Below are positions 1-42,788 of a DNA stretch of 42,788 nucleotides, piece after piece (the stretch's first letter is position 1; every line of letters begins with the position of its first letter). Both the position numbers and the translations under genes were made by a program. The notes under the pieces were generated by a model. The model was not told the DNA's origin and searched no databases. It was given only the letters and a program-made list of their open reading frames with translations. This DNA is from Candidatus Nanopelagicales bacterium. Its GTDB lineage: Bacteria; Actinomycetota; Actinomycetes; S36-B12. Where the stretch lies: the NCBI GenBank assembly GCA_032117355.1, contig JAULZL010000153.1, positions 1-42,788 on the forward strand, read 5' to 3'.

Positions 1-287
1 CCCCCCTTGCGTTCAAGTCGATCCACCGTCGCCACGATGGGCGCGGGATCCACGACGAGAAGGCCCGGGGCCCACGGCACGACGGGTGCCATCTTGCCCT
101 TCCGTGTGTTGCAGGCCCGGTGCGCCAAGCGCTCTGCCCCTGCTGATCCCTTCTTGCCCTTCAGGACAAGACAACTGTCGACACTCGGGCCACGATCGGC
201 ATTCACTGAGGCTTCTGGGTCGACGGGCTCATCGCAAAGCCAACAGCGCCAGGAGTCTCGGTCGCCAACCTCGTTCAGGTCGCTCAT
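1..287 (-). CDS. HNH-type endonuclease-like small protein (3' end runs off the window)
   Basis: It is missing from the ORF track because it is open-ended. My reverse-strand translation from the ATG at 287 reads MSDLNEVGDRDSWRCWLCDEPVDPEAS...ERLAHRACNTRKGK. This carries a CxxC followed by an HxxCNxxKG HNH/zinc-finger signature. An in-frame TAG four codons upstream fixes the start. Confidence 0.55.
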   Translation of the reverse strand, partial: MSDLNEVGDRDSWRCWLCDEPVDPEASVNADRGPSVDSCLVLKGKKGSAGAERLAHRACNTRKGKMAPVVPWAPGLLVVDPAPIVATVDRLERKG

Positions 288-386
288 GACCGCACGCTAC
301 GGGATGCCCATCGATGGTCAGCTGGGAACGGCTGCTGCGACTACACCGACGCGATACCCGGTAACGCACCACGTTGGCCCCGTCCC

Positions 387-1007
387 TCATCGGGCAGAGC
401 GTCGGACCCACTCGGCGAGGTCGGCCTGTTCCTGCTGGATGGCGCCAGCCACCACCCCGTCAATGTCGGCTGACGGCCTGTTCTGGCTCATTTTGACCTT
501 CGCCTCAACCCTGGTGATGAGTACCTCCACACCGACGATCGCCCGGATTTGCCCTTCGACGTACTCCCGTGGTGCATCGTCGACAGTCCAAGGATCCGCG
601 CGCCTGGATTCGTGACGGGCTGTCAGTCGGCGCACCATTGACTCAACCCACGCCGAGTCGTCATGCACGACAAGCGTTCCGTAGAGGTGCACGGCTATGT
701 AGTTCCACGTAGGGACTACGCGCCCATGCTCAGCCTTGCTTGGGTACCACGACGGTGACACGTAGCCGTCAATGATGTCAGCGATGAAGAGGGCCTCGCC
801 CTCGTCGGCGACCTGCCACTGATCATTGTTGCGAGCTAGGTGAGCAAGGACTACGCCGTGCGGGCCAGCGTCTACGTCAATGAGAACCGGCAAGAAGGTT
901 GCTAGCAGACCGCGGTCAGTAGACGTGATGAGATTTCCCGCGTCGATCCTCGACAGCAGATCTCGCTCGGTGGCCCGATCCGGTTTGAAATGCACTGGCG
1001 AATACAC
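387..1007 (-). CDS. paiB: FMN-binding negative transcriptional regulator, PaiB family
   Basis: This is the C-terminal 206 aa of track ORF 387..1493. The sequence VYSPVHFKPDRATERDLLSRIDAGNLIT...VSPSWYPSKAEHGRVVPTWNYIAVHLYG...VKMSQNRPSADIDGV matches the PaiB pattern (MYxPxHF start, PTWNY, KLSQNR). I chose the GTG at 1007 as the start. The 5' 160 codons of the long ORF are a different, decayed gene. Confidence 0.85.
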   Translation of the reverse strand: MYSPVHFKPDRATERDLLSRIDAGNLITSTDRGLLATFLPVLIDVDAGPHGVVLAHLARNNDQWQVADEGEALFIADIIDGYVSPSWYPSKAEHGRVVPTWNYIAVHLYGTLVVHDDSAWVESMVRRLTARHESRRADPWTVDDAPREYVEGQIRAIVGVEVLITRVEAKVKMSQNRPSADIDGVVAGAIQQEQADLAEWVRRSAR

Positions 1008-1099
1008 GCCCAGAGCATGCCAGGAAGCCCGCCAAAACCGGCTTACGCACATCCAGCGCGGCGGACCCGCCATGAACAATTCGCTCGAAGCAGTCGATG

Positions 1100-1355
1100 C
1101 TAGTGGGTCGTGTTTGACGTATTCCTTCGGTTGATTCTGGCCAGGACTTGTTCGGGAGTCTTGGTCCAGGTCAGCGGATGGCCGCGCTGGATGCAGCAGT
1201 TGGTAAACCCGGGGATCTTGGCGATATTGCCATTCAGGTGTTGGAGATGCAGTCGGCCGCTGACGGGAAGGCTCGTTCGCCGTGGGCTCGGCGCCACATC
1301 CGACGAGGAGGAGAAGCCTCAGGACGCTGATCGTGGCTGGGGAGGTCCGGGCCAT
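1100..1355 (-). pseudogene. small lipoprotein gene with an apparent frameshift between signal peptide and body
   Basis: The ATG at 1355 opens MARTSPATISVLRLLLLVGCGAEPTANEPSRQ, which has a lipobox (LVGC) and GC-rich third codon positions. From about 1290 downstream the GC-rich third positions move to the frame of ORF 1100..1297 (LNGNIAKIPGFTNCCIQRGHPLTWTKTPEQVLARIN). My hand count over that stretch is about 75% GC3 in the new frame versus about 51% in the signal-peptide frame. Confidence 0.4.
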
Positions 1356-1378
1356 GCTCGAACGCGCGGCAGTCCGGA

Positions 1379-1969
1379 TTATGAGGTTGGGGGACTCTTT
1401 TCGGTGCAGGGTCGGTAGCCCTGGAGCATCCCTCGACTGCCATCGGCGCTCGGATTGGCACTGGAGGAGAAGACGACCTCGAACTCCTTCCACTGGCCAT
1501 CAGCAAGGCGGATTACGTTCATCTGTACGACGCCGTTGTCCCCGGTCATCGACTCGTTGATCTGAAAGCCTTTGGAGAGGCACATCTTCTTCCCGCCACC
1601 AAGGGATTCGAACACGGTCGCCTCAGGGTTGCCGACCCAGACGTTTGAAGCCGAGAATTTCGTGGTCCAGGATGGGGTGGTCCAAATCACCTCACCGGCG
1701 ACGTCCGGGCCGAGTCCGAAGGTGCCCTCTCCGCACAATTGTGTGCCGGGAGGGAATGCACCTTCCTGGGCTGTGTCCTTCGTCGTGAACACGACGGATG
1801 CGTTGAGCGTGGTCTTGTTGACAAGGCACACGCGAGTTCCGAGGTTGCCCGCTTCACGGGAAGGCTCGGCTGCCGTCGGCTGTGATCCGCAGCCGGCGAG
1901 CATGAGCATGGCTCCGCAGGTGACGACCAGCGCCAATGCGCAGTTCGGCATTCGAATGGTTGAAGGCAT
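1379..1969 (-). CDS. secreted lipoprotein, Cys-containing, unknown family (paralog of 6235..6888)
   Basis: The internal ATG at 1969 gives MPSTIRMPNCALALVVTCGAMLMLAGCGSQPTAAEPS, with lipobox LAGC. The mature part is rich in beta-type residues and has paired Cys (VCLVNKT...QLCGEG...KKMCLSKG). Confidence 0.7.
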   Translation of the reverse strand: MPSTIRMPNCALALVVTCGAMLMLAGCGSQPTAAEPSREAGNLGTRVCLVNKTTLNASVVFTTKDTAQEGAFPPGTQLCGEGTFGLGPDVAGEVIWTTPSWTTKFSASNVWVGNPEATVFESLGGGKKMCLSKGFQINESMTGDNGVVQMNVIRLADGQWKEFEVVFSSSANPSADGSRGMLQGYRPCTEKSPPTS

Positions 1970-2070
1970 CACGGGATACTGCCACACGGCTGACCTGGGA
2001 TCACCGGCGGACCCACAGCGGATCGCACGTCCACTACGGTTTGACATAACGTGACTGAGGAGAGATTGCG

Positions 2071-2544
2071 ATGCCGCTTGCCTCGCGCCGCCCCATCGGC
2101 GCCATCTTCGTGCCAATTGCCCTGCTGATCGGGGCCTGCTCGGGGCCAGGGTTGAGTGCACCGGCATCCATCCAGGCCGAGGCCATAGACCGACAGGCAG
2201 GGGCTGTCGAACGTGACTGGTTCCGAGATCTGAACTCCGCTGAATACGACACAGTGATCAAGAATTCCAGGGGAACGTACGTCGTACTGCTGAGAAACAG
2301 CAACTGCGCGCCATGCGATCAGATGAGCCGGTCAATCCGGTCACTCGAGCCCTATGGGGGCGAGAACAGGCCGAACGTCGGCGTCGTGGACATCGAATCG
2401 AATTTTGAAATCTATCAAAAGCTGAACATCAGGAGCGTCCCCACCACCATCGTCTACCGAGACGGTTCTCAGGTGGCCCGAACCAGTGGGTCGATGGACT
2501 CGCGGAAATTCTCGGATTGGATCGAGCCGTATTGGATGGGCTAG
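2071..2544 (+). CDS. thioredoxin-fold lipoprotein with CAPC active-site motif
   Basis: The N-terminus MPLASRRPIGAIFVPIALLIGACSGP has lipobox LIGAC. The sequence YVVLLRNSNCAPCDQM...IRSVPTTIVYRDG matches the thioredoxin layout of CxxC followed by a cis-Pro (VPT). A GAGGAG Shine-Dalgarno sequence lies upstream of the ATG. Confidence 0.75.
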   Translation: MPLASRRPIGAIFVPIALLIGACSGPGLSAPASIQAEAIDRQAGAVERDWFRDLNSAEYDTVIKNSRGTYVVLLRNSNCAPCDQMSRSIRSLEPYGGENRPNVGVVDIESNFEIYQKLNIRSVPTTIVYRDGSQVARTSGSMDSRKFSDWIEPYWMG

Positions 2545-2545
2545 C

Positions 2546-3829
2546 GTGGGCGTGAATGGCGGCAGTAAACAGTCACCATCAGATCGGAACTCTTCGCTAG
2601 CCCAGACCCTGCCCCGCCTGAGGCTGCCCCGGTTCGGGGTCTTCTCGCAAATCGGCGCAGCACCTGCGTTCTATGCGCTAATGGGTGTGATGCTGCCGGT
2701 CATGGTGGCCGCCATGTTGCTCACCACCGCCCGCAATAACTTCGCTGCCATCGGTCTCGGCGGTGCGCAGGGCGTGGGCGATGTCGCGGTTGCGGCCACT
2801 GTCGGCGGTGGGATCGCTGGCGTGTTTGCCGGCTCGCTGGCCGATAAGTACGCCCCGCGCAGCATCCTGGTGATCGTCTATGCCGTGATGGGATGTTCGA
2901 CCCTCGCGCTCTGGTTCCTCATTCAGAGAGATGATCCCTCACGTGGCGCCTATCTTGCGGTCGCTTCAATTGACGGTGCGCTCGTGGCGATCAGCGTGTC
3001 GGCGCTCGCGAAGTTCCAGGCCCGTCTCGTGGGGGATGAGGCCAAGGGTGCCGCGGAGTCCGTGAACGGAATCCGATCGAGCATAGGGTCACTCATCGGG
3101 ATTGGAGTTGGCCTCTCCGTAGGTTCTGGAGCACTTTCAGTACTTCTTGCCGCCGCGCTGTTCCCGGTGGTCGCGCTGCTGATCCTCGTGGTGACCAAGC
3201 GTCCAACGGCCAGTGCCCCCTCTTCCGTCGCGAAGCGCGGCTCCGCTGGGGACTTCCTTCTGGCATTGCGACGCGAGAGGGAACTGCGAGACATCGTCAT
3301 TGCGGACGGCCTTATGTACCTTGCGCTGCCGTCCGCGCTGCTGTCGATGGGAGTCGTGGCCGAGGACATCGTTTGGCTGAACCCGACATTGGTGTCCGCT
3401 GGGATTATTGGCGTCTTCGCGGGACGGTTCCTCGTTGCCGCGCGAGGCACCCTCGGGCCAGTGCCGCGGGATCTCACATTCGCGACAGTGCTCTATGCGC
3501 TTCTAGCGCTCGGCTCGTGGTTGGCGATCCAAGGAGACTGGCTTCTGGATCAGGTCATCCTCTTGACGGCCGTAGCCACGGTGGCCAGCGCCTGCGGTTC
3601 CTTCGTGCAGGCCATGCTCGCGGCGAAGCTTCAGGAGCGCCTGCCTGACGAACTCCGGGCCCGCGGTACCGGGCTCATTTACGGCTTGAGATCTCTCCAG
3701 CTCACGATCGGAGTCACTGTTGCCACGTGGGTGGTGGCGGGTCGGTCCCTGCATGACTACCTGATCGTGGTGGGGATTGGGCTGCTGGCAGCCACAATCG
3801 GGCTGCGCGGATTCCGCCGGATCGCCTAG
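2546..3829 (+). CDS. MFS transporter
   Basis: About 12 hydrophobic segments are spread across 427 aa. I moved the start to the in-frame GTG at 2546, 1 nt after the upstream stop. The track start at 2486 would overlap the thioredoxin-like gene. Confidence 0.8.
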   Translation: MGVNGGSKQSPSDRNSSLAQTLPRLRLPRFGVFSQIGAAPAFYALMGVMLPVMVAAMLLTTARNNFAAIGLGGAQGVGDVAVAATVGGGIAGVFAGSLADKYAPRSILVIVYAVMGCSTLALWFLIQRDDPSRGAYLAVASIDGALVAISVSALAKFQARLVGDEAKGAAESVNGIRSSIGSLIGIGVGLSVGSGALSVLLAAALFPVVALLILVVTKRPTASAPSSVAKRGSAGDFLLALRRERELRDIVIADGLMYLALPSALLSMGVVAEDIVWLNPTLVSAGIIGVFAGRFLVAARGTLGPVPRDLTFATVLYALLALGSWLAIQGDWLLDQVILLTAVATVASACGSFVQAMLAAKLQERLPDELRARGTGLIYGLRSLQLTIGVTVATWVVAGRSLHDYLIVVGIGLLAATIGLRGFRRIA

Positions 3830-3882
3830 CGTCATTACACTCGGGCAACCATCGGGTGCTACACCCGGGAGATTGGAGTGTT

Positions 3883-4605
3883 GTGCGCGCGTTGGCGTTG
3901 GCCACACTGGCCGCTGTCGGAATCCTTCTCACCGGATGTGCAACGGATTCCCGTAGTGCATCACCGTACTCCCGGGCTCCGAGTTCGGAGGGCTCGGCGG
4001 CGCCGACCCTGTCTGCTGGCGCCGACGTTGAGACCGCTGCCCCGGTCGAAGCCCCCTCCTCAGCCGAGGCGCTGATGCAGACGGGCCCGGGTTCGTGCGC
4101 GCAACAAGGGCCGTGCCGCATCGGTGACATCGGACCGGGGGGTGGCGAGGTCTTCCTTGATGCCGGGCCCGGACAGGACTGGGGGCGCTATCTCGAAGTC
4201 GCCCCTCAGGGATGGAGCGGACAATCCGAGGATCCCAAGGCTCCCTGGTGTGACGAGGCAACCCAATGGGCCGTAGCAAAGGCGCCGACCAGTGACGGTT
4301 TCGGACAAGGTCTCGCAAACGCTGAGCGGCTCTTCGAGATTCAACCGTGTGCCGAAGGTACGGCCATGTACATGGCCCGTGCCTATCGCGGGGCCGGCCT
4401 CGATGACTGGTACTTGCCCTCCAGAGGTGAGTTGACCGCGCTCAATGCTGGGTGGGACTTCCTTCCGGGCTTTGACTCTTGGTACTGGAGCTCATCGCGA
4501 AGGGGCTCCACCATGGCTTGGAGCCTGTCGTTCATTGAGTTGGGCGGGGAGAAGCCGTCTGAGTTTCCCTCAATGCTCCGGGTCCGCCCGATTCGCGCCT
4601 TCTAG
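3883..4605 (+). CDS. lipoprotein with C-terminal DUF1566 (Lcl C-terminal-like) domain
   Basis: The N-terminus VRALALATLAAVGILLTGCATDS has lipobox LTGC. The C-terminus DDWYLPSRGELTAL...SWYWSSS...AWSLSF...LRVRPIRAF fits the DUF1566 pattern (W-LP-EL, YWSS, vRpVR). The start is the GTG at 3883, preceded by a GGAG motif. Confidence 0.72.
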   Translation: MRALALATLAAVGILLTGCATDSRSASPYSRAPSSEGSAAPTLSAGADVETAAPVEAPSSAEALMQTGPGSCAQQGPCRIGDIGPGGGEVFLDAGPGQDWGRYLEVAPQGWSGQSEDPKAPWCDEATQWAVAKAPTSDGFGQGLANAERLFEIQPCAEGTAMYMARAYRGAGLDDWYLPSRGELTALNAGWDFLPGFDSWYWSSSRRGSTMAWSLSFIELGGEKPSEFPSMLRVRPIRAF

Positions 4606-4676
4606 TGTGACGTTCCATCAATTCCCTGAAATGAGCGTTCTGGTGCGGATGACGGCTCATGTCCTTGATGGCTCCT

Positions 4677-4918
4677 TCACTGCAGGATGGCGCTCGGTGA
4701 GCCGCAGACGAGGTTGTTGCCACCGCGGGCAATGACCCTGCCCTTGCCCGTGAGCAGGATGACATCATCCCCAGGTGTCCCGATGATCATGCCGCGGTGT
4801 TGCACGACGGTTGCTGTCTGGCCCATGCAGGTCAATTCGTCGGCGAGTGCTGGCTGGCAAGCGTCAGGCTGGCAGCAGCAGCCGTGAGACATATGAGCGG
4901 GAGAAGGGTCTTAAGCAT
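4677..4918 (-). pseudogene. small secreted protein with GTxGDD/GGNN calcium-binding-type repeat; signal peptide is out of frame with the body
   Basis: The signal peptide MLKTLLPLICLTAAAASLTLASQ starts at 4918 and hits a stop at 4832. The body LTCMGQTATVVQHRGMIIGTPGDDVILLTGKGRVIARGGNNLVCG lies in the adjacent frame (ORF 4677..4892). The two frames overlap by about 60 nt across a CAGCAGCAG run. Confidence 0.4.
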
Positions 4919-5086
4919 CCTTGGGCTATTGCGTAGGTTCACTGCGAGCCAACTCCCGGGATGCATAACGTGCCTAGTGGCTGATGCACGGAATCCGGGG
5001 CTTTGCGCCCTTTGGCGGTCAATGGACCTCAAGCCTGATGTAAAGACAACAACACGTTGCATGCTGGCTCGGGCAAGACCGCTTGC

Positions 5087-6094
5087 CTAGTTATCGAAGT
5101 CCGGGTAATCGCCTTCGGCCGCGATTGCCCAGGTGTAGCCGGTCACCTTGGGCATCGTTGGAGTGCGCGCCGCGTCTCCTTGAACGAAGCCCGCACCCTT
5201 CAGAAGATAGGACAATCCCTCGTCCTTCGCCGCGAGTGCCCGTCCGTCGGAAACGATCCAGCCGGAGGGCAAGGCAGTCCCGGCGCGGAAGAGGCGAAGT
5301 TCACCGATCATCGGGCTGTCGGGAGCCGGCCATTTCGCAGGCGCCAGCCATGACTTGATACCGGAGCCCACCTGGTCGCCCAAGGCCACCCTGGTGAAGC
5401 CTCGCTCTGTGAAACTGGTGTCGCAAATCGAACAGTCTGATTGAATTCCCGTGAAGACGACCTGATTGGGGTAGGCGGATTCAAATCCTTCAGCGGGCCA
5501 GTTGTACTTGCTCAACATGATCTGCCAGCTCAGCGCACCAGGAACCTCCGTCGTAGGCGCAGTGAACGCAAGGGGTCCGTCTGCGGAAGGGAGGTTGAAC
5601 CAGAGTCGCGGACCGTCGGTTCGACAGCCGAAGGTGCAGGAGATCCACGGGTAGAGGGGCAGCGCACGATCGTCCTGCATGCTCAACTCCCGGCCATTCG
5701 CGAGCCGTTGCGCCGTGAGTTGACGCTTGCCGACGTGAAGGGTGAGCGTTGCCGTCTCGGGTACAGATGCCGGAGCCCTTTCATCCCAGCCCGCCATGCC
5801 CAACTTGTCGCTGGTCGCAGTGGAGATCCCACTCTCAGCGCCGGGTGATGGCGTCGCATCGATGGACTCCTCCATCGTGGCGCTCGCGGAGGCGCTTGAA
5901 CTCTCAGCGCCCGGTGATGGCGTCGCATCAATGGACTCCTCCATCGTCGCGCTTGCGGTGGCGGGCCACTGACTTGAGGCCTCGGCGGCAGCTCGCGAGG
6001 TGTTGCTGCTTCCGGCGGCTCCGCAAGCGGTGAGGAGGGCCGTCGAAACGACGACGCCAAGGATCAAAGCGAGAGGCGGTTGATTGACGCGCAT
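5087..6094 (-). CDS. lipoprotein with tandem 23-aa repeat and phage-tail-collar-like C-terminal domain
   Basis: The internal ATG at 6094 gives MRVNQPPLALILGVVVSTALLTACGAAG, with lipobox LTAC. The unit ASATMEESIDATPSPGAES occurs twice. The C-terminus MIGELRLFRAGTALPSGWIVSDGRALAAKDEGLSYLL resembles the tail-collar/MdpB motif (IGEIRxFAGxxxPxGWxxCDGxxL). Confidence 0.72.
   Translation of the reverse strand: MRVNQPPLALILGVVVSTALLTACGAAGSSNTSRAAAEASSQWPATASATMEESIDATPSPGAESSSASASATMEESIDATPSPGAESGISTATSDKLGMAGWDERAPASVPETATLTLHVGKRQLTAQRLANGRELSMQDDRALPLYPWISCTFGCRTDGPRLWFNLPSADGPLAFTAPTTEVPGALSWQIMLSKYNWPAEGFESAYPNQVVFTGIQSDCSICDTSFTERGFTRVALGDQVGSGIKSWLAPAKWPAPDSPMIGELRLFRAGTALPSGWIVSDGRALAAKDEGLSYLLKGAGFVQGDAARTPTMPKVTGYTWAIAAEGDYPDFDN
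5822..5960. repeat. 2 x 69-bp near-identical tandem repeat inside CDS 5087..6094
   Basis: The string ctctcagcgcc(c)ggtgatggcgtcgcatc(g/a)atggactcctccatcgt(g/c)gcgct occurs twice, 69 nt apart. It encodes the duplicated ASATMEESIDATPSPGAES block. Confidence 0.8.
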
Positions 6095-6234
6095 GATTGA
6101 ACTGTACGCAACAAGGTGCCCACGTGACTGAAACCCGCACAGCCCCCTTCGGCAAGTCTGAGGATGGTCCTGACGAGATGAGCCGGTTAGAGGAGTCGAT
6201 CCGGCGAGTAAGTACGCTGCGGCGACATCAGTTG

Positions 6235-6888
6235 ATGGACAGGGACGCACCCGCGACCTGGAGCGATGGTGGAAGGACGATCGTGCAAGCAGCCAGTAAG
6301 TGGGCCGGACTAGCGATGCTCGCAACAATGCCGCTGGCCGCATGCGCCGCCGAAGGCCCGGCGCGATCAGCCGCACCTGAGTCGGCTGCGGTCAGTGGTG
6401 AGGCGACGCAGCCGACGGACGGTCCTGCGGCTGAAGAAGAGCTTCTCACGGCTCAGTCGGTCAGCGGCACTCAGCCCAAGAATATTCAGGTTTGCGTGAC
6501 CAACCGATTTGACCGCGCGATCTCGATCAACAATCGCGAGGGCACGAGAACACTCGCCGTGGGCGAGGAGATATGCAGTGAGTCCGGCTACGGTGAGAAC
6601 ATCGGGTCCAGTGTCGTCGTGAGCCCCAAGCCCACATCCGAAACTCGCATCGACGTTTCTATCCGCTCAACTTGGCCGACAGCGTACCTACGTGCCTGCT
6701 GGGGCATACCCATCTGCCTTCAGAATCAGCCGACGGGATCCACCAGCCTCGAGCAGGGAGATTCCCGCTGGCTCGCTCGAGGAGACCTGCAGCTGAACAT
6801 CACGCGAACCAAAGATGAGTCCCCGCGTCGCAACGAGAATTGGCCCATCGCTCACGTGAACATCGACGTATCCGCACCCAAGAAGTAG
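6235..6888 (+). CDS. secreted lipoprotein, paralog of 1379..1969
   Basis: The signal KWAGLAMLATMPLAACAAEG has lipobox LAAC. The blocks QVCVTNRFDRAISIN / GEEICSESG / IPICLQNQ / LQLNITR...WPIAHVNIDV line up with VCLVNKTTLNASVVF / TQLCGEG / KMCLSKGFQ / VQMNVIR...WKEFEVVF in the other gene. The start could be the ATG at 6235 or the GTG at 6283. Confidence 0.65.
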   Translation: MDRDAPATWSDGGRTIVQAASKWAGLAMLATMPLAACAAEGPARSAAPESAAVSGEATQPTDGPAAEEELLTAQSVSGTQPKNIQVCVTNRFDRAISINNREGTRTLAVGEEICSESGYGENIGSSVVVSPKPTSETRIDVSIRSTWPTAYLRACWGIPICLQNQPTGSTSLEQGDSRWLARGDLQLNITRTKDESPRRNENWPIAHVNIDVSAPKK

Positions 6889-7189
6889 GGCTGGCCTTCG
6901 AGTTCCCTTCGCAATGAGACGCCGTGAGCGCTCTCTCAGGGCCGTGAACGCAAACACCTTTGCTCGCATCGCTTCGGCTCCTGAGTCACTCTCACACTCG
7001 GCCGTGGATTGCGGACGCGATACTGCTGACGTTCTTACTCCAACCACGGGCGATATCGACTCGCAGATCCACCGCGTGGGGCGCTCAGCACAGATCAAAC
7101 TCACGTGTCCCGTTCGATTGCGCCAGCGTTGACAGTCAGGCAACGGTGTGCGGGTCACTCGTCACCATCCAGGCTTGCAGATCAACATC

Positions 7190-7558
7190 TCACTGGAATG
7201 CCGTGACGGGACGGGCCCAGTGCCGTGCCTTCGGCAGGGCAAGGTGAGCGCCAAGGATCGCGGCGGATGAGAGGACTTCTCTGTGACGCACGTACGTGCT
7301 TGGCGAGGTGACCCTTTGAAGGGGCGAGGCACGCATCACGGCGTCCAACGCGGCTAAGGCTTTCGTCGTACTGGCCCATCCTGTGTTCGATCTCCGCGAT
7401 CCTGCAAGAGGGTGTTGAAGGACGAATAGAACCGTCGATTCGTGGGCCGGACGCCCAGCAACCACCACCATGGCCCCGACCGCCTGTTCCCGACTCACGC
7501 CAACGGGTGGATCGCTCAACTTCAGCAGTCTCGTCATCCCCACGACCACCGTTGTCAA
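7190..7558 (-). CDS. hypothetical protein (possibly a remnant)
   Basis: This is the only frame here with ordinary A/V/L-rich composition. I recognise no motif with confidence. Confidence 0.3.
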   Translation of the reverse strand: MTTVVVGMTRLLKLSDPPVGVSREQAVGAMVVVAGRPAHESTVLFVLQHPLAGSRRSNTGWASTTKALAALDAVMRASPLQRVTSPSTYVRHREVLSSAAILGAHLALPKARHWARPVTAFQ

Positions 7559-7567
7559 CTTGCCAGT

Positions 7568-7783
7568 TCAGTCGTCCCTTTCGATCTGGGTCAGGATCCT
7601 CAGCCCCGCTCGTGGAAGGCCCATCACTAGTTCCCTGAAAGCAGCGTTCAGAGGCGGGAGGACGCGATCGTCGCGGCGACCCTGGGCTCTCCGCCGGAGG
7701 AAGCCACCCGCGGGTGCATGCGCGAGAGCAACACCACCCTGCTCGCCGCTCTCGAGCGGAACCCCCGATGAGATCCTCGCCAA
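7568..7783 (-). CDS. hypothetical small protein (possibly a remnant of an antitoxin-like gene)
   Basis: Its composition is plausible, while the opposite-strand ORF 7470..7820 is R/S/P-rich like a shadow frame. The C-terminus GFLRRR...LNAAFRELVMG...GLRILTQIERD is only loosely DUF2384-like. Confidence 0.25.
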   Translation of the reverse strand: MARISSGVPLESGEQGGVALAHAPAGGFLRRRAQGRRDDRVLPPLNAAFRELVMGLPRAGLRILTQIERDD

Positions 7784-7816
7784 GGCGACCCGTGAAGGAA
7801 CTTCAGACGCCCGAAG

Positions 7817-8179
7817 CTAGCGACCCAGTTCGAGAATGGTCGTTGCTAGTGCAACGAGGGTCAGCAGCAACGCAGGTGCGAGATCCTTGACCGGCTGCTT
7901 CACCCGCACGTGGGAAATGACCGCCCCGGCGAAGTAGAGGGTGAGTGCTGCGCCTGAAAGCATGCCGAGGAACGGGATCCAAATACCGATCAGCAGGCCG
8001 AGGGCTCCAAGTAGTTCCAAGATCGCCAGGATGGGAATCTGCGAGTCCTTAACCCCGACGGCGTGCATTGTCTCGACTACTTGCGGCATCCGGCGCAGTT
8101 TGCCGAGAGCCGACATGGTGGCAGCAAGGCCGAGCAGGGTGGCAACGATGATCAGGGCAATGCTCATGGGAGTCCTCAC
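7817..8179 (-). CDS. DoxX family membrane protein
   Basis: The protein is 120 aa with 4 TM segments. The sequence LGKLRRMPQVVETMHAVGV...ILAILELLGALGLLIG...GAALTLYFAGAVISHVR matches the DoxX-like pattern. Confidence 0.82.
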   Translation of the reverse strand: MRTPMSIALIIVATLLGLAATMSALGKLRRMPQVVETMHAVGVKDSQIPILAILELLGALGLLIGIWIPFLGMLSGAALTLYFAGAVISHVRVKQPVKDLAPALLLTLVALATTILELGR

Positions 8180-8472
8180 CTAAAGGCGACGGTGGCGTGT
8201 CGCGACGTGGCTGAACCTTAGGGGGCGTCGCGTGGCCTCACAAAAGGCACATGACTGTGCCTCGTGGCGTCATCAACCCTTGACCGATCCGGCTGGGATG
8301 GTCTTCAAACTCTCGTTCGGAGCCACGTCACCAGTCGAATGCGCTCACTGCATCCCAGTCCGATATGCCTTCGCCGGGCTGCGGATCGTAGGGCCGATCG
8401 ATCAGGTGCTCACACCGGTCTCGGCCGCGTACGCGATTGACCAGAGATCTCGCGGGTTAAAGCACGGCTTGC

Positions 8473-9102
8473 CTACTGACCCTGACTGGCCAGGAAGGCC
8501 TTCAGTTCGACGATCTCTGCGCGCTGGGTCTCAATGATCGTCTGAGCGAGTTCGGCGACTCGCGGGTCATCGGAGTCCTCAACGGCCTCCGCCATGTCGA
8601 TGGCGCCCTCATGGTGCTCGATCATGAACTCGGCGAAAAGGGTGTCGAACTGGGCGCCAGCTGAGTCTGCAAGATCCGCGAGTTGCTCTTCGGTCAACAT
8701 TCCAGACATGCCGTGACCGCCATGGTCTCCCATGGCCTCGCCTCCCGTCATTACGGGCGCATCCCACTCGTTGAGCCAGACGGTCATTAGGTCGATCTCT
8801 GGTTGCTGGGCCTGCTTGATCTCGGCCGCAAGTGCCTTGATCTCGGGGTCCGAGGCCCGAGTCTCAGCGAGGATCGACATCTCCACGGCCTGCTGATGAT
8901 GGGGAATCATCATCTGGGCAAACATGATGTCCGAGCCGGATCCGGAAGAGTTGCCCATGTGATCACCGTCCATGTGATCACCGTCCCCGATACTGATCGA
9001 GCACCCACTGAGCATCAGGGTCGCAGCAACGAGGGCCGATGCCAAGACAGCCCGCAGACTGCGCAGAGGCCGTGGGCTCGTCAACGAGTTCGACTGAGTC
9101 AT
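8473..9102 (-). CDS. DUF305 family lipoprotein (metal-stress associated)
   Basis: The lipobox is LMLSGCS. It has the two DUF305 half-domains FAQMMIPHHQQAVEMS and FMIEHHEGAIDMA, and a His/Asp-rich (DGDHM)x2 linker. Confidence 0.9.
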   Translation of the reverse strand: MTQSNSLTSPRPLRSLRAVLASALVAATLMLSGCSISIGDGDHMDGDHMGNSSGSGSDIMFAQMMIPHHQQAVEMSILAETRASDPEIKALAAEIKQAQQPEIDLMTVWLNEWDAPVMTGGEAMGDHGGHGMSGMLTEEQLADLADSAGAQFDTLFAEFMIEHHEGAIDMAEAVEDSDDPRVAELAQTIIETQRAEIVELKAFLASQGQ

Positions 9103-9166
9103 GCAGACAGTTTGCGCTAGGAAGACTTTTCACGCCACCCGGCGATCTAGCCCATCCGGCGTGGCT

Positions 9167-9631
9167 CTACTGGTCGGTCTTGTGCCTCTTCAATGTCCAG
9201 CGAGCGGTCATGCGCCCGGTCTGCTGGCCATCCGCGTTGGCAATCACAACCGTGATGTCGAACTCAGGACGAGTACCAGACTCGAACTGTGCGCGAACGG
9301 CGCTGGGATCCCCGTTCAGGGTTGCGGTTGCGGTCAGATCCCCCTTGGCGATGGAGAGGAAGTCGATGGTGGCCGTGGTGGGGACGAGTACCGCGCGGTC
9401 GAGCAGGTCCCCGAAGGCGGCCACTGCCACCGCCCCGGTGGCAGACTCCGCGGCTGCGAACATGGCCGCGGCATGTGGGCCGCCGACGTGATTGCGGTAC
9501 GCAGGGAGATCCACGAGCCGGACGACAGCAACCTGATCGGAGACTGACTCATAGACCAAGCCGAGGGTGGCGACCATGGGCACAAGCTGATGCATGAGGG
9601 GCCCGACTTGGTCCCCTGGAATTCCACTCAT
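9167..9631 (-). CDS. hotdog-fold thioesterase (PaaI/DUF4442-like)
   Basis: The sequence NHVGGPHAAAMFAAAESATGAVA...ATIDFLSIAKGDLTATA fits the hotdog thioesterase core pattern. Confidence 0.75.
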   Translation of the reverse strand: MSGIPGDQVGPLMHQLVPMVATLGLVYESVSDQVAVVRLVDLPAYRNHVGGPHAAAMFAAAESATGAVAVAAFGDLLDRAVLVPTTATIDFLSIAKGDLTATATLNGDPSAVRAQFESGTRPEFDITVVIANADGQQTGRMTARWTLKRHKTDQ

Positions 9632-9727
9632 GGTCCAAAGGCTATCGCCCGTCGGCCTTCACGAATCCGGGTCAAGGCCTCGCATGCCGTCCGCCATCAC
9701 GATGGGCGACCTGTAACAATTCCACAC

Positions 9728-11923
9728 ATGTCTGACGTGCCCACCTCCGTGCGGGCACCGGCATTCGAGCGCCTCGGGTCGCTAGTGGTCCGCCGGAAAT
9801 GGCAGGTCCTGATCTCCTACCTGGTTGCCATGGCCGCGTTCGGCATCTTCGGGTCGGGGGTCTTCAGCGCCCTGCAAAGCGAGGGCTTCCTCAACCCCAC
9901 AAGCGATGCGGCAACGGTCGCCACCCTGCTTACCGATGAATTCGGAGTTGAGTCACCGGCTGCGATCCTGCTGGTTGAGTCCACCCAAGGGGTCGACAGC
10001 CCACAGACTCAAGATGAGGTCGGCCTCCTGGTCGCTGATCTGGAGCAGACGCCCGGGATCAGTCGCGTTGTCTCGTATTGGACGAGCGGACAGCCTCCAC
10101 AACTCCTCGGTAGTGACGGGCTGACAAGCCAGGTTCTCGTATACGCGGCCGAGGGAACGCAACTGCGCAGCCTTGCGAATCAGATCGCGCAGGATTTCAT
10201 CGGCCAGCGTGGCGGCCTTCTAATCTACGGATACGGCGGACCTCTCATCGGCCAGGCATTCAACGACGCCGTGACCGAGGATCTCGCCCGAGCCGAGACC
10301 TTCGCGATCCCGATCACACTTATCCTGCTCCTCTTCATCTTCGGCTCGGTGGTGTCGGCCGGCCTTCCCTTCCTGGTCGCCGGAGGAGCAATTCTCGGCT
10401 CCCTTCTCACTCTCTTTTTTGTCTCACAGGTGACGGACGTCTCCGTCTTCGCGCTCAACCTGATTACCGGCCTGGGCCTGGCCCTTGGCATCGACTACTC
10501 ACTACTCGCCATCAATCGATTCCGGGAGGGACTTGCCTCGGGTCTATCCACGGAAGAAGCCGTCGTTAAGACGGTGGCAACGGCCGGCAAGACCGTCTTC
10601 GTGTCGGGCATCACCGTTGCCGTCACCCTGGCGTCGCTGCTGTTCTTCCCGCAGTACTTCCTGAAGTCCTTCGCCTACGCGGGCATCGCGGTGAGCCTGT
10701 TCGCTGTCGTCGGCTCCCTCACCGCACTACCCGCAGTGCTCGCAATCCTTGGCCCGCGTGTGAACAAGCTCAAGGTTCGGCGTGGTGAACTCGCGCCGCG
10801 AGACGATGGTGCGTGGTCTCGCGTCGCCCGATTCGTCATGCGTCGCCCGTGGCCCGTGCTCATCGGGGTCCTCGCACTGCTGTTCGTCATGGCGGCTCCC
10901 GCGCTGCAGGTGACCCTTGGCCAGGTCGATGACCGGGCCCTGCCGCCCGACCAACCCGTGGCAATTGCCGGCGAGGTCCTCCGCGACCGCTTCCCCGGAT
11001 ATGCAAGTTCGCCCTACGACGTTGTGCTACGTGAGCCTGGCTCAACCGAGCAGGTGGAGGGCTACGCCAAGGCATTAGCGGCACTCGACGGTGTCGTCGC
11101 GGTGACCACCCCGGATGCGGTGGTCACCGACTCACTCGTGCAGCCCGCAGCTTCTCCTGCGTCAACCTCGCCCAACGGCGAATACATTCGAATCAGCGTC
11201 ATTGGAGACGTCCCACCCATCGGCCCGCAGGGCGATGCCCTCGTTGCATCAATTCGCGCGGTCCCCGCACCCGCAGATCAAGCCTGGGTGGGCGGATTGG
11301 CTGCAGCCTTCTCCGACGCAGTTGGTGGCATCACGGGTCGGGCACCCGTCGTAGCCCTGTGGATCGGCCTGGCGACCATCGTGATTCTGTTTCTGTACAC
11401 GGGCAGCGTCGTGCTTCCGATCAAGGCAGTCCTCCTCAACCTGCTCAGCCTCTCGGCGACCCTGGGCGCTCTTGTCTGGGTCTTCCAGGGCAATCACCTG
11501 ACCTGGCTCACCGGCAACTACAACCCCACCGGCTCGGTAGACATCTCGACGGTCGCGCTCGTAGCCATCGTGGCCTTTGCCCTGTCCATGGACTACGAGC
11601 TATTCCTGCTGTCCCGGATCAAAGAGGAACACGACGCTGGACGGACGACAGCGGATGCCGTGGCTTTGGGGCTGCAGCGCACCGGTCGAATCATCACCGC
11701 GGCCGCATTGATGATCGCGATCGTCTTCGCTGCCTTCCTCACCAGCGGCGTCACCAACATCAAGCAGTTGGGCTTCGGTGTCACCTTCGCGATCCTGCTC
11801 GATGCCACGATCGTGCGTGGACTACTCGTCCCGGCGTTCATGAGAATCGCTGGAGGCGCCAACTGGTGGGCGCCTCCCTGGCTGAGTCGACTGCATTCCC
11901 GGTTCGGATTGCGGGAAGGCTGA
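9728..11923 (+). CDS. MMPL family (RND superfamily) transporter
   Basis: There are two 6-TM bundles, each followed by a large loop. Motifs include GIDYSLLAINRFRE and SMDYELFLLSRIKEEH. I chose the ATG at 9728 (MSDVPTSVRAPAFERLG) as the start, rather than the track start, which overlaps the divergent gene. Confidence 0.9.
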   Translation: MSDVPTSVRAPAFERLGSLVVRRKWQVLISYLVAMAAFGIFGSGVFSALQSEGFLNPTSDAATVATLLTDEFGVESPAAILLVESTQGVDSPQTQDEVGLLVADLEQTPGISRVVSYWTSGQPPQLLGSDGLTSQVLVYAAEGTQLRSLANQIAQDFIGQRGGLLIYGYGGPLIGQAFNDAVTEDLARAETFAIPITLILLLFIFGSVVSAGLPFLVAGGAILGSLLTLFFVSQVTDVSVFALNLITGLGLALGIDYSLLAINRFREGLASGLSTEEAVVKTVATAGKTVFVSGITVAVTLASLLFFPQYFLKSFAYAGIAVSLFAVVGSLTALPAVLAILGPRVNKLKVRRGELAPRDDGAWSRVARFVMRRPWPVLIGVLALLFVMAAPALQVTLGQVDDRALPPDQPVAIAGEVLRDRFPGYASSPYDVVLREPGSTEQVEGYAKALAALDGVVAVTTPDAVVTDSLVQPAASPASTSPNGEYIRISVIGDVPPIGPQGDALVASIRAVPAPADQAWVGGLAAAFSDAVGGITGRAPVVALWIGLATIVILFLYTGSVVLPIKAVLLNLLSLSATLGALVWVFQGNHLTWLTGNYNPTGSVDISTVALVAIVAFALSMDYELFLLSRIKEEHDAGRTTADAVALGLQRTGRIITAAALMIAIVFAAFLTSGVTNIKQLGFGVTFAILLDATIVRGLLVPAFMRIAGGANWWAPPWLSRLHSRFGLREG

Positions 11924-11969
11924 TCAAAAGGTGCCCCGCACCAAGCCGCTCAACCGATAGCGTGCGGGG

Positions 11970-12422
11970 GTGCGCCGATTCATCGAACTGTCCCGCTACG
12001 TCGTGGCCCTGCCTGCTGTTGGCAGCATCATCGGCTCCTTCGTCCTCATGATCATCGGCCTGTGGGAAATCGGCCGGGCCGTCGTCAACCTGCTCAACTT
12101 CCAGACCGCTCTCAAGGAGTCAGTTGTCGGGATCCTCACCGCGGTGGACACCCTTCTCCTAGCTACCGTCCTACTGGTGATCGGATACGGCTTATACGAG
12201 TTGTTCGTCGATGACACCGTCAAGCTCCCGGCCTGGCTCGAGATTCGATCCCTGGACGACCTGAAGGCCAAGTTGATTGGTGTCGTCGTCGCCATCATCG
12301 CGGTGGTGTTCCTCGGCGCACTCACCGATGCAAAGGATGCCAACGACGTCATGCTCACCGGGATCGGCGCCGGCGTGGTCGTTATCGGTCTGGCGGCCTT
12401 CACCTTCGCTTCGCGCAAATAG
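11970..12422 (+). CDS. YqhA (UPF0114) family membrane protein
   Basis: The sequence VDTLLLATVLLVIGYGLYELFV...PAWLEIRSLDDLKAKL matches the YqhA pattern. Confidence 0.78.
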   Translation: MRRFIELSRYVVALPAVGSIIGSFVLMIIGLWEIGRAVVNLLNFQTALKESVVGILTAVDTLLLATVLLVIGYGLYELFVDDTVKLPAWLEIRSLDDLKAKLIGVVVAIIAVVFLGALTDAKDANDVMLTGIGAGVVVIGLAAFTFASRK

Positions 12423-12428
12423 CAGGCT

Positions 12429-14990
12429 TCAACTTCTCGAGCCGACCGGCAATCCTGATCCACCTGTTGCCCTGATCGCCTTGTAGACCTCGAACCAGAT
12501 GACACCCGCAATGCCGGCTACCACGATCACGAACCCCTCCACCGCCCCAATGACGCCGAAGCCGAAGGCATCTCGCAGGACGGGCACCGCCAAGAGCGCG
12601 ACTAGGACGCCGAGGGCCGCTCCCAGGATCCACTTCAGGGTGCGATTGCTCCGCTGCCGGAAGGAAGCCCATACCGATAGTCGCCATGATCGATTCACCA
12701 GGATGAGAGAGAGATTCCCAATCACCAGGGTGCCGAAACTGACCGACCGCACCACGTCGTCCGGACGCCCACTGGCTATCGCCCACCAGTAGACACAGAG
12801 CACAACCGCCAAAGCGGAGACACCCTGCAGGAGGGAGATTCCCAGAACGCGCCTGCTCAACAGTGGTTCGCCTAGGCGCCGTGGGGGGAGGTCCATGATG
12901 CGCGGATCTCGCTCCTCCGCCTCAAAGACGATGGAGCAGGCTGGGTCGATGATCAACTCGAGGAAGGCGATCTGCAGGGGCAGTAGGACGAGCGGCCAGG
13001 TTGGCCCGAGGACCGGTATCAACGACATTCCAAAGATCACGACATGTACCGCAACCACGTAGGCCATTGCCTTGCGGAGGTTCTCGAAGATGCCCCTCCC
13101 CTGCCTGATCCCTGCCGCAATCGACGTGAAGTCGTCATCGGTGATGACCAGGCCAGCGGCCTCCCGGGCGACATCCGTCCCTCGAGCACCCATTGCAATG
13201 CCGATATCCGCTGCCCGGAGTGCTGGCGCGTCGTTCACTCCATCGCCCGTCATTCCGACGATCTCTCCGTTGGCCTGCAGGGCGCGAATCAACCGGAGTT
13301 TCTGCTCGGGGATCATCCGAGCGAATACGCACACGGTTCGCATGCGTTCGGCAAGTTCCTCATCGGTCAGCGTCTCCAAGTCGACGCCAGTGAGATACCC
13401 GCCAACGAGGTCCAGCCCGATCTCGCGTGCGATGGCAACGGCCGTCCCCGGATAGTCGCCCGTAATCATGACCGTGCGAACTCCCGCGCGCGCACACTCC
13501 GCAACTGCTTCGGCTACACCTGGTCGGACTGGATCGGACAGCCCCGCCAAGCCCAGGTACTCGAACTGGAATTCATGCTGATCCGTTGGCAGGGGCCATT
13601 CCGATCCACATTGCGCCCGGGCCACCGCAAGTACCCGCTGCCCATCAGCCGTTGCCGTCTCCACCTGTGCGGTGATGATCGCGCGCAAGGTTTCATCCGC
13701 GTGGCAGAGGTCAGCGATGGCCTCCGGTGCGCCCTTGGCGGCGATGACGTACCGCGAGTCATCCGGCGAACTCCAGACATGGGATAGCGCCAGCAATCCA
13801 TCGGACAGCGGATATTCGCGCACGATTTTCCAGGACTGGTGCAGGTGTTCAGTGGCGCCCAGGTGTTCGGCGCCGAGCCTGAGGAAGGCCCGGTCCATCG
13901 GATCGAAGGAGTCGGCGGTTGAAGCCAGCACGGCGAACTCGGCAAGGGGGTGGAACTTCTCCGGCAGTTGCTGGCCATCCAGCCGCTGCACCTGGCCCTC
14001 CACGATGAGCTCCCGCACGGTCATCGCATTCATCGTGAGCGTCCCGGTCTTGTCGACGCAGACGACCGTCGCAGAGCCCAGGGTCTCGATGACCGCCGAC
14101 CTGCGGGCCAGCACCCGACTACGTGACATCCGCCAGGCGCCTAGTGCCAGGAAGACGGTAAGGACCACGGGGAATTCCTCGGGCAGCATGGACATCGCCG
14201 TGGCAATGCCGGCGAGTAGTCCCTCGAGCCAATTACCGCGGGTGAGCCCGTAAATAACTACGACGGCAGCGGCAGCCCCAAGACCGAGCACAGCAACGAA
14301 GCGCACCACCCGATCGATTTCGCGCTGGAGTGGCGTGCGACCCGTGTCGATTCCCCGCAGGGCGGTGCCGATGCGGCCAAGCTCGCTACGCGATCCCGTC
14401 GCGGTAACGATCGCTGATCCACGTCCCTTCACCACGAGGGTTCCGGAGAAGAGCCATGGGGTCGCATCGCCACCCGGCTTGCCAGCAGTCTCGGTCAGGT
14501 TCGAGGTGTCCGCTGACTTGCGAACGGGCACGGACTCCCCGGTGAGAGCAGACTCGTCCACCGTCAGGTTGATCGATTCGATCAAGACGCCGTCCGCCGG
14601 GACTCGATCCCCTTCCGTGAGTACGACGAGATCGCCACCTACAACCTCGCGGCCTGGGATGCGGAGCTGCTCACCGTCCCGAACCACCAGGGCACGTGGG
14701 GAAGCGAGATCGCGCAGGGAGGCGAGAGCGTTTTCCGTCTTGCGGGACTGGTAGGTCGAAATCCCGATGACGACGAAGACCGTCAGCATCAGGAGTAGGC
14801 CATCGAGTAACTCGGCGAGGAGGACATTGATCGTGCCCGCTGCCAGCAGGAGGAGGAGCATCGGCTCACGCAGCACATCACCCACCTGAGGAAGGAGGTG
14901 TCGCCGCCCAGCAGTTGGGAGTTCGTTCGGCCCATCGGACACCAGACGTGCCGCCGCCTCCTCGGAGGTCAGCCCACCGCCGGCACCCAC
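12429..14990 (-). CDS. cation-transporting P-type ATPase (P2-like, N-terminal Cation_ATPase_N)
   Basis: Diagnostic motifs are DKTGTLT, MITGDYPGTA and GDGVNDAPAL, with the TGES actuator motif (LTGESVP). The N-terminus is LTSEEAAARLVSDGPNELP. The TM4 motif reads PEEFP. Confidence 0.92.
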   Translation of the reverse strand: MGAGGGLTSEEAAARLVSDGPNELPTAGRRHLLPQVGDVLREPMLLLLLAAGTINVLLAELLDGLLLMLTVFVVIGISTYQSRKTENALASLRDLASPRALVVRDGEQLRIPGREVVGGDLVVLTEGDRVPADGVLIESINLTVDESALTGESVPVRKSADTSNLTETAGKPGGDATPWLFSGTLVVKGRGSAIVTATGSRSELGRIGTALRGIDTGRTPLQREIDRVVRFVAVLGLGAAAAVVVIYGLTRGNWLEGLLAGIATAMSMLPEEFPVVLTVFLALGAWRMSRSRVLARRSAVIETLGSATVVCVDKTGTLTMNAMTVRELIVEGQVQRLDGQQLPEKFHPLAEFAVLASTADSFDPMDRAFLRLGAEHLGATEHLHQSWKIVREYPLSDGLLALSHVWSSPDDSRYVIAAKGAPEAIADLCHADETLRAIITAQVETATADGQRVLAVARAQCGSEWPLPTDQHEFQFEYLGLAGLSDPVRPGVAEAVAECARAGVRTVMITGDYPGTAVAIAREIGLDLVGGYLTGVDLETLTDEELAERMRTVCVFARMIPEQKLRLIRALQANGEIVGMTGDGVNDAPALRAADIGIAMGARGTDVAREAAGLVITDDDFTSIAAGIRQGRGIFENLRKAMAYVVAVHVVIFGMSLIPVLGPTWPLVLLPLQIAFLELIIDPACSIVFEAEERDPRIMDLPPRRLGEPLLSRRVLGISLLQGVSALAVVLCVYWWAIASGRPDDVVRSVSFGTLVIGNLSLILVNRSWRLSVWASFRQRSNRTLKWILGAALGVLVALLAVPVLRDAFGFGVIGAVEGFVIVVAGIAGVIWFEVYKAIRATGGSGLPVGSRS

Positions 14991-15017
14991 ACCCGCATCA
15001 TCCCCCGCAGCAGCGGG

Positions 15018-16361
15018 TCAAGACGGATCGAGTGATTGCCTTCTTCCCAAGCCGAACCTCAGCCCGATCATTGCCAGTCCAGCCACCAGTGCCCCGAAAC
15101 CGGAGATCAGCAAGGGGACTGTCCCAAGCCCTGGGCCAGCCGTCCAAAGCAGCCCGGCCCAGAGCCCGGCAAACAACACCGCTCCACTGGTCAGCGCCTG
15201 GAAGATTCCCTGGGCTCGTCCTCGATGCTCATCGGGGACGAGAGATGAGATCCACGCCTTGCCCACCCCATCGGTGAAGGCCGGGAAGAGGCCGTAGATG
15301 GCGATCAGGACGAAGACCGCCGGACCGCCGCTGACCAGTCCCAGGCCGAGATAGCCAACCGCGAAGGCGAGCAAGCCCACCGCGTATACATACGGCCGCG
15401 GCCAGCGATCAGATAGGGCACCGGCGGGGTAGGCACCCAGGGTGTATACCGCATTGAAGAGCACGTAGGCGAGCACGACCTCGGTGGTCCCGAACCCGAG
15501 GTCCATGACACGCAGGAGTAGCAGGACGTCGGAGAAGTTGACCACGCAGATGCCGACGAGGACGGCCGTCACGAGCCAGAACCTGCGCGGCAATGGCGAG
15601 TGATGATCGTGTTGGGCACGGGAGCCATCCGCAGGCACCGCCGCGCTTGGCGGTGAGGCGTCCTGAACCGGCGGGGACGGTGTCGGGTTCTTCGTCGGGC
15701 TCTTCGTCGGGCTCTTCGTCGGGCTCTGCTGACCGGGCCTTCGAGGCTCCCGAACGAAGAAGACGAGCGCGAAGGACAACCCGGCCGGGATGACTGCCCA
15801 CCACAGGGTGGCCCGAAGGTCATCATCCATGGCGGCGAGGGCCCACAGCCCGAGAAGCGGGCCAATCACCGCACCAAGGCTGTCACCGGCCCGATGAAAT
15901 CCAAAGGCCCGGCCGAGTGCCTCAGGGGGCACCGATGCAGCAATCAGTGCATCGCGGGGAGCCGACCGCATGCCCTTTCCAAACCGGTCGACCACGCGAC
16001 CGAGGAGCACCATGGGCCAGGCCATGGCAGCGGCAACGAGGATCTTGCCCACCGCGGCAAGGCCGTATCCCGCGCCGATGAAGGGCTTGCGACCGCGGTT
16101 GTCAGACCACCGACCCGCCACGTACTTGGTTATCCCCGCAGTGGCATCAGCAAGGCCCTCGATGACCCCGAGGACGACAGGGGGCGCAGCGAGGACACCG
16201 GTCAGCAGCAGAGGAAGGAGCGGGAAGAGCAACTCGCTGGCCGCGTCCTGCATGAAGGAGATCGCGGTGAGAATGACGAGGTTTCCCGTGAGCCAACCCG
16301 GACGCTTCAGCCCGTCGAATCGTCCGAGCCGCCCGATGCCCACGGCCCAACTCAACAGCAT
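15018..16361 (-). CDS. MFS transporter with low-complexity central loop
   Basis: The protein has 12 TM-like segments. The central loop contains QQSPTKSPTKSPTKNPTPSPP. The stop lies 27 nt upstream of the ATPase start. Confidence 0.85.
   Translation of the reverse strand: MLLSWAVGIGRLGRFDGLKRPGWLTGNLVILTAISFMQDAASELLFPLLPLLLTGVLAAPPVVLGVIEGLADATAGITKYVAGRWSDNRGRKPFIGAGYGLAAVGKILVAAAMAWPMVLLGRVVDRFGKGMRSAPRDALIAASVPPEALGRAFGFHRAGDSLGAVIGPLLGLWALAAMDDDLRATLWWAVIPAGLSFALVFFVREPRRPGQQSPTKSPTKSPTKNPTPSPPVQDASPPSAAVPADGSRAQHDHHSPLPRRFWLVTAVLVGICVVNFSDVLLLLRVMDLGFGTTEVVLAYVLFNAVYTLGAYPAGALSDRWPRPYVYAVGLLAFAVGYLGLGLVSGGPAVFVLIAIYGLFPAFTDGVGKAWISSLVPDEHRGRAQGIFQALTSGAVLFAGLWAGLLWTAGPGLGTVPLLISGFGALVAGLAMIGLRFGLGRRQSLDPS
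15685..15732. repeat. 12-bp tandem repeat (about 4 units) inside the MFS loop
   Basis: The plus strand reads gggttcttcgtc gggctcttcgtc gggctcttcgtc gggctctgctga, which encodes (PTKS)n on the minus strand. Confidence 0.8.
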
Positions 16362-16419
16362 GAATCAGTCATGAACACAGGGGGCATCGGGACGAAGGTC
16401 CCTACTTGCGCCCCGCACC

Positions 16420-17469
16420 GTGGCCGACACTGGTGCAATGGTTGCGGACGGCATGCTCGGGAATGGCCACGTTGTGGGTGGCCAACTTGGGAATCGTCAG
16501 CTTGGGGACGGCCAACTTGGGAATCGTCAGCTTGGGGACGGCTCCGAGCCCGCCATCGCCTTCGAGTCGGCAACCAAGCACTACGGACGGCAGGTAGGGA
16601 TCGACGGCTTGACCCTCACGGTTGCAGTCGGCGAGATCGTGGGTCTACTCGGCCCGAATGGGGCTGGCAAGACGACAGCACTTCGCATGCTGCTCGGCCT
16701 CCTGCATCCAACCTCCGGGCGGGCACTCATCGAAGGTGAGGATGTCACCACGGCCGGTCCGCGGCTGCGCGCCTGCGTCGGGTACCTCCCGGGAACCCTT
16801 GAGCTCTATGGCAACCTCACCGGCAGGCGACTCCTCGACTACTTCGCTCGATTGCGACGGCAGGACTGCGGTGCCCAGGCTCGCATACTCGCAGACCGGC
16901 TTGATCTAGACCTGTCCCGTCACGTGCACGATCTCTCACGAGGCAATAAGCAAAAACTCGGTGTCGTCCAGGCATTCATGCATCAGCCCCGCATCCTGGT
17001 CCTCGATGAGCCGACCTCGGGCCTTGATCCACTTGTGCAGCGAGAGTTCGAGGAACTCCTTCGGGAGCATCGGGCAGCTGGCGGTTCTGTCCTGCTGTCA
17101 TCCCATGTTCTCAGCGAGGTGGAGCACCTTGCTGATCGGGTTGCGATTCTTGAGGGCGGCTGCCTGCTCGCCCTCCAAACCGTCGACGCCCTGCGATCGC
17201 GCGCGCTTCGATCCCTCGAGCTGGACTTCCCGCAGCCGATCGATGCGAAGGCCTTCACCGACATTCCAGGAGTTATGAGCGCCACCGCCAATGCAAACAT
17301 CCTCACCTGCGAGGTGATCGGTGAGGAGACGGAGTTGATTCGCCGGTCTGTGGAATTGGGGGTGCGGAGTATTCGATCCCATGAGCCCACCCTGGAGGAG
17401 GCCTTCCTGGCACTGGTCAATGGAGGTGATCCCAATGCTGCTCACCATCGCGAACAGGTCTTGGCGTGA
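16420..17469 (+). CDS. ABC transporter ATP-binding protein (ABC-2 exporter type) with repeat-encoded N-terminal extension
   Basis: Motifs are Walker A GPNGAGKTT, signature LSRGNKQK, Walker B ILVLDEPTSGLD and H-loop SSHVL. No in-frame start codon lies between the repeat and the ATPase core, so the GQLGNRQLGD x2 extension appears to be translated. The exact start is uncertain among 16420, the ATG about 16438 and the ATG about 16453. Confidence 0.88.
   Translation: MADTGAMVADGMLGNGHVVGGQLGNRQLGDGQLGNRQLGDGSEPAIAFESATKHYGRQVGIDGLTLTVAVGEIVGLLGPNGAGKTTALRMLLGLLHPTSGRALIEGEDVTTAGPRLRACVGYLPGTLELYGNLTGRRLLDYFARLRRQDCGAQARILADRLDLDLSRHVHDLSRGNKQKLGVVQAFMHQPRILVLDEPTSGLDPLVQREFEELLREHRAAGGSVLLSSHVLSEVEHLADRVAILEGGCLLALQTVDALRSRALRSLELDFPQPIDAKAFTDIPGVMSATANANILTCEVIGEETELIRRSVELGVRSIRSHEPTLEEAFLALVNGGDPNAAHHREQVLA
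16480..16539. repeat. perfect 2 x 30-bp tandem duplication (each unit is itself 2 x about 15 bp)
   Basis: The unit ggccaacttgggaatcgtcagcttggggac is read twice back to back. Confidence 0.9.
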
Positions 17470-18232
17470 TCACTGGAAGGCAATTCTGGCGTGGGGCCTT
17501 GGCTTGATCGGGATTGCAGCCGTCCAACTGAGTGTCTATCCGAGCGTTCGAGACACCGCCACGAGCATGGATCAGTTCATCAACCAGTTTCCGGAACCGC
17601 TGAAGGTGATGTTCCGGATCTCCGACTACACCTCAGGTCCGGGATACCTCTCGGTCGAGTTATTCAGTCTTATGGTGCCGCTCATCTTCATCGCCGTTGG
17701 CGCTTCCTGGGGCGCATCGGCAACGGCGGCCGAGGAGGAAAACGGGACGGCCGACCTGCTCTTCACCTTGCCAATCTCCCGGGCGAGCGTGCTGACCGCG
17801 CGCATGGTGGCAACCGTTGCCGTCCTCATCGTGCTCGCCTTGGCCCTAACGGCCACCCTTGCGATCGGCGTGCAATTACTTGATATGCAGGTTGCGACCG
17901 AGCGACTACTCGCGGCGAGCCTGACTTCAGCACTGCTCGGCCTGCTCTTCAGCGGCGTCGGGTTCATCATCGGGGCAGTGACAGGCAAGAAGGGCGCGGC
18001 ACTCGGAGTCAGCATCGGCATCGCACTCACCGCGTACCTGTTGTTCTCCCTGGCACCCTTGGTCAGCGGGCTGGAGGATGCGCTGCCCCTCAATCCCTTC
18101 CAATGGAGTGTGGGGAGCAACGCGATCAGCGAGGGGTGGAACCCGGGCTACCTCCTGCGCCTCGCTCTCGTAGCCCTCGCCCTCTACGCCGGGTCGATCC
18201 TGGCCCTGCAGCGGCGGGACATCACATCCTGA
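17435..18232 (+). CDS. ABC-2 family transporter permease
   Basis: The protein has 6 TM segments. The ATG at 17435 is preceded by GGAGGTGA and overlaps the ATPase stop by 35 nt. Confidence 0.8.
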   Translation: MLLTIANRSWRDHWKAILAWGLGLIGIAAVQLSVYPSVRDTATSMDQFINQFPEPLKVMFRISDYTSGPGYLSVELFSLMVPLIFIAVGASWGASATAAEEENGTADLLFTLPISRASVLTARMVATVAVLIVLALALTATLAIGVQLLDMQVATERLLAASLTSALLGLLFSGVGFIIGAVTGKKGAALGVSIGIALTAYLLFSLAPLVSGLEDALPLNPFQWSVGSNAISEGWNPGYLLRLALVALALYAGSILALQRRDITS

Positions 18233-18286
18233 GCGGCCCTCGCATCCACCTCAGGTGATCAGCGGGTTTCCGGGATTGGTCACAGT

Positions 18287-18565
18287 TCAGGAATCGCTTT
18301 CGGGACTAGGAGTCTTGCTTCTGCGAGAGTTCAGAACCAGGGCCCATACCGCTATGAGCGCCCAGACTGAATTGAGAACGACCGAAGCGTAGGCGACCTC
18401 GTCCAAGGCGAGTGAATAGCCGATCAAGATGATGGCCCCGGCGAGATTGAGAGCCTGATAGATCGGTGAGATGGACTTGATTCGATTGCTCGACACCAGC
18501 AGATAGGCGCCCAAAACCATGATGACGCCAACATTCCCAATCACATGTGACGTCCAGGATGGCAT
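18287..18565 (-). CDS. small 3-TM membrane protein (resembles the CBU_0592-type family)
   Basis: The sequence VIGNVGVIMVLGAYLLVSSNRIKSISPIYQALNLAGAIILIGYS...VVLNSVWALIAVWAL follows the pattern I recall for that family. The call is tentative. Confidence 0.55.
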   Translation of the reverse strand: MPSWTSHVIGNVGVIMVLGAYLLVSSNRIKSISPIYQALNLAGAIILIGYSLALDEVAYASVVLNSVWALIAVWALVLNSRRSKTPSPESDS

Positions 18566-18712
18566 TGGGGAACGCTAGCAGCGATTCTCAGGCTGCAGCA
18601 GCACTTCATATATTGGTAGCGCTCCTACATCACGGAGGAGGTGTTCACTGGACCAGAAGTTTCGTCCATCGGCAGGTTCCCCTACCCTGACCCTTAACCG
18701 AAGGAGGATCCC

Positions 18713-20062
18713 ATGACCATGACACCCGAGCGGACCGTTTCCGGCGTAACCCAGGAGCGCAACCTGGTCACAGCCATTCCCGGGCCGGTCTCCCAGGCAC
18801 TGCATGCTCGCAAGACGGCCGCCGTCTCGAGCGGCGTCGGCGTCATGCTGCCCGTGTACATCGCACAGGCTGGTGGCGGGATCCTCGTCGACGTCGACGG
18901 CAACTCAATGATTGACATGGGCTCCGGTATAGCCGTCACGACGGTCGGCAATGCCAACCCTGAGGTGGTGGCCGGCGTCCAAGAGCAGGTCGCCGCCTTC
19001 ACCCACACCTGCTTCATGGTCACGCCCTACGCCGGATACGTCGAGGTGTGCGAGGCCCTGAACCGGCTTACCCCTGGCGACCACGCCAAGCGGTCAGCCC
19101 TGTTCAACTCGGGAGCCGAGGCCGTCGAAAACGCCGTCAAGATCGCTCGGACTTACACCAAGCGACAGGCCGTCGTGGTCTTCGAGCACGGCTACCACGG
19201 ACGCACCAATCTCACGATGGGCATGACCGCGAAGAACATGCCCTACAAGCAGGGCTTCGGCCCCTTCGCACCAGAGATCTACCGGGTTCCAACCTCATAC
19301 CCCTTCCGGGACAACGGCGTTAGCGGCCCGGATATGGCCCGTATCGCGACCACTCGCATCGACAAGGAGATCGGCGCAGGCAATGTCGCCGCCATCATCA
19401 TCGAGCCGGTGCAGGGCGAGGGTGGCTTCATCGTTCCTGAGCCGGGCTTCTTCTCCGCACTTGCCGAGTACTGCCGCGCCAACGGCATCGTGTTCGTTGC
19501 GGACGAGATCCAGTCAGGGTTCTGCCGCACCGGCGATTGGTTCGCCAGCGAGCACGAGGGGGTTGTGCCAGACCTGATCACCACCGCCAAGGGCATCGCC
19601 GGCGGCCTGCCCCTCGCGGGCGTGACCGGCCGCGCCGAGATCATGGATGCCGTTCACGCCGGTGGTCTCGGCGGAACCTACGGCGGGAATCCCGTTGCCT
19701 GCGCCGGTGCCCTCGGTGCCATCCGCTGGATGGAGGAGAACGACGCCCCGGTCCTCGCTCGAGGCATTGCAGAACTCGCACTACCGCGGCTGCACGCCCT
19801 CGCATCCCAGTACCCGAGTATCGGCGACATCCGCGGCCGGGGTGCAATGCTGGCCATCGAGCTGGTCAAGCCGGGGACCACAGATCCCAACCCCGATCTG
19901 GCATCCGCGGTGAGCAGTCACTGCCACAGCAACGGGGTCGTCACCCTGACCACGGGGACCTTCGGCAATGTGCTGCGTTTCCTGCCGCCACTGACCATGC
20001 CCGAGCACCTGCTTATGGAGGCTTTCGACGTGATTGCTGACGGCTTCGCCGCAAACGCGTAG
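18713..20062 (+). CDS. gabT: 4-aminobutyrate--2-oxoglutarate transaminase (class III aminotransferase)
   Basis: The N-terminus RNLVTAIPGPVSQALHARKTAAVSSGVGVMLPVYIAQAGGGILVDVDGNSMIDMGSGIAVTTVGN and the motif FTHTCFMVTPY are very close to actinobacterial GabT. The catalytic Lys lies in the TTAKGIAGG context. A GAAGGAGGA Shine-Dalgarno sequence precedes the ATG. Confidence 0.9.
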   Translation: MTMTPERTVSGVTQERNLVTAIPGPVSQALHARKTAAVSSGVGVMLPVYIAQAGGGILVDVDGNSMIDMGSGIAVTTVGNANPEVVAGVQEQVAAFTHTCFMVTPYAGYVEVCEALNRLTPGDHAKRSALFNSGAEAVENAVKIARTYTKRQAVVVFEHGYHGRTNLTMGMTAKNMPYKQGFGPFAPEIYRVPTSYPFRDNGVSGPDMARIATTRIDKEIGAGNVAAIIIEPVQGEGGFIVPEPGFFSALAEYCRANGIVFVADEIQSGFCRTGDWFASEHEGVVPDLITTAKGIAGGLPLAGVTGRAEIMDAVHAGGLGGTYGGNPVACAGALGAIRWMEENDAPVLARGIAELALPRLHALASQYPSIGDIRGRGAMLAIELVKPGTTDPNPDLASAVSSHCHSNGVVTLTTGTFGNVLRFLPPLTMPEHLLMEAFDVIADGFAANA

Positions 20063-20073
20063 CCGTCAATCGA

Positions 20074-20640
20074 ATGTTCAAGGCGCGCGATCTTGCCCTA
20101 GTCGCAGCCTTCTCCGCACTGATCGCCCTGCTCGGTCTCCCCGGTGGGATCAGCGTGTTCGGCAGCAGCGTGCCGATCACCCTGCAGAGCATGGGTCCGA
20201 TGCTGGCGGCATCCATCCTCGGTTGGAAGCGCGGATGCGCCAGCGTGGTGGCCTTTCTCGTCCTAGTCGCAGCCGGGCTGCCACTGCTTGCCGGTGGCCG
20301 CGGGGGTCTTTCGGTCTTTGCCAGCCCCAGCCTGGGCTATCTCATCGGCTTCATCTTCGGCTCGGCGGTCATAGGTCTGATCGTGCAAGCACGACAACCC
20401 CGGTCTTCATGGTGGTGGACGGCTATGGCCAACGTCATCGGCGGTATCGGGGTCGTCTACCTTTTCGGAATCCCGATTCAGGCCGCCATCCTGGGCACCA
20501 GCGGAGTGATCGCCACCGCGATCGCTGCGACGGTGTTCCTGCCCGGAGATCTTTTCAAGGTCATCGTTGCCACCTCAGTGGCCACAGCCGTGCACCGCGC
20601 CTATCCCGACCTAACCCCGCCGCTGCGCAAAGCGCGCTGA
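20074..20640 (+). CDS. bioY: biotin transporter S component BioY (ECF substrate-binding subunit)
   Basis: Hallmark BioY motifs are present: VPITLQS, GLPLLAGG, SPSLGYLIGF and FLPGDLFK. Confidence 0.88.
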   Translation: MFKARDLALVAAFSALIALLGLPGGISVFGSSVPITLQSMGPMLAASILGWKRGCASVVAFLVLVAAGLPLLAGGRGGLSVFASPSLGYLIGFIFGSAVIGLIVQARQPRSSWWWTAMANVIGGIGVVYLFGIPIQAAILGTSGVIATAIAATVFLPGDLFKVIVATSVATAVHRAYPDLTPPLRKAR

Positions 20641-20650
20641 ACTCGACCAC

Positions 20651-21697
20651 GTGAATGCGGTTCGCGTCGCTGCAGGTGGCAATCGGCAGATCCTGGACGC
20701 TGTTCTTGACGGTCTAGCCGATGGGTCGGCATTCGCAGTTGCCCCTCCCGGTTTGACGCCCACCGTCACGGAGCTCGAAGCGGGCGAACTCCTCGTCTTC
20801 ACGAGTGGTTCCACTGGACGCGGAATCCGTCGGACGCACCGCTCATGGCTCGCCAGCCTTGAGCCCCTGACCGATGTGATCGCTGGAACGCCGGAAGACC
20901 GCATCTGGATTCCTGGGCCGTTGCACTCCACCCTCTACCTCTACGGGGCAATCCATGCCATCCACCTGACCGGGCAGGTCATCCTCGATGACGAGCCATC
21001 CGACAACGCAACCATCGTTCATGCGGTGCCGGCCCGCGCACTTCAGATTCTCGACCACCCGCCGCCGAGACTTCGCACGATCGTCGTGGCCGGCGATCAC
21101 GTCCCGGCTACGTTGCGAAGCCGCGCGGTCGACCTCGGGATCGCAGTTGTCGAGTACTACGGCGCGACGGAACTATCCTTCGTCGCCTGGTGCCGGGACG
21201 ACTCAGGGCTCAGGCCTTTCCCGGGTGTCGAGATCGAGATTCGCGACGGGTCGATATGGGCCCGCTCGCCGTACCTCGCCACCGGCTACCTGAACCCGCC
21301 CGGCGTCCCCTCCGGGCCGGCGCGATGGCGCGATGGCTGGGCGACCGTGGGAGACCAGGGTGAATTGATCGACGGGCAACTCGTCGTCCGTGGCCGGGGC
21401 GACCAAGCGATCACGGTCGGTGGCCACACCATCGTGGTCGAGGATGTCGAGGAGCACCTGCGGGTAGCGCTCGGGGTGGAGGATGTCGCCGTGACGAGCA
21501 TTGACCACGTCGGCCTCGGTGCCGTGATCGTTGCCGTGATCAGTTGCGACATTGACGAGCACGCCCGTCGCGAGGCAGCACAGCAGCTAGTGGAGCCCGC
21601 GCGCCCGCGACGGTGGGTACGTGTTGATGCCCTGCCGCGCACGAGATCGGGCAAGCTGGACCGACAAGCCCTACGTGAGATTGCGGACAACACGTGA
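20651..21697 (+). CDS. short (348 aa) ANL-superfamily adenylating enzyme / acyl-CoA ligase, MenE-like architecture
   Basis: Motifs are FTSGSTGRGIR (A3), YYGATE (A5), VGDQG...GRGDQAITVGGHTI (A7/A8) and RTRSGKLDR (A10 Lys). The N-terminal domain is truncated compared with 500+ aa ligases. The start is the GTG at 20651, 10 nt after the bioY stop. Confidence 0.85.
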   Translation: MNAVRVAAGGNRQILDAVLDGLADGSAFAVAPPGLTPTVTELEAGELLVFTSGSTGRGIRRTHRSWLASLEPLTDVIAGTPEDRIWIPGPLHSTLYLYGAIHAIHLTGQVILDDEPSDNATIVHAVPARALQILDHPPPRLRTIVVAGDHVPATLRSRAVDLGIAVVEYYGATELSFVAWCRDDSGLRPFPGVEIEIRDGSIWARSPYLATGYLNPPGVPSGPARWRDGWATVGDQGELIDGQLVVRGRGDQAITVGGHTIVVEDVEEHLRVALGVEDVAVTSIDHVGLGAVIVAVISCDIDEHARREAAQQLVEPARPRRWVRVDALPRTRSGKLDRQALREIADNT

Positions 21698-22821
21698 GGG
21701 ATTGCACGCCCGTTATCGTCGCCGCTCGCCGAACCGCGATCGGAACAGCCGGCCGAGCCCTGGCCGCCCTGAGTGTGGATGAGCTCCTGGCTCCCGTGCT
21801 GCGCGAGATCGCCCGAGAGTCACTCGGGCCGGGGGACCACGTCGATCAGGTCGTCGCCGGTATCGCACGAGGTCCGGGTGGGAATCCAGCCCGGGTCGCT
21901 GCCCTGGCTGCCGGCCTTGACCCGAACGTTGCCGCTATCACCGTGGACCTCCAGTGCGGCAGCGGGCTCGCGGCGATTTGCCTGGCAGCCGACATGGTGG
22001 CTGCCGGCAGCGCCACGATCGTCCTTGCCGGTGGGGCGGAGAGCGCCAGCAACGCCCCTGTCGGCCGGGCTCGATTCGCCCCTAGCGAGATCGGGGACCC
22101 GGACATGGGTCCAGCGGCCGAGGATCTCGCTCGGCACTTCGGGGTGAGCCGGAAGAGGCAGGACGAGTATGCGATCCGCTCCCATGAACGTGCGCTGGCC
22201 TCGCGAGAGCTGATCGCATCCGAGATCATCCCGGTCGCCGGACTCACCGAAGATCAGCGGCCCCGGCACCTAAAGGCTGAGGTCCTCGCGCGAATGCCCG
22301 CTGCCTTCGTCAGCGACGACACCAGCCCCCCCGGCACCGTCACCGCCGGCAACAGTTGCGGTATCAGCGATGGCGCCGCCGCAGTCATGATCGTCCCGGA
22401 GTGGTGGCGCGCCGAGCGCCGGATGACCGGACTAGCCATGCGCTCATGGGCCACGGTCGGGGTTGATCCGCGACTGCCAGGCATCGGGCCCGTGCCGGCC
22501 ATCACCCGCATCCTTGCCGCTACGTCCCTGACCCTCGACGAGCTTGATGTTCTCGAGATAACCGAGGCCTTCGCTGCCCAGGTCCTCAGCGTGACCGACG
22601 CCCTTGGCCTCGACGCACTGGGTTCAGACGCGGGCCGGGTCTGCCCATTCGGCGGCGCAATTGCCATCGGCCATCCATGGGGAGCGTCGGGTGCGGTGCT
22701 GATGGTGCGGCTTTTCACCCTGCTCGTGCGCCATTCGGATGGCAGACGGGTTGGCGCCGCGGCATGTGCGGTCGGCGGAGGTCAGGGTATCGCCGCTCTC
22801 GTGGAGCGCACCGATGGCTGA
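21694..22821 (+). CDS. thiolase (acetyl-CoA C-acyl/acetyltransferase family)
   Basis: The catalytic set is complete: LQCGSGLAAI (nucleophilic Cys), GNSCGISDGAAAVM, IGHPWGASG (His) and CAVGGGQG (Cys). The GTG start overlaps the ligase stop (GTGA). Confidence 0.9.
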   Translation: MRDCTPVIVAARRTAIGTAGRALAALSVDELLAPVLREIARESLGPGDHVDQVVAGIARGPGGNPARVAALAAGLDPNVAAITVDLQCGSGLAAICLAADMVAAGSATIVLAGGAESASNAPVGRARFAPSEIGDPDMGPAAEDLARHFGVSRKRQDEYAIRSHERALASRELIASEIIPVAGLTEDQRPRHLKAEVLARMPAAFVSDDTSPPGTVTAGNSCGISDGAAAVMIVPEWWRAERRMTGLAMRSWATVGVDPRLPGIGPVPAITRILAATSLTLDELDVLEITEAFAAQVLSVTDALGLDALGSDAGRVCPFGGAIAIGHPWGASGAVLMVRLFTLLVRHSDGRRVGAAACAVGGGQGIAALVERTDG

Positions 22822-23494
22822 GATCGTCTTCGATCAGGTGAGCCACCACTTCGGTTCACGCCAGGTCCTCAGCGAGGTAGACCTGACGCTGAGCGGTCCC
22901 CGGATCGGGATCATCGGAGCCAACGGCTCGGGCAAGTCAACCCTGGTGCGAATGATCAACGGTCTCATCGATCCAAGCCAGGGCAGGGTCTTGGTGGACG
23001 GCCTCGACACCGCACGGGACGGTCATAAGGTGCGCCGACTCGTCTCCTTCCTGTTCTCTGATCCCGATGCCCAGATCGTCATGCCCACGGTCGCGGAGGA
23101 CATCGCGTTTTCCCTGCGGCGTCAGCGGCTCGCTCCGGAACGGGTGGCAGAGCACGTTGAGGCCGCCCTGCGCATGGTCGGCCTTCTCGACTACTCGACA
23201 CACCCAGCTCACCTACTTTCCAGTGGCCAAAAGCAGTTGCTGGCCATGGCCTCCGTGCTGGTCACCGAGCCACGCGTGCTGATCTGCGACGAGCCAACCA
23301 CGCTGTTGGACCTCGCCAACACCCGCACCATCACCGGAATCATCGACACCCTTCCGCAGCAGGTCGTCATGGTGACCCATGACCTGTCCCTAGTAGAGGA
23401 CTGGGAGCGGGTGATCGTCGTTCATGAGGGTCGCATCGCGGCCGACACCAACGGGACGCAAGCAGTCCCCTTCTATCGATCGCTGCTGTCATGA
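22814..23494 (+). CDS. bioM: ECF transporter ATPase (single A component, BioM-type)
   Basis: Motifs are GANGSGKST, LSSGQKQLLAMA and LICDEPTTLLD. The ATG at 22814 overlaps the thiolase stop (ATGGCTGA). Confidence 0.86.
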   Translation: MAEIVFDQVSHHFGSRQVLSEVDLTLSGPRIGIIGANGSGKSTLVRMINGLIDPSQGRVLVDGLDTARDGHKVRRLVSFLFSDPDAQIVMPTVAEDIAFSLRRQRLAPERVAEHVEAALRMVGLLDYSTHPAHLLSSGQKQLLAMASVLVTEPRVLICDEPTTLLDLANTRTITGIIDTLPQQVVMVTHDLSLVEDWERVIVVHEGRIAADTNGTQAVPFYRSLLS

Positions 23495-24096
23495 CCCCCG
23501 CATTGATCGGCATCTACCGGCCCGGTACGTCGCCCCTTCATCGTGCACGTGCGGGGGCCAAGTTGGTCATGCTGCTGCTCCTCACCAGCCTGCTTCTTGC
23601 CTGGCGATCGGTGCCGACCGTCCTGTTGGCCATCGCGCTCACCGTTGGCCTATACGCACTCGCCGGCCTCTCACCCAAGGTGCTTATCCAGCAAGCCTGG
23701 CCACTTCGCTGGTTCATCCTGCTTCTCGTCCCCCTTCAGGTGCTGCTGAGCGGCTGGCAGGTGGCCGTGACGATCGTCGGGACGATGATCATCGCCGTCC
23801 TGCTTGCCAGCCTGGTCAGCCTGACGACGACCACAACGCAGATCCTCGATGCCATTGAGGGGTTGCTTCGGCCGCTGCCCGATCAGGTCGCACGGCGCAT
23901 CGCACTGCTCCTTGCCTTGACCATTCGCGCCATCCCCGTCATCGCTGGCCTAGCCGATGAGGTCCAGCAGGCACGACGCGCTCGCGGAATGGAGCGAAGC
24001 CCCCGTGCCTATGTCACCCCCGTCGTGCTGCGCACCATTGGATACTCGCAGCGCCTTGGAGAGGCACTGGTCGCACGCGGGGTGGATGACCAGTAG
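23491..24096 (+). CDS. bioN: ECF transporter transmembrane T component (BioN/CbiQ-type)
   Basis: The protein opens with YRPGTSPLHRARAGAKL and has 4-5 TM segments plus the C-terminal ARRARG coupling-helix motif. Its start overlaps the ATPase stop (ATGA). Confidence 0.8.
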   Translation: MTPALIGIYRPGTSPLHRARAGAKLVMLLLLTSLLLAWRSVPTVLLAIALTVGLYALAGLSPKVLIQQAWPLRWFILLLVPLQVLLSGWQVAVTIVGTMIIAVLLASLVSLTTTTTQILDAIEGLLRPLPDQVARRIALLLALTIRAIPVIAGLADEVQQARRARGMERSPRAYVTPVVLRTIGYSQRLGEALVARGVDDQ

Positions 24097-24127
24097 GGGG
24101 GTGACGACCGGGGAATAGGCTCCGGCC

Positions 24128-24805
24128 GTGGCCAAGCCGTTGGAGGATCTCGTCCATCCGACCTGGGTTCCCGCCCTAGACGGTGAACGGGACACCCTCA
24201 CTGAGATCGGTGAGTTCCTCCGATCAGAAGCCCAGCAAGGTCGGCCATGGTTTCCGTCCGGCGACGTGATTCTGCGGGCCTTCCAGCGCCCCCTGCCCGA
24301 TGTTCGGGTTCTGATAACCGGTCAGGATCCTTACCCGACACCTGGTCATGCGATGGGGCTGTCCTTCTCAGTGGCACCGGCGGTACGACCCCTGCCGCGA
24401 AGCCTGCAGAACATCGTGACGGAATTGGTGAGCGACCTTGGGGTACCAAAACCCTCGAATGGCGACCTCACGCCCTGGGCCGACCAGGGGGTGCTGCTGC
24501 TGAATCGGGTCCTGACCGTGCAGTCCGGCGAACCTGGAAGTCATCGGGGCATCGGCTGGGAACGGGTGACCGATGCGGCGATCCGCGGCCTGGTCGATCG
24601 AGCCGACGAGCCGCTCGTAGCCATCCTGTGGGGCAGGGATGCGCAGTCACTCGAGCCTGCCCTGCCCGATATCCCGATCATCGCCAGCGCCCACCCGAGC
24701 CCGATGTCAGCTGACCGCGGCTTTTTCGGCTCACGACCGTTCAGTACTGCGAATGAGTACCTCGAGGATCTCGGCGGCGAGCCAATCGACTGGGAACTTC
24801 CCTAG
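24128..24805 (+). CDS. ung: uracil-DNA glycosylase, family 1
   Basis: Motifs are [27 protein letters not shown] and SAHPSPMSA. Confidence 0.92.
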
Positions 24806-24885
24806 CCGAAGGCGATGCCATCGAGGAGCTCAGGACTCTGCCATGCAGATCAGGATCCAGGGGCAGACCACGATGCCGGGGTAGA

Positions 24886-25257
24886 TCAGGATTCCGGGGT
24901 GGGCAGCTTTCGCCGCTCGATGTCCAGCCGCACGTAGCGCTCGGACACGAAGGACATGAACGGGATCGTTCCCGCCAGCAGGATGAGCACCGTGCGGCCG
25001 ATGCCGTACCGAAGCCGGAATGCGAGGTCCACTCCAACGACCAGGTAGATGAAGTAGGCCCAGCCGTGGACGATCCACAGGACGGAGTACAGGGTTGGCT
25101 TCTGGTCATTGGCGCCGAAGAACTCGCCAAGGCCATTGCCGGCACCGACCCACAGTGCAATGAGGACGAGCATCCAGGTGAACGCCGCACCCAGGATGAC
25201 GCCGGTGGCGTAGGCCATGACCTTGTACCGCACCGCTGCGCCCGGAATTCCCTTCAC
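24886..25257 (-). CDS. DUF3817 domain membrane protein
   Basis: The sequence VRYKVMAYATGV...IVHGWAYFIYL...LLAGTIPFMSFVSE matches the DUF3817 pattern. Confidence 0.78.
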   Translation of the reverse strand: MKGIPGAAVRYKVMAYATGVILGAAFTWMLVLIALWVGAGNGLGEFFGANDQKPTLYSVLWIVHGWAYFIYLVVGVDLAFRLRYGIGRTVLILLAGTIPFMSFVSERYVRLDIERRKLPTPES

Positions 25258-25359
25258 GCACCGAAGGTTAGCGGGGTACTCCCATCATGGTGCTGCTCGG
25301 GCGCTCAAGCCTCCCGCACGGTGCGGTCGGCTAGGTCCGTCACAACGAGGCACCCGGTT

Positions 25360-25414
25360 TGACGGGGGTGGTCGAACTCGGCGCGTAAGTGACGGGGGTG
25401 GTCGAACTCGGCGC
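25360..25414. repeat. two perfect 25-bp direct repeats separated by 5 bp, intergenic
   Basis: The unit tgacgggggtggtcgaactcggcgc occurs at about 25360-25384 and again at about 25390-25414. The pair lies between the PfkB kinase stop (25455) and the DUF3817 start (25257). Confidence 0.85.
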
Positions 25415-25454
25415 TGCCAGGCTCAGCCCCGGAGAATCGTCCGCAAGGCTGGTC

Positions 25455-26369
25455 CTAGTAGCCGGGAACCTCATTGGCATAGGGGGGCTCTGCGCCCGCT
25501 CGCTGGCAGGTCACCCCGGCAACCGCGATCCCGTAGCGCACTGCCTCGATGATGGCGTCCACATCCTGAAGGTCCTGCCTGCCACGACCACCGCCCAGCC
25601 AATGGCATAGGAAGCCACCGCTGAAGGAGTCACCCGCACCCACCGTGTCGACAACGGGCACCTCGGGGACTTCAAGGGTCACCGTCGGCGCAGACGTCAG
25701 GATGCGCACTCCCTCGGCGCCATCGGTGAAGAGGACTACGGCACCGGTTGACTCCTGCAATGTGCGAGCCGCCTCGGCACGACCGACACCGGGATACAGC
25801 ACGGCGAGGTCATCACCGCTTACCTTCACCACATCAGCCCGGCGAAGCACGGCCTGCAGGGTCTCCACAAATGAATTGGGCCGGGTCATCACACTCGGCC
25901 GGCAATTGGGATCAACCATGACCAGGCGATCACCCGGTGCCGACTCGACAACCGCCCGACTGGCATCCGCGAGAGGTCGAAGAACAAGGCCCAGGGTGCC
26001 CACATGGACGGCCCGGCAGTCGCTCGGCACTGCGGCCAGTGCAGCTTGCGGCGTTACCGCAACCGCCGACGTCCCCTCGAGCATGAAGCGGTAGCTCGCG
26101 GCGCCGGTCTCGTCGATCTCAGCGATAGCCAGCGTGGTGGGCTCGCTCATCCGCTCGCCAAGGGCATAGGCAACTCGATCAGCCTCGAGCAGGCGCATGA
26201 TCCGGCCGCCAAATGGATCCCGGGATATGCCACCAAGGAAGGTCGAATCCACTCCTAGTCGAGCGACCGTTCGCGCGGTGTTCAGCGGACCCCCGCCTAC
26301 CACGGAGGTCACATTGCCGAGGGGATCGACGATGATGTCGACGAGGGCTTCTCCCACCACGGTGATCAT
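25455..26369 (-). CDS. PfkB-family carbohydrate kinase (fructokinase-like)
   Basis: The ATG at 26369 gives MITVVGEALVDII. The protein also has GGGPLNTA, and the C-terminus carries DTVGAGDSFSGG, the PfkB signature. Confidence 0.87.
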   Translation of the reverse strand: MITVVGEALVDIIVDPLGNVTSVVGGGPLNTARTVARLGVDSTFLGGISRDPFGGRIMRLLEADRVAYALGERMSEPTTLAIAEIDETGAASYRFMLEGTSAVAVTPQAALAAVPSDCRAVHVGTLGLVLRPLADASRAVVESAPGDRLVMVDPNCRPSVMTRPNSFVETLQAVLRRADVVKVSGDDLAVLYPGVGRAEAARTLQESTGAVVLFTDGAEGVRILTSAPTVTLEVPEVPVVDTVGAGDSFSGGFLCHWLGGGRGRQDLQDVDAIIEAVRYGIAVAGVTCQRAGAEPPYANEVPGY

Positions 26370-26380
26370 GGAGGGCAACG

Positions 26381-27142
26381 CTAGCCGAGCCGGGCCGCCT
26401 CGTCTTTGATCGATCCAGCAGCGTCCAGCCAAAGCCAGCGTGCGTACATGAAGGCCACGAATGCCGCGAAGATCCACCACTGGAAGGAGTAGAAGAAATT
26501 CTGCAGGGGGAAGGCCACGTCACTGGTCTGTACGGTTGACGGAACTGGAGCGGGCGCAGGCACCTCAGCGGGTTCCTGATCGACCAGCATGATGAAGCCA
26601 TCCCGCGAGCTCGGTCCCCAGGCAGCCTGCTTCACAGGGTCTGAGACCGCCAGCGCCGTGCCTGGTGGCGGGTCTGCATCCGGGTAGAAGGTCTCACCGG
26701 GATGCAGGATGCCGTTGACCCGAACCGTGCCTGCGGGGACCTGGACTCGAGGTACGGGGTCATCCGCAACCCAGCCCCTCAAGACCCCGATGGTTGATCC
26801 GTCCGCGAGATCCAGCGGGGTCAGGATCCACAACCCGGGCTGCCTGTCGGCAGAGAAGCGGTGGAGGACGACGATCTGCCCCTGCTGCCGATACGAGCCC
26901 ACGGCGAAGACCGGCCGGCCGATCGATTCAGCGGGTAGGTCATCGCCCGCTGCGCTGACATCCTGCACCGCAACAGGAACGGAAGCGGAGGCCCGCTCCG
27001 CGGCGAGGATGTCCTGGGTTCGCTGCCACTGCCAGCGACCGAGCTGAATGCAGCCGGCCATGAAAATCAGCGCCACCGCAGCAAGTGCCAGCCACTTGGG
27101 AGTCAGCGCGAGTCGAGCGACTCGACTAGCCAGACTTCTCAC
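26381..27142 (-). CDS. SURF1 family protein (cytochrome oxidase assembly-type)
   Basis: The N-terminal TM segment is followed by LGRWQWQR, and the C-terminal TM segment reads YSFQWWIFAAFVAFMY. Confidence 0.83.
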   Translation of the reverse strand: MRSLASRVARLALTPKWLALAAVALIFMAGCIQLGRWQWQRTQDILAAERASASVPVAVQDVSAAGDDLPAESIGRPVFAVGSYRQQGQIVVLHRFSADRQPGLWILTPLDLADGSTIGVLRGWVADDPVPRVQVPAGTVRVNGILHPGETFYPDADPPPGTALAVSDPVKQAAWGPSSRDGFIMLVDQEPAEVPAPAPVPSTVQTSDVAFPLQNFFYSFQWWIFAAFVAFMYARWLWLDAAGSIKDEAARLG

Positions 27143-27380
27143 CCTCCTCGATCGCGTTCTCGGTCAGCGCGCGATCCTCTGCCCGGCGTTCATCCTCGGG
27201 GCCCATCGGCAGGTTCTGGTCGATCCGCTTCATCTGCTTGTTCATCGACCGGAAGAGCACGAAAAGGGCGCCGCCCAGGAGCAGAACGAAGACTCCGGCA
27301 ATTGGCCCGGCCTGGTCGATGATTACCTCAAGACTGCTCGGGTCTTGGGCGGCTAGGACCGCGAGCGCAAGGTTGGTCAT
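27126..27380 (-). CDS. small single-TM protein, unknown function
   Basis: The protein is 84 aa with one TM segment (PIAGVFVLLLGGALFVLF) and a charged tail. It overlaps the SURF1 start by 17 nt. Confidence 0.55.
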   Translation of the reverse strand: MTNLALAVLAAQDPSSLEVIIDQAGPIAGVFVLLLGGALFVLFRSMNKQMKRIDQNLPMGPEDERRAEDRALTENAIEEGEKSG

Positions 27381-27382
27381 GG

Positions 27383-28252
27383 CTACTCCTGTCTGAGGCC
27401 AGCAAAGAGATCATCTTCCGGCAATGACGAAAGTACCGTGGATCGGGCGAGCTCAAACTCCTCGGTTGGCCAGACCTCGCGCTGGACGGCAAGGGGAACT
27501 CCAAACCAACCGCTAGACGGGTCGATCTGAGTGCGATGGGCAAGCAGGGCCGCGTCGCGCACCTCGAACCAGTCGGCAACCTCGATGCGAGTGGTGATCC
27601 GATGACTGTCATCCGGCCGCTTGTCGATCTCATTCACCCAATCGTGGTACGGCGATTCGAGATCCGCGTCAATCATCGCCGTATGGAGGGCACGAATGCG
27701 ACCCCGGCTGAACTGATGGTTGTAGTAGACCTTCGACACGGTCCAGCATGGCCCTAGGAGTGGTTCGAACCCGGGATCTTCAGCGGCATCGACGGCCGCC
27801 ATCGTCAGCACATGGCACCGGACATGATCCGGGTGCGGGTAGCCGCCGTTCTCGTCATAGGTGGTCATAACCTGAGGGCGGAACTGTCGAATGAGTCGGA
27901 CCAGTGGTGAGAGCAGTTCGTCCACCGGGAGGTCGGCGAAGCAGCCGGCCGGAAGCGGCGGCAGCGGATCGCCCTCCGGGTAGCCGGAGTCCTCGAACCC
28001 GAGCCAGGCGTGTTGGACGCCCAGGATCCGAGCCGCAGCGGCCATCTCGCGGCGGCGCACCTCGGCAAGCCCGAACTCGGCAACCTCCTGCTTGGCATCC
28101 GCATTCAGGACGTCGCCACGCTCGCCGCCCGTGCACGTGACCACCATGACGTCAATTCCCTCACTGACGTACTTGGCCGTCGTGGCAGCACCCTTGCTGG
28201 ACTCATCGTCCGGATGGGCGTGGACTGCCATCAGCCGTAGGGGGGTCGTCAT
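27383..28252 (-). CDS. mca: mycothiol conjugate amidase (LmbE/PIG-L family)
   Basis: The ATG at 28252 gives MTTPLRLMAVHAHPDDESSKGAATTAKYVSEGIDVMVVTCTGGERGDVLN, the Mca/MshB zinc motif. Length (289 aa) and the greA neighbourhood favour Mca over MshB. Confidence 0.85.
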   Translation of the reverse strand: MTTPLRLMAVHAHPDDESSKGAATTAKYVSEGIDVMVVTCTGGERGDVLNADAKQEVAEFGLAEVRRREMAAAARILGVQHAWLGFEDSGYPEGDPLPPLPAGCFADLPVDELLSPLVRLIRQFRPQVMTTYDENGGYPHPDHVRCHVLTMAAVDAAEDPGFEPLLGPCWTVSKVYYNHQFSRGRIRALHTAMIDADLESPYHDWVNEIDKRPDDSHRITTRIEVADWFEVRDAALLAHRTQIDPSSGWFGVPLAVQREVWPTEEFELARSTVLSSLPEDDLFAGLRQE

Positions 28253-28313
28253 CCCGATAGTCTCGCAAGGCCTCTCCGCTCGTGCTGCGGGGGGCTCGTA
28301 CCAGGAGGAAATC

Positions 28314-28778
28314 GTGCCGAGTCCTTTCCGCAAGGACCAGCTATCACCCCAGATGGCTCGCCGCTATGGGATGGATCGGAGCTCCACCGGCACCGTCCTG
28401 TTGTCCCTGGTCGTCATCCTGTCCTTCGCACTCGCCCTTGGATGGGCGACCATCGCCCTGACGCGGGATTCGATTGCGGTGACCATGCAGTCCTGGACGG
28501 TCCGCGGGGACCGGGTCGATGTCGCATTCACCGTCCGAAGCGGAAGTGGGCAACCCCTTATCTGCGTAATTCGGGCCCAGGATCGAAGCAGGGCGGACGT
28601 CGGTTACGCGACGATGACCGTACCTGCGGGGCAGGGATCCGCGCGGTACGCCCTGCGAATCATCGCCCCGGCCTTTGTCACCGAGATCCTCGGGTGCGCG
28701 GCCGGCGAGGCTCCACGGGTCATCGGCCCGCAATTTCCCGCTGGCGTCGTCCCCCCTCAACAGCCGTGGACCGACTGA
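28314..28778 (+). CDS. DUF4307 domain protein
   Basis: The GTG at 28314 is preceded by AGGAGGA. The protein has a single TM segment followed by a beta-rich domain. Its position between mca and greA is the usual actinobacterial synteny. Confidence 0.72.
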   Translation: MPSPFRKDQLSPQMARRYGMDRSSTGTVLLSLVVILSFALALGWATIALTRDSIAVTMQSWTVRGDRVDVAFTVRSGSGQPLICVIRAQDRSRADVGYATMTVPAGQGSARYALRIIAPAFVTEILGCAAGEAPRVIGPQFPAGVVPPQQPWTD

Positions 28779-28829
28779 ACTGACCGATTCCTGGCGGCGG
28801 TTGAGCCTGTAAGCGGTTAGCCTTCCTTC

Positions 28830-29318
28830 ATGAGCATCGAGGTGACCTGGCTGACCCAGGAGGGCTATGACCGGCTGGCGGCCGAACTCGCCGACCGAAT
28901 GGGTCCACGTCGGCAGGAGATCACCAAGCGGATCGAAGCGGCCCGCGAGGAGGGTGATCTCAAGGAGAACGGTGGCTATCACGCTGCCAAGGAGGAGCAG
29001 GGCAAGAACGAGGCTCGGGTCAGAGTCCTCAAGCACCTCCTCGAGAACGCCCAGATCGGCGCTCCGGATGCCGAGCACGATGAGGTCTCGCACGGCAAGG
29101 TCGTCACCGTTCGCTTCCCGGATCTAGACGAGGAAGAGACCTTCCTGCTCGGCTCCCGGGAGGAGGCCGCACATGCGTCCATCGAGGTCTACTCGCCAAC
29201 CTCCCCCCTCGGCGCTGCCGTTCTTGGCAAGCGCGTCGGCCAGGACGCAACGTACGCCCTCGCGAACGGCAAAGAGATGACCGTCGAGATCCTCAAGGTT
29301 GAGGCCTACGCCCACTAG
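28830..29318 (+). CDS. greA: transcription elongation factor GreA
   Basis: The sequence VTWLTQEGYDRLAAEL...AREEGDLKENGGYHAAKEEQG matches GreA. Confidence 0.95.
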   Translation: MSIEVTWLTQEGYDRLAAELADRMGPRRQEITKRIEAAREEGDLKENGGYHAAKEEQGKNEARVRVLKHLLENAQIGAPDAEHDEVSHGKVVTVRFPDLDEEETFLLGSREEAAHASIEVYSPTSPLGAAVLGKRVGQDATYALANGKEMTVEILKVEAYAH

Positions 29319-29414
29319 CGCGTCTGTAGCGCTTCACCTCGGCCTGTAAGCGGTGGTCGGGGGAAGGTGCTCGCTTCCAACTTCTATGGACGTAATCCGC
29401 TATGGACGGAACAA

Positions 29415-30275
29415 CTAACGGCTTGTCGTCTGACCAAACTTGCGGATCGACAGGGTCGCGAAGATCGAGATGAGCACCGCGCAGGACAGCAGCGTGTACA
29501 GCGTCGGGTGCTGCATGGGCCAGTAGTCCGGCTGGATACCGATCGGATTTCCGAATAGTTCGCGGGTTGCCAGCACCAAGGTCGAGATCGGATTGAAGGC
29601 CGCAAAGGCCTGCAGCCAGTCAGGCATCGACGAGATCGGCACGAAGGCATTTGACAGGAAGGTCAGCGGGAAGAGCCAAATCAGGCCCGCCGTGCTCGCG
29701 GTCTCCGGGTTGGGCATCGCCAAGCCAACCGTCGATCCGATCCACGCAACGGTGTAGGCGAAGAGCAGGAGCAATCCATAGGCGGCCAGCGCATTCCAGA
29801 ATCCCCCGGTGATGCGCCAGCCGACGATCAAACCGGTGATGCTCAGCACCGCGAGTACGAGGATCTGTCGTACGGCATCAGCAAAGGTGCGTCCAAAGAG
29901 CACGGCCCCGTGTGACATCGGCAGCGCCCGAAATCGATCGATGATCCCCTTGCGCATGTCCTCGGCAAGCCCGACGGTGCTGGCCGCCGCGGCAAAGGCC
30001 ACGGTCTGGCCGAAGATCCCGGGCATCAGGTAGTTGCGGTAAGCGGTCGCAGCATCCTCAGGGCTGGCCCCATCGCCCGGGATCGGGATGGCGCCACCGA
30101 AGACATAGGCGAACAGCAGGACGAAGATCACCGGCTGGACCAGCGAGAAGAACAGGGACTCGGGCACCCGGACCGACTGGATCAGGTTGCGTCGCGCCAC
30201 CACCAGACCGTCATGCACGCCCCAGCCGAGGAGCGGACGCCGGCGCAGGGGTGCCTGGGTGGGAAGGCTGGTCAT
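29415..30275 (-). CDS. ABC-2 type transporter permease (DrrB-like)
   Basis: The protein has 6 TM segments. Its ATG overlaps the upstream ATPase stop (ATGA). Confidence 0.87.
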   Translation of the reverse strand: MTSLPTQAPLRRRPLLGWGVHDGLVVARRNLIQSVRVPESLFFSLVQPVIFVLLFAYVFGGAIPIPGDGASPEDAATAYRNYLMPGIFGQTVAFAAAASTVGLAEDMRKGIIDRFRALPMSHGAVLFGRTFADAVRQILVLAVLSITGLIVGWRITGGFWNALAAYGLLLLFAYTVAWIGSTVGLAMPNPETASTAGLIWLFPLTFLSNAFVPISSMPDWLQAFAAFNPISTLVLATRELFGNPIGIQPDYWPMQHPTLYTLLSCAVLISIFATLSIRKFGQTTSR

Positions 30276-31264
30276 CGCCTACGCCCCCTTCTCGTAGACG
30301 GCGCTGGCACCTGAGTCTCATCCTCCGCTGCATGACCCGTCAGCGAGAGGAAGACGTCATCGAGGGTGGGCCGGCGCATGACCAGGTCGGACACGTCGAT
30401 CCCCTTCGCGTCCAGAGCGCGAATTGCATCGACCAGCACGGTGGACCCTCCCGAGACGGGTGCCGAGACCCTGAGGTCGTCAACAACCGGCTGACCCGTA
30501 CTCAGGGCGCGGATCGCATCAGCAGCGTCGGAGACTCGGGTCGCGTCCCTGATCGTCACCTCGATGCGATCGCCACCGATTTGGTCCTTCAATTGCTCGG
30601 CGGTTCCATGGGCGATCACCCGGCCGTGGTCGATGACCACGATGTCCTGGGCCAGTTGATCGGCTTCCTCTAGGTATTGGGTCGTGAGCAGGACGGTCGT
30701 CCCCTCCGCGACGAGCTGCTTGATGACATCCCACATACCCAACCGCGATCGAGGGTCAAGTCCGGTCGTGGGCTCGTCCAGGAAAAGGATTGAGGGCTTC
30801 GCGATGAGGCTGGAGGCCAGGTCAAGTCGGCGTCGCATACCACCCGAGTACGTGCGTACAGGACGGTCAGCCGCGTCCGTGAGGTCGAAGGATTCGAGGA
30901 GTTCGGCCGAGCGTTCCTTCACGTAGCGCGGCTCCAGGTGGTACAGCCCACCGAACATCCGGAGGTTCTCACGCCCGGTGAGGTATTCGTCAACCGCGGC
31001 GTACTGACCGGTCAATCCGATAGCCCGGCGCACGTCATCCGGCTGCTTGAGCACGTCACATCCGGCCACCCACGCTGCCCCGGCCGTGGGCCGAAGGAGG
31101 GTCGAGAGGATGCGGACCACCGTGGTCTTGCCGGCACCGTTGGGCCCTAGGAGGCCGACGACCTCGCCGCGACGCACGACGAGATCAATGCCATCGAGCG
31201 CTCGCACCTCACCGAAGGTCTTGACCAAGCCCTCGGCGCGAACCGCCTCGTCACCCGTCGACAC
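30272..31264 (-). CDS. ABC transporter ATP-binding protein (DrrA-like)
   Basis: Motifs are GPNGAGKTT, YSGGMRRRLDLA and LFLDEPTTGLD. I chose the GTG at 31264 as the start (VSTGDEAVRAEGLVKTFG). The GTG at 31273 is also possible. Confidence 0.9.
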   Translation of the reverse strand: MSTGDEAVRAEGLVKTFGEVRALDGIDLVVRRGEVVGLLGPNGAGKTTVVRILSTLLRPTAGAAWVAGCDVLKQPDDVRRAIGLTGQYAAVDEYLTGRENLRMFGGLYHLEPRYVKERSAELLESFDLTDAADRPVRTYSGGMRRRLDLASSLIAKPSILFLDEPTTGLDPRSRLGMWDVIKQLVAEGTTVLLTTQYLEEADQLAQDIVVIDHGRVIAHGTAEQLKDQIGGDRIEVTIRDATRVSDAADAIRALSTGQPVVDDLRVSAPVSGGSTVLVDAIRALDAKGIDVSDLVMRRPTLDDVFLSLTGHAAEDETQVPAPSTRRGRRR

Positions 31265-31310
31265 TTGCCACACCTTATGCCATCGCGGGCCCGTAGCCGA
31301 GGTCGAGAAG

Positions 31311-32516
31311 TCACCGATCGGACAGCAGTCGGTAGCGCTCTGCCAGTGACCGTCGCACCTCCTCACAGTGCTCAACACCACGTGTCTCGACCTGAACGGC
31401 GATATCAACCTCGTCGACCCCGAGATCGGGATGAATGCGGTTGTGCTCGATGTCTACGACGTTTGCCCCCATGGCCTGAATCTCATTCAGGAGTTGGGCA
31501 AGGGATCCAGGTCGGTCAGGAACCCGAGCCACGATCGACAGGTAGCGGCCCGCGGCCGCGAGGCCATGCCTAATGATCCGCATCAGGATGAGGGAGTCGA
31601 CGTTGCCGCCGCTGAGGACGACGGCAACCGGAGGAGCGAAGTCACCCGGGGCGGCCATTACAGCGGCCGTCGCGGCAGCACCCGCCGGCTCGACCAGCAT
31701 CTTGGCCCGCTCAAGCAGCATCAGCACGGCACGTGAGATGTCCTCTTCAGACACCACCCGGATCTCATCCACGAGGTCCGCCACGATCGAGTACGGGATC
31801 TCGCCAGGCTGCCCAACGGCGATGCCGTCAGCCATCGTGGTCATCCGCTCCAGAGGCACCGGATGACCGGCCGCCAAGGATGCTGGGTACGCGGCCGCCT
31901 GCTCCGCTTGAACCCCGACAATGCGCACGTGTGGCCGGCGGGACTTCACCGCAAGTGCCACCCCAGCCAGGAGCCCACCGCCCCCGGTGCACACCACGAT
32001 CGTGTTGACGTCCGGCACCTTCTCGAGGATCTCCAGGCCGAGGGTGCCCTGCCCAGCCACCACGTGTCGATGGTCGAAGGGATGGATGAGAACGGCCCCG
32101 GTCTGCTCCGCAAAGGCTCGGGCCGCATGAAGCGCCTCGTCAATCGTTGCACCCGCGGTGCGGACATGGGCGCCATAGGCCTTTGTCGCCTGAACCTTGG
32201 GAATCGTGGCGCCCTCAGGCATGAACACCGTTGCTTCAATGCCGAGGAGTTGCGCAGCCAGGGCCACGCCCTGGGCATGGTTTCCGGCGCTGGCAGCCAC
32301 GACCCCGTTCGCGCGCTCCTGCGGCGTCAATCGGGACATGTGGTTATAAGCCCCACGAATCTTGAAGGAGCCGGCTCGCTGCAGGTTCTCCGGCACGAGT
32401 ACGACGGGCCCGCCAACCCGATCGCTGAGCCACCGGGCACCGGCCACCGGGATCTCCCGGATGACACCACGGAGAACAGCGGCCGCCTCGTCGATCTCTC
32501 CTGGGCTGATGGTCAC
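31311..32516 (-). CDS. ilvA: threonine ammonia-lyase (short form, single ACT-like domain)
   Basis: The PLP lysine motif is SFKIRGA. The protein also has GNHAQG and CTGGGGLLAG, with a C-terminal regulatory domain. The start codon is GTG. Confidence 0.92.
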   Translation of the reverse strand: MTISPGEIDEAAAVLRGVIREIPVAGARWLSDRVGGPVVLVPENLQRAGSFKIRGAYNHMSRLTPQERANGVVAASAGNHAQGVALAAQLLGIEATVFMPEGATIPKVQATKAYGAHVRTAGATIDEALHAARAFAEQTGAVLIHPFDHRHVVAGQGTLGLEILEKVPDVNTIVVCTGGGGLLAGVALAVKSRRPHVRIVGVQAEQAAAYPASLAAGHPVPLERMTTMADGIAVGQPGEIPYSIVADLVDEIRVVSEEDISRAVLMLLERAKMLVEPAGAAATAAVMAAPGDFAPPVAVVLSGGNVDSLILMRIIRHGLAAAGRYLSIVARVPDRPGSLAQLLNEIQAMGANVVDIEHNRIHPDLGVDEVDIAVQVETRGVEHCEEVRRSLAERYRLLSDR

Positions 32517-32517
32517 G

Positions 32518-33321
32518 TCAGGATCCTTCCACGGCGGACTTGCCGGGGAGGCCGCGCGCTGCGGCGAGCCGGGCCAGGGATGCCGCCTGCCGGCCAGCCT
32601 TTGTAGCGGTACCGCGGTCGCCGCGCATGGACCCGGAGTAGCCGCCCCAGGAGCCCCGGGCCTGGGAGGTCGCCTGGTGGAATTCGCGGATCTCGTCCGC
32701 CTTCGCCTTCAGCACGAGCGACCGATCCTGGCCCGGCCTCGGCGGATGACTGGCGGTATCCGAGACCATGGCCTGGGATCGGGCTTCCTCGAGCCGCTCG
32801 CGGATCCGGTCGACGTAGCCGCGGTAGAAGGCAACCCGAGCCGTGTAGGCGGTGTGCGGCTTGACGGACTGCCGGGAGCGCCCGGAGATCCGCCGAACCG
32901 AGATGTAGGACTCCTGCCGCCATGACCCGACGGATACCCAGCCTTGCGCAGCGGTCATCATCTGAACCGCGACCGATGAGTACATCGCCTCGATCACATC
33001 GAGATCCCCCGGCATGCCGTACGACAGGACGAAGGTCGAGTTCGAGGCGATATCAACCCGAGCATCGTTGGCCTGGGCAATCGCGATGAAAAGGGCGATG
33101 AGGTGCTGATTGGCCCGCCGGCCCTTCTCGCCGATCGTCGTGGTGCGGGTCTGTGGCTGCTGTCTGGCCTCCCGCCGGGCAGTCGCGGCGCGTGCCATTG
33201 CCAGATCAATGCTCGTGGCCGTGGCAATGGCCTGGGCCTTCATTAGATAGGCCTCAGCCTCATGCTCATTATCTGTTCGCTCCGCCTTGGCCAGCAGGGC
33301 GGAAATCCGCTCAATTGACAC
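32518..33321 (-). CDS. DUF2786 domain protein
   Basis: The GTG at 33321 is preceded by GGAGG. The N-terminus is ISALLAKAERTDNEHEAEAYLMKAQAIA, the DUF2786 signature. The stop lies 1 nt before the ilvA start. Confidence 0.75.
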   Translation of the reverse strand: MSIERISALLAKAERTDNEHEAEAYLMKAQAIATATSIDLAMARAATARREARQQPQTRTTTIGEKGRRANQHLIALFIAIAQANDARVDIASNSTFVLSYGMPGDLDVIEAMYSSVAVQMMTAAQGWVSVGSWRQESYISVRRISGRSRQSVKPHTAYTARVAFYRGYVDRIRERLEEARSQAMVSDTASHPPRPGQDRSLVLKAKADEIREFHQATSQARGSWGGYSGSMRGDRGTATKAGRQAASLARLAAARGLPGKSAVEGS

Positions 33322-33823
33322 CTCTAACCTCCAACCCGGAACCCTGATAGCCCGTTCGCAGGAGCAGGGCCGCTTCCGGGCCAAGCGCCTCCTCGACCAG
33401 CCAGCACATGGCACCCAGGAAGTGCGGGCCATGTGACGGGTCACCTGGTGTCGCGCGGTGCGGTGAGTCAGATTCGGACATCACCAGGTGGTGGCTCACC
33501 TCATGCAGAACGACCGACTCCCGGCAGGCCCACGGGGACTCCATCGGAATCGCGATGACACCGCCCCTTTCGTAGTGCGCCTTGCGGGCACCTCGCCGCG
33601 GACGAAGCCGGACGTCGCTGATTCCGGGAAAGGCGCCCAATCGCGCCACCCCTATCCAGTGATCGGTGTATCGCTGCATCGTGGCGAGGTCGCCGAAGAC
33701 TCGCTGGGTCGGTACATGAAGGGAGGAGCCGAAGAAATCCAGTCGTCCGCCCCGATCGAGGGCGTTGGACCAAGCGTCCTCGACGGAATAGACCACCGTC
33801 CGACTGGAGTCGCGGACCATCAA
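33311..33823 (-). CDS. HExxH putative metallohydrolase (TIGR04338-like, actinobacterial)
   Basis: The zinc motif is VVLHEVSHHL. The protein is 170 aa and overlaps the DUF2786 start by 11 nt. Confidence 0.72.
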   Translation of the reverse strand: MMVRDSSRTVVYSVEDAWSNALDRGGRLDFFGSSLHVPTQRVFGDLATMQRYTDHWIGVARLGAFPGISDVRLRPRRGARKAHYERGGVIAIPMESPWACRESVVLHEVSHHLVMSESDSPHRATPGDPSHGPHFLGAMCWLVEEALGPEAALLLRTGYQGSGLEVRGVN

Positions 33824-33873
33824 GCCTCCTCACGTGCTCCCTGACCCTTCTATGGGGATACTGCGCGCGACGC

Positions 33874-33945
33874 GATCTCGGCGATCTCGGCGATCTCGGT
33901 GATCTCGACGACCGCCTCAACCCCCGCAACCCCGGCGACCCCCGC
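33874..33945. repeat. two adjacent 9-bp microsatellite arrays in a divergent intergenic region
   Basis: The first array is gatctcggc gatctcggc gatctcggt gatctcgac. The second is caacccccg caaccccgg cgacccccg. Both lie between the metallohydrolase start (33823, minus strand) and the MFS start (33967, plus strand). Confidence 0.8.
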
Positions 33946-33966
33946 GTTCAGCCCACACCGTGCCCG

Positions 33967-35307
33967 GTGCTGGCGAGGATAGAGTGCACTAGACCACTGA
34001 CCCTGCGTCGTGCACGCGAGGAGTTGACGATCAAGCAGGCCATCCGCCGATCCCCCCTCCTTCGCGACCTTCCTCGCGAGGTTGCGGTGCTGTCAGCAAT
34101 CGCCTTCTGCGTCGCCCTCGGCTTCGGGATCCTGGCCCCAGCCCTGCCGGTTTTTGCCCGCGAATTCGACGTCAGCATTCTGCAGGCCAGTTCGGTCATC
34201 GCGGTTTTCGCCCTCGTTCGTTTCATCAGCGCACCTCCGGCCGGCGCGATGGTGAATCGCTGGGGCGAGCGGGGCGTCCTGGCGACCGGCCTCATCATTG
34301 TGGCCGTTTCCAGCGCGGCCGCCGGCTTCTCGCAGAGCTTTCCGCAACTGCTCGTGCTCCGCGGGATCGGCGGCCTGGGATCCTCTATGTTCACTGTCTC
34401 CGCCCTTGCCCTGCTCCTACGGGTGGTGGAGCCGGCTCAGCGCGGACGGGCCGCCAGTGCGTACCAGGGCGGATTCCTCTTCGGCGGGGTCACCGGCCCA
34501 GCATTGGGTGGCCTGGTGGTGGCCTGGTCGATCCGCGCACCCTTCTTCGTCTATGCCGTCACCCTTGCAGCAGCAGCGGCGGTCACCCTGGTCTTCCTCG
34601 CCAAGGCGCGACTTCGGGAGCGGGAGGAAGAAGTCTCCAAGGGGCAGGCCAACTCCCGGGAGGCCCTCTGGGCCGCCCTGCACGACGGCGCGTATCGCGC
34701 GGCTCTCACGGTTAACTTGGTGACCGGATTCGTTGCCTTCGGACTGCGTGCTTCCATCGTGCCGCTGTTTGTCACCGAGGGGCTGCTGCGCGGACCCTCC
34801 ATCAGCGGCATCGGCTTCCTGCTCGCAGCCATCGTGCAGGCCGTGCTCCTCCTGCCCGCTGGCCGAATGGCGGACACCGCAGGCCGCCGGAAGGCGCTCA
34901 TCATCGGCACGGTGGCACTGACGATCGGCATGGGAATCCTCACTGCGGCCGACCTGGCAACGAACACCCTCGGGACAGCAGCGGTCGCCGGGCTGGTGCT
35001 GTTCCTGGTCGCGATGACGGTTCAGGGAGCCGCCGCCGCCTTCCTTGGTTCCGCGCCTGCGGCGGTCGTCGGTGACGTCATGGGCGGTCGCCGCGGCGGG
35101 ATCGTGGTGGCGACCTTCCAGATGATGGCGGACGTCGGGGCGGTGGCTGGGCCCCTGCTTGCCGGCCTGCTCGTCGACCTCCTGGACTTCGACTGGGCCT
35201 TTGCAGTCGGTTCGGCCCTGGCGGCCATAGCGGTTATCGTGGTACTCGCGATGCCCGAAACCTTGCGTCGCCCGGCGGCTGGAGAGTCGGCCCATCCGAG
35301 CACGTGA
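33967..35307 (+). CDS. MFS transporter
   Basis: The protein has 12 TM-like segments and a loop 2-3 motif GAMVNRWGERG. The start is not verified. Confidence 0.85.
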   Translation: MLARIECTRPLTLRRAREELTIKQAIRRSPLLRDLPREVAVLSAIAFCVALGFGILAPALPVFAREFDVSILQASSVIAVFALVRFISAPPAGAMVNRWGERGVLATGLIIVAVSSAAAGFSQSFPQLLVLRGIGGLGSSMFTVSALALLLRVVEPAQRGRAASAYQGGFLFGGVTGPALGGLVVAWSIRAPFFVYAVTLAAAAAVTLVFLAKARLREREEEVSKGQANSREALWAALHDGAYRAALTVNLVTGFVAFGLRASIVPLFVTEGLLRGPSISGIGFLLAAIVQAVLLLPAGRMADTAGRRKALIIGTVALTIGMGILTAADLATNTLGTAAVAGLVLFLVAMTVQGAAAAFLGSAPAAVVGDVMGGRRGGIVVATFQMMADVGAVAGPLLAGLLVDLLDFDWAFAVGSALAAIAVIVVLAMPETLRRPAAGESAHPST

Positions 35308-35320
35308 GGAGAGTGAGACG

Positions 35321-36901
35321 GTGACTGACCTGCCAAGCAAGCCCGCGTGGCAGGTTCCGGTGACCGCCGTCATCACGATCCTGGCGATCATCGGCGTCGC
35401 GGGCGGGCTGACATGGCATGCACTCTCGGTCAGTGCGGCGAGCAGCGCCAGCGACTCGACCCGCACCAGCCCGGTCGGCACGACAAAGGAACCCGTCGGT
35501 CAGGTTGCCTCGGCTGCTCAGCCCCTCGGCCCAGCGCCGTCCATCAAGAACGTCGTCATGATCCTTGCCGACGACCTCGACTGGGAGACGTTCAACCAGG
35601 TGCCTCGCCTGAAGGCCCTGCAGGACTCAGCGATGACCTTCACCAGCCATGTCGTCACCGACTCGCTCTGCTGCCCATCTCGCGTGTCGATATTCCGCGG
35701 CCAGTACGTCCACAACCATCGGGTTATCTCCAATGTCGTGGAGTCCGGCGGTGGCTGGCCCACGTTCTACTCCCTCGGGGAGGAGCGGGACTGCCTGCCG
35801 GTCTGGCTGAAGAAGGCGAATGTGCAGACAGCCTTCTTCGGCAAGTACCTCAATGACTACCCCGATGGGGCACCGACTCGCACTTACGTGCCGCCAGGCT
35901 GGGATCGCTGGGCGGTTCCGGTAACTCAGGCGGCCGCGTACCGCGGCTATGGCTACACGCTGAACGATGATGGTCGGCTGGTGAAGTACGGCAAGAAGCC
36001 GCAGGACTTCCTTGCTGACGTGCTCACGGCCAAGACGACGGACTACATCAAAACAGCAACCTCGCCCTTCTTCGCCGAGTTGTCCCTCATGAACCCGCAC
36101 ATGCCAGCGCCGATCGCACCCCGTCACAAGAAGTCAAACGGGACCGTAACCGTCCCACGCAACCCGACATACAACGCACGCGGTCTAAACGAGCCGGCTT
36201 GGCGAGCCAGCAGACTCAGCCTGGGCCAGTCACGCCTCGACAGGTATGACTCGATGTGGCGCAACCGCGTGAGGTCTGCGGAGTCGATCGCCGATGCCGT
36301 CGATGCCGTCCTGAAGACCCTCAAGGATTCAGGGAAACTCGCGGAGACCCTCGTCGTGGTGACTTCCGACAACGGGTTCCACGCGGTAACCCGGCGGCTC
36401 CCCCTGGGGAAACGAACTCCTTATCGCGAGGACACCGTGGTGCCGTTGCTGATGATCGGCCCGGGAGCCATACCTGGCTCCTCGGTGACCGGTATGACCT
36501 CCACGATTGACCTCGCTCCCACCTTCACAGAACTCTTCAAGGCAGCTGTGCCCGAATGGGCCGACGGGCGCTCGCTAGTGCCGTTCCTGCGCGGGTCGAA
36601 CGGTGCCGACTGGCGCACGGGCATCCTTACCGAGAGCCTCGGCGAATCAGATCCGGGTGACCCCGACTTCGAGGCATTCAAGCCGCCGAAGTTTGAGGCA
36701 ATGCGCACCGAGCGCTACCTCTACGTGGAGTACGAGGACGGCTCACGGGAGTTCTTCGATCACGCCACCGATCCATACGAGATCAACAACGCCATCGGGG
36801 AGGCCAGTCCCGCGCTGCTCGAAAAGCTCTCGGCGCAGCTGGCTGCGCTGGTCGCCTGCACTGGTCCGTCCTGCCGCGTTGCCGATTCGATGCCCAACTA
36901 G
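35321..36901 (+). CDS. Cys-type sulfatase (formylglycine-dependent) with N-terminal membrane anchor
   Basis: The sequence ILADDLDWETF...TDSLCCPSRVSIFRGQY contains the C-x-P-S-R core. The sequence TSDNGFH is also present. The GTG start lies 13 nt after the MFS stop, with GAGGAGAG upstream. Confidence 0.9.
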   Translation: MTDLPSKPAWQVPVTAVITILAIIGVAGGLTWHALSVSAASSASDSTRTSPVGTTKEPVGQVASAAQPLGPAPSIKNVVMILADDLDWETFNQVPRLKALQDSAMTFTSHVVTDSLCCPSRVSIFRGQYVHNHRVISNVVESGGGWPTFYSLGEERDCLPVWLKKANVQTAFFGKYLNDYPDGAPTRTYVPPGWDRWAVPVTQAAAYRGYGYTLNDDGRLVKYGKKPQDFLADVLTAKTTDYIKTATSPFFAELSLMNPHMPAPIAPRHKKSNGTVTVPRNPTYNARGLNEPAWRASRLSLGQSRLDRYDSMWRNRVRSAESIADAVDAVLKTLKDSGKLAETLVVVTSDNGFHAVTRRLPLGKRTPYREDTVVPLLMIGPGAIPGSSVTGMTSTIDLAPTFTELFKAAVPEWADGRSLVPFLRGSNGADWRTGILTESLGESDPGDPDFEAFKPPKFEAMRTERYLYVEYEDGSREFFDHATDPYEINNAIGEASPALLEKLSAQLAALVACTGPSCRVADSMPN

Positions 36902-36956
36902 CTTCGGGCGGGCCACACCGCGTCTAGACCGAGGCGGCAACTCAGGGGTCGAGCAG

Positions 36957-36977
36957 TTCGAGGCCGAGACCCTCGAA
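36957..36977. terminator. possible bidirectional stem-loop between convergent genes
   Basis: The element ttcgagg-ccgagac-cctcgaa forms a 7-bp stem with a 7-nt loop. It is followed by a weak T-containing tract, gtcacgtgtgtt. Stability was not calculated. Confidence 0.25.
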
Positions 36978-36978
36978 G

Positions 36979-37242
36979 TCACGTGTGTTGCGAGTGGCCT
37001 AGGTCGCACGGGTTGTCTACATGTTCCTCACCGGTACGAGCCGGAATGCTGAGTTGTTCCCCCGCAAGGGCGTCGCGCATCCCTAGGAGGATGTCGGCGA
37101 GGCCGCGCACACTCGGCGACGAGACCGCATCGATGAGAATGGTCCGCACCTCGGCTTCCATGGGGCGTCCGTGCGTCGCCGCACGCACTTGGAGTCAGTC
37201 TCGGACGTGGTCATCGAGCCCCCGGATCCTCAACTTAGCCAT
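36979..37242 (-). pseudogene. ribbon-helix-helix (FitA/VapB-like) antitoxin gene interrupted by an in-frame TGA; no toxin gene follows
   Basis: My translation reads MAKLRIRGLDDHVRD-TGA-LQVRAATHGRPMEAEVRTILIDAV...GEQLSIPARTGEE. The same frame continues on both sides of the stop at 37195..37197. The pattern matches MxxLxIRNLDDxVxxRLrxRAAxHGRSMEAExRxIL. Confidence 0.6.
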
Positions 37243-37465
37243 GTCATGCTCCTGGGAGTTGTCTGCATTGCGGTCTATGCAGACAGGCCAAACCGCGGCG
37301 CACGTAGACATCACCGCGAAGAAGGTAAGCCCTTCCAGCACTGGCCTGCCGACCTGAACCACCCAGCACCGACTTCGCCATGGCATCCGCTCTCTCGCTC
37401 AGCTATTGCTCGCCACACATTGGTGGTGCCGCCTGTCAACGTCAATGGGCATACCGGACGGACGC

Positions 37466-38023
37466 TCAGGACTCGTGTTCGTTGTCGCCGTATCCGAAGA
37501 CATGAAGGCTGACAATGTCAATCTCCCGACGTGGGTCACCGAAGAAGGCCGCCAAGCGATTGGTGACGCGCTTGAACGGCCGCTCGCGAGGAGTCCCCTG
37601 TGGCGTCCAATTGGCGTTCGGAACGATCAGGAACAGATGCTGGGCATCAGGTGAAATGTGAGCCTTCCAAAGGTCCTTCAAGTCGTGGTTATTGTTCACC
37701 GTTCCTCCGCGCTCAACCTCGGCCAGCACACCTCGCCCAGAATCCATCCGGTAGAAGAAGTCGGGCCGGGCAGAAGTAACGAAGCCATCCTCGGGCGTCA
37801 GGATCACCTCCTCCTCAAACCCGAGTCGATCACGGAGAAGTACGGCGACGATCGACTGAATCACACTGCTTTGCGCACCATGGACATGAGCGGCCCCGAT
37901 TTCCTCATCGTGAGCGGTCAGGTGGCCAACAAGTTGTTCAGCCAGGAGGTCAACGGCGAGCAGCTCGAGACCTTCTTCAGAGGTCACGCTCGACCGCACG
38001 AATCGCGCGAACTGAACCCCCAC
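37466..38023 (-). CDS. hypothetical protein, possible PD-(D/E)xK-like nuclease fold
   Basis: The composition is ordinary, while the opposite-strand ORF is poor. The sequence RPDFFY...(15 aa)...LAEVERGGTVNNNHDLKDLWKA...LFLIVPN loosely fits a PD...ExK-type layout. I recognise no family. Confidence 0.5.
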   Translation of the reverse strand: MGVQFARFVRSSVTSEEGLELLAVDLLAEQLVGHLTAHDEEIGAAHVHGAQSSVIQSIVAVLLRDRLGFEEEVILTPEDGFVTSARPDFFYRMDSGRGVLAEVERGGTVNNNHDLKDLWKAHISPDAQHLFLIVPNANWTPQGTPRERPFKRVTNRLAAFFGDPRREIDIVSLHVFGYGDNEHES

Positions 38024-38190
38024 GGTTCGCAGCTTCGCAGCTAGAAAGGCAAGAAGCTAGCCGGAACTGGTCCCACCTCGAACCGGAGCCTGACACTAAG
38101 GGAATCCAGTCCCGAGGCACCGCATTGAGTAGGTGGACTCGGGGTCCAATCTTCTGAGCCGTCAGATTTCGAGCCCCAGCTTCCCGTAAC

Positions 38191-38658
38191 TCAGTTCACT
38201 GTGACGGACTCGGGCCACACCTGCCGCAGATGATCAATGCCGAGAACTTGGCAGAGGATCCAGACGTCCTGCACGTCACGGTCGTATCTCCCCGCTGGGA
38301 CCTTCATGGCCAGCAGACGCTTCGGCGATGCGATGTTCACGCTCAGACCGGGCCAGGAGAAGGCTTCAATGCGATCGTGATCGAACTCCCGGGGCAGCAA
38401 GGGCAGCACCCGGTTACTCAGCCAATCCGGTGCAAGATCACGGTGCTCGTCGGCCATCCGTCGAGCGACCTCATCGATGGCCTCCATGGGCTGCCCGACG
38501 GCGTCGATGTCGCGCGTGACGCGCATCCGGTCGTAGGCAAGGGCCATCGCCGTGCCGCCGACGACGTAGAGCTCGGCTTCCAGTCCGTCCGCATGGAGAC
38601 GGTGCGCAAGTTCACCGAGCAGGGACACGATGCGCTCACGGTCGAACAGGCCGTTCAT
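38191..38658 (-). CDS. minimal nucleotidyltransferase-fold protein (MNT/AbiEii-like)
   Basis: The sequence ELYVVGGTAMALAY...TRDIDAV carries the GG[ST]-x(n)-DxD Pol-beta-type NTase signature. The protein is 155 aa. Its start overlaps the upstream XRE gene stop by 4 nt. Confidence 0.68.
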   Translation of the reverse strand: MNGLFDRERIVSLLGELAHRLHADGLEAELYVVGGTAMALAYDRMRVTRDIDAVGQPMEAIDEVARRMADEHRDLAPDWLSNRVLPLLPREFDHDRIEAFSWPGLSVNIASPKRLLAMKVPAGRYDRDVQDVWILCQVLGIDHLRQVWPESVTVN

Positions 38659-39299
38659 GCGGACGCGAGGAGCTGGCGACCCAGCATTACCCCTCGCACC
38701 CGAAAAGCGGACGGACTATCCCACAGGACGAGTGCTCGAAGTGACTCGACATCACCGGCGGCCCCGACCCACCAGGTGTGGTCCAGATAGCGACCGGGTT
38801 GACGGGTCCAGGATGGGGTGCGGTCGAGCCCAGAGCGACGGCACAACTCGACCGCGAGGGCTGCGATCAGTGCATCCCATCGTCTTGAGCCGGTGCTGCC
38901 CGGGGAGGCAAGGAAGAATCCCCGATCCTCCTTAGCCTCGAGGCGGGCGAAGTCATCCGACGCCTGGATGACATGGCACAGCATGTCGACATCCCGCTGC
39001 TTCCGGCGAAGGTCGGCGCGAAGGTCGGCGGTCGTGCTGGCCAGAGTTCCCGGCCACCCGTGGGCATACGCCGATGACATCGGCAGGTCGGCAAAAGCCG
39101 CGATTCGCTCACCCAGGTCGCGGCCAGCCTGCAGGCGGCCCCGCTCATAGGCGCTGACGTTTGCCCGACTCGTGCCGAGGAGCCCGGCGGCTTGCACCTG
39201 TGTGAGACCGAGTCGAGACCTCGTTCGGGCAAGGGCTCCCGTCACGGTCACCCCTGGAGTATTTCTGACTTGTTGAGACCTATATGTCTTGCGGATCAC
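38655..39299 (-). CDS. XRE-family helix-turn-helix protein with uncharacterised C-terminal domain
   Basis: The sequence RSRLGLTQVQAAGLLGTSRANVSAYERGR is a Cro/C1-type HTH. The true start may be the GTG at 39251 or at 39245. Confidence 0.72.
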   Translation of the reverse strand: MIRKTYRSQQVRNTPGVTVTGALARTRSRLGLTQVQAAGLLGTSRANVSAYERGRLQAGRDLGERIAAFADLPMSSAYAHGWPGTLASTTADLRADLRRKQRDVDMLCHVIQASDDFARLEAKEDRGFFLASPGSTGSRRWDALIAALAVELCRRSGLDRTPSWTRQPGRYLDHTWWVGAAGDVESLRALVLWDSPSAFRVRGVMLGRQLLASA

Positions 39300-39329
39300 A
39301 GCCGCCGCGAATCACGTGCCACGCCCGCA

Positions 39330-40511
39330 CTACTCGCTGAGGGCCTGATCCAGGTCGGCAACCAAGTCTTCAATTGTCTCGATGCCAACCGATAGGCGGA
39401 CGAGATCGGCGGGGACCTCGAGGGCGCTTCCGGCCGCGGACGCATGGGTCATCCGGCCGGGATGCTCGATCAGCGACTCGACTCCCCCGAGGGATTCGCC
39501 CAGGGTGAAGACCTTCGTCCGTGCGCAGGTGCGCAGGGCGGCGTCCTCGCCGCCGGCGTGGCGGAAGGAAACCATGCCGCCGAAGTCGAGCATCTGCCTC
39601 TTGGCGATGTCATGGCCAGGATGCATGGCAAGGCCCGGCCACATCACTTCGCAGACAGCCGGGTGATTGAGCAGCATCTCGGCAATCACTCGCGCGTTTG
39701 CGCAGTGGCGGTCCATCCGAACTCCGAGGGTCTTGATGCCGCGTAAGACGAGCCAGCTGTCGAACGGACCGGGCACTGCACCCATGGCGTTCTGGTGGAA
39801 GCGCAGCCGGGAGATCAACTCCGGGTCCTTCGCCACCAGCGCGCCACCGATCACATCACTGTGGCCCCCGAGGTACTTGGTGGTGCTGTGTACGACCACG
39901 TCGGCCCCCAGCCGCAACGGCTGCTGGAGGTAAGGCGAGGCGAAGGTGCTGTCGACGACGAGCAGGGCCCCCGCATCCGCGGCCACCTCGGCAAGCGCCT
40001 CAATGTCGGCGATGCCGAGTAGCGGATTCGTCGGCGTCTCGACCCAGATGATCTTGGTCCGGCCGGGGATGACCGCGGCCGCAACGGCCACCGGGTCGGA
40101 AACCGGTGCCGGGGTGTGATCGACTCCCCACGGGCCCGCCACCTTCGAGAACAATCGGTACGTGCCTCCGTAGGCATCATCGGGGATGACGGCATGGTCA
40201 CCGGGCCGGCAGACCGCCCGGATCAGGGTGTCCTCGGCTGCCAGCCCCGAGGCAAAGGCGAGTGCCTGCGCGTCGGGGAAGCCGGGGGCGTCCAGGGCTG
40301 CCAGGCATTCCTCGAGGGCCGTCCTGGTGGGATTCGCACTGCGGGAGTACTCGTATCCGCCGCGTAGTCCGCCAACGCCGTCCTGCGCGTAGGTCGAGAC
40401 CTGGTAGATCGGGGGGACAACCGCGCCAGTCAGCGGATCCGGCTCCTGACCGGCGTGGATTGCCCTCGTCTGGAATCCGTCCCAAGAATCTCGACTTTCG
40501 CGTTCGTCCAT
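39330..40511 (-). CDS. metB: cystathionine gamma-synthase/gamma-lyase (Cys/Met PLP family)
   Basis: The sequence YSRSANPTR...VVHSTTKYLGGHSDVIGG contains the PLP-Lys motif, and ESLGGVESLIEHP is also present. Confidence 0.9.
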   Translation of the reverse strand: MDERESRDSWDGFQTRAIHAGQEPDPLTGAVVPPIYQVSTYAQDGVGGLRGGYEYSRSANPTRTALEECLAALDAPGFPDAQALAFASGLAAEDTLIRAVCRPGDHAVIPDDAYGGTYRLFSKVAGPWGVDHTPAPVSDPVAVAAAVIPGRTKIIWVETPTNPLLGIADIEALAEVAADAGALLVVDSTFASPYLQQPLRLGADVVVHSTTKYLGGHSDVIGGALVAKDPELISRLRFHQNAMGAVPGPFDSWLVLRGIKTLGVRMDRHCANARVIAEMLLNHPAVCEVMWPGLAMHPGHDIAKRQMLDFGGMVSFRHAGGEDAALRTCARTKVFTLGESLGGVESLIEHPGRMTHASAAGSALEVPADLVRLSVGIETIEDLVADLDQALSE

Positions 40512-40529
40512 GGCACGTAGCCTAGGGAC

Positions 40530-41198
40530 ATGTTCGGATTCGGAGCGAAGTCACGAATGATCCAGGCCAACCAGGCACTGCCAGGTCACCCCACCCCGAT
40601 TTTCGAGGTGGGTGACGTCCATGCCGTCCTCGGGACCTCCCTACGTGGCCCGTGGCCCGGAGCCGACCGCATCTACCTCGCCATGGGGTGCTTCTGGGGG
40701 GCCGAGGAGATCTTCTGGCGGATGCCCGGCGTGGTTTCCACCAGCGTGGGCTATCAGGGTGGCTTCAGTACCAATCCCACCTACGAAGAGGTCTGCTCGG
40801 GACTTACCGGCCACACCGAGGCGGTTTCCATTGCGTACGACCCCGCCAAGATCAGCACCTACGACATCCTGAAGGCCTTCTGGGAGAACCACGATCCGAC
40901 CCAGGGCTACCGCCAGGGAAATGACGTCGGGACCCAATACCGCAGCGCGATCTACGTGACGACTGACGAGCAGCGAACCATCGCCGGGGCCACCCGCGAT
41001 GCCTATGCCGCAGTGATCGCCGAGCGCGGGTACCCCGAAATCACCACCGAGATCGGTCGAGCAGACGAGGAGCCGTACTACCTCGCCGAGGAATACCACC
41101 AGCAGTACCTCTACAAGAATCCAAACGGCTACCGCTGCCACGCCAACACCGGCCTGGCGCTGCCAGCCCTGCCGTCAGCCAGCGAGGTAGCCCAGTAG
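40530..41198 (+). CDS. msrA: peptide-methionine (S)-S-oxide reductase
   Basis: Motifs are LAMGCFWGAEE, GHTEAV and EEYHQQYL. Confidence 0.95.
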   Translation: MFGFGAKSRMIQANQALPGHPTPIFEVGDVHAVLGTSLRGPWPGADRIYLAMGCFWGAEEIFWRMPGVVSTSVGYQGGFSTNPTYEEVCSGLTGHTEAVSIAYDPAKISTYDILKAFWENHDPTQGYRQGNDVGTQYRSAIYVTTDEQRTIAGATRDAYAAVIAERGYPEITTEIGRADEEPYYLAEEYHQQYLYKNPNGYRCHANTGLALPALPSASEVAQ

Positions 41199-42545
41199 AT
41201 CCTGCCGGGTCAGCACGCCCGCAGGCTTGCCGTCATCGATGACGACAAGCGCATCCGCCATCTGCAGGGCTGAAACGGCCGAGTGCACGTTGTCCCCCGA
41301 ACCCACCATTGGTAGCGAGGTGGACATGTGCGACTCCACGGCGTCGGCCAGCTGGGCACGGCCGGTGAACAGGGCATCAAGGAGATCGCGCTCGACAACC
41401 GAGCCAACGACTTCAGCAGCCATGACAGGTGGCTCGGCGCGAACGACCGGCATCTGCGAGACGCCGAACTCGCGCAGGATGTTGATTGCATCGCGAATCG
41501 TCTCGGTTGGGTGGGTGTGGACGAAGGGCGGCATCCCGCCTGACTTCCCGCGCAGGATGTCGCCAACGGAGCGCTCCCCGTCTGCAGGCAGGAAGCCGTA
41601 TCCGCGCATCCAGTCGTCATTGAAGACCTTCGACAGATACCCGCGGCCACTATCCGGCAGCAGAACCACTACGACATCATCCGCCGCGGCTCGAGCCGCG
41701 ACATTCAGGGCCGCAACCACCGCCATCCCGCAGGAGCCACCGACGAGCAAGCCCTCCTCGCGAGCCATTCGCCGCGTCATGTCGAAGGACTCGCGGTCGC
41801 TCACCGCGATGATTTCGTCGCAGACGGTACGGTCATAGGCGTCTGGCCAGAAGTCTTCGCCCACCCCTTCGACGAGGTAGGGCCGACCCGAGCCACCCGA
41901 GTAGACCGACCCGACCGGATCTGCGCCAATAACCCGGACCCGTCCACCACTTGCCTCTTTAAGGAAGCGTCCCGTCCCGGAGATCGTGCCGCCCGTCCCG
42001 ACACCGGCGACGAAGTGAGTGATCCGGCCTTCGGTCTGCTCCCACAACTCAGGGCCGGTCGATTCGTAGTGTGATCGTGGGTTGTTGGGATTGGAGTACT
42101 GGTCTGGCTTCCAGGCACCGGGGATCTCACGGGCAAGGCGATCACTCACCGAGTAGTACGAACGGGGGTCGTCCGGGTCAACCGCGGTCGGGCAAACCTC
42201 GACCCGCGCGCCGTAAGCCTTCAACACATTGCGCTTGTCTTCGCTGACCTTGTCTGGGCAGACGAATACGCACGAATAACCGCGCTGCTGAGCAACCAGG
42301 GCCAGGCCAACCCCCGTATTGCCGCTGGTCGGCTCAACGATCGTTCCCCCGGGCTTCAGCAGCCCATCGCGCTCGGCGGCATCGATCATCCGCGAGGCAA
42401 TTCGATCCTTGACGGACCCGCCCGGGTTCAGGTACTCCACCTTGGCCAGCACCAGAGGGCCAGAGGCGGCACCGGACACCACCGAGCGCAGCCGTACCAG
42501 CGGAGTGTTACCGATCAGGTCCACGACGGACTCATGGAAGCGCAT
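41175..42545 (-). CDS. cbs: cystathionine beta-synthase (PLP domain plus tandem CBS domains)
   Basis: Motifs are NPGGSVKDRIA, TSGNTGVGLA and GVGTGGTISG. A C-terminal CBS pair is present (GVSQMPVV...ALVVIDDGKPAGVLTRQDLL). Confidence 0.92.
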   Translation of the reverse strand: MRFHESVVDLIGNTPLVRLRSVVSGAASGPLVLAKVEYLNPGGSVKDRIASRMIDAAERDGLLKPGGTIVEPTSGNTGVGLALVAQQRGYSCVFVCPDKVSEDKRNVLKAYGARVEVCPTAVDPDDPRSYYSVSDRLAREIPGAWKPDQYSNPNNPRSHYESTGPELWEQTEGRITHFVAGVGTGGTISGTGRFLKEASGGRVRVIGADPVGSVYSGGSGRPYLVEGVGEDFWPDAYDRTVCDEIIAVSDRESFDMTRRMAREEGLLVGGSCGMAVVAALNVAARAAADDVVVVLLPDSGRGYLSKVFNDDWMRGYGFLPADGERSVGDILRGKSGGMPPFVHTHPTETIRDAINILREFGVSQMPVVRAEPPVMAAEVVGSVVERDLLDALFTGRAQLADAVESHMSTSLPMVGSGDNVHSAVSALQMADALVVIDDGKPAGVLTRQDLLGYLAG

Positions 42546-42576
42546 CCCGCGACCCTACGGGTCATACCCTTGTGAC

Positions 42577-42788
42577 GTGCCAGCCCCCATCATTCAACTT
42601 GCGCCCGGCGTGCACCGGATTCCGCTCCTCGGCGATTTCATCAACTCATTTGCCTTCAGCGAGGCAGATGGCTCCATCACCCTCGTTGACTGCGGCCTGC
42701 GCACAGCGCCTGCCCGGATCGTTCGCGGCCTCGCCGCCCTCGGCAAGACCCCCGTGGACGTCCAGAGAATCGTCCTCACCCATGCCCA
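42577..42788 (+). CDS. MBL-fold metallo-hydrolase (5' part only, runs off the window)
   Basis: It is missing from the track because it is open-ended. My translation from a GTG near 42577 reads VPAPIIQLAPGVHRIPLLGDFINSFAFSEADGSITLVDCGL...VQRIVLTHAH. The final THAH begins the HxHxDH motif. Confidence 0.6.
   Translation, partial: MPAPIIQLAPGVHRIPLLGDFINSFAFSEADGSITLVDCGLRTAPARIVRGLAALGKTPVDVQRIVLTHA

Follow-up and report, generated by a model that had tools for sequence, protein, structure and literature searches.

The window, a stretch of 42,788 nucleotides that forms contig JAULZL010000153.1 of a Candidatus Nanopelagicales bacterium (GCA_032117355.1), contains five open reading frames that all lie on the forward strand in the order bioY, ANL ligase, thiolase, bioM, and bioN (Table 1). 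As read from the DNA, the TGA stop codon of bioY is followed after 10 nt by the GTG start codon of the ligase gene, and the remaining three junctions are overlaps: GTGA between ligase and thiolase, ATGGCTGA between thiolase and bioM, and ATGA between bioM and bioN. The start of bioM at the ATG of ATGGCTGA agrees with the point at which the alignments of its homologues begin. These junctions bear out the preliminary description of this DNA, which had reported a one-strand set of five genes with one short gap and three overlaps, and translational coupling across all five genes is well supported.

Table 1. Positions of the five-gene operon and of the features preceding it in the window
Feature	Position	Strand	Description
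gabT-like class-III aminotransferase	18713-20062	+	NCBIfam NF004714, 739 bits vs cut-off 639
Inverted repeat before bioY	20038-20068	+	12-nt arms, one mismatch, 7-nt loop
bioY	20074-20640	+	188 aa; S component of ECF transporter, BioY family
Short ANL acid-CoA ligase, YhfT-like	20651-21697	+	348 aa
Thiolase, YhfS-like	21694-22821	+	375 aa
bioM, single ECF-type ABC ATPase	22814-23494	+	226 aa, from ATG inside ATGGCTGA
bioN, ECF T component	23491-24096	+	201 aa

The stop codon of the gabT-like gene lies 11 nt ahead of the bioY start, and no promoter-like site was found between the two genes, so that the transcription unit may be longer than five genes and include gabT. Positions 18300-24400 contain a single sigma-70-like site, which lies ahead of gabT (18585-18614). 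The gabT-bioY arrangement also occurs in one 99%-identical relative, and in another related locus (L004) a gabT-like gene is located upstream, encoded by the opposite strand; the adjacency is specific to this lineage. The inverted repeat, whose significance is uncertain, spans the gabT stop codon immediately before bioY, and its predicted RNA fold (-20.4 kcal/mol) is no better than that of shuffled sequence (z = -1.1).

The bioY product belongs to the Pfam family BioY (PF02632, E 2e-34) and matches the L. lactis BioY (4dve) at E 2e-19. Its identity with BioY proteins encoded ahead of ligase-thiolase pairs in Bacillus, Leptolyngbya, Azospirillum, Paracoccus, and Rhodococcus is 38-50%, and the GGRGG and PGDxxK motifs are kept in such proteins as well as in that of the window. 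The bioM product has the Pfam domain ABC_tran, with ECF_ATPase_1/2 and CbiO models as its top NCBIfam matches, all below cut-offs, and the bioN product belongs to CbiQ, the ECF T-component family (E 9e-14). The assignment of the outer genes to a dedicated BioY/BioM/BioN-type ECF system, as proposed earlier, is supported. With a BioY S component, a single ATPase gene of the ABC type, and a CbiQ-type T component in one operon, it resembles the bioYMN of C. glutamicum, a dedicated actinobacterial system that has been shown to import biotin (PMC3398298). However, canonical BioYMN/BioMNY (group I) operons comprise three genes and no enzymes, whereas the window operon has two enzyme genes in its middle. 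To regard BioY as a biotin S component beyond doubt would go too far because YhfU, the BioY paralogue encoded in B. subtilis yhfUTS, is reported to behave genetically as a pantothenate S component (PMC11487621).

The ligase comprises the Pfam domains AMP-binding and AMP-binding_C, with an N-terminal subdomain that is reduced by about 100 residues. The preliminary description had found all ligase motifs present. This holds for A5 (EYYGATELS), A7 (TVGD), A8 (GRGDQAITVGG), and the A10 lysine (in SGKLDR), but not for an intact A3: in the family alignment, the P-loop of the window ligase reads TSGSTG--RG, two residues short of the TSGSTGxPRG of the other family members. Invariant in this alignment are SWxAS, YGA.H, EYYGAxELSF, WATVxD, and the A10 lysine. 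The top NCBIfam match is PRK07638 (125 bits; cut-off 518). The AlphaFold model (pLDDT 89) has MenE, McbA, and MatB as its nearest solved folds, and the proximity by both sequence and fold to MenE and the malonyl-CoA synthetase MatB points weakly to a dicarboxylate substrate. The likeness to MenE extends to the closest sequences of solved structure (E. coli MenE, E 5e-17) and the top Foldseek matches, and certain MenE models from Actinobacteria are of comparable length (PRK07824, for instance, has 362 positions). Identification of the ligase as MenE was nevertheless rejected: it scores 90-110 bits where the MenE models have cut-offs of 330-345, a threefold shortfall, it lacks an Arg equivalent to R195 of E. 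coli MenE, and it is adjoined by no men genes, its conserved partners being bioY and the thiolase. It does not group with MenE; such a grouping had been named beforehand as an outcome that would refute the initial proposal.

The thiolase (Pfam Thiolase_N and Thiolase_C) is above the cut-off of TIGR01930, with 306 bits, and has as its best specific match PRK06690 (299 bits; cut-off 498). The Cys/His/Cys set that had been ascribed to it is complete, with the nucleophilic Cys in QCGSGL, the His in GHPWG, and the second Cys in CAVGGG, but the fourth catalytic fingerprint, NEAF, reads TEAF. The same replacement of the catalytic-loop Asn by Thr is found in 64 of 73 actinobacterial thiolase sequences. 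In an alignment with the C. necator thiolase (4o99), about 20 residues are missing from the window protein in the region of residues 122 to 137.

Among GTDB species genomes of Actinomycetota, 289 relatives were identified, and the best 80 loci include those of Nakamurella, Dermatophilaceae, Agromyces, Rhodococcus, Kineosporia, Leifsonia, and Nanopelagicales MAGs. The five-gene order is complete in 63 of these 80 loci, and 15 others hold colinear fragments that are mostly cut by contig ends; bioN follows bioM in 67. The arrangement is far beyond chance and is not unique to this genome, uniqueness being another outcome that had been named beforehand as a refutation, and its retention, together with the junctions, supports the view that the five genes are one tightly coupled, conserved unit. 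The flanks of the operon in the 80 loci are lineage-specific housekeeping genes; bioF, bioA, bioD, or bioB adjoin it in none of them, and neither these nor men genes lie within the window. It is extremely improbable that the enzyme genes are unrelated passengers, such as a MenE or FadA copy, inserted by chance in a bioYMN operon. Weak similarity of the ligase to MenE models would fit such an origin, but it is contradicted by linkage in 78 of the 80 actinobacterial loci, by recurrence in three other phyla with different gene orders, and by the missed MenE cut-offs and absent R195 equivalent; protein identities of 40-68% among related loci argue against one recently transferred element.

Outside Actinomycetota, a trio of BioY, ligase, and thiolase genes is also present in Alphaproteobacteria, Cyanobacteria, and Bacillaceae. 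The order is bioY-ligase-thiolase in Paracoccus yeei and in Bacillus sp., bioM-bioN-bioY-ligase-thiolase in Azospirillum, where A. lipoferum strain 4B carries the cluster, and BioY-ligase-thiolase in Leptolyngbya, with a CbiQ-type T-component gene nearby and ahead. Of five lineages examined, four have the ligase gene directly after bioY, often with a stop/start overlap; the exception is Marivivens, in which ligase-thiolase is adjacent to nitroreductase-bioY-bioN-bioM on the opposite strand. One Bacillus operon also has two MaoC-like hot-dog hydratase genes.

The yhfT and yhfS genes have been known since 2002 as biotin-regulated genes. The statement in the preliminary description that this composition had not been described does not stand, because a BioY paralogue, a ligase, and a thiolase are encoded by yhfUTS in the BirA regulon of B. 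subtilis; BirA control of this operon and of yhfS-yhfT in S. aureus is experimental (PMC4016012, PMC6391492). When the window thiolase was used to search 1.84 billion representatives, the Bacillaceae thiolase cluster ranked 21st. By its gene order and operator, the Bacillus locus L089 corresponds to the yhfUTS type that belongs to the BirA regulon in B. subtilis and S. aureus. Its ligase and thiolase score above the equivalog cut-offs of the NCBIfam models PRK07638 and PRK06690, and the same two models are the best specific matches for the window, Azospirillum, Paracoccus, and Marivivens proteins. Between L089 and the window, identity is 38% for BioY, 29% (E 2e-35) for the ligase, and 41% (E 3e-80) for the thiolase; the enzymes have family motifs in common, among them RFxPxxIGDPDMGxAAE of the two thiolases. 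The window operon thus shares with yhfUTS the same three families in the same order and a biotin-responsive control, by BirA there and with a BioQ box in the Rhodococcus five-gene copies. It differs in that the pair lies between bioY and a dedicated bioM-bioN, whereas Bacilli use a shared EcfAA'T module; in addition, the window ligase is about 100-140 residues shorter at the N terminus, the thiolase has TEAF and not NEAF, both enzymes score far below the equivalog cut-offs, and the window is without an operator found. Through L089, sequence comparison very probably places the window pair in the family of Bacillus yhfT-yhfS, and we are equally confident that the operon represents the actinobacterial form of a multi-phylum module made up of a BioY importer, a YhfT-type ligase, and a YhfS-type thiolase. 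The five-gene operon is a new arrangement of a known biotin-regulon module.

The perfect BioQ box TGAAC-N3-GTTCA, the motif as cited in PMC3398298, occurs four times in 92 loci (about 1 Mb), each within about 260 nt upstream of bioY; in the Rhodococcus five-gene operons it is just upstream of this gene. BirA-type inverted repeats lie upstream of Bacillaceae operons, including the Bacillus bioY-ligase-thiolase locus. A search of the window for either type of operator, BioQ or BirA, gave no match. In the relatives that have the regulators, the module belongs to the biotin regulon, and with such operators it would be switched on when biotin is scarce. If the S component of this clade were not specific for biotin and carried pantothenate or several vitamins (compare YhfU/PanU), the enzymes could serve the CoA/pantothenate economy. 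In B. subtilis, mutation of both panC and yhfU abolishes the use of external pantothenate (PMC11487621), and the window BioY is 38-39% identical to Bacillus yhfUTS-type BioY as against 35% to the biotin-binding L. lactis BioY. This explanation is quite improbable, however, given the transport of biotin by C. glutamicum BioYMN, the BioY-family motifs of the window protein, and the BioQ and BirA operators that tie the module to biotin sensing.

Cofactor regulons often include cofactor-independent bypass enzymes, and the pair could spare biotin in a similar manner. Acetyl-CoA carboxylase without biotin would leave malonyl-CoA short; the ligase would then activate external fatty acids and the thiolase would provide a malonyl-CoA-independent C2 condensation or cleavage, so that the lipid supply would last until biotin had been imported. 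We consider this rather unlikely. The FakAB/PlsX route, by which Bacillus and Staphylococcus take in external fatty acids, bypasses acyl-CoA; the ligase, with its reduced N-terminal domain, is nearest to MenE/MatB-type enzymes and not to characterized long-chain FadD; and the proposal does not account for a ligase gene that follows bioY so consistently across phyla. The co-regulation of the pair with biotin uptake under BioQ or BirA (PMC6391492) and the "fatty-acid enzymes" of database names and review texts (PMC5640590) are in its favor.

In the preferred mechanism, BioYMN would import biotin, the ligase would adenylate a carboxylic acid and form its CoA thioester, the thiolase would add or remove one acetyl-CoA unit at a 3-oxoacyl-CoA, and the remaining steps would be carried out by housekeeping enzymes of beta-oxidation or reduction. 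The pair would supply or salvage the C7 dicarboxyl thioester pimeloyl-CoA for BioF, either from an odd-chain dicarboxylate such as azelate, shortened by C2, or by condensation of glutaryl-CoA and acetyl-CoA. A biotin or pimeloyl-CoA role for yhfS-yhfT was reportedly discussed by Rodionov et al. in 2002. The proposal would parallel the logic of BioZ and of PimA/PimB. The latter, from Rhodopseudomonas palustris (pimFABCDE), are an ANL dicarboxylate-CoA ligase and a thiolase that interconverts 3-oxopimeloyl-CoA and glutaryl-CoA plus acetyl-CoA, a comparable ligase-thiolase pairing; the pim operon is catabolic and also encodes dehydrogenase and hydratase steps. In the BioZ/CaiB route to pimeloyl-ACP in Alphaproteobacteria, glutaryl-CoA (C5) is Claisen-extended to a 3-oxo-C7 thioester (PMC11089781), but BioZ is a FabH-like KAS III that uses malonyl-ACP, not a thiolase using acetyl-CoA, and homology to the window enzymes is not claimed. 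The pimeloyl-CoA idea is plausible, with pimelate or glutarate as hypothetical substrates of the window enzymes. Such a role could bear on the origin of pimelate, which is described as unknown for B. subtilis and for every other strain (PMC11089781).

Several observations count against supply of pimeloyl-CoA. Deletion of bioW renders B. subtilis biotin-deficient despite yhfTS (PMC11089781), so that, at least in this species, internal metabolites are not turned into pimeloyl-CoA by the pair; this need for BioW and the reported pantothenate import by YhfU weaken the idea. A. lipoferum was grown with added biotin and A. brasilense without (PMC3245306), and the pair therefore does not obviously confer biotin prototrophy, since A. 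lipoferum 4B carries the cluster. A ligase and a thiolase alone make no pathway, and the lack of adjoining bioFADB genes in the 80 loci, the Asn-to-Thr change in the actinobacterial thiolases, and the window without an operator also stand against it. No enzymology or genetics of the ligase-thiolase pair was found in the literature for any organism. Taken by itself, a role of the pair in pimeloyl-CoA supply or salvage is possible but doubtful; the combined statement of module identity and pimeloyl role is put forward with slightly less doubt, as a tentative proposal.

The pair might instead process what BioY imports, the ligase trapping or activating a carboxylic vitamer as its CoA thioester and the thiolase altering the side chain by two carbons. 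Bisnorbiotin could in this way be extended toward biotin, or a longer analogue trimmed, in a salvage branch distinct from precursor synthesis. This is less probable than pimeloyl-CoA supply and on the whole unlikely: we know of no vitamer-salvage route of the ligase-thiolase kind, degradation of biotin would be senseless during starvation, extension by the thiolase runs uphill thermodynamically and requires reductases as well as a thioesterase, all absent from the operon, and acceptance of biotin-like acids by the ligase is hypothetical here. Vitamer salvage would nevertheless be consistent with the position of the ligase gene directly 3' of bioY in four of five lineages and its adjacency in Marivivens, the location of the enzymes inside the transporter operon in Actinomycetota, the presence of the cluster in A. 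lipoferum grown with added biotin, and bioFADB genes that are not linked to the cluster. The two hydratase genes of the one Bacillus operon fit chain-modifying chemistry, and the BioY proteins linked to ligase-thiolase pairs are 37-59% identical to each other across phyla as compared with 30-39% to L. lactis BioY.

The five genes of the operon (bioY, ligase, thiolase, bioM, and bioN) were recovered on the strand and at the positions where the preliminary description had read them, and the ORF calls and the DNA also bear out its 10-nt spacing between bioY and the ligase gene, followed at the next three junctions by overlaps that read GTGA, ATGGCTGA, and ATGA. Its assignment of the outer genes to a dedicated ECF transporter is upheld by matches to PF02632, ECF ATPase models, and the CbiQ family. 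BioY is encoded together with its own ATPase and a CbiQ-type T component on one strand with overlapping stop and start codons, and it can be aligned to the BioY of L. lactis (4dve); from their family membership, BioY, BioM, and BioN of the window would transport biotin.

Features of the window within and around the five-gene operon
Feature	Position	Strand	Match or remark
bioY, S component	20074-20640	+	Pfam BioY PF02632, E 2e-34, 118.9 bits against a cut-off of 25
ANL ligase	20651-21697	+	AMP-binding and AMP-binding_C
Thiolase	21694-22821	+	Thiolase_N and Thiolase_C
bioM, ABC ATPase	22814-23494	+	Read from the ATG at 22814; ABC_tran; top NCBIfam matches are ECF ATPase models
bioN, T component	23491-24096	+	CbiQ family, PF02361
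gabT-type aminotransferase	18713-20062		
Sigma-70-like site	18585-18614		Upstream of gabT
Small membrane protein	18287-18565	-	Pfam CBU_0592 family in the 99% relative
Sizeable ORF	3856-4605	+	No Pfam match at E <= 1e-5
Sizeable ORF	5087-6376	-	No Pfam match at E <= 1e-5
Sizeable ORF	28344-29093	-	No Pfam match at E <= 1e-5

When GTDB species were scanned with one genome each, 289 relatives came out, and the best 80 loci, which were the ones studied, are all from Actinomycetota, with carriers that include Nakamurella, Dermatophilaceae, Agromyces, Rhodococcus, Kineosporia, Leifsonia, Quadrisphaera, and Nanopelagicales MAGs. The preliminary description had left it to a neighborhood survey whether the gene order is conserved in this phylum. 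It is: searched with the five window proteins, bioY-ligase-thiolase-bioM-bioN is complete and colinear in 63 of the 80 loci, so the order is not unique to this genome, and colinear fragments, mostly broken by contig ends, are present in 15 more. Adjacent ligase and thiolase genes linked to bioY occur in the window, in 78 of the 80 actinobacterial loci, and in three other phyla; the exceptions among the 80 are one locus with an inverted segment and one that has no adjacent bioY, bioM, or bioN. The median gap across related loci is 5 nt between ligase and thiolase and -4 nt both between thiolase and bioM and between bioM and bioN. That the enzyme genes are chance passengers in the operon was rejected on the linkage kept across the 80 loci. 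The flanking genes vary by lineage and include no biotin-synthesis genes in any of the 80.

Individual loci show departures from this arrangement. An ORF of ~636 residues lies between bioM and bioN in Leifsonia sp. Root4 (L077, 8900-10810), and in one MAG (L037, 5674-8308) the thiolase-bioM-bioN segment runs opposite to bioY-ligase, perhaps through an artifact of assembly. A Rhodococcus locus (L064, 9266-10717) has a second ANL ligase after bioN, with an ORF call of 483 residues and an aligned part that is 34% identical to the window ligase. Just upstream of bioY in ten loci, several of them from Nakamurella (L024, L031, L035, L043, L045, L046, L058, L062, L063, and L068), is an opposite-strand gene for a protein of ~287 residues that, by the look of its sequence, resembles an α/β-hydrolase. 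BioH-type esterases share this fold, and the proximity of the gene to bioY may be plain synteny.

Outside Actinomycetota, plasmid records were searched in translation with the window ligase, and short AMP-binding proteins of Alphaproteobacteria proved 31-35% identical to it over ~95% of the query. The gene order is bioY-ligase-thiolase in Paracoccus yeei and bioM-bioN-bioY-ligase-thiolase-MFS in Azospirillum oryzae, and in Marivivens a ligase-thiolase pair adjoins nitroreductase-bioY-bioN-bioM on the opposite strand. The full-length Azospirillum ligase as a query reached cyanobacteria, where Leptolyngbya has a CbiQ gene and a small gene followed by BioY-ligase-thiolase; its matches were in Alphaproteobacteria and Cyanobacteria, with none in Bacillota. 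A nitroreductase-family gene lies directly beside the cluster in both Marivivens and Paracoccus yeei (L081, 8144-8815; L082, 7368-8039). More distant relatives lie on Rhizobium plasmids, in a thioesterase-ligase-thiolase unit that lacks bioY (L084, 5525-8683; L085, 5396-8509) and may represent a related pathway detached from the transporter. This unit adjoins a zinc alcohol dehydrogenase gene, and its ligase is 36-41% identical to that of Azospirillum. A Tistrella relative is in yet another gene context.

The composition of the operon had been thought undescribed, a view that does not hold when it is compared with operons of the yhfUTS type, by which a BioY-linked, biotin-regulated ligase-thiolase pair is a kind already known. 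In B. subtilis, BirA binds three operators, those of bioWAFDBI, yuiG, and yhfUTS (PMC4016012), and in S. aureus it is the repressor of bioO, bioY, and yhfS-yhfT (PMC6391492, PMC7235819); YhfU is a paralog of BioY, YhfT a ligase homolog, and YhfS a thiolase homolog. The link was made through related Bacillaceae loci rather than the B. subtilis sequences themselves. In a HMMER search with the window thiolase over 1.84 billion cluster representatives, a 365-residue protein ranked 21st (247 bits, 43% identity), as compared with ~200 bits for generic thiolases, and its cluster is made up of Bacillaceae proteins named "acetyl-CoA C-acyltransferase", with members in Bacillus, Neobacillus, and Priestia. 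The corresponding Bacillus sp. locus (L089) encodes a BioY of 192 residues, an ANL ligase of 488 residues, a thiolase of 365 residues, and two small MaoC-like hot-dog proteins. Its ligase scores 626 against the cut-off of 518 of the NCBIfam equivalog model PRK07638 and its thiolase 603 against the cut-off of 498 of PRK06690. The same models give the top match of the window ligase (125 bits) and the best specific match of the window thiolase (299 bits), both below these cut-offs, and are also the best specific models for the Azospirillum, Paracoccus, and Marivivens proteins. Between the window and L089, the ligases are 29% identical (E 2e-35) with the family motifs common to both, the thiolases are 41% identical (E 3e-80) and share the stretch RFxPxxIGDPDMGxAAE, and the BioY proteins are 38% identical. 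Because of this homology and the matches to the two models at scores below the cut-offs, the window pair belongs, as judged by sequence comparison, to the YhfT/YhfS family, distantly and far short of equivalog level. No mention of the PRK model numbers was found in the searchable literature. In L089, the two small hot-dog genes (6095-6843; FAS1_DH_region-like and MaoC_dehydratase) overlap each other and come after the thiolase gene, which suggests that a heteromeric enoyl-CoA hydratase is part of the pathway there.

For BioQ, the sequence TGAAC-N3-GTTCA has been proposed as the operator at biotin genes of actinobacteria (PMC3398298). Four perfect boxes occur in 92 loci (~1 Mb), each of them no more than about 260 nt upstream of the bioY of a five-gene operon, in three Rhodococcus/Rhodococcoides loci and one Dermatophilaceae locus; the site in the Rhodococcus locus L064, cTTGAACGTCGTTCAAg, is ~25 nt ahead of the bioY start. 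The Bacillus locus L089 has an inverted repeat with 14-nt arms, TCTTAATTGTTAAC-N15-GTTGACATTTAAGA, ~60 nt upstream of bioY, and a second Bacillaceae locus, with ligase and thiolase only, is preceded by a perfect ATTGTAAAC-N14-GTTTACAAT; we take both repeats to have the form of BirA operators. The BioR box TTATMKATAA is absent from the three alphaproteobacterial loci. No BioQ box or BirA-type operator was found in the window, and a de novo search for a palindrome or 8-mer common to the regions upstream of bioY in the 80 loci returned only the BioQ box, in a few lineages. The sequences thus place some relatives in the biotin regulon, and since the window has no operator site and no motif is common to all lineages, we only infer the same membership for the window operon.

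The family of the ligase consists of short ANL enzymes (~350-380 residues) with many invariant positions, among them SWxAS, YGA.H, EYYGAxELSF, WATVxD, and the A10 lysine. Of the motifs read in the preliminary description, A5, A7, A8, and the A10 lysine are present in the window ligase, but its A3 P-loop (residues 50-58) is TSGSTG--RG, two residues shorter than the TSGSTGxPRG of the family. This deletion is common only to P0003, the closest relative in the alignment (79% identical). Because residue 50 of the window ligase stands opposite residue 150 of its Bacillus counterpart in the alignment, ~100 N-terminal residues are missing or compressed. The predicted structure is confident (pLDDT 89, pTM 0.83), and its nearest solved structures are those of MenE, the amide synthetase McbA, and the malonyl-CoA synthetase MatB; a 350-residue structural-genomics ANL protein is also among the matches. 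An identity with MenE was rejected: the ligase scores 90 bits against a cut-off of 330 for TIGR01923 and 110 bits against 345 for PRK07824, and the arginine that binds the OSB carboxylate is not kept, with the position of R195 in E. coli MenE aligned to Ala/His.

The thiolase had been credited with the full Cys/His/Cys catalytic set. The nucleophilic cysteine, the histidine of GHP, and the second cysteine are indeed present, and the CxS, GHP, and CxG fingerprints are kept, but the NEAF loop reads TEAF, so the canonical four-fingerprint set is incomplete. Threonine replaces the asparagine of NEAF in 64 of 73 BioY-linked thiolases (loci L001-L083), and Val, Met, or Gln does so in a few; the thiolases of Azospirillum, Leptolyngbya, and Bacillus still have the asparagine. 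The window thiolase is also ~20 residues shorter than the C. necator enzyme between residues 122 and 137 of the latter, which is where the tetramerization loop lies in thiolase structures. Because the fold and the Cys/His/Cys set are kept, thiolase-like chemistry remains likely.

It is established that the module combines an importer of the BioY family with two enzymes, an acid-CoA ligase and a thiolase, and that a biotin-sensing operator precedes it in several lineages; what the two enzymes do chemically is our inference. We prefer the reading, also that of the preliminary description, in which the pair would supply or salvage a pimeloyl-type thioester. This reading is said to have been given already by Rodionov et al. 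in 2002. In its favor are the tie to the biotin regulon, the activation of dicarboxylates by the nearest relatives of the ligase, an analogy with BioZ, and the question of where pimelate comes from, which according to a 2024 review is not known for B. subtilis or for any strain (PMC11089781). Arguing against it, bioFADB genes are absent from the flanks of the operon in the 80 loci, and deletion of bioW renders B. subtilis biotin-deficient despite yhfTS (PMC11089781). A biotin-sparing lipid bypass by the pair is a rival reading. [quoted passage not shown] In another rival reading, the pair is linked to pantothenate or CoA. YhfU has been identified genetically as the pantothenate S component PanU (PMC11487621), which counts against the pimeloyl reading and calls for caution about the biotin specificity of the window transporter. 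The cluster is carried by A. lipoferum strain 4B, and the culture of A. lipoferum with added biotin (PMC3245306) also weighs against the pimeloyl reading. A further rival is that the pair processes a vitamer imported by BioY. Rather improbable, in our estimation, is the bolder proposal that the pair acts on the cargo of BioY and forms an unknown branch of vitamer salvage. In this version, the ligase would, for instance, activate a biotin-type acid as its CoA ester and the side chain would then be changed by two carbons, converting biotin breakdown products or analogs from the environment to usable biotin. A less radical version would be a fifth, thiolase-based route to the pimeloyl thioester. 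The acI literature describes biotin auxotrophy with a solitary BioY, and its coverage excludes the MAGs that carry the five-gene operon.

In the searchable literature, we found no account of the actinobacterial operon, with the pair inside a dedicated BioYMN operon, or of its breadth in Actinomycetota, and none of the trio in Alphaproteobacteria and Cyanobacteria, the shortened ligase, or the TEAF thiolase. The biotin regulation of yhfS-yhfT has been on record for two decades, and no assigned function was found in the literature searched. An old unsolved question is sharpened here and a new category is not opened: now that hundreds of actinobacterial species prove to carry the same enzyme pair inside the operon of a dedicated biotin importer, a Bacillus curiosity becomes a well-posed problem, further sharpened by the association of the pair with bioY in four phyla and by the Rhodococcus operon behind a BioQ operator. 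Its solution would yield either another way to make or bypass pimeloyl-CoA or a vitamin salvage of a new kind, and these genes would lose their present generic annotation as "fatty-acid ligase / thiolase" in favor of a correct one; tractable hosts exist in Rhodococcus, Bacillus, and Azospirillum.

In the window, the gabT-type gene stops 11 nt ahead of the bioY start, with no terminator-like site between them, and the single sigma-70-like site within 18300-24400 is upstream of gabT; because of this lone promoter-like site and the short spacing, gabT may head the transcript. An inverted repeat across the gabT stop codon folds no better than shuffled sequence and is therefore not called a terminator or an operator. 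GabT-type enzymes can also serve 5-aminovalerate/glutarate metabolism, which would suit the glutaryl-CoA idea of the preliminary description, although the adjacency of gabT and bioY is lineage-specific; in the actinobacterial locus L004, the upstream gabT is on the other strand. When the window was scanned for Rfam families and tRNAs, neither was found, and no bio or men gene is present in the remainder; ung starts 31 nt past bioN, and the other genes encode transporters, a P-type ATPase, a PfkB kinase, SURF1, a PIG-L deacetylase, and similar proteins. A 99%-identical ligase is present in another NCBI assembly with the same gabT-bioY-ligase order; a look-up of the window ligase itself gave no record with its exact sequence. 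A homolog of the small membrane protein encoded near the operon lies directly upstream of bioY on the same strand in L004 (~5109-5395).

Follow-up and report, generated by a model that had tools for sequence, protein, structure and literature searches.

A gene for an XRE-type HTH protein, a minimal nucleotidyltransferase (NTase) gene and a gene for a 185-aa protein of nuclease-like layout follow one another on the same strand within the window, i.e., the whole stretch of 42,788 nucleotides that was analysed. The original prediction took these genes for a compact defence or toxin-antitoxin (TA) module with a possible nuclease effector, and the locus therefore raises the question of whether they constitute one system or share no more than a place in the genome. 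Comparison with related genomes, profile searches, structure models and substitution rates favor the second view. We consider it likely that three independent modules gathered at a single intergenic hot spot, which would make the islet a mosaic and not one three-gene system. Its components would be a decaying TA-like pair, an autonomous nuclease and the remnant of a VapBC pair.

The islet and its modules

The block is a true insertion between two metabolic genes (Table 1). In G001, a genome of the same genus that has no islet, the stop codons of the sulfatase and metB genes are 32 nt apart, and both genes are also adjacent in three other relatives (G015, G010 and G004). The site is thus empty in four relatives. 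The islet as such is absent from these genomes; the order of NTase and then nuclease is shared by L022, a contig of the closest relative. The three minus-strand reading frames are as described, with products of 214 aa (38655..39299), 155 aa and 185 aa; there is a 4-nt overlap (38655-38658) between the first two, and 167 nt (38024-38190) precede the third. The proposed excess of A/T-ending codons proved to be a mild shift that holds for two of the genes: GC3 is 0.66 in the 185-aa gene and 0.69 in the XRE gene, but 0.78 in the NTase gene, compared to 0.76-0.81 in the flanking genes and a genome median of ~0.75. A phage origin was considered and rejected, as IMG/VR contained no match to the NTase and one to the nuclease, and PHROGs none to either enzyme. 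PDB sequence searches with each protein and with the family profile of the nuclease returned chance-level matches only.

Table 1. Coordinates of the islet and its features in the window.
Feature	Position	Strand	Basis or description
Accessory islet	36902..39329	.	2,428 nt, between convergent sulfatase and metB genes
3' stump of deleted PIN (VapC) toxin gene	36924..37007	-	alignment with L022
FitA-like RHH (VapB-type) antitoxin remnant	36979..37242	-	FitA-like_RHH E 2e-7 (Pfam)
Stand-alone BamHI/OkrAI-fold nuclease gene, intact, 185 aa	37466..38023	-	AF2 model, Foldseek, dN/dS
DUF6036 'mini-MenT' nucleotidyltransferase (putative toxin), damaged copy	38191..38658	-	Pfam DUF6036 and AbiEii matches, motifs I-IV
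Deletion junction	38211..38217	.	~320 nt missing relative to close relatives
Partner (putative antitoxin) gene	38655..39251	-	XRE HTH and all-alpha C-terminal domain of ~140 aa
AT-rich leader of the pair, candidate promoter/operator	39252..39329	-	alignment with L019, L020 and L023

The decayed antitoxin that had been noticed next to the three genes is a 69-aa reading frame corresponding to a FitA-like RHH fragment. Its remnant shows 78% nucleotide identity to the region of an intact 56-aa RHH gene in L022, where the RHH gene is followed by a PIN gene (141 aa) in an intact pair. Most of this PIN gene (~360 nt, L022 1582-1941) has no counterpart in the window, and L022 1942-2025 aligns to window positions 37007-36924, which leaves a PIN stump of ~84 nt. 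The RHH fragment is the leftover of a VapBC pair whose toxin was deleted.

The nuclease gene is also independent of the XRE/NTase pair. A single defence system, with the XRE protein as regulator, the NTase as sensor or signal producer and the 185-aa nuclease as effector, would agree with their adjacency on one strand, with the gene order common to the window and L022 and with the defence-type neighbourhoods in which both kinds of genes are found. Such a system is nevertheless highly improbable in view of how the genes are distributed. Among 41 related genomes, the nuclease occurs in three besides the window's own, none of which has the NTase, while 13 other genomes contain the NTase without the nuclease. 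All ten NTase loci inspected (10/10) have the partner and no nuclease within 3 kb, and neither DUF6036 nor AbiEii is present among the 25 commonest families of 150 nuclease neighbours. Furthermore, the native spacer between NTase and nuclease was ~390 nt long before a deletion shortened it in the window. Of the proposed three-gene module, the TA-like pair and the nuclease fold are retained, whereas the three-gene system, and with it the role of the nuclease as effector of the pair, is not.

The nucleotidyltransferase and its partner

Partner and NTase occur together in 16/16 loci examined. A partner homolog is located directly upstream of the NTase in 10/10 loci of relatives, in both extra copies of the own genome and in 4/4 near-identical contigs. 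The NTase was detected in 14 of the 41 related genomes, with up to four copies per genome, and on 27 actinobacterial plasmids, where it lies among Xre-RES and PIN genes. The two genes form a conserved unit with translational coupling and a patchy, multi-copy distribution, both chromosomal and plasmid-borne. Patchiness, multiple copies and plasmid copies among TA genes fit a toxin-antitoxin family, and together with catalytic motifs of the AbiEii/MenT type they uphold the earlier view of a compact, atypical TA-like module.

The minimal NTase signature consists of VGG (33-35) and TRDID (48-52), as predicted. The protein matches DUF6036 (PF19502) with 37.7 bits (cut-off 23.6) and AbiEii with 32.5 bits (cut-off 22.5), the latter only at positions 4-74 of the 238 profile positions; the NTases of relatives reach 29.6-42 bits with DUF6036, and all homologs pass the cut-off. 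Apart from AbiEii, DUF6036 and DUF2204 there was no Pfam match, and none in NCBIfam. The enzyme had been described as about half the size of AbiEii; it is small indeed, but it is not an orphan oddity, as it belongs to an existing Pfam family with a length of 177-181 aa. Motifs I and II comprise V33-G34-G35, a 14-residue spacer and T48-R49-D50-I51-D52. G34, G35, T48 and D50 do not vary among the homologs and D52 and R46 hardly do; 111/120 homologs contain the ..[ST][KR]DxD pattern, nearly always as R-x-T-[RK]-D-x-D. Motif III (L115-L116-A117-M118-K119) and motif IV (R127-D128-V-Q-D131) follow, with invariant K119, D128 and D131. These elements match the AbiEii/MenT definitions of motifs I-IV (PMC3985639), and the R-x-[ST]-[KR]-D-x-D loop parallels R76, S78, K79 and D80 of MenT3, which modifies tRNA 3' ends (PMC7450476). 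By analogy with MenT, the NTase would extend tRNAs at their 3' ends with nucleotides and stall translation. A full-text literature search for the name DUF6036 gave no match, and the literature on AbiEii and XRE contained nothing describing such a pair.

The partner contains an XRE-type HTH that spans residues ~19-70 of the 214-aa reading (HTH_31, E 9.6e-8, residues 23-70; Xre-like-HTH also matches). The remaining ~140 aa, which had been assigned to no known family, gave no match in Pfam, NCBIfam or PADLOC. When the AF2 model (pLDDT 91.7) was compared by Foldseek with PDB and BFVD, the HTH alone was matched and the C-terminal domain was not placed; no AbiEi chain was among the 50 PDB matches listed. 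The partner is therefore not an AbiEi protein, as anticipated. Translation most likely starts at GTG 39251 (198 aa), because in close relatives a 14-nt indel breaks the longer frame and the genes are called at 198 aa; the alternative start at 39299 (214 aa) is the one that was read originally. The leader ahead of the gene is a candidate promoter and operator of the pair and contains the motif ATATAGGTCTCA at 39285-39274, which is present twice, as direct repeats in tandem, in L019/L020 and once in the window, corresponding to a 14-nt difference. A promoter and terminator consensus scan gave no signal above shuffled controls. The upstream protein would most likely repress the operon via its XRE HTH and neutralise the enzyme via its novel all-alpha C-terminal domain. 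This domain is common to the partners of all NTase homologs, including those that have no HTH, and HTH-less plasmid partners match its profile at 96-97.5% probability. Its retention in the absence of the HTH argues for protein-protein coupling over simple regulation.

The NTase gene of the window is damaged and decaying, and the partner gene is intact, with a dN/dS of 0.15-0.22. The enzyme comprises 155 aa, compared to 172-182 aa in 118/120 homologs. A deletion of ~320 nt has shortened the NTase gene by its final ~26 codons and the spacer by ~225 nt: homology to L019 and L023 ends at 38211/38215, and homology to L022, where the native NTase 3' end and the spacer are preserved, resumes at 38217. 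An exact 11-nt direct repeat, CGGGCCACACC (36909 and 38211), touches this junction but was dismissed, since about one such repeat is expected by chance in 2.6 kb. In addition, the window alone has a proline at K+2 (R121P), next to the motif III lysine, where 117/120 homologs (97%) contain arginine. The NTase gene of L022 carries a second, different in-frame deletion of 246 nt, and both deletions are read from metagenome assemblies; the L022 contig begins inside this gene, so that the partner is unseen there. Over residues 1-150, the truncated NTase has a dN/dS of 0.17-0.19, so that the damage is possibly recent or tolerated and the truncated protein could still be active.

These data also bear on the roles within the pair. 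A reversal of roles, in which the small NTase is the antitoxin and silences a toxic partner domain by nucleotidylylation, has a precedent in the type VII HEPN-MNT systems, where minimal NTases serve as antitoxins, and the C-terminal domain of the partner has neither an assigned function nor a solved relative. It is very unlikely here, because the partner is encoded upstream and has a DNA-binding HTH typical of antitoxins, matches no HEPN family and has no His among its invariant or nearly invariant residues, and the NTase has the motif II Arg as well as motifs III and IV of the type specific to AbiEii/MenT. Moreover, the NTase gene is deleted or truncated in two lineages, whereas the partner in the window is intact and under selection, and this is the order of decay expected if the NTase is the toxin. 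It is also unlikely that the pair is not a TA system but an XRE regulator beside a small-molecule or housekeeping NTase, e.g., an antibiotic NTase of the ANT(2'')/Lnu size class. Some resistance NTases likewise have 160-180 aa, and the toxicity of the enzyme is an assumption by analogy. However, NCBIfam, which presumably includes models of resistance NTases, gave no match and Pfam only the three families named above, the C-terminal domain of the partner is kept even where the HTH is absent, and both the patchy multi-copy distribution and the TA-rich plasmid context speak against a purely metabolic role.

With the NTase as the putative toxin, the pair would represent a widespread and experimentally untouched branch of the MenT/AbiEii nucleotidyltransferase toxins, in which the catalytic unit is smaller than any seen so far and the partner domain has no known relative. 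Its compactness would make it well suited to studies of how such toxins are neutralised; one specific question is whether auto-phosphorylation of the invariant Thr, located two positions ahead of the catalytic Asp, serves as a switch, as it does in MenT1 and MenT3. The chief value of the copy in the window is that of a naturally attenuated allele combining R121P with the C-terminal deletion. As a whole, the locus illustrates how TA modules at an integration hot spot lose their toxin first when they decay: the NTase was hit twice and VapC was deleted with VapB debris left behind, while the partner is under selection.

The 185-aa nuclease

The PD...E-x-(E/R)...K-like layout noted in the 185-aa protein is present as RPD (86-88), EVER (102-105) and WK (119-120), which are invariant or nearly so in the family, and its lack of a recognised family is reflected in the absence of any match in Pfam, NCBIfam, PADLOC and PHROGs. 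Structure prediction supports the suspected nuclease. The AF2 model (pLDDT 91.4) has a BamHI-type PD-(D/E)xK fold, with Foldseek matches in the PDB to BamHI (1bhm_A, E 2.3e-5, prob 1.0), OkrAI (3odh_B, TM 0.60) and BstYI. Across 42 diverse homologs, E104 never varies and E72, D88 and E102 hardly ever do. By spacing and fold match, these residues would equal the catalytic residues E71/D86/E99/E101 of OkrAI (PMC3025578), i.e., the rare E..D..ExE active site with Glu in the last position. The dN/dS of 0.062 relative to L022 indicates strong purifying selection on the gene.

The family has no Pfam model and extends to ~300 species' representative genomes (292 by our search); the 80 matches listed are nearly all from Actinomycetes and show 57-75% identity across many genera. 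At 80 other loci, 122 Pfam families are represented among the 150 genes directly next to nuclease homologs, with no recurrent neighbour and no recurrent methyltransferase. Nucleotide similarity is confined to the nuclease reading frame at 80+ loci; it does not continue past the stop codon and reaches no more than ~40 nt upstream, and mobile-element ends around the gene were rejected on this basis. A plasmid search for the nuclease gave no match. Outside the lineage of the window, nuclease and NTase were not found together in the 41 related genomes or in the 3-kb NTase loci.

The 185-aa gene would accordingly be an autonomous single-gene unit encoding a PD-(D/E)xK nuclease of the BamHI lineage. 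A classical type II restriction enzyme with its cognate methyltransferase elsewhere in the genome would be in line with BamHI, OkrAI and BstYI as top fold matches, the complete catalytic tetrad, three DNA methyltransferase genes on other contigs of the own genome and an Isoptericola homolog that follows vsr in an R-M island. We regard it as unlikely, since two carrier genomes, one of them a single-contig chromosome, have no PF01555, PF02086, PF00145 or PF02384, and no methyltransferase recurs among the 150 neighbours. Type II restriction enzymes diverge fast, and the identity within the 80 genomes listed is unusual for them, as is the low dN/dS. Neither GGATCC (O/E 1.09) nor GATC (O/E 0.96) is avoided in the own genome, where no strongly avoided hexamer points to a target. 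The islet contains no methyltransferase either. Without a cognate methyltransferase, the nuclease most likely spares unmodified host DNA, and modification-dependent restriction is its most likely role, with repair less likely. Tentatively, the proteins may even form a new family of solitary BamHI-lineage nucleases that gave up the partnership with a methyltransferase and became modification-dependent (type IV / IIM-like) or self-propagating. This possibility, though doubtful, would explain why the gene is so strongly conserved, why it has moved as a bare ORF into many unrelated intergenic sites and why it is present in methyltransferase-free genomes. Should such a well-conserved, methylase-less BamHI relative indeed cut modified DNA, modification-dependent enzymes would have a new source, and a type II fold would have been put to a different use.

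Relation to known systems

The pair resembles MenA/MenT and AbiEi/AbiEii (DUF1814; PMC7450476, PMC11375011, PMC3985639) in its bicistronic organisation with the DNA-binding partner upstream. The likeness extends to pol-beta motifs I and II, which include the family-specific Arg and are separated by a long spacer (14 residues), to the motif III Lys in a hydrophobic context, to the +DxxD of motif IV and to the Ser/Thr two residues ahead of the first catalytic Asp, which is T48 here, S78 in MenT3 and S67 in MenT4. In contrast to the two-lobed AbiEii/MenT enzymes of ~240-300 aa, the family has 177-181 aa (155 aa in the window), and the match of the DUF6036 enzyme to the AbiEii profile is limited to the N-terminal third. 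The partners differ as well: in the known systems they are AbiEi, which has a COG5340 winged HTH with a CTD, or MenA1, whereas the DUF6036 partner combines an XRE HTH, or none, with an unrelated all-alpha domain. In HEPN-MNT (type VII) systems the partner is a HEPN protein with an Rx4-6H motif; the partner in the window gave no HEPN match and has no His among its conserved residues. The name 'DUF6036 family nucleotidyltransferase' (PF19502, PGAP) is already attached to plasmid homologs; the copy in the window is truncated, and the obligatory partner domain has no Pfam model. VapBC (FitA-like RHH and PIN) is intact at the same place in the close relative and reduced to an RHH fragment and a stump in the window.

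The 185-aa protein is similar to BamHI and OkrAI (PDB 1BHM, 3ODH) in fold (Foldseek prob 1.0, TM 0.54-0.60), in size (194 aa in OkrAI) and in a catalytic tetrad that has Glu and not Lys in the last position. It differs from them in having no detectable sequence similarity, and the recognition residues of the BamHI type (Asn +3, Arg +9, Asp-Arg loop) are not evidently kept: the last Glu is followed by Gly at +3 and His at +9, the conserved N111-N112 stand at +7/+8 at the start of a helix, and no conserved Asp-Arg pair was found ahead of helix 149-158. In further contrast to BamHI and OkrAI, the protein has no adjacent methyltransferase and is highly conserved across many actinomycete genera.

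The inserted block and its surroundings

The block between the sulfatase gene and metB contains three minus-strand ORFs (see the table), of which the partner and nucleotidyltransferase (NTase) ORFs share 4 nt, while 167 nt separate the NTase ORF from that of a 185-aa protein, exactly as described in the original prediction. A profile search identified the next small ORF after the 185-aa gene as a FitA-like RHH fragment, which agrees with the decayed antitoxin noticed beside the block. In G001, a genome of the same genus, sulfatase and metB are convergent with stop codons 32 nt apart, and both genes also adjoin in the relatives G015, G010 and G004; the islet bounds were set because of this adjacency. 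Thus, the islet is a true insertion between conserved metabolic genes, as had been proposed, and it is absent from the G001 junction. Metagenomic contigs of 87-91% nucleotide identity hold parts of the same islet, in the order metB-XRE-NTase (L019 and L023) or NTase, 185-aa gene, RHH, PIN and then sulfatase (L022). The site is variable among relatives, because the G006 junction (L122, G006:C1:2417600-2420500) carries a different insert of 2.5 kb, the putative products of which, judged from translations, are a membrane protein and a SulP-type permease. The preference for A/T-ending codons noted by eye was found in the 185-aa gene (GC3 0.66) and the XRE gene (0.69), but not in the NTase gene (0.78), which resembles the flanking genes (0.76-0.81; genome median ~0.75); the islet composition is shifted only mildly. 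Three modules, independent of one another, thus make up a mosaic islet at this hot spot.

Coordinates of the islet and its ORFs in the window, and motif residues of the NTase
Feature	Position	Strand	Size	Remark
Islet	36902-39329		2,428 nt	Basis: sulfatase/metB adjacency in relatives
XRE-HTH partner ORF	38655..39299	minus	214 aa	Longer reading
NTase ORF	38191..38658	minus	155 aa	
Nuclease ORF	37466..38023	minus	185 aa	
NTase motif I	VGG (33-35)			
NTase motif II	T48-R49-D50-I-D52			14-residue spacer before; family-specific Arg
NTase motif III	LLAMK119			
NTase motif IV	R127-D-x-x-D131			

A solitary predicted nuclease related to BamHI

The 185-aa protein has no match in Pfam, NCBIfam, PADLOC or PHROGs. 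Its structural model (pLDDT 91.4) was matched by Foldseek to BamHI (E 2.3e-5, prob 1.0), OkrAI (TM 0.60) and BstYI, which supports the anticipated nuclease fold. Across its family, E104 never varies, and E72, D88 and E102 are almost invariant; by spacing and fold, these four residues match E71/D86/E99/E101 of OkrAI and E77/D94/E111/E113 of BamHI. The residues by which BamHI recognizes GGATCC are not evidently retained. The only enzymes reported to have Glu as the last catalytic residue are BamHI with its isoschizomers, and BtsCI (PMC3025578). The protein is predicted to be a nuclease of the BamHI lineage and is the more original element of the islet. A word-indexed search returned 972 matches (254 clusters at 50% identity), and the gene occurs in representative genomes of 292 species, the 80 listed being nearly all Actinomycetes with 57-75% identity. 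Longer homologs (P0339, P0276) bear N-terminal extensions, one of which matches Mrr_N weakly, at 27.1 bits and under the Pfam cut-off, and another of which has ankyrin repeats; several forms of 290-330 aa show no recognisable N-terminal domain.

The idea that the nuclease is the third gene of one module did not hold: among 41 related genomes it is present in only three others, none of which contains the NTase, and it is independent of the pair. It is always solitary. The 150 direct neighbours of its homologs fall into 122 Pfam families, most commonly DUF3566 (8/150) and then NERD (5/150), with no recurrent methyltransferase among them, and nucleotide similarity between the loci stops at the ORF. 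About 12 loci, including ones from Nocardioides, have the gene immediately downstream of gyrA, which points to a core position close to the origin and not to an island (among them L058, L059, L061, L062, L064, L077 and L089, mostly from Nocardioides). An uncultured actinomycete contig (L035) has two copies (2995-3365 and 6166-6536) ~3 kb apart.

Given its intact active site, the lack of a protecting methylase and its strong conservation (dN/dS 0.062 versus L022), the nuclease would have to spare unmodified host DNA, and therefore a role in modification-dependent restriction is favoured. It is also possible that the protein is a repair enzyme, that its gene propagates itself, or that it belongs to a classical R-M system with a distant methylase. 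With regard to methylases, two nuclease-carrying genomes, one a single-contig chromosome, are devoid of all four major DNA methyltransferase families. On the Isoptericola halotolerans chromosome (L065:562-6558), a homolog directly follows vsr in a defence island that, according to ORF translations, reads DUF262/GmrSD-like, REase-like, C5 methyltransferase (confirmed by PF00145 matches), second REase-like, vsr and nuclease; in Cellulomonas, the surroundings of the gene include an Eco57I/D12 system as well as an IS.

The NTase-partner cassette and its decay

Of the 41 related genomes, 14 contain the NTase, in as many as four copies each; the window's own genome has three. The NTase is absent from IMG/VR. 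A partner homolog is located directly upstream in 16/16 loci (10 from relatives, 2 from paralogs in the same genome and 4 from near-identical contigs), and both genes thus form a conserved cassette. The partner contains an XRE-type HTH (HTH_31, E 9.6e-8), followed by ~140 residues that, in line with the uncharacterised C-terminal part noted before, had no match in any library searched; this domain alone found no Pfam match even at E <= 10. The partner model (pLDDT 91.7) shows the HTH and then an all-alpha domain, and Foldseek against PDB and BFVD matched the HTH alone. The C-terminal domain is the part common to the partners: the HTH is absent from the paralog on C373, another contig of the same genome, and from proteins annotated as 'hypothetical' that are encoded upstream of DUF6036 genes on plasmids of Mycobacterium intracellulare and Rhodococcus; both proteins match the partner profile with 96-97.5% probability. 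On the Mycobacterium plasmid, Xre-RES and PIN toxin genes surround the pair. G015 (L124:2464-7001), a relative of complete quality, has the closest intact XRE/DUF6036 pair, which directly follows smpB and precedes a PIN-domain gene, with a tyrosine-integrase-like gene ~1 kb further, an arrangement suggestive of an island at the ssrA/smpB site.

The partner gene probably starts at GTG 39251, because it comprises 198 aa in relatives, where a 14-nt indel disrupts the longer frame. The 78-nt, AT-rich leader contains ATATAGGTCTCA, a candidate operator that, by alignment, is tandemly repeated in L019/L020 and present once in the window.

The window's NTase copy is damaged and the pair in a decaying state. 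Homologs have 172-182 aa in 118/120 cases against 155 aa here; similarity to L019/L023 breaks off at 38211-38215 and that to L022 restarts at 38217, with ~320 nt missing (the last ~26 NTase codons and ~225 nt of spacer), and the frame closes with six unrelated residues. Two positions after K119, Pro replaces the Arg of 117/120 homologs. The partner gene is intact and under selection (dN/dS 0.15-0.22), and the lesions would be recent or tolerated, because the remaining NTase codons keep a dN/dS of 0.17-0.19. The L022 NTase gene (L022:1-253) has a different, in-frame internal deletion of 246 nt flanked by 11-nt microhomology, which could be a real allele or a Logan assembly artefact; the NTase and PIN deletion alleles were read from metagenome assemblies. 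Two identical copies of CGGGCCACACC, 11 nt each, form a direct repeat, with one copy at the edge of the islet (36909-36919) and the other exactly at the NTase deletion junction (38211-38221), about one such match being expected by chance. The adjacent VapBC seems to have decayed in parallel: L022:1433-2025 encodes an intact FitA-like RHH (56 aa) and PIN (141 aa) between nuclease gene and sulfatase, while at 36902-37242 of the window ~360 nt of the PIN gene are lost and antitoxin debris and a ~84-nt PIN stump are left. Decay that begins with the toxin gene would be consistent with a toxin role of the NTase.

Comparison with MenT and AbiEii

The minimal-NTase signature that had been recognized was corroborated by matches above the Pfam cut-offs to DUF6036 (37.7 bits) and AbiEii (32.5 bits). 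Judged by the motifs as Dy et al. (PMC3985639) defined them, the family shows all four, with key residues invariant across homologs, which points to a miniature MenT/AbiEii-type enzyme. The expectation of a compact, atypical TA-like module is strengthened by these motifs and the constant upstream partner; by analogy, the pair would be a variant form of NTase toxin-antitoxin system, already catalogued as DUF6036, for which a literature search found no paper. The loop R46-x-T48-R49-D50 parallels R76, S78, K79 and D80 of MenT3 and S67/D69 of MenT4, and Ser at the position equivalent to T48 is the auto-phosphorylation site exploited by MenA antitoxins (PMC7450476, PMC11375011). MenT3 adds pyrimidines to tRNA 3' ends and thereby blocks translation (PMC7450476), and the NTase may act in a similar mode.
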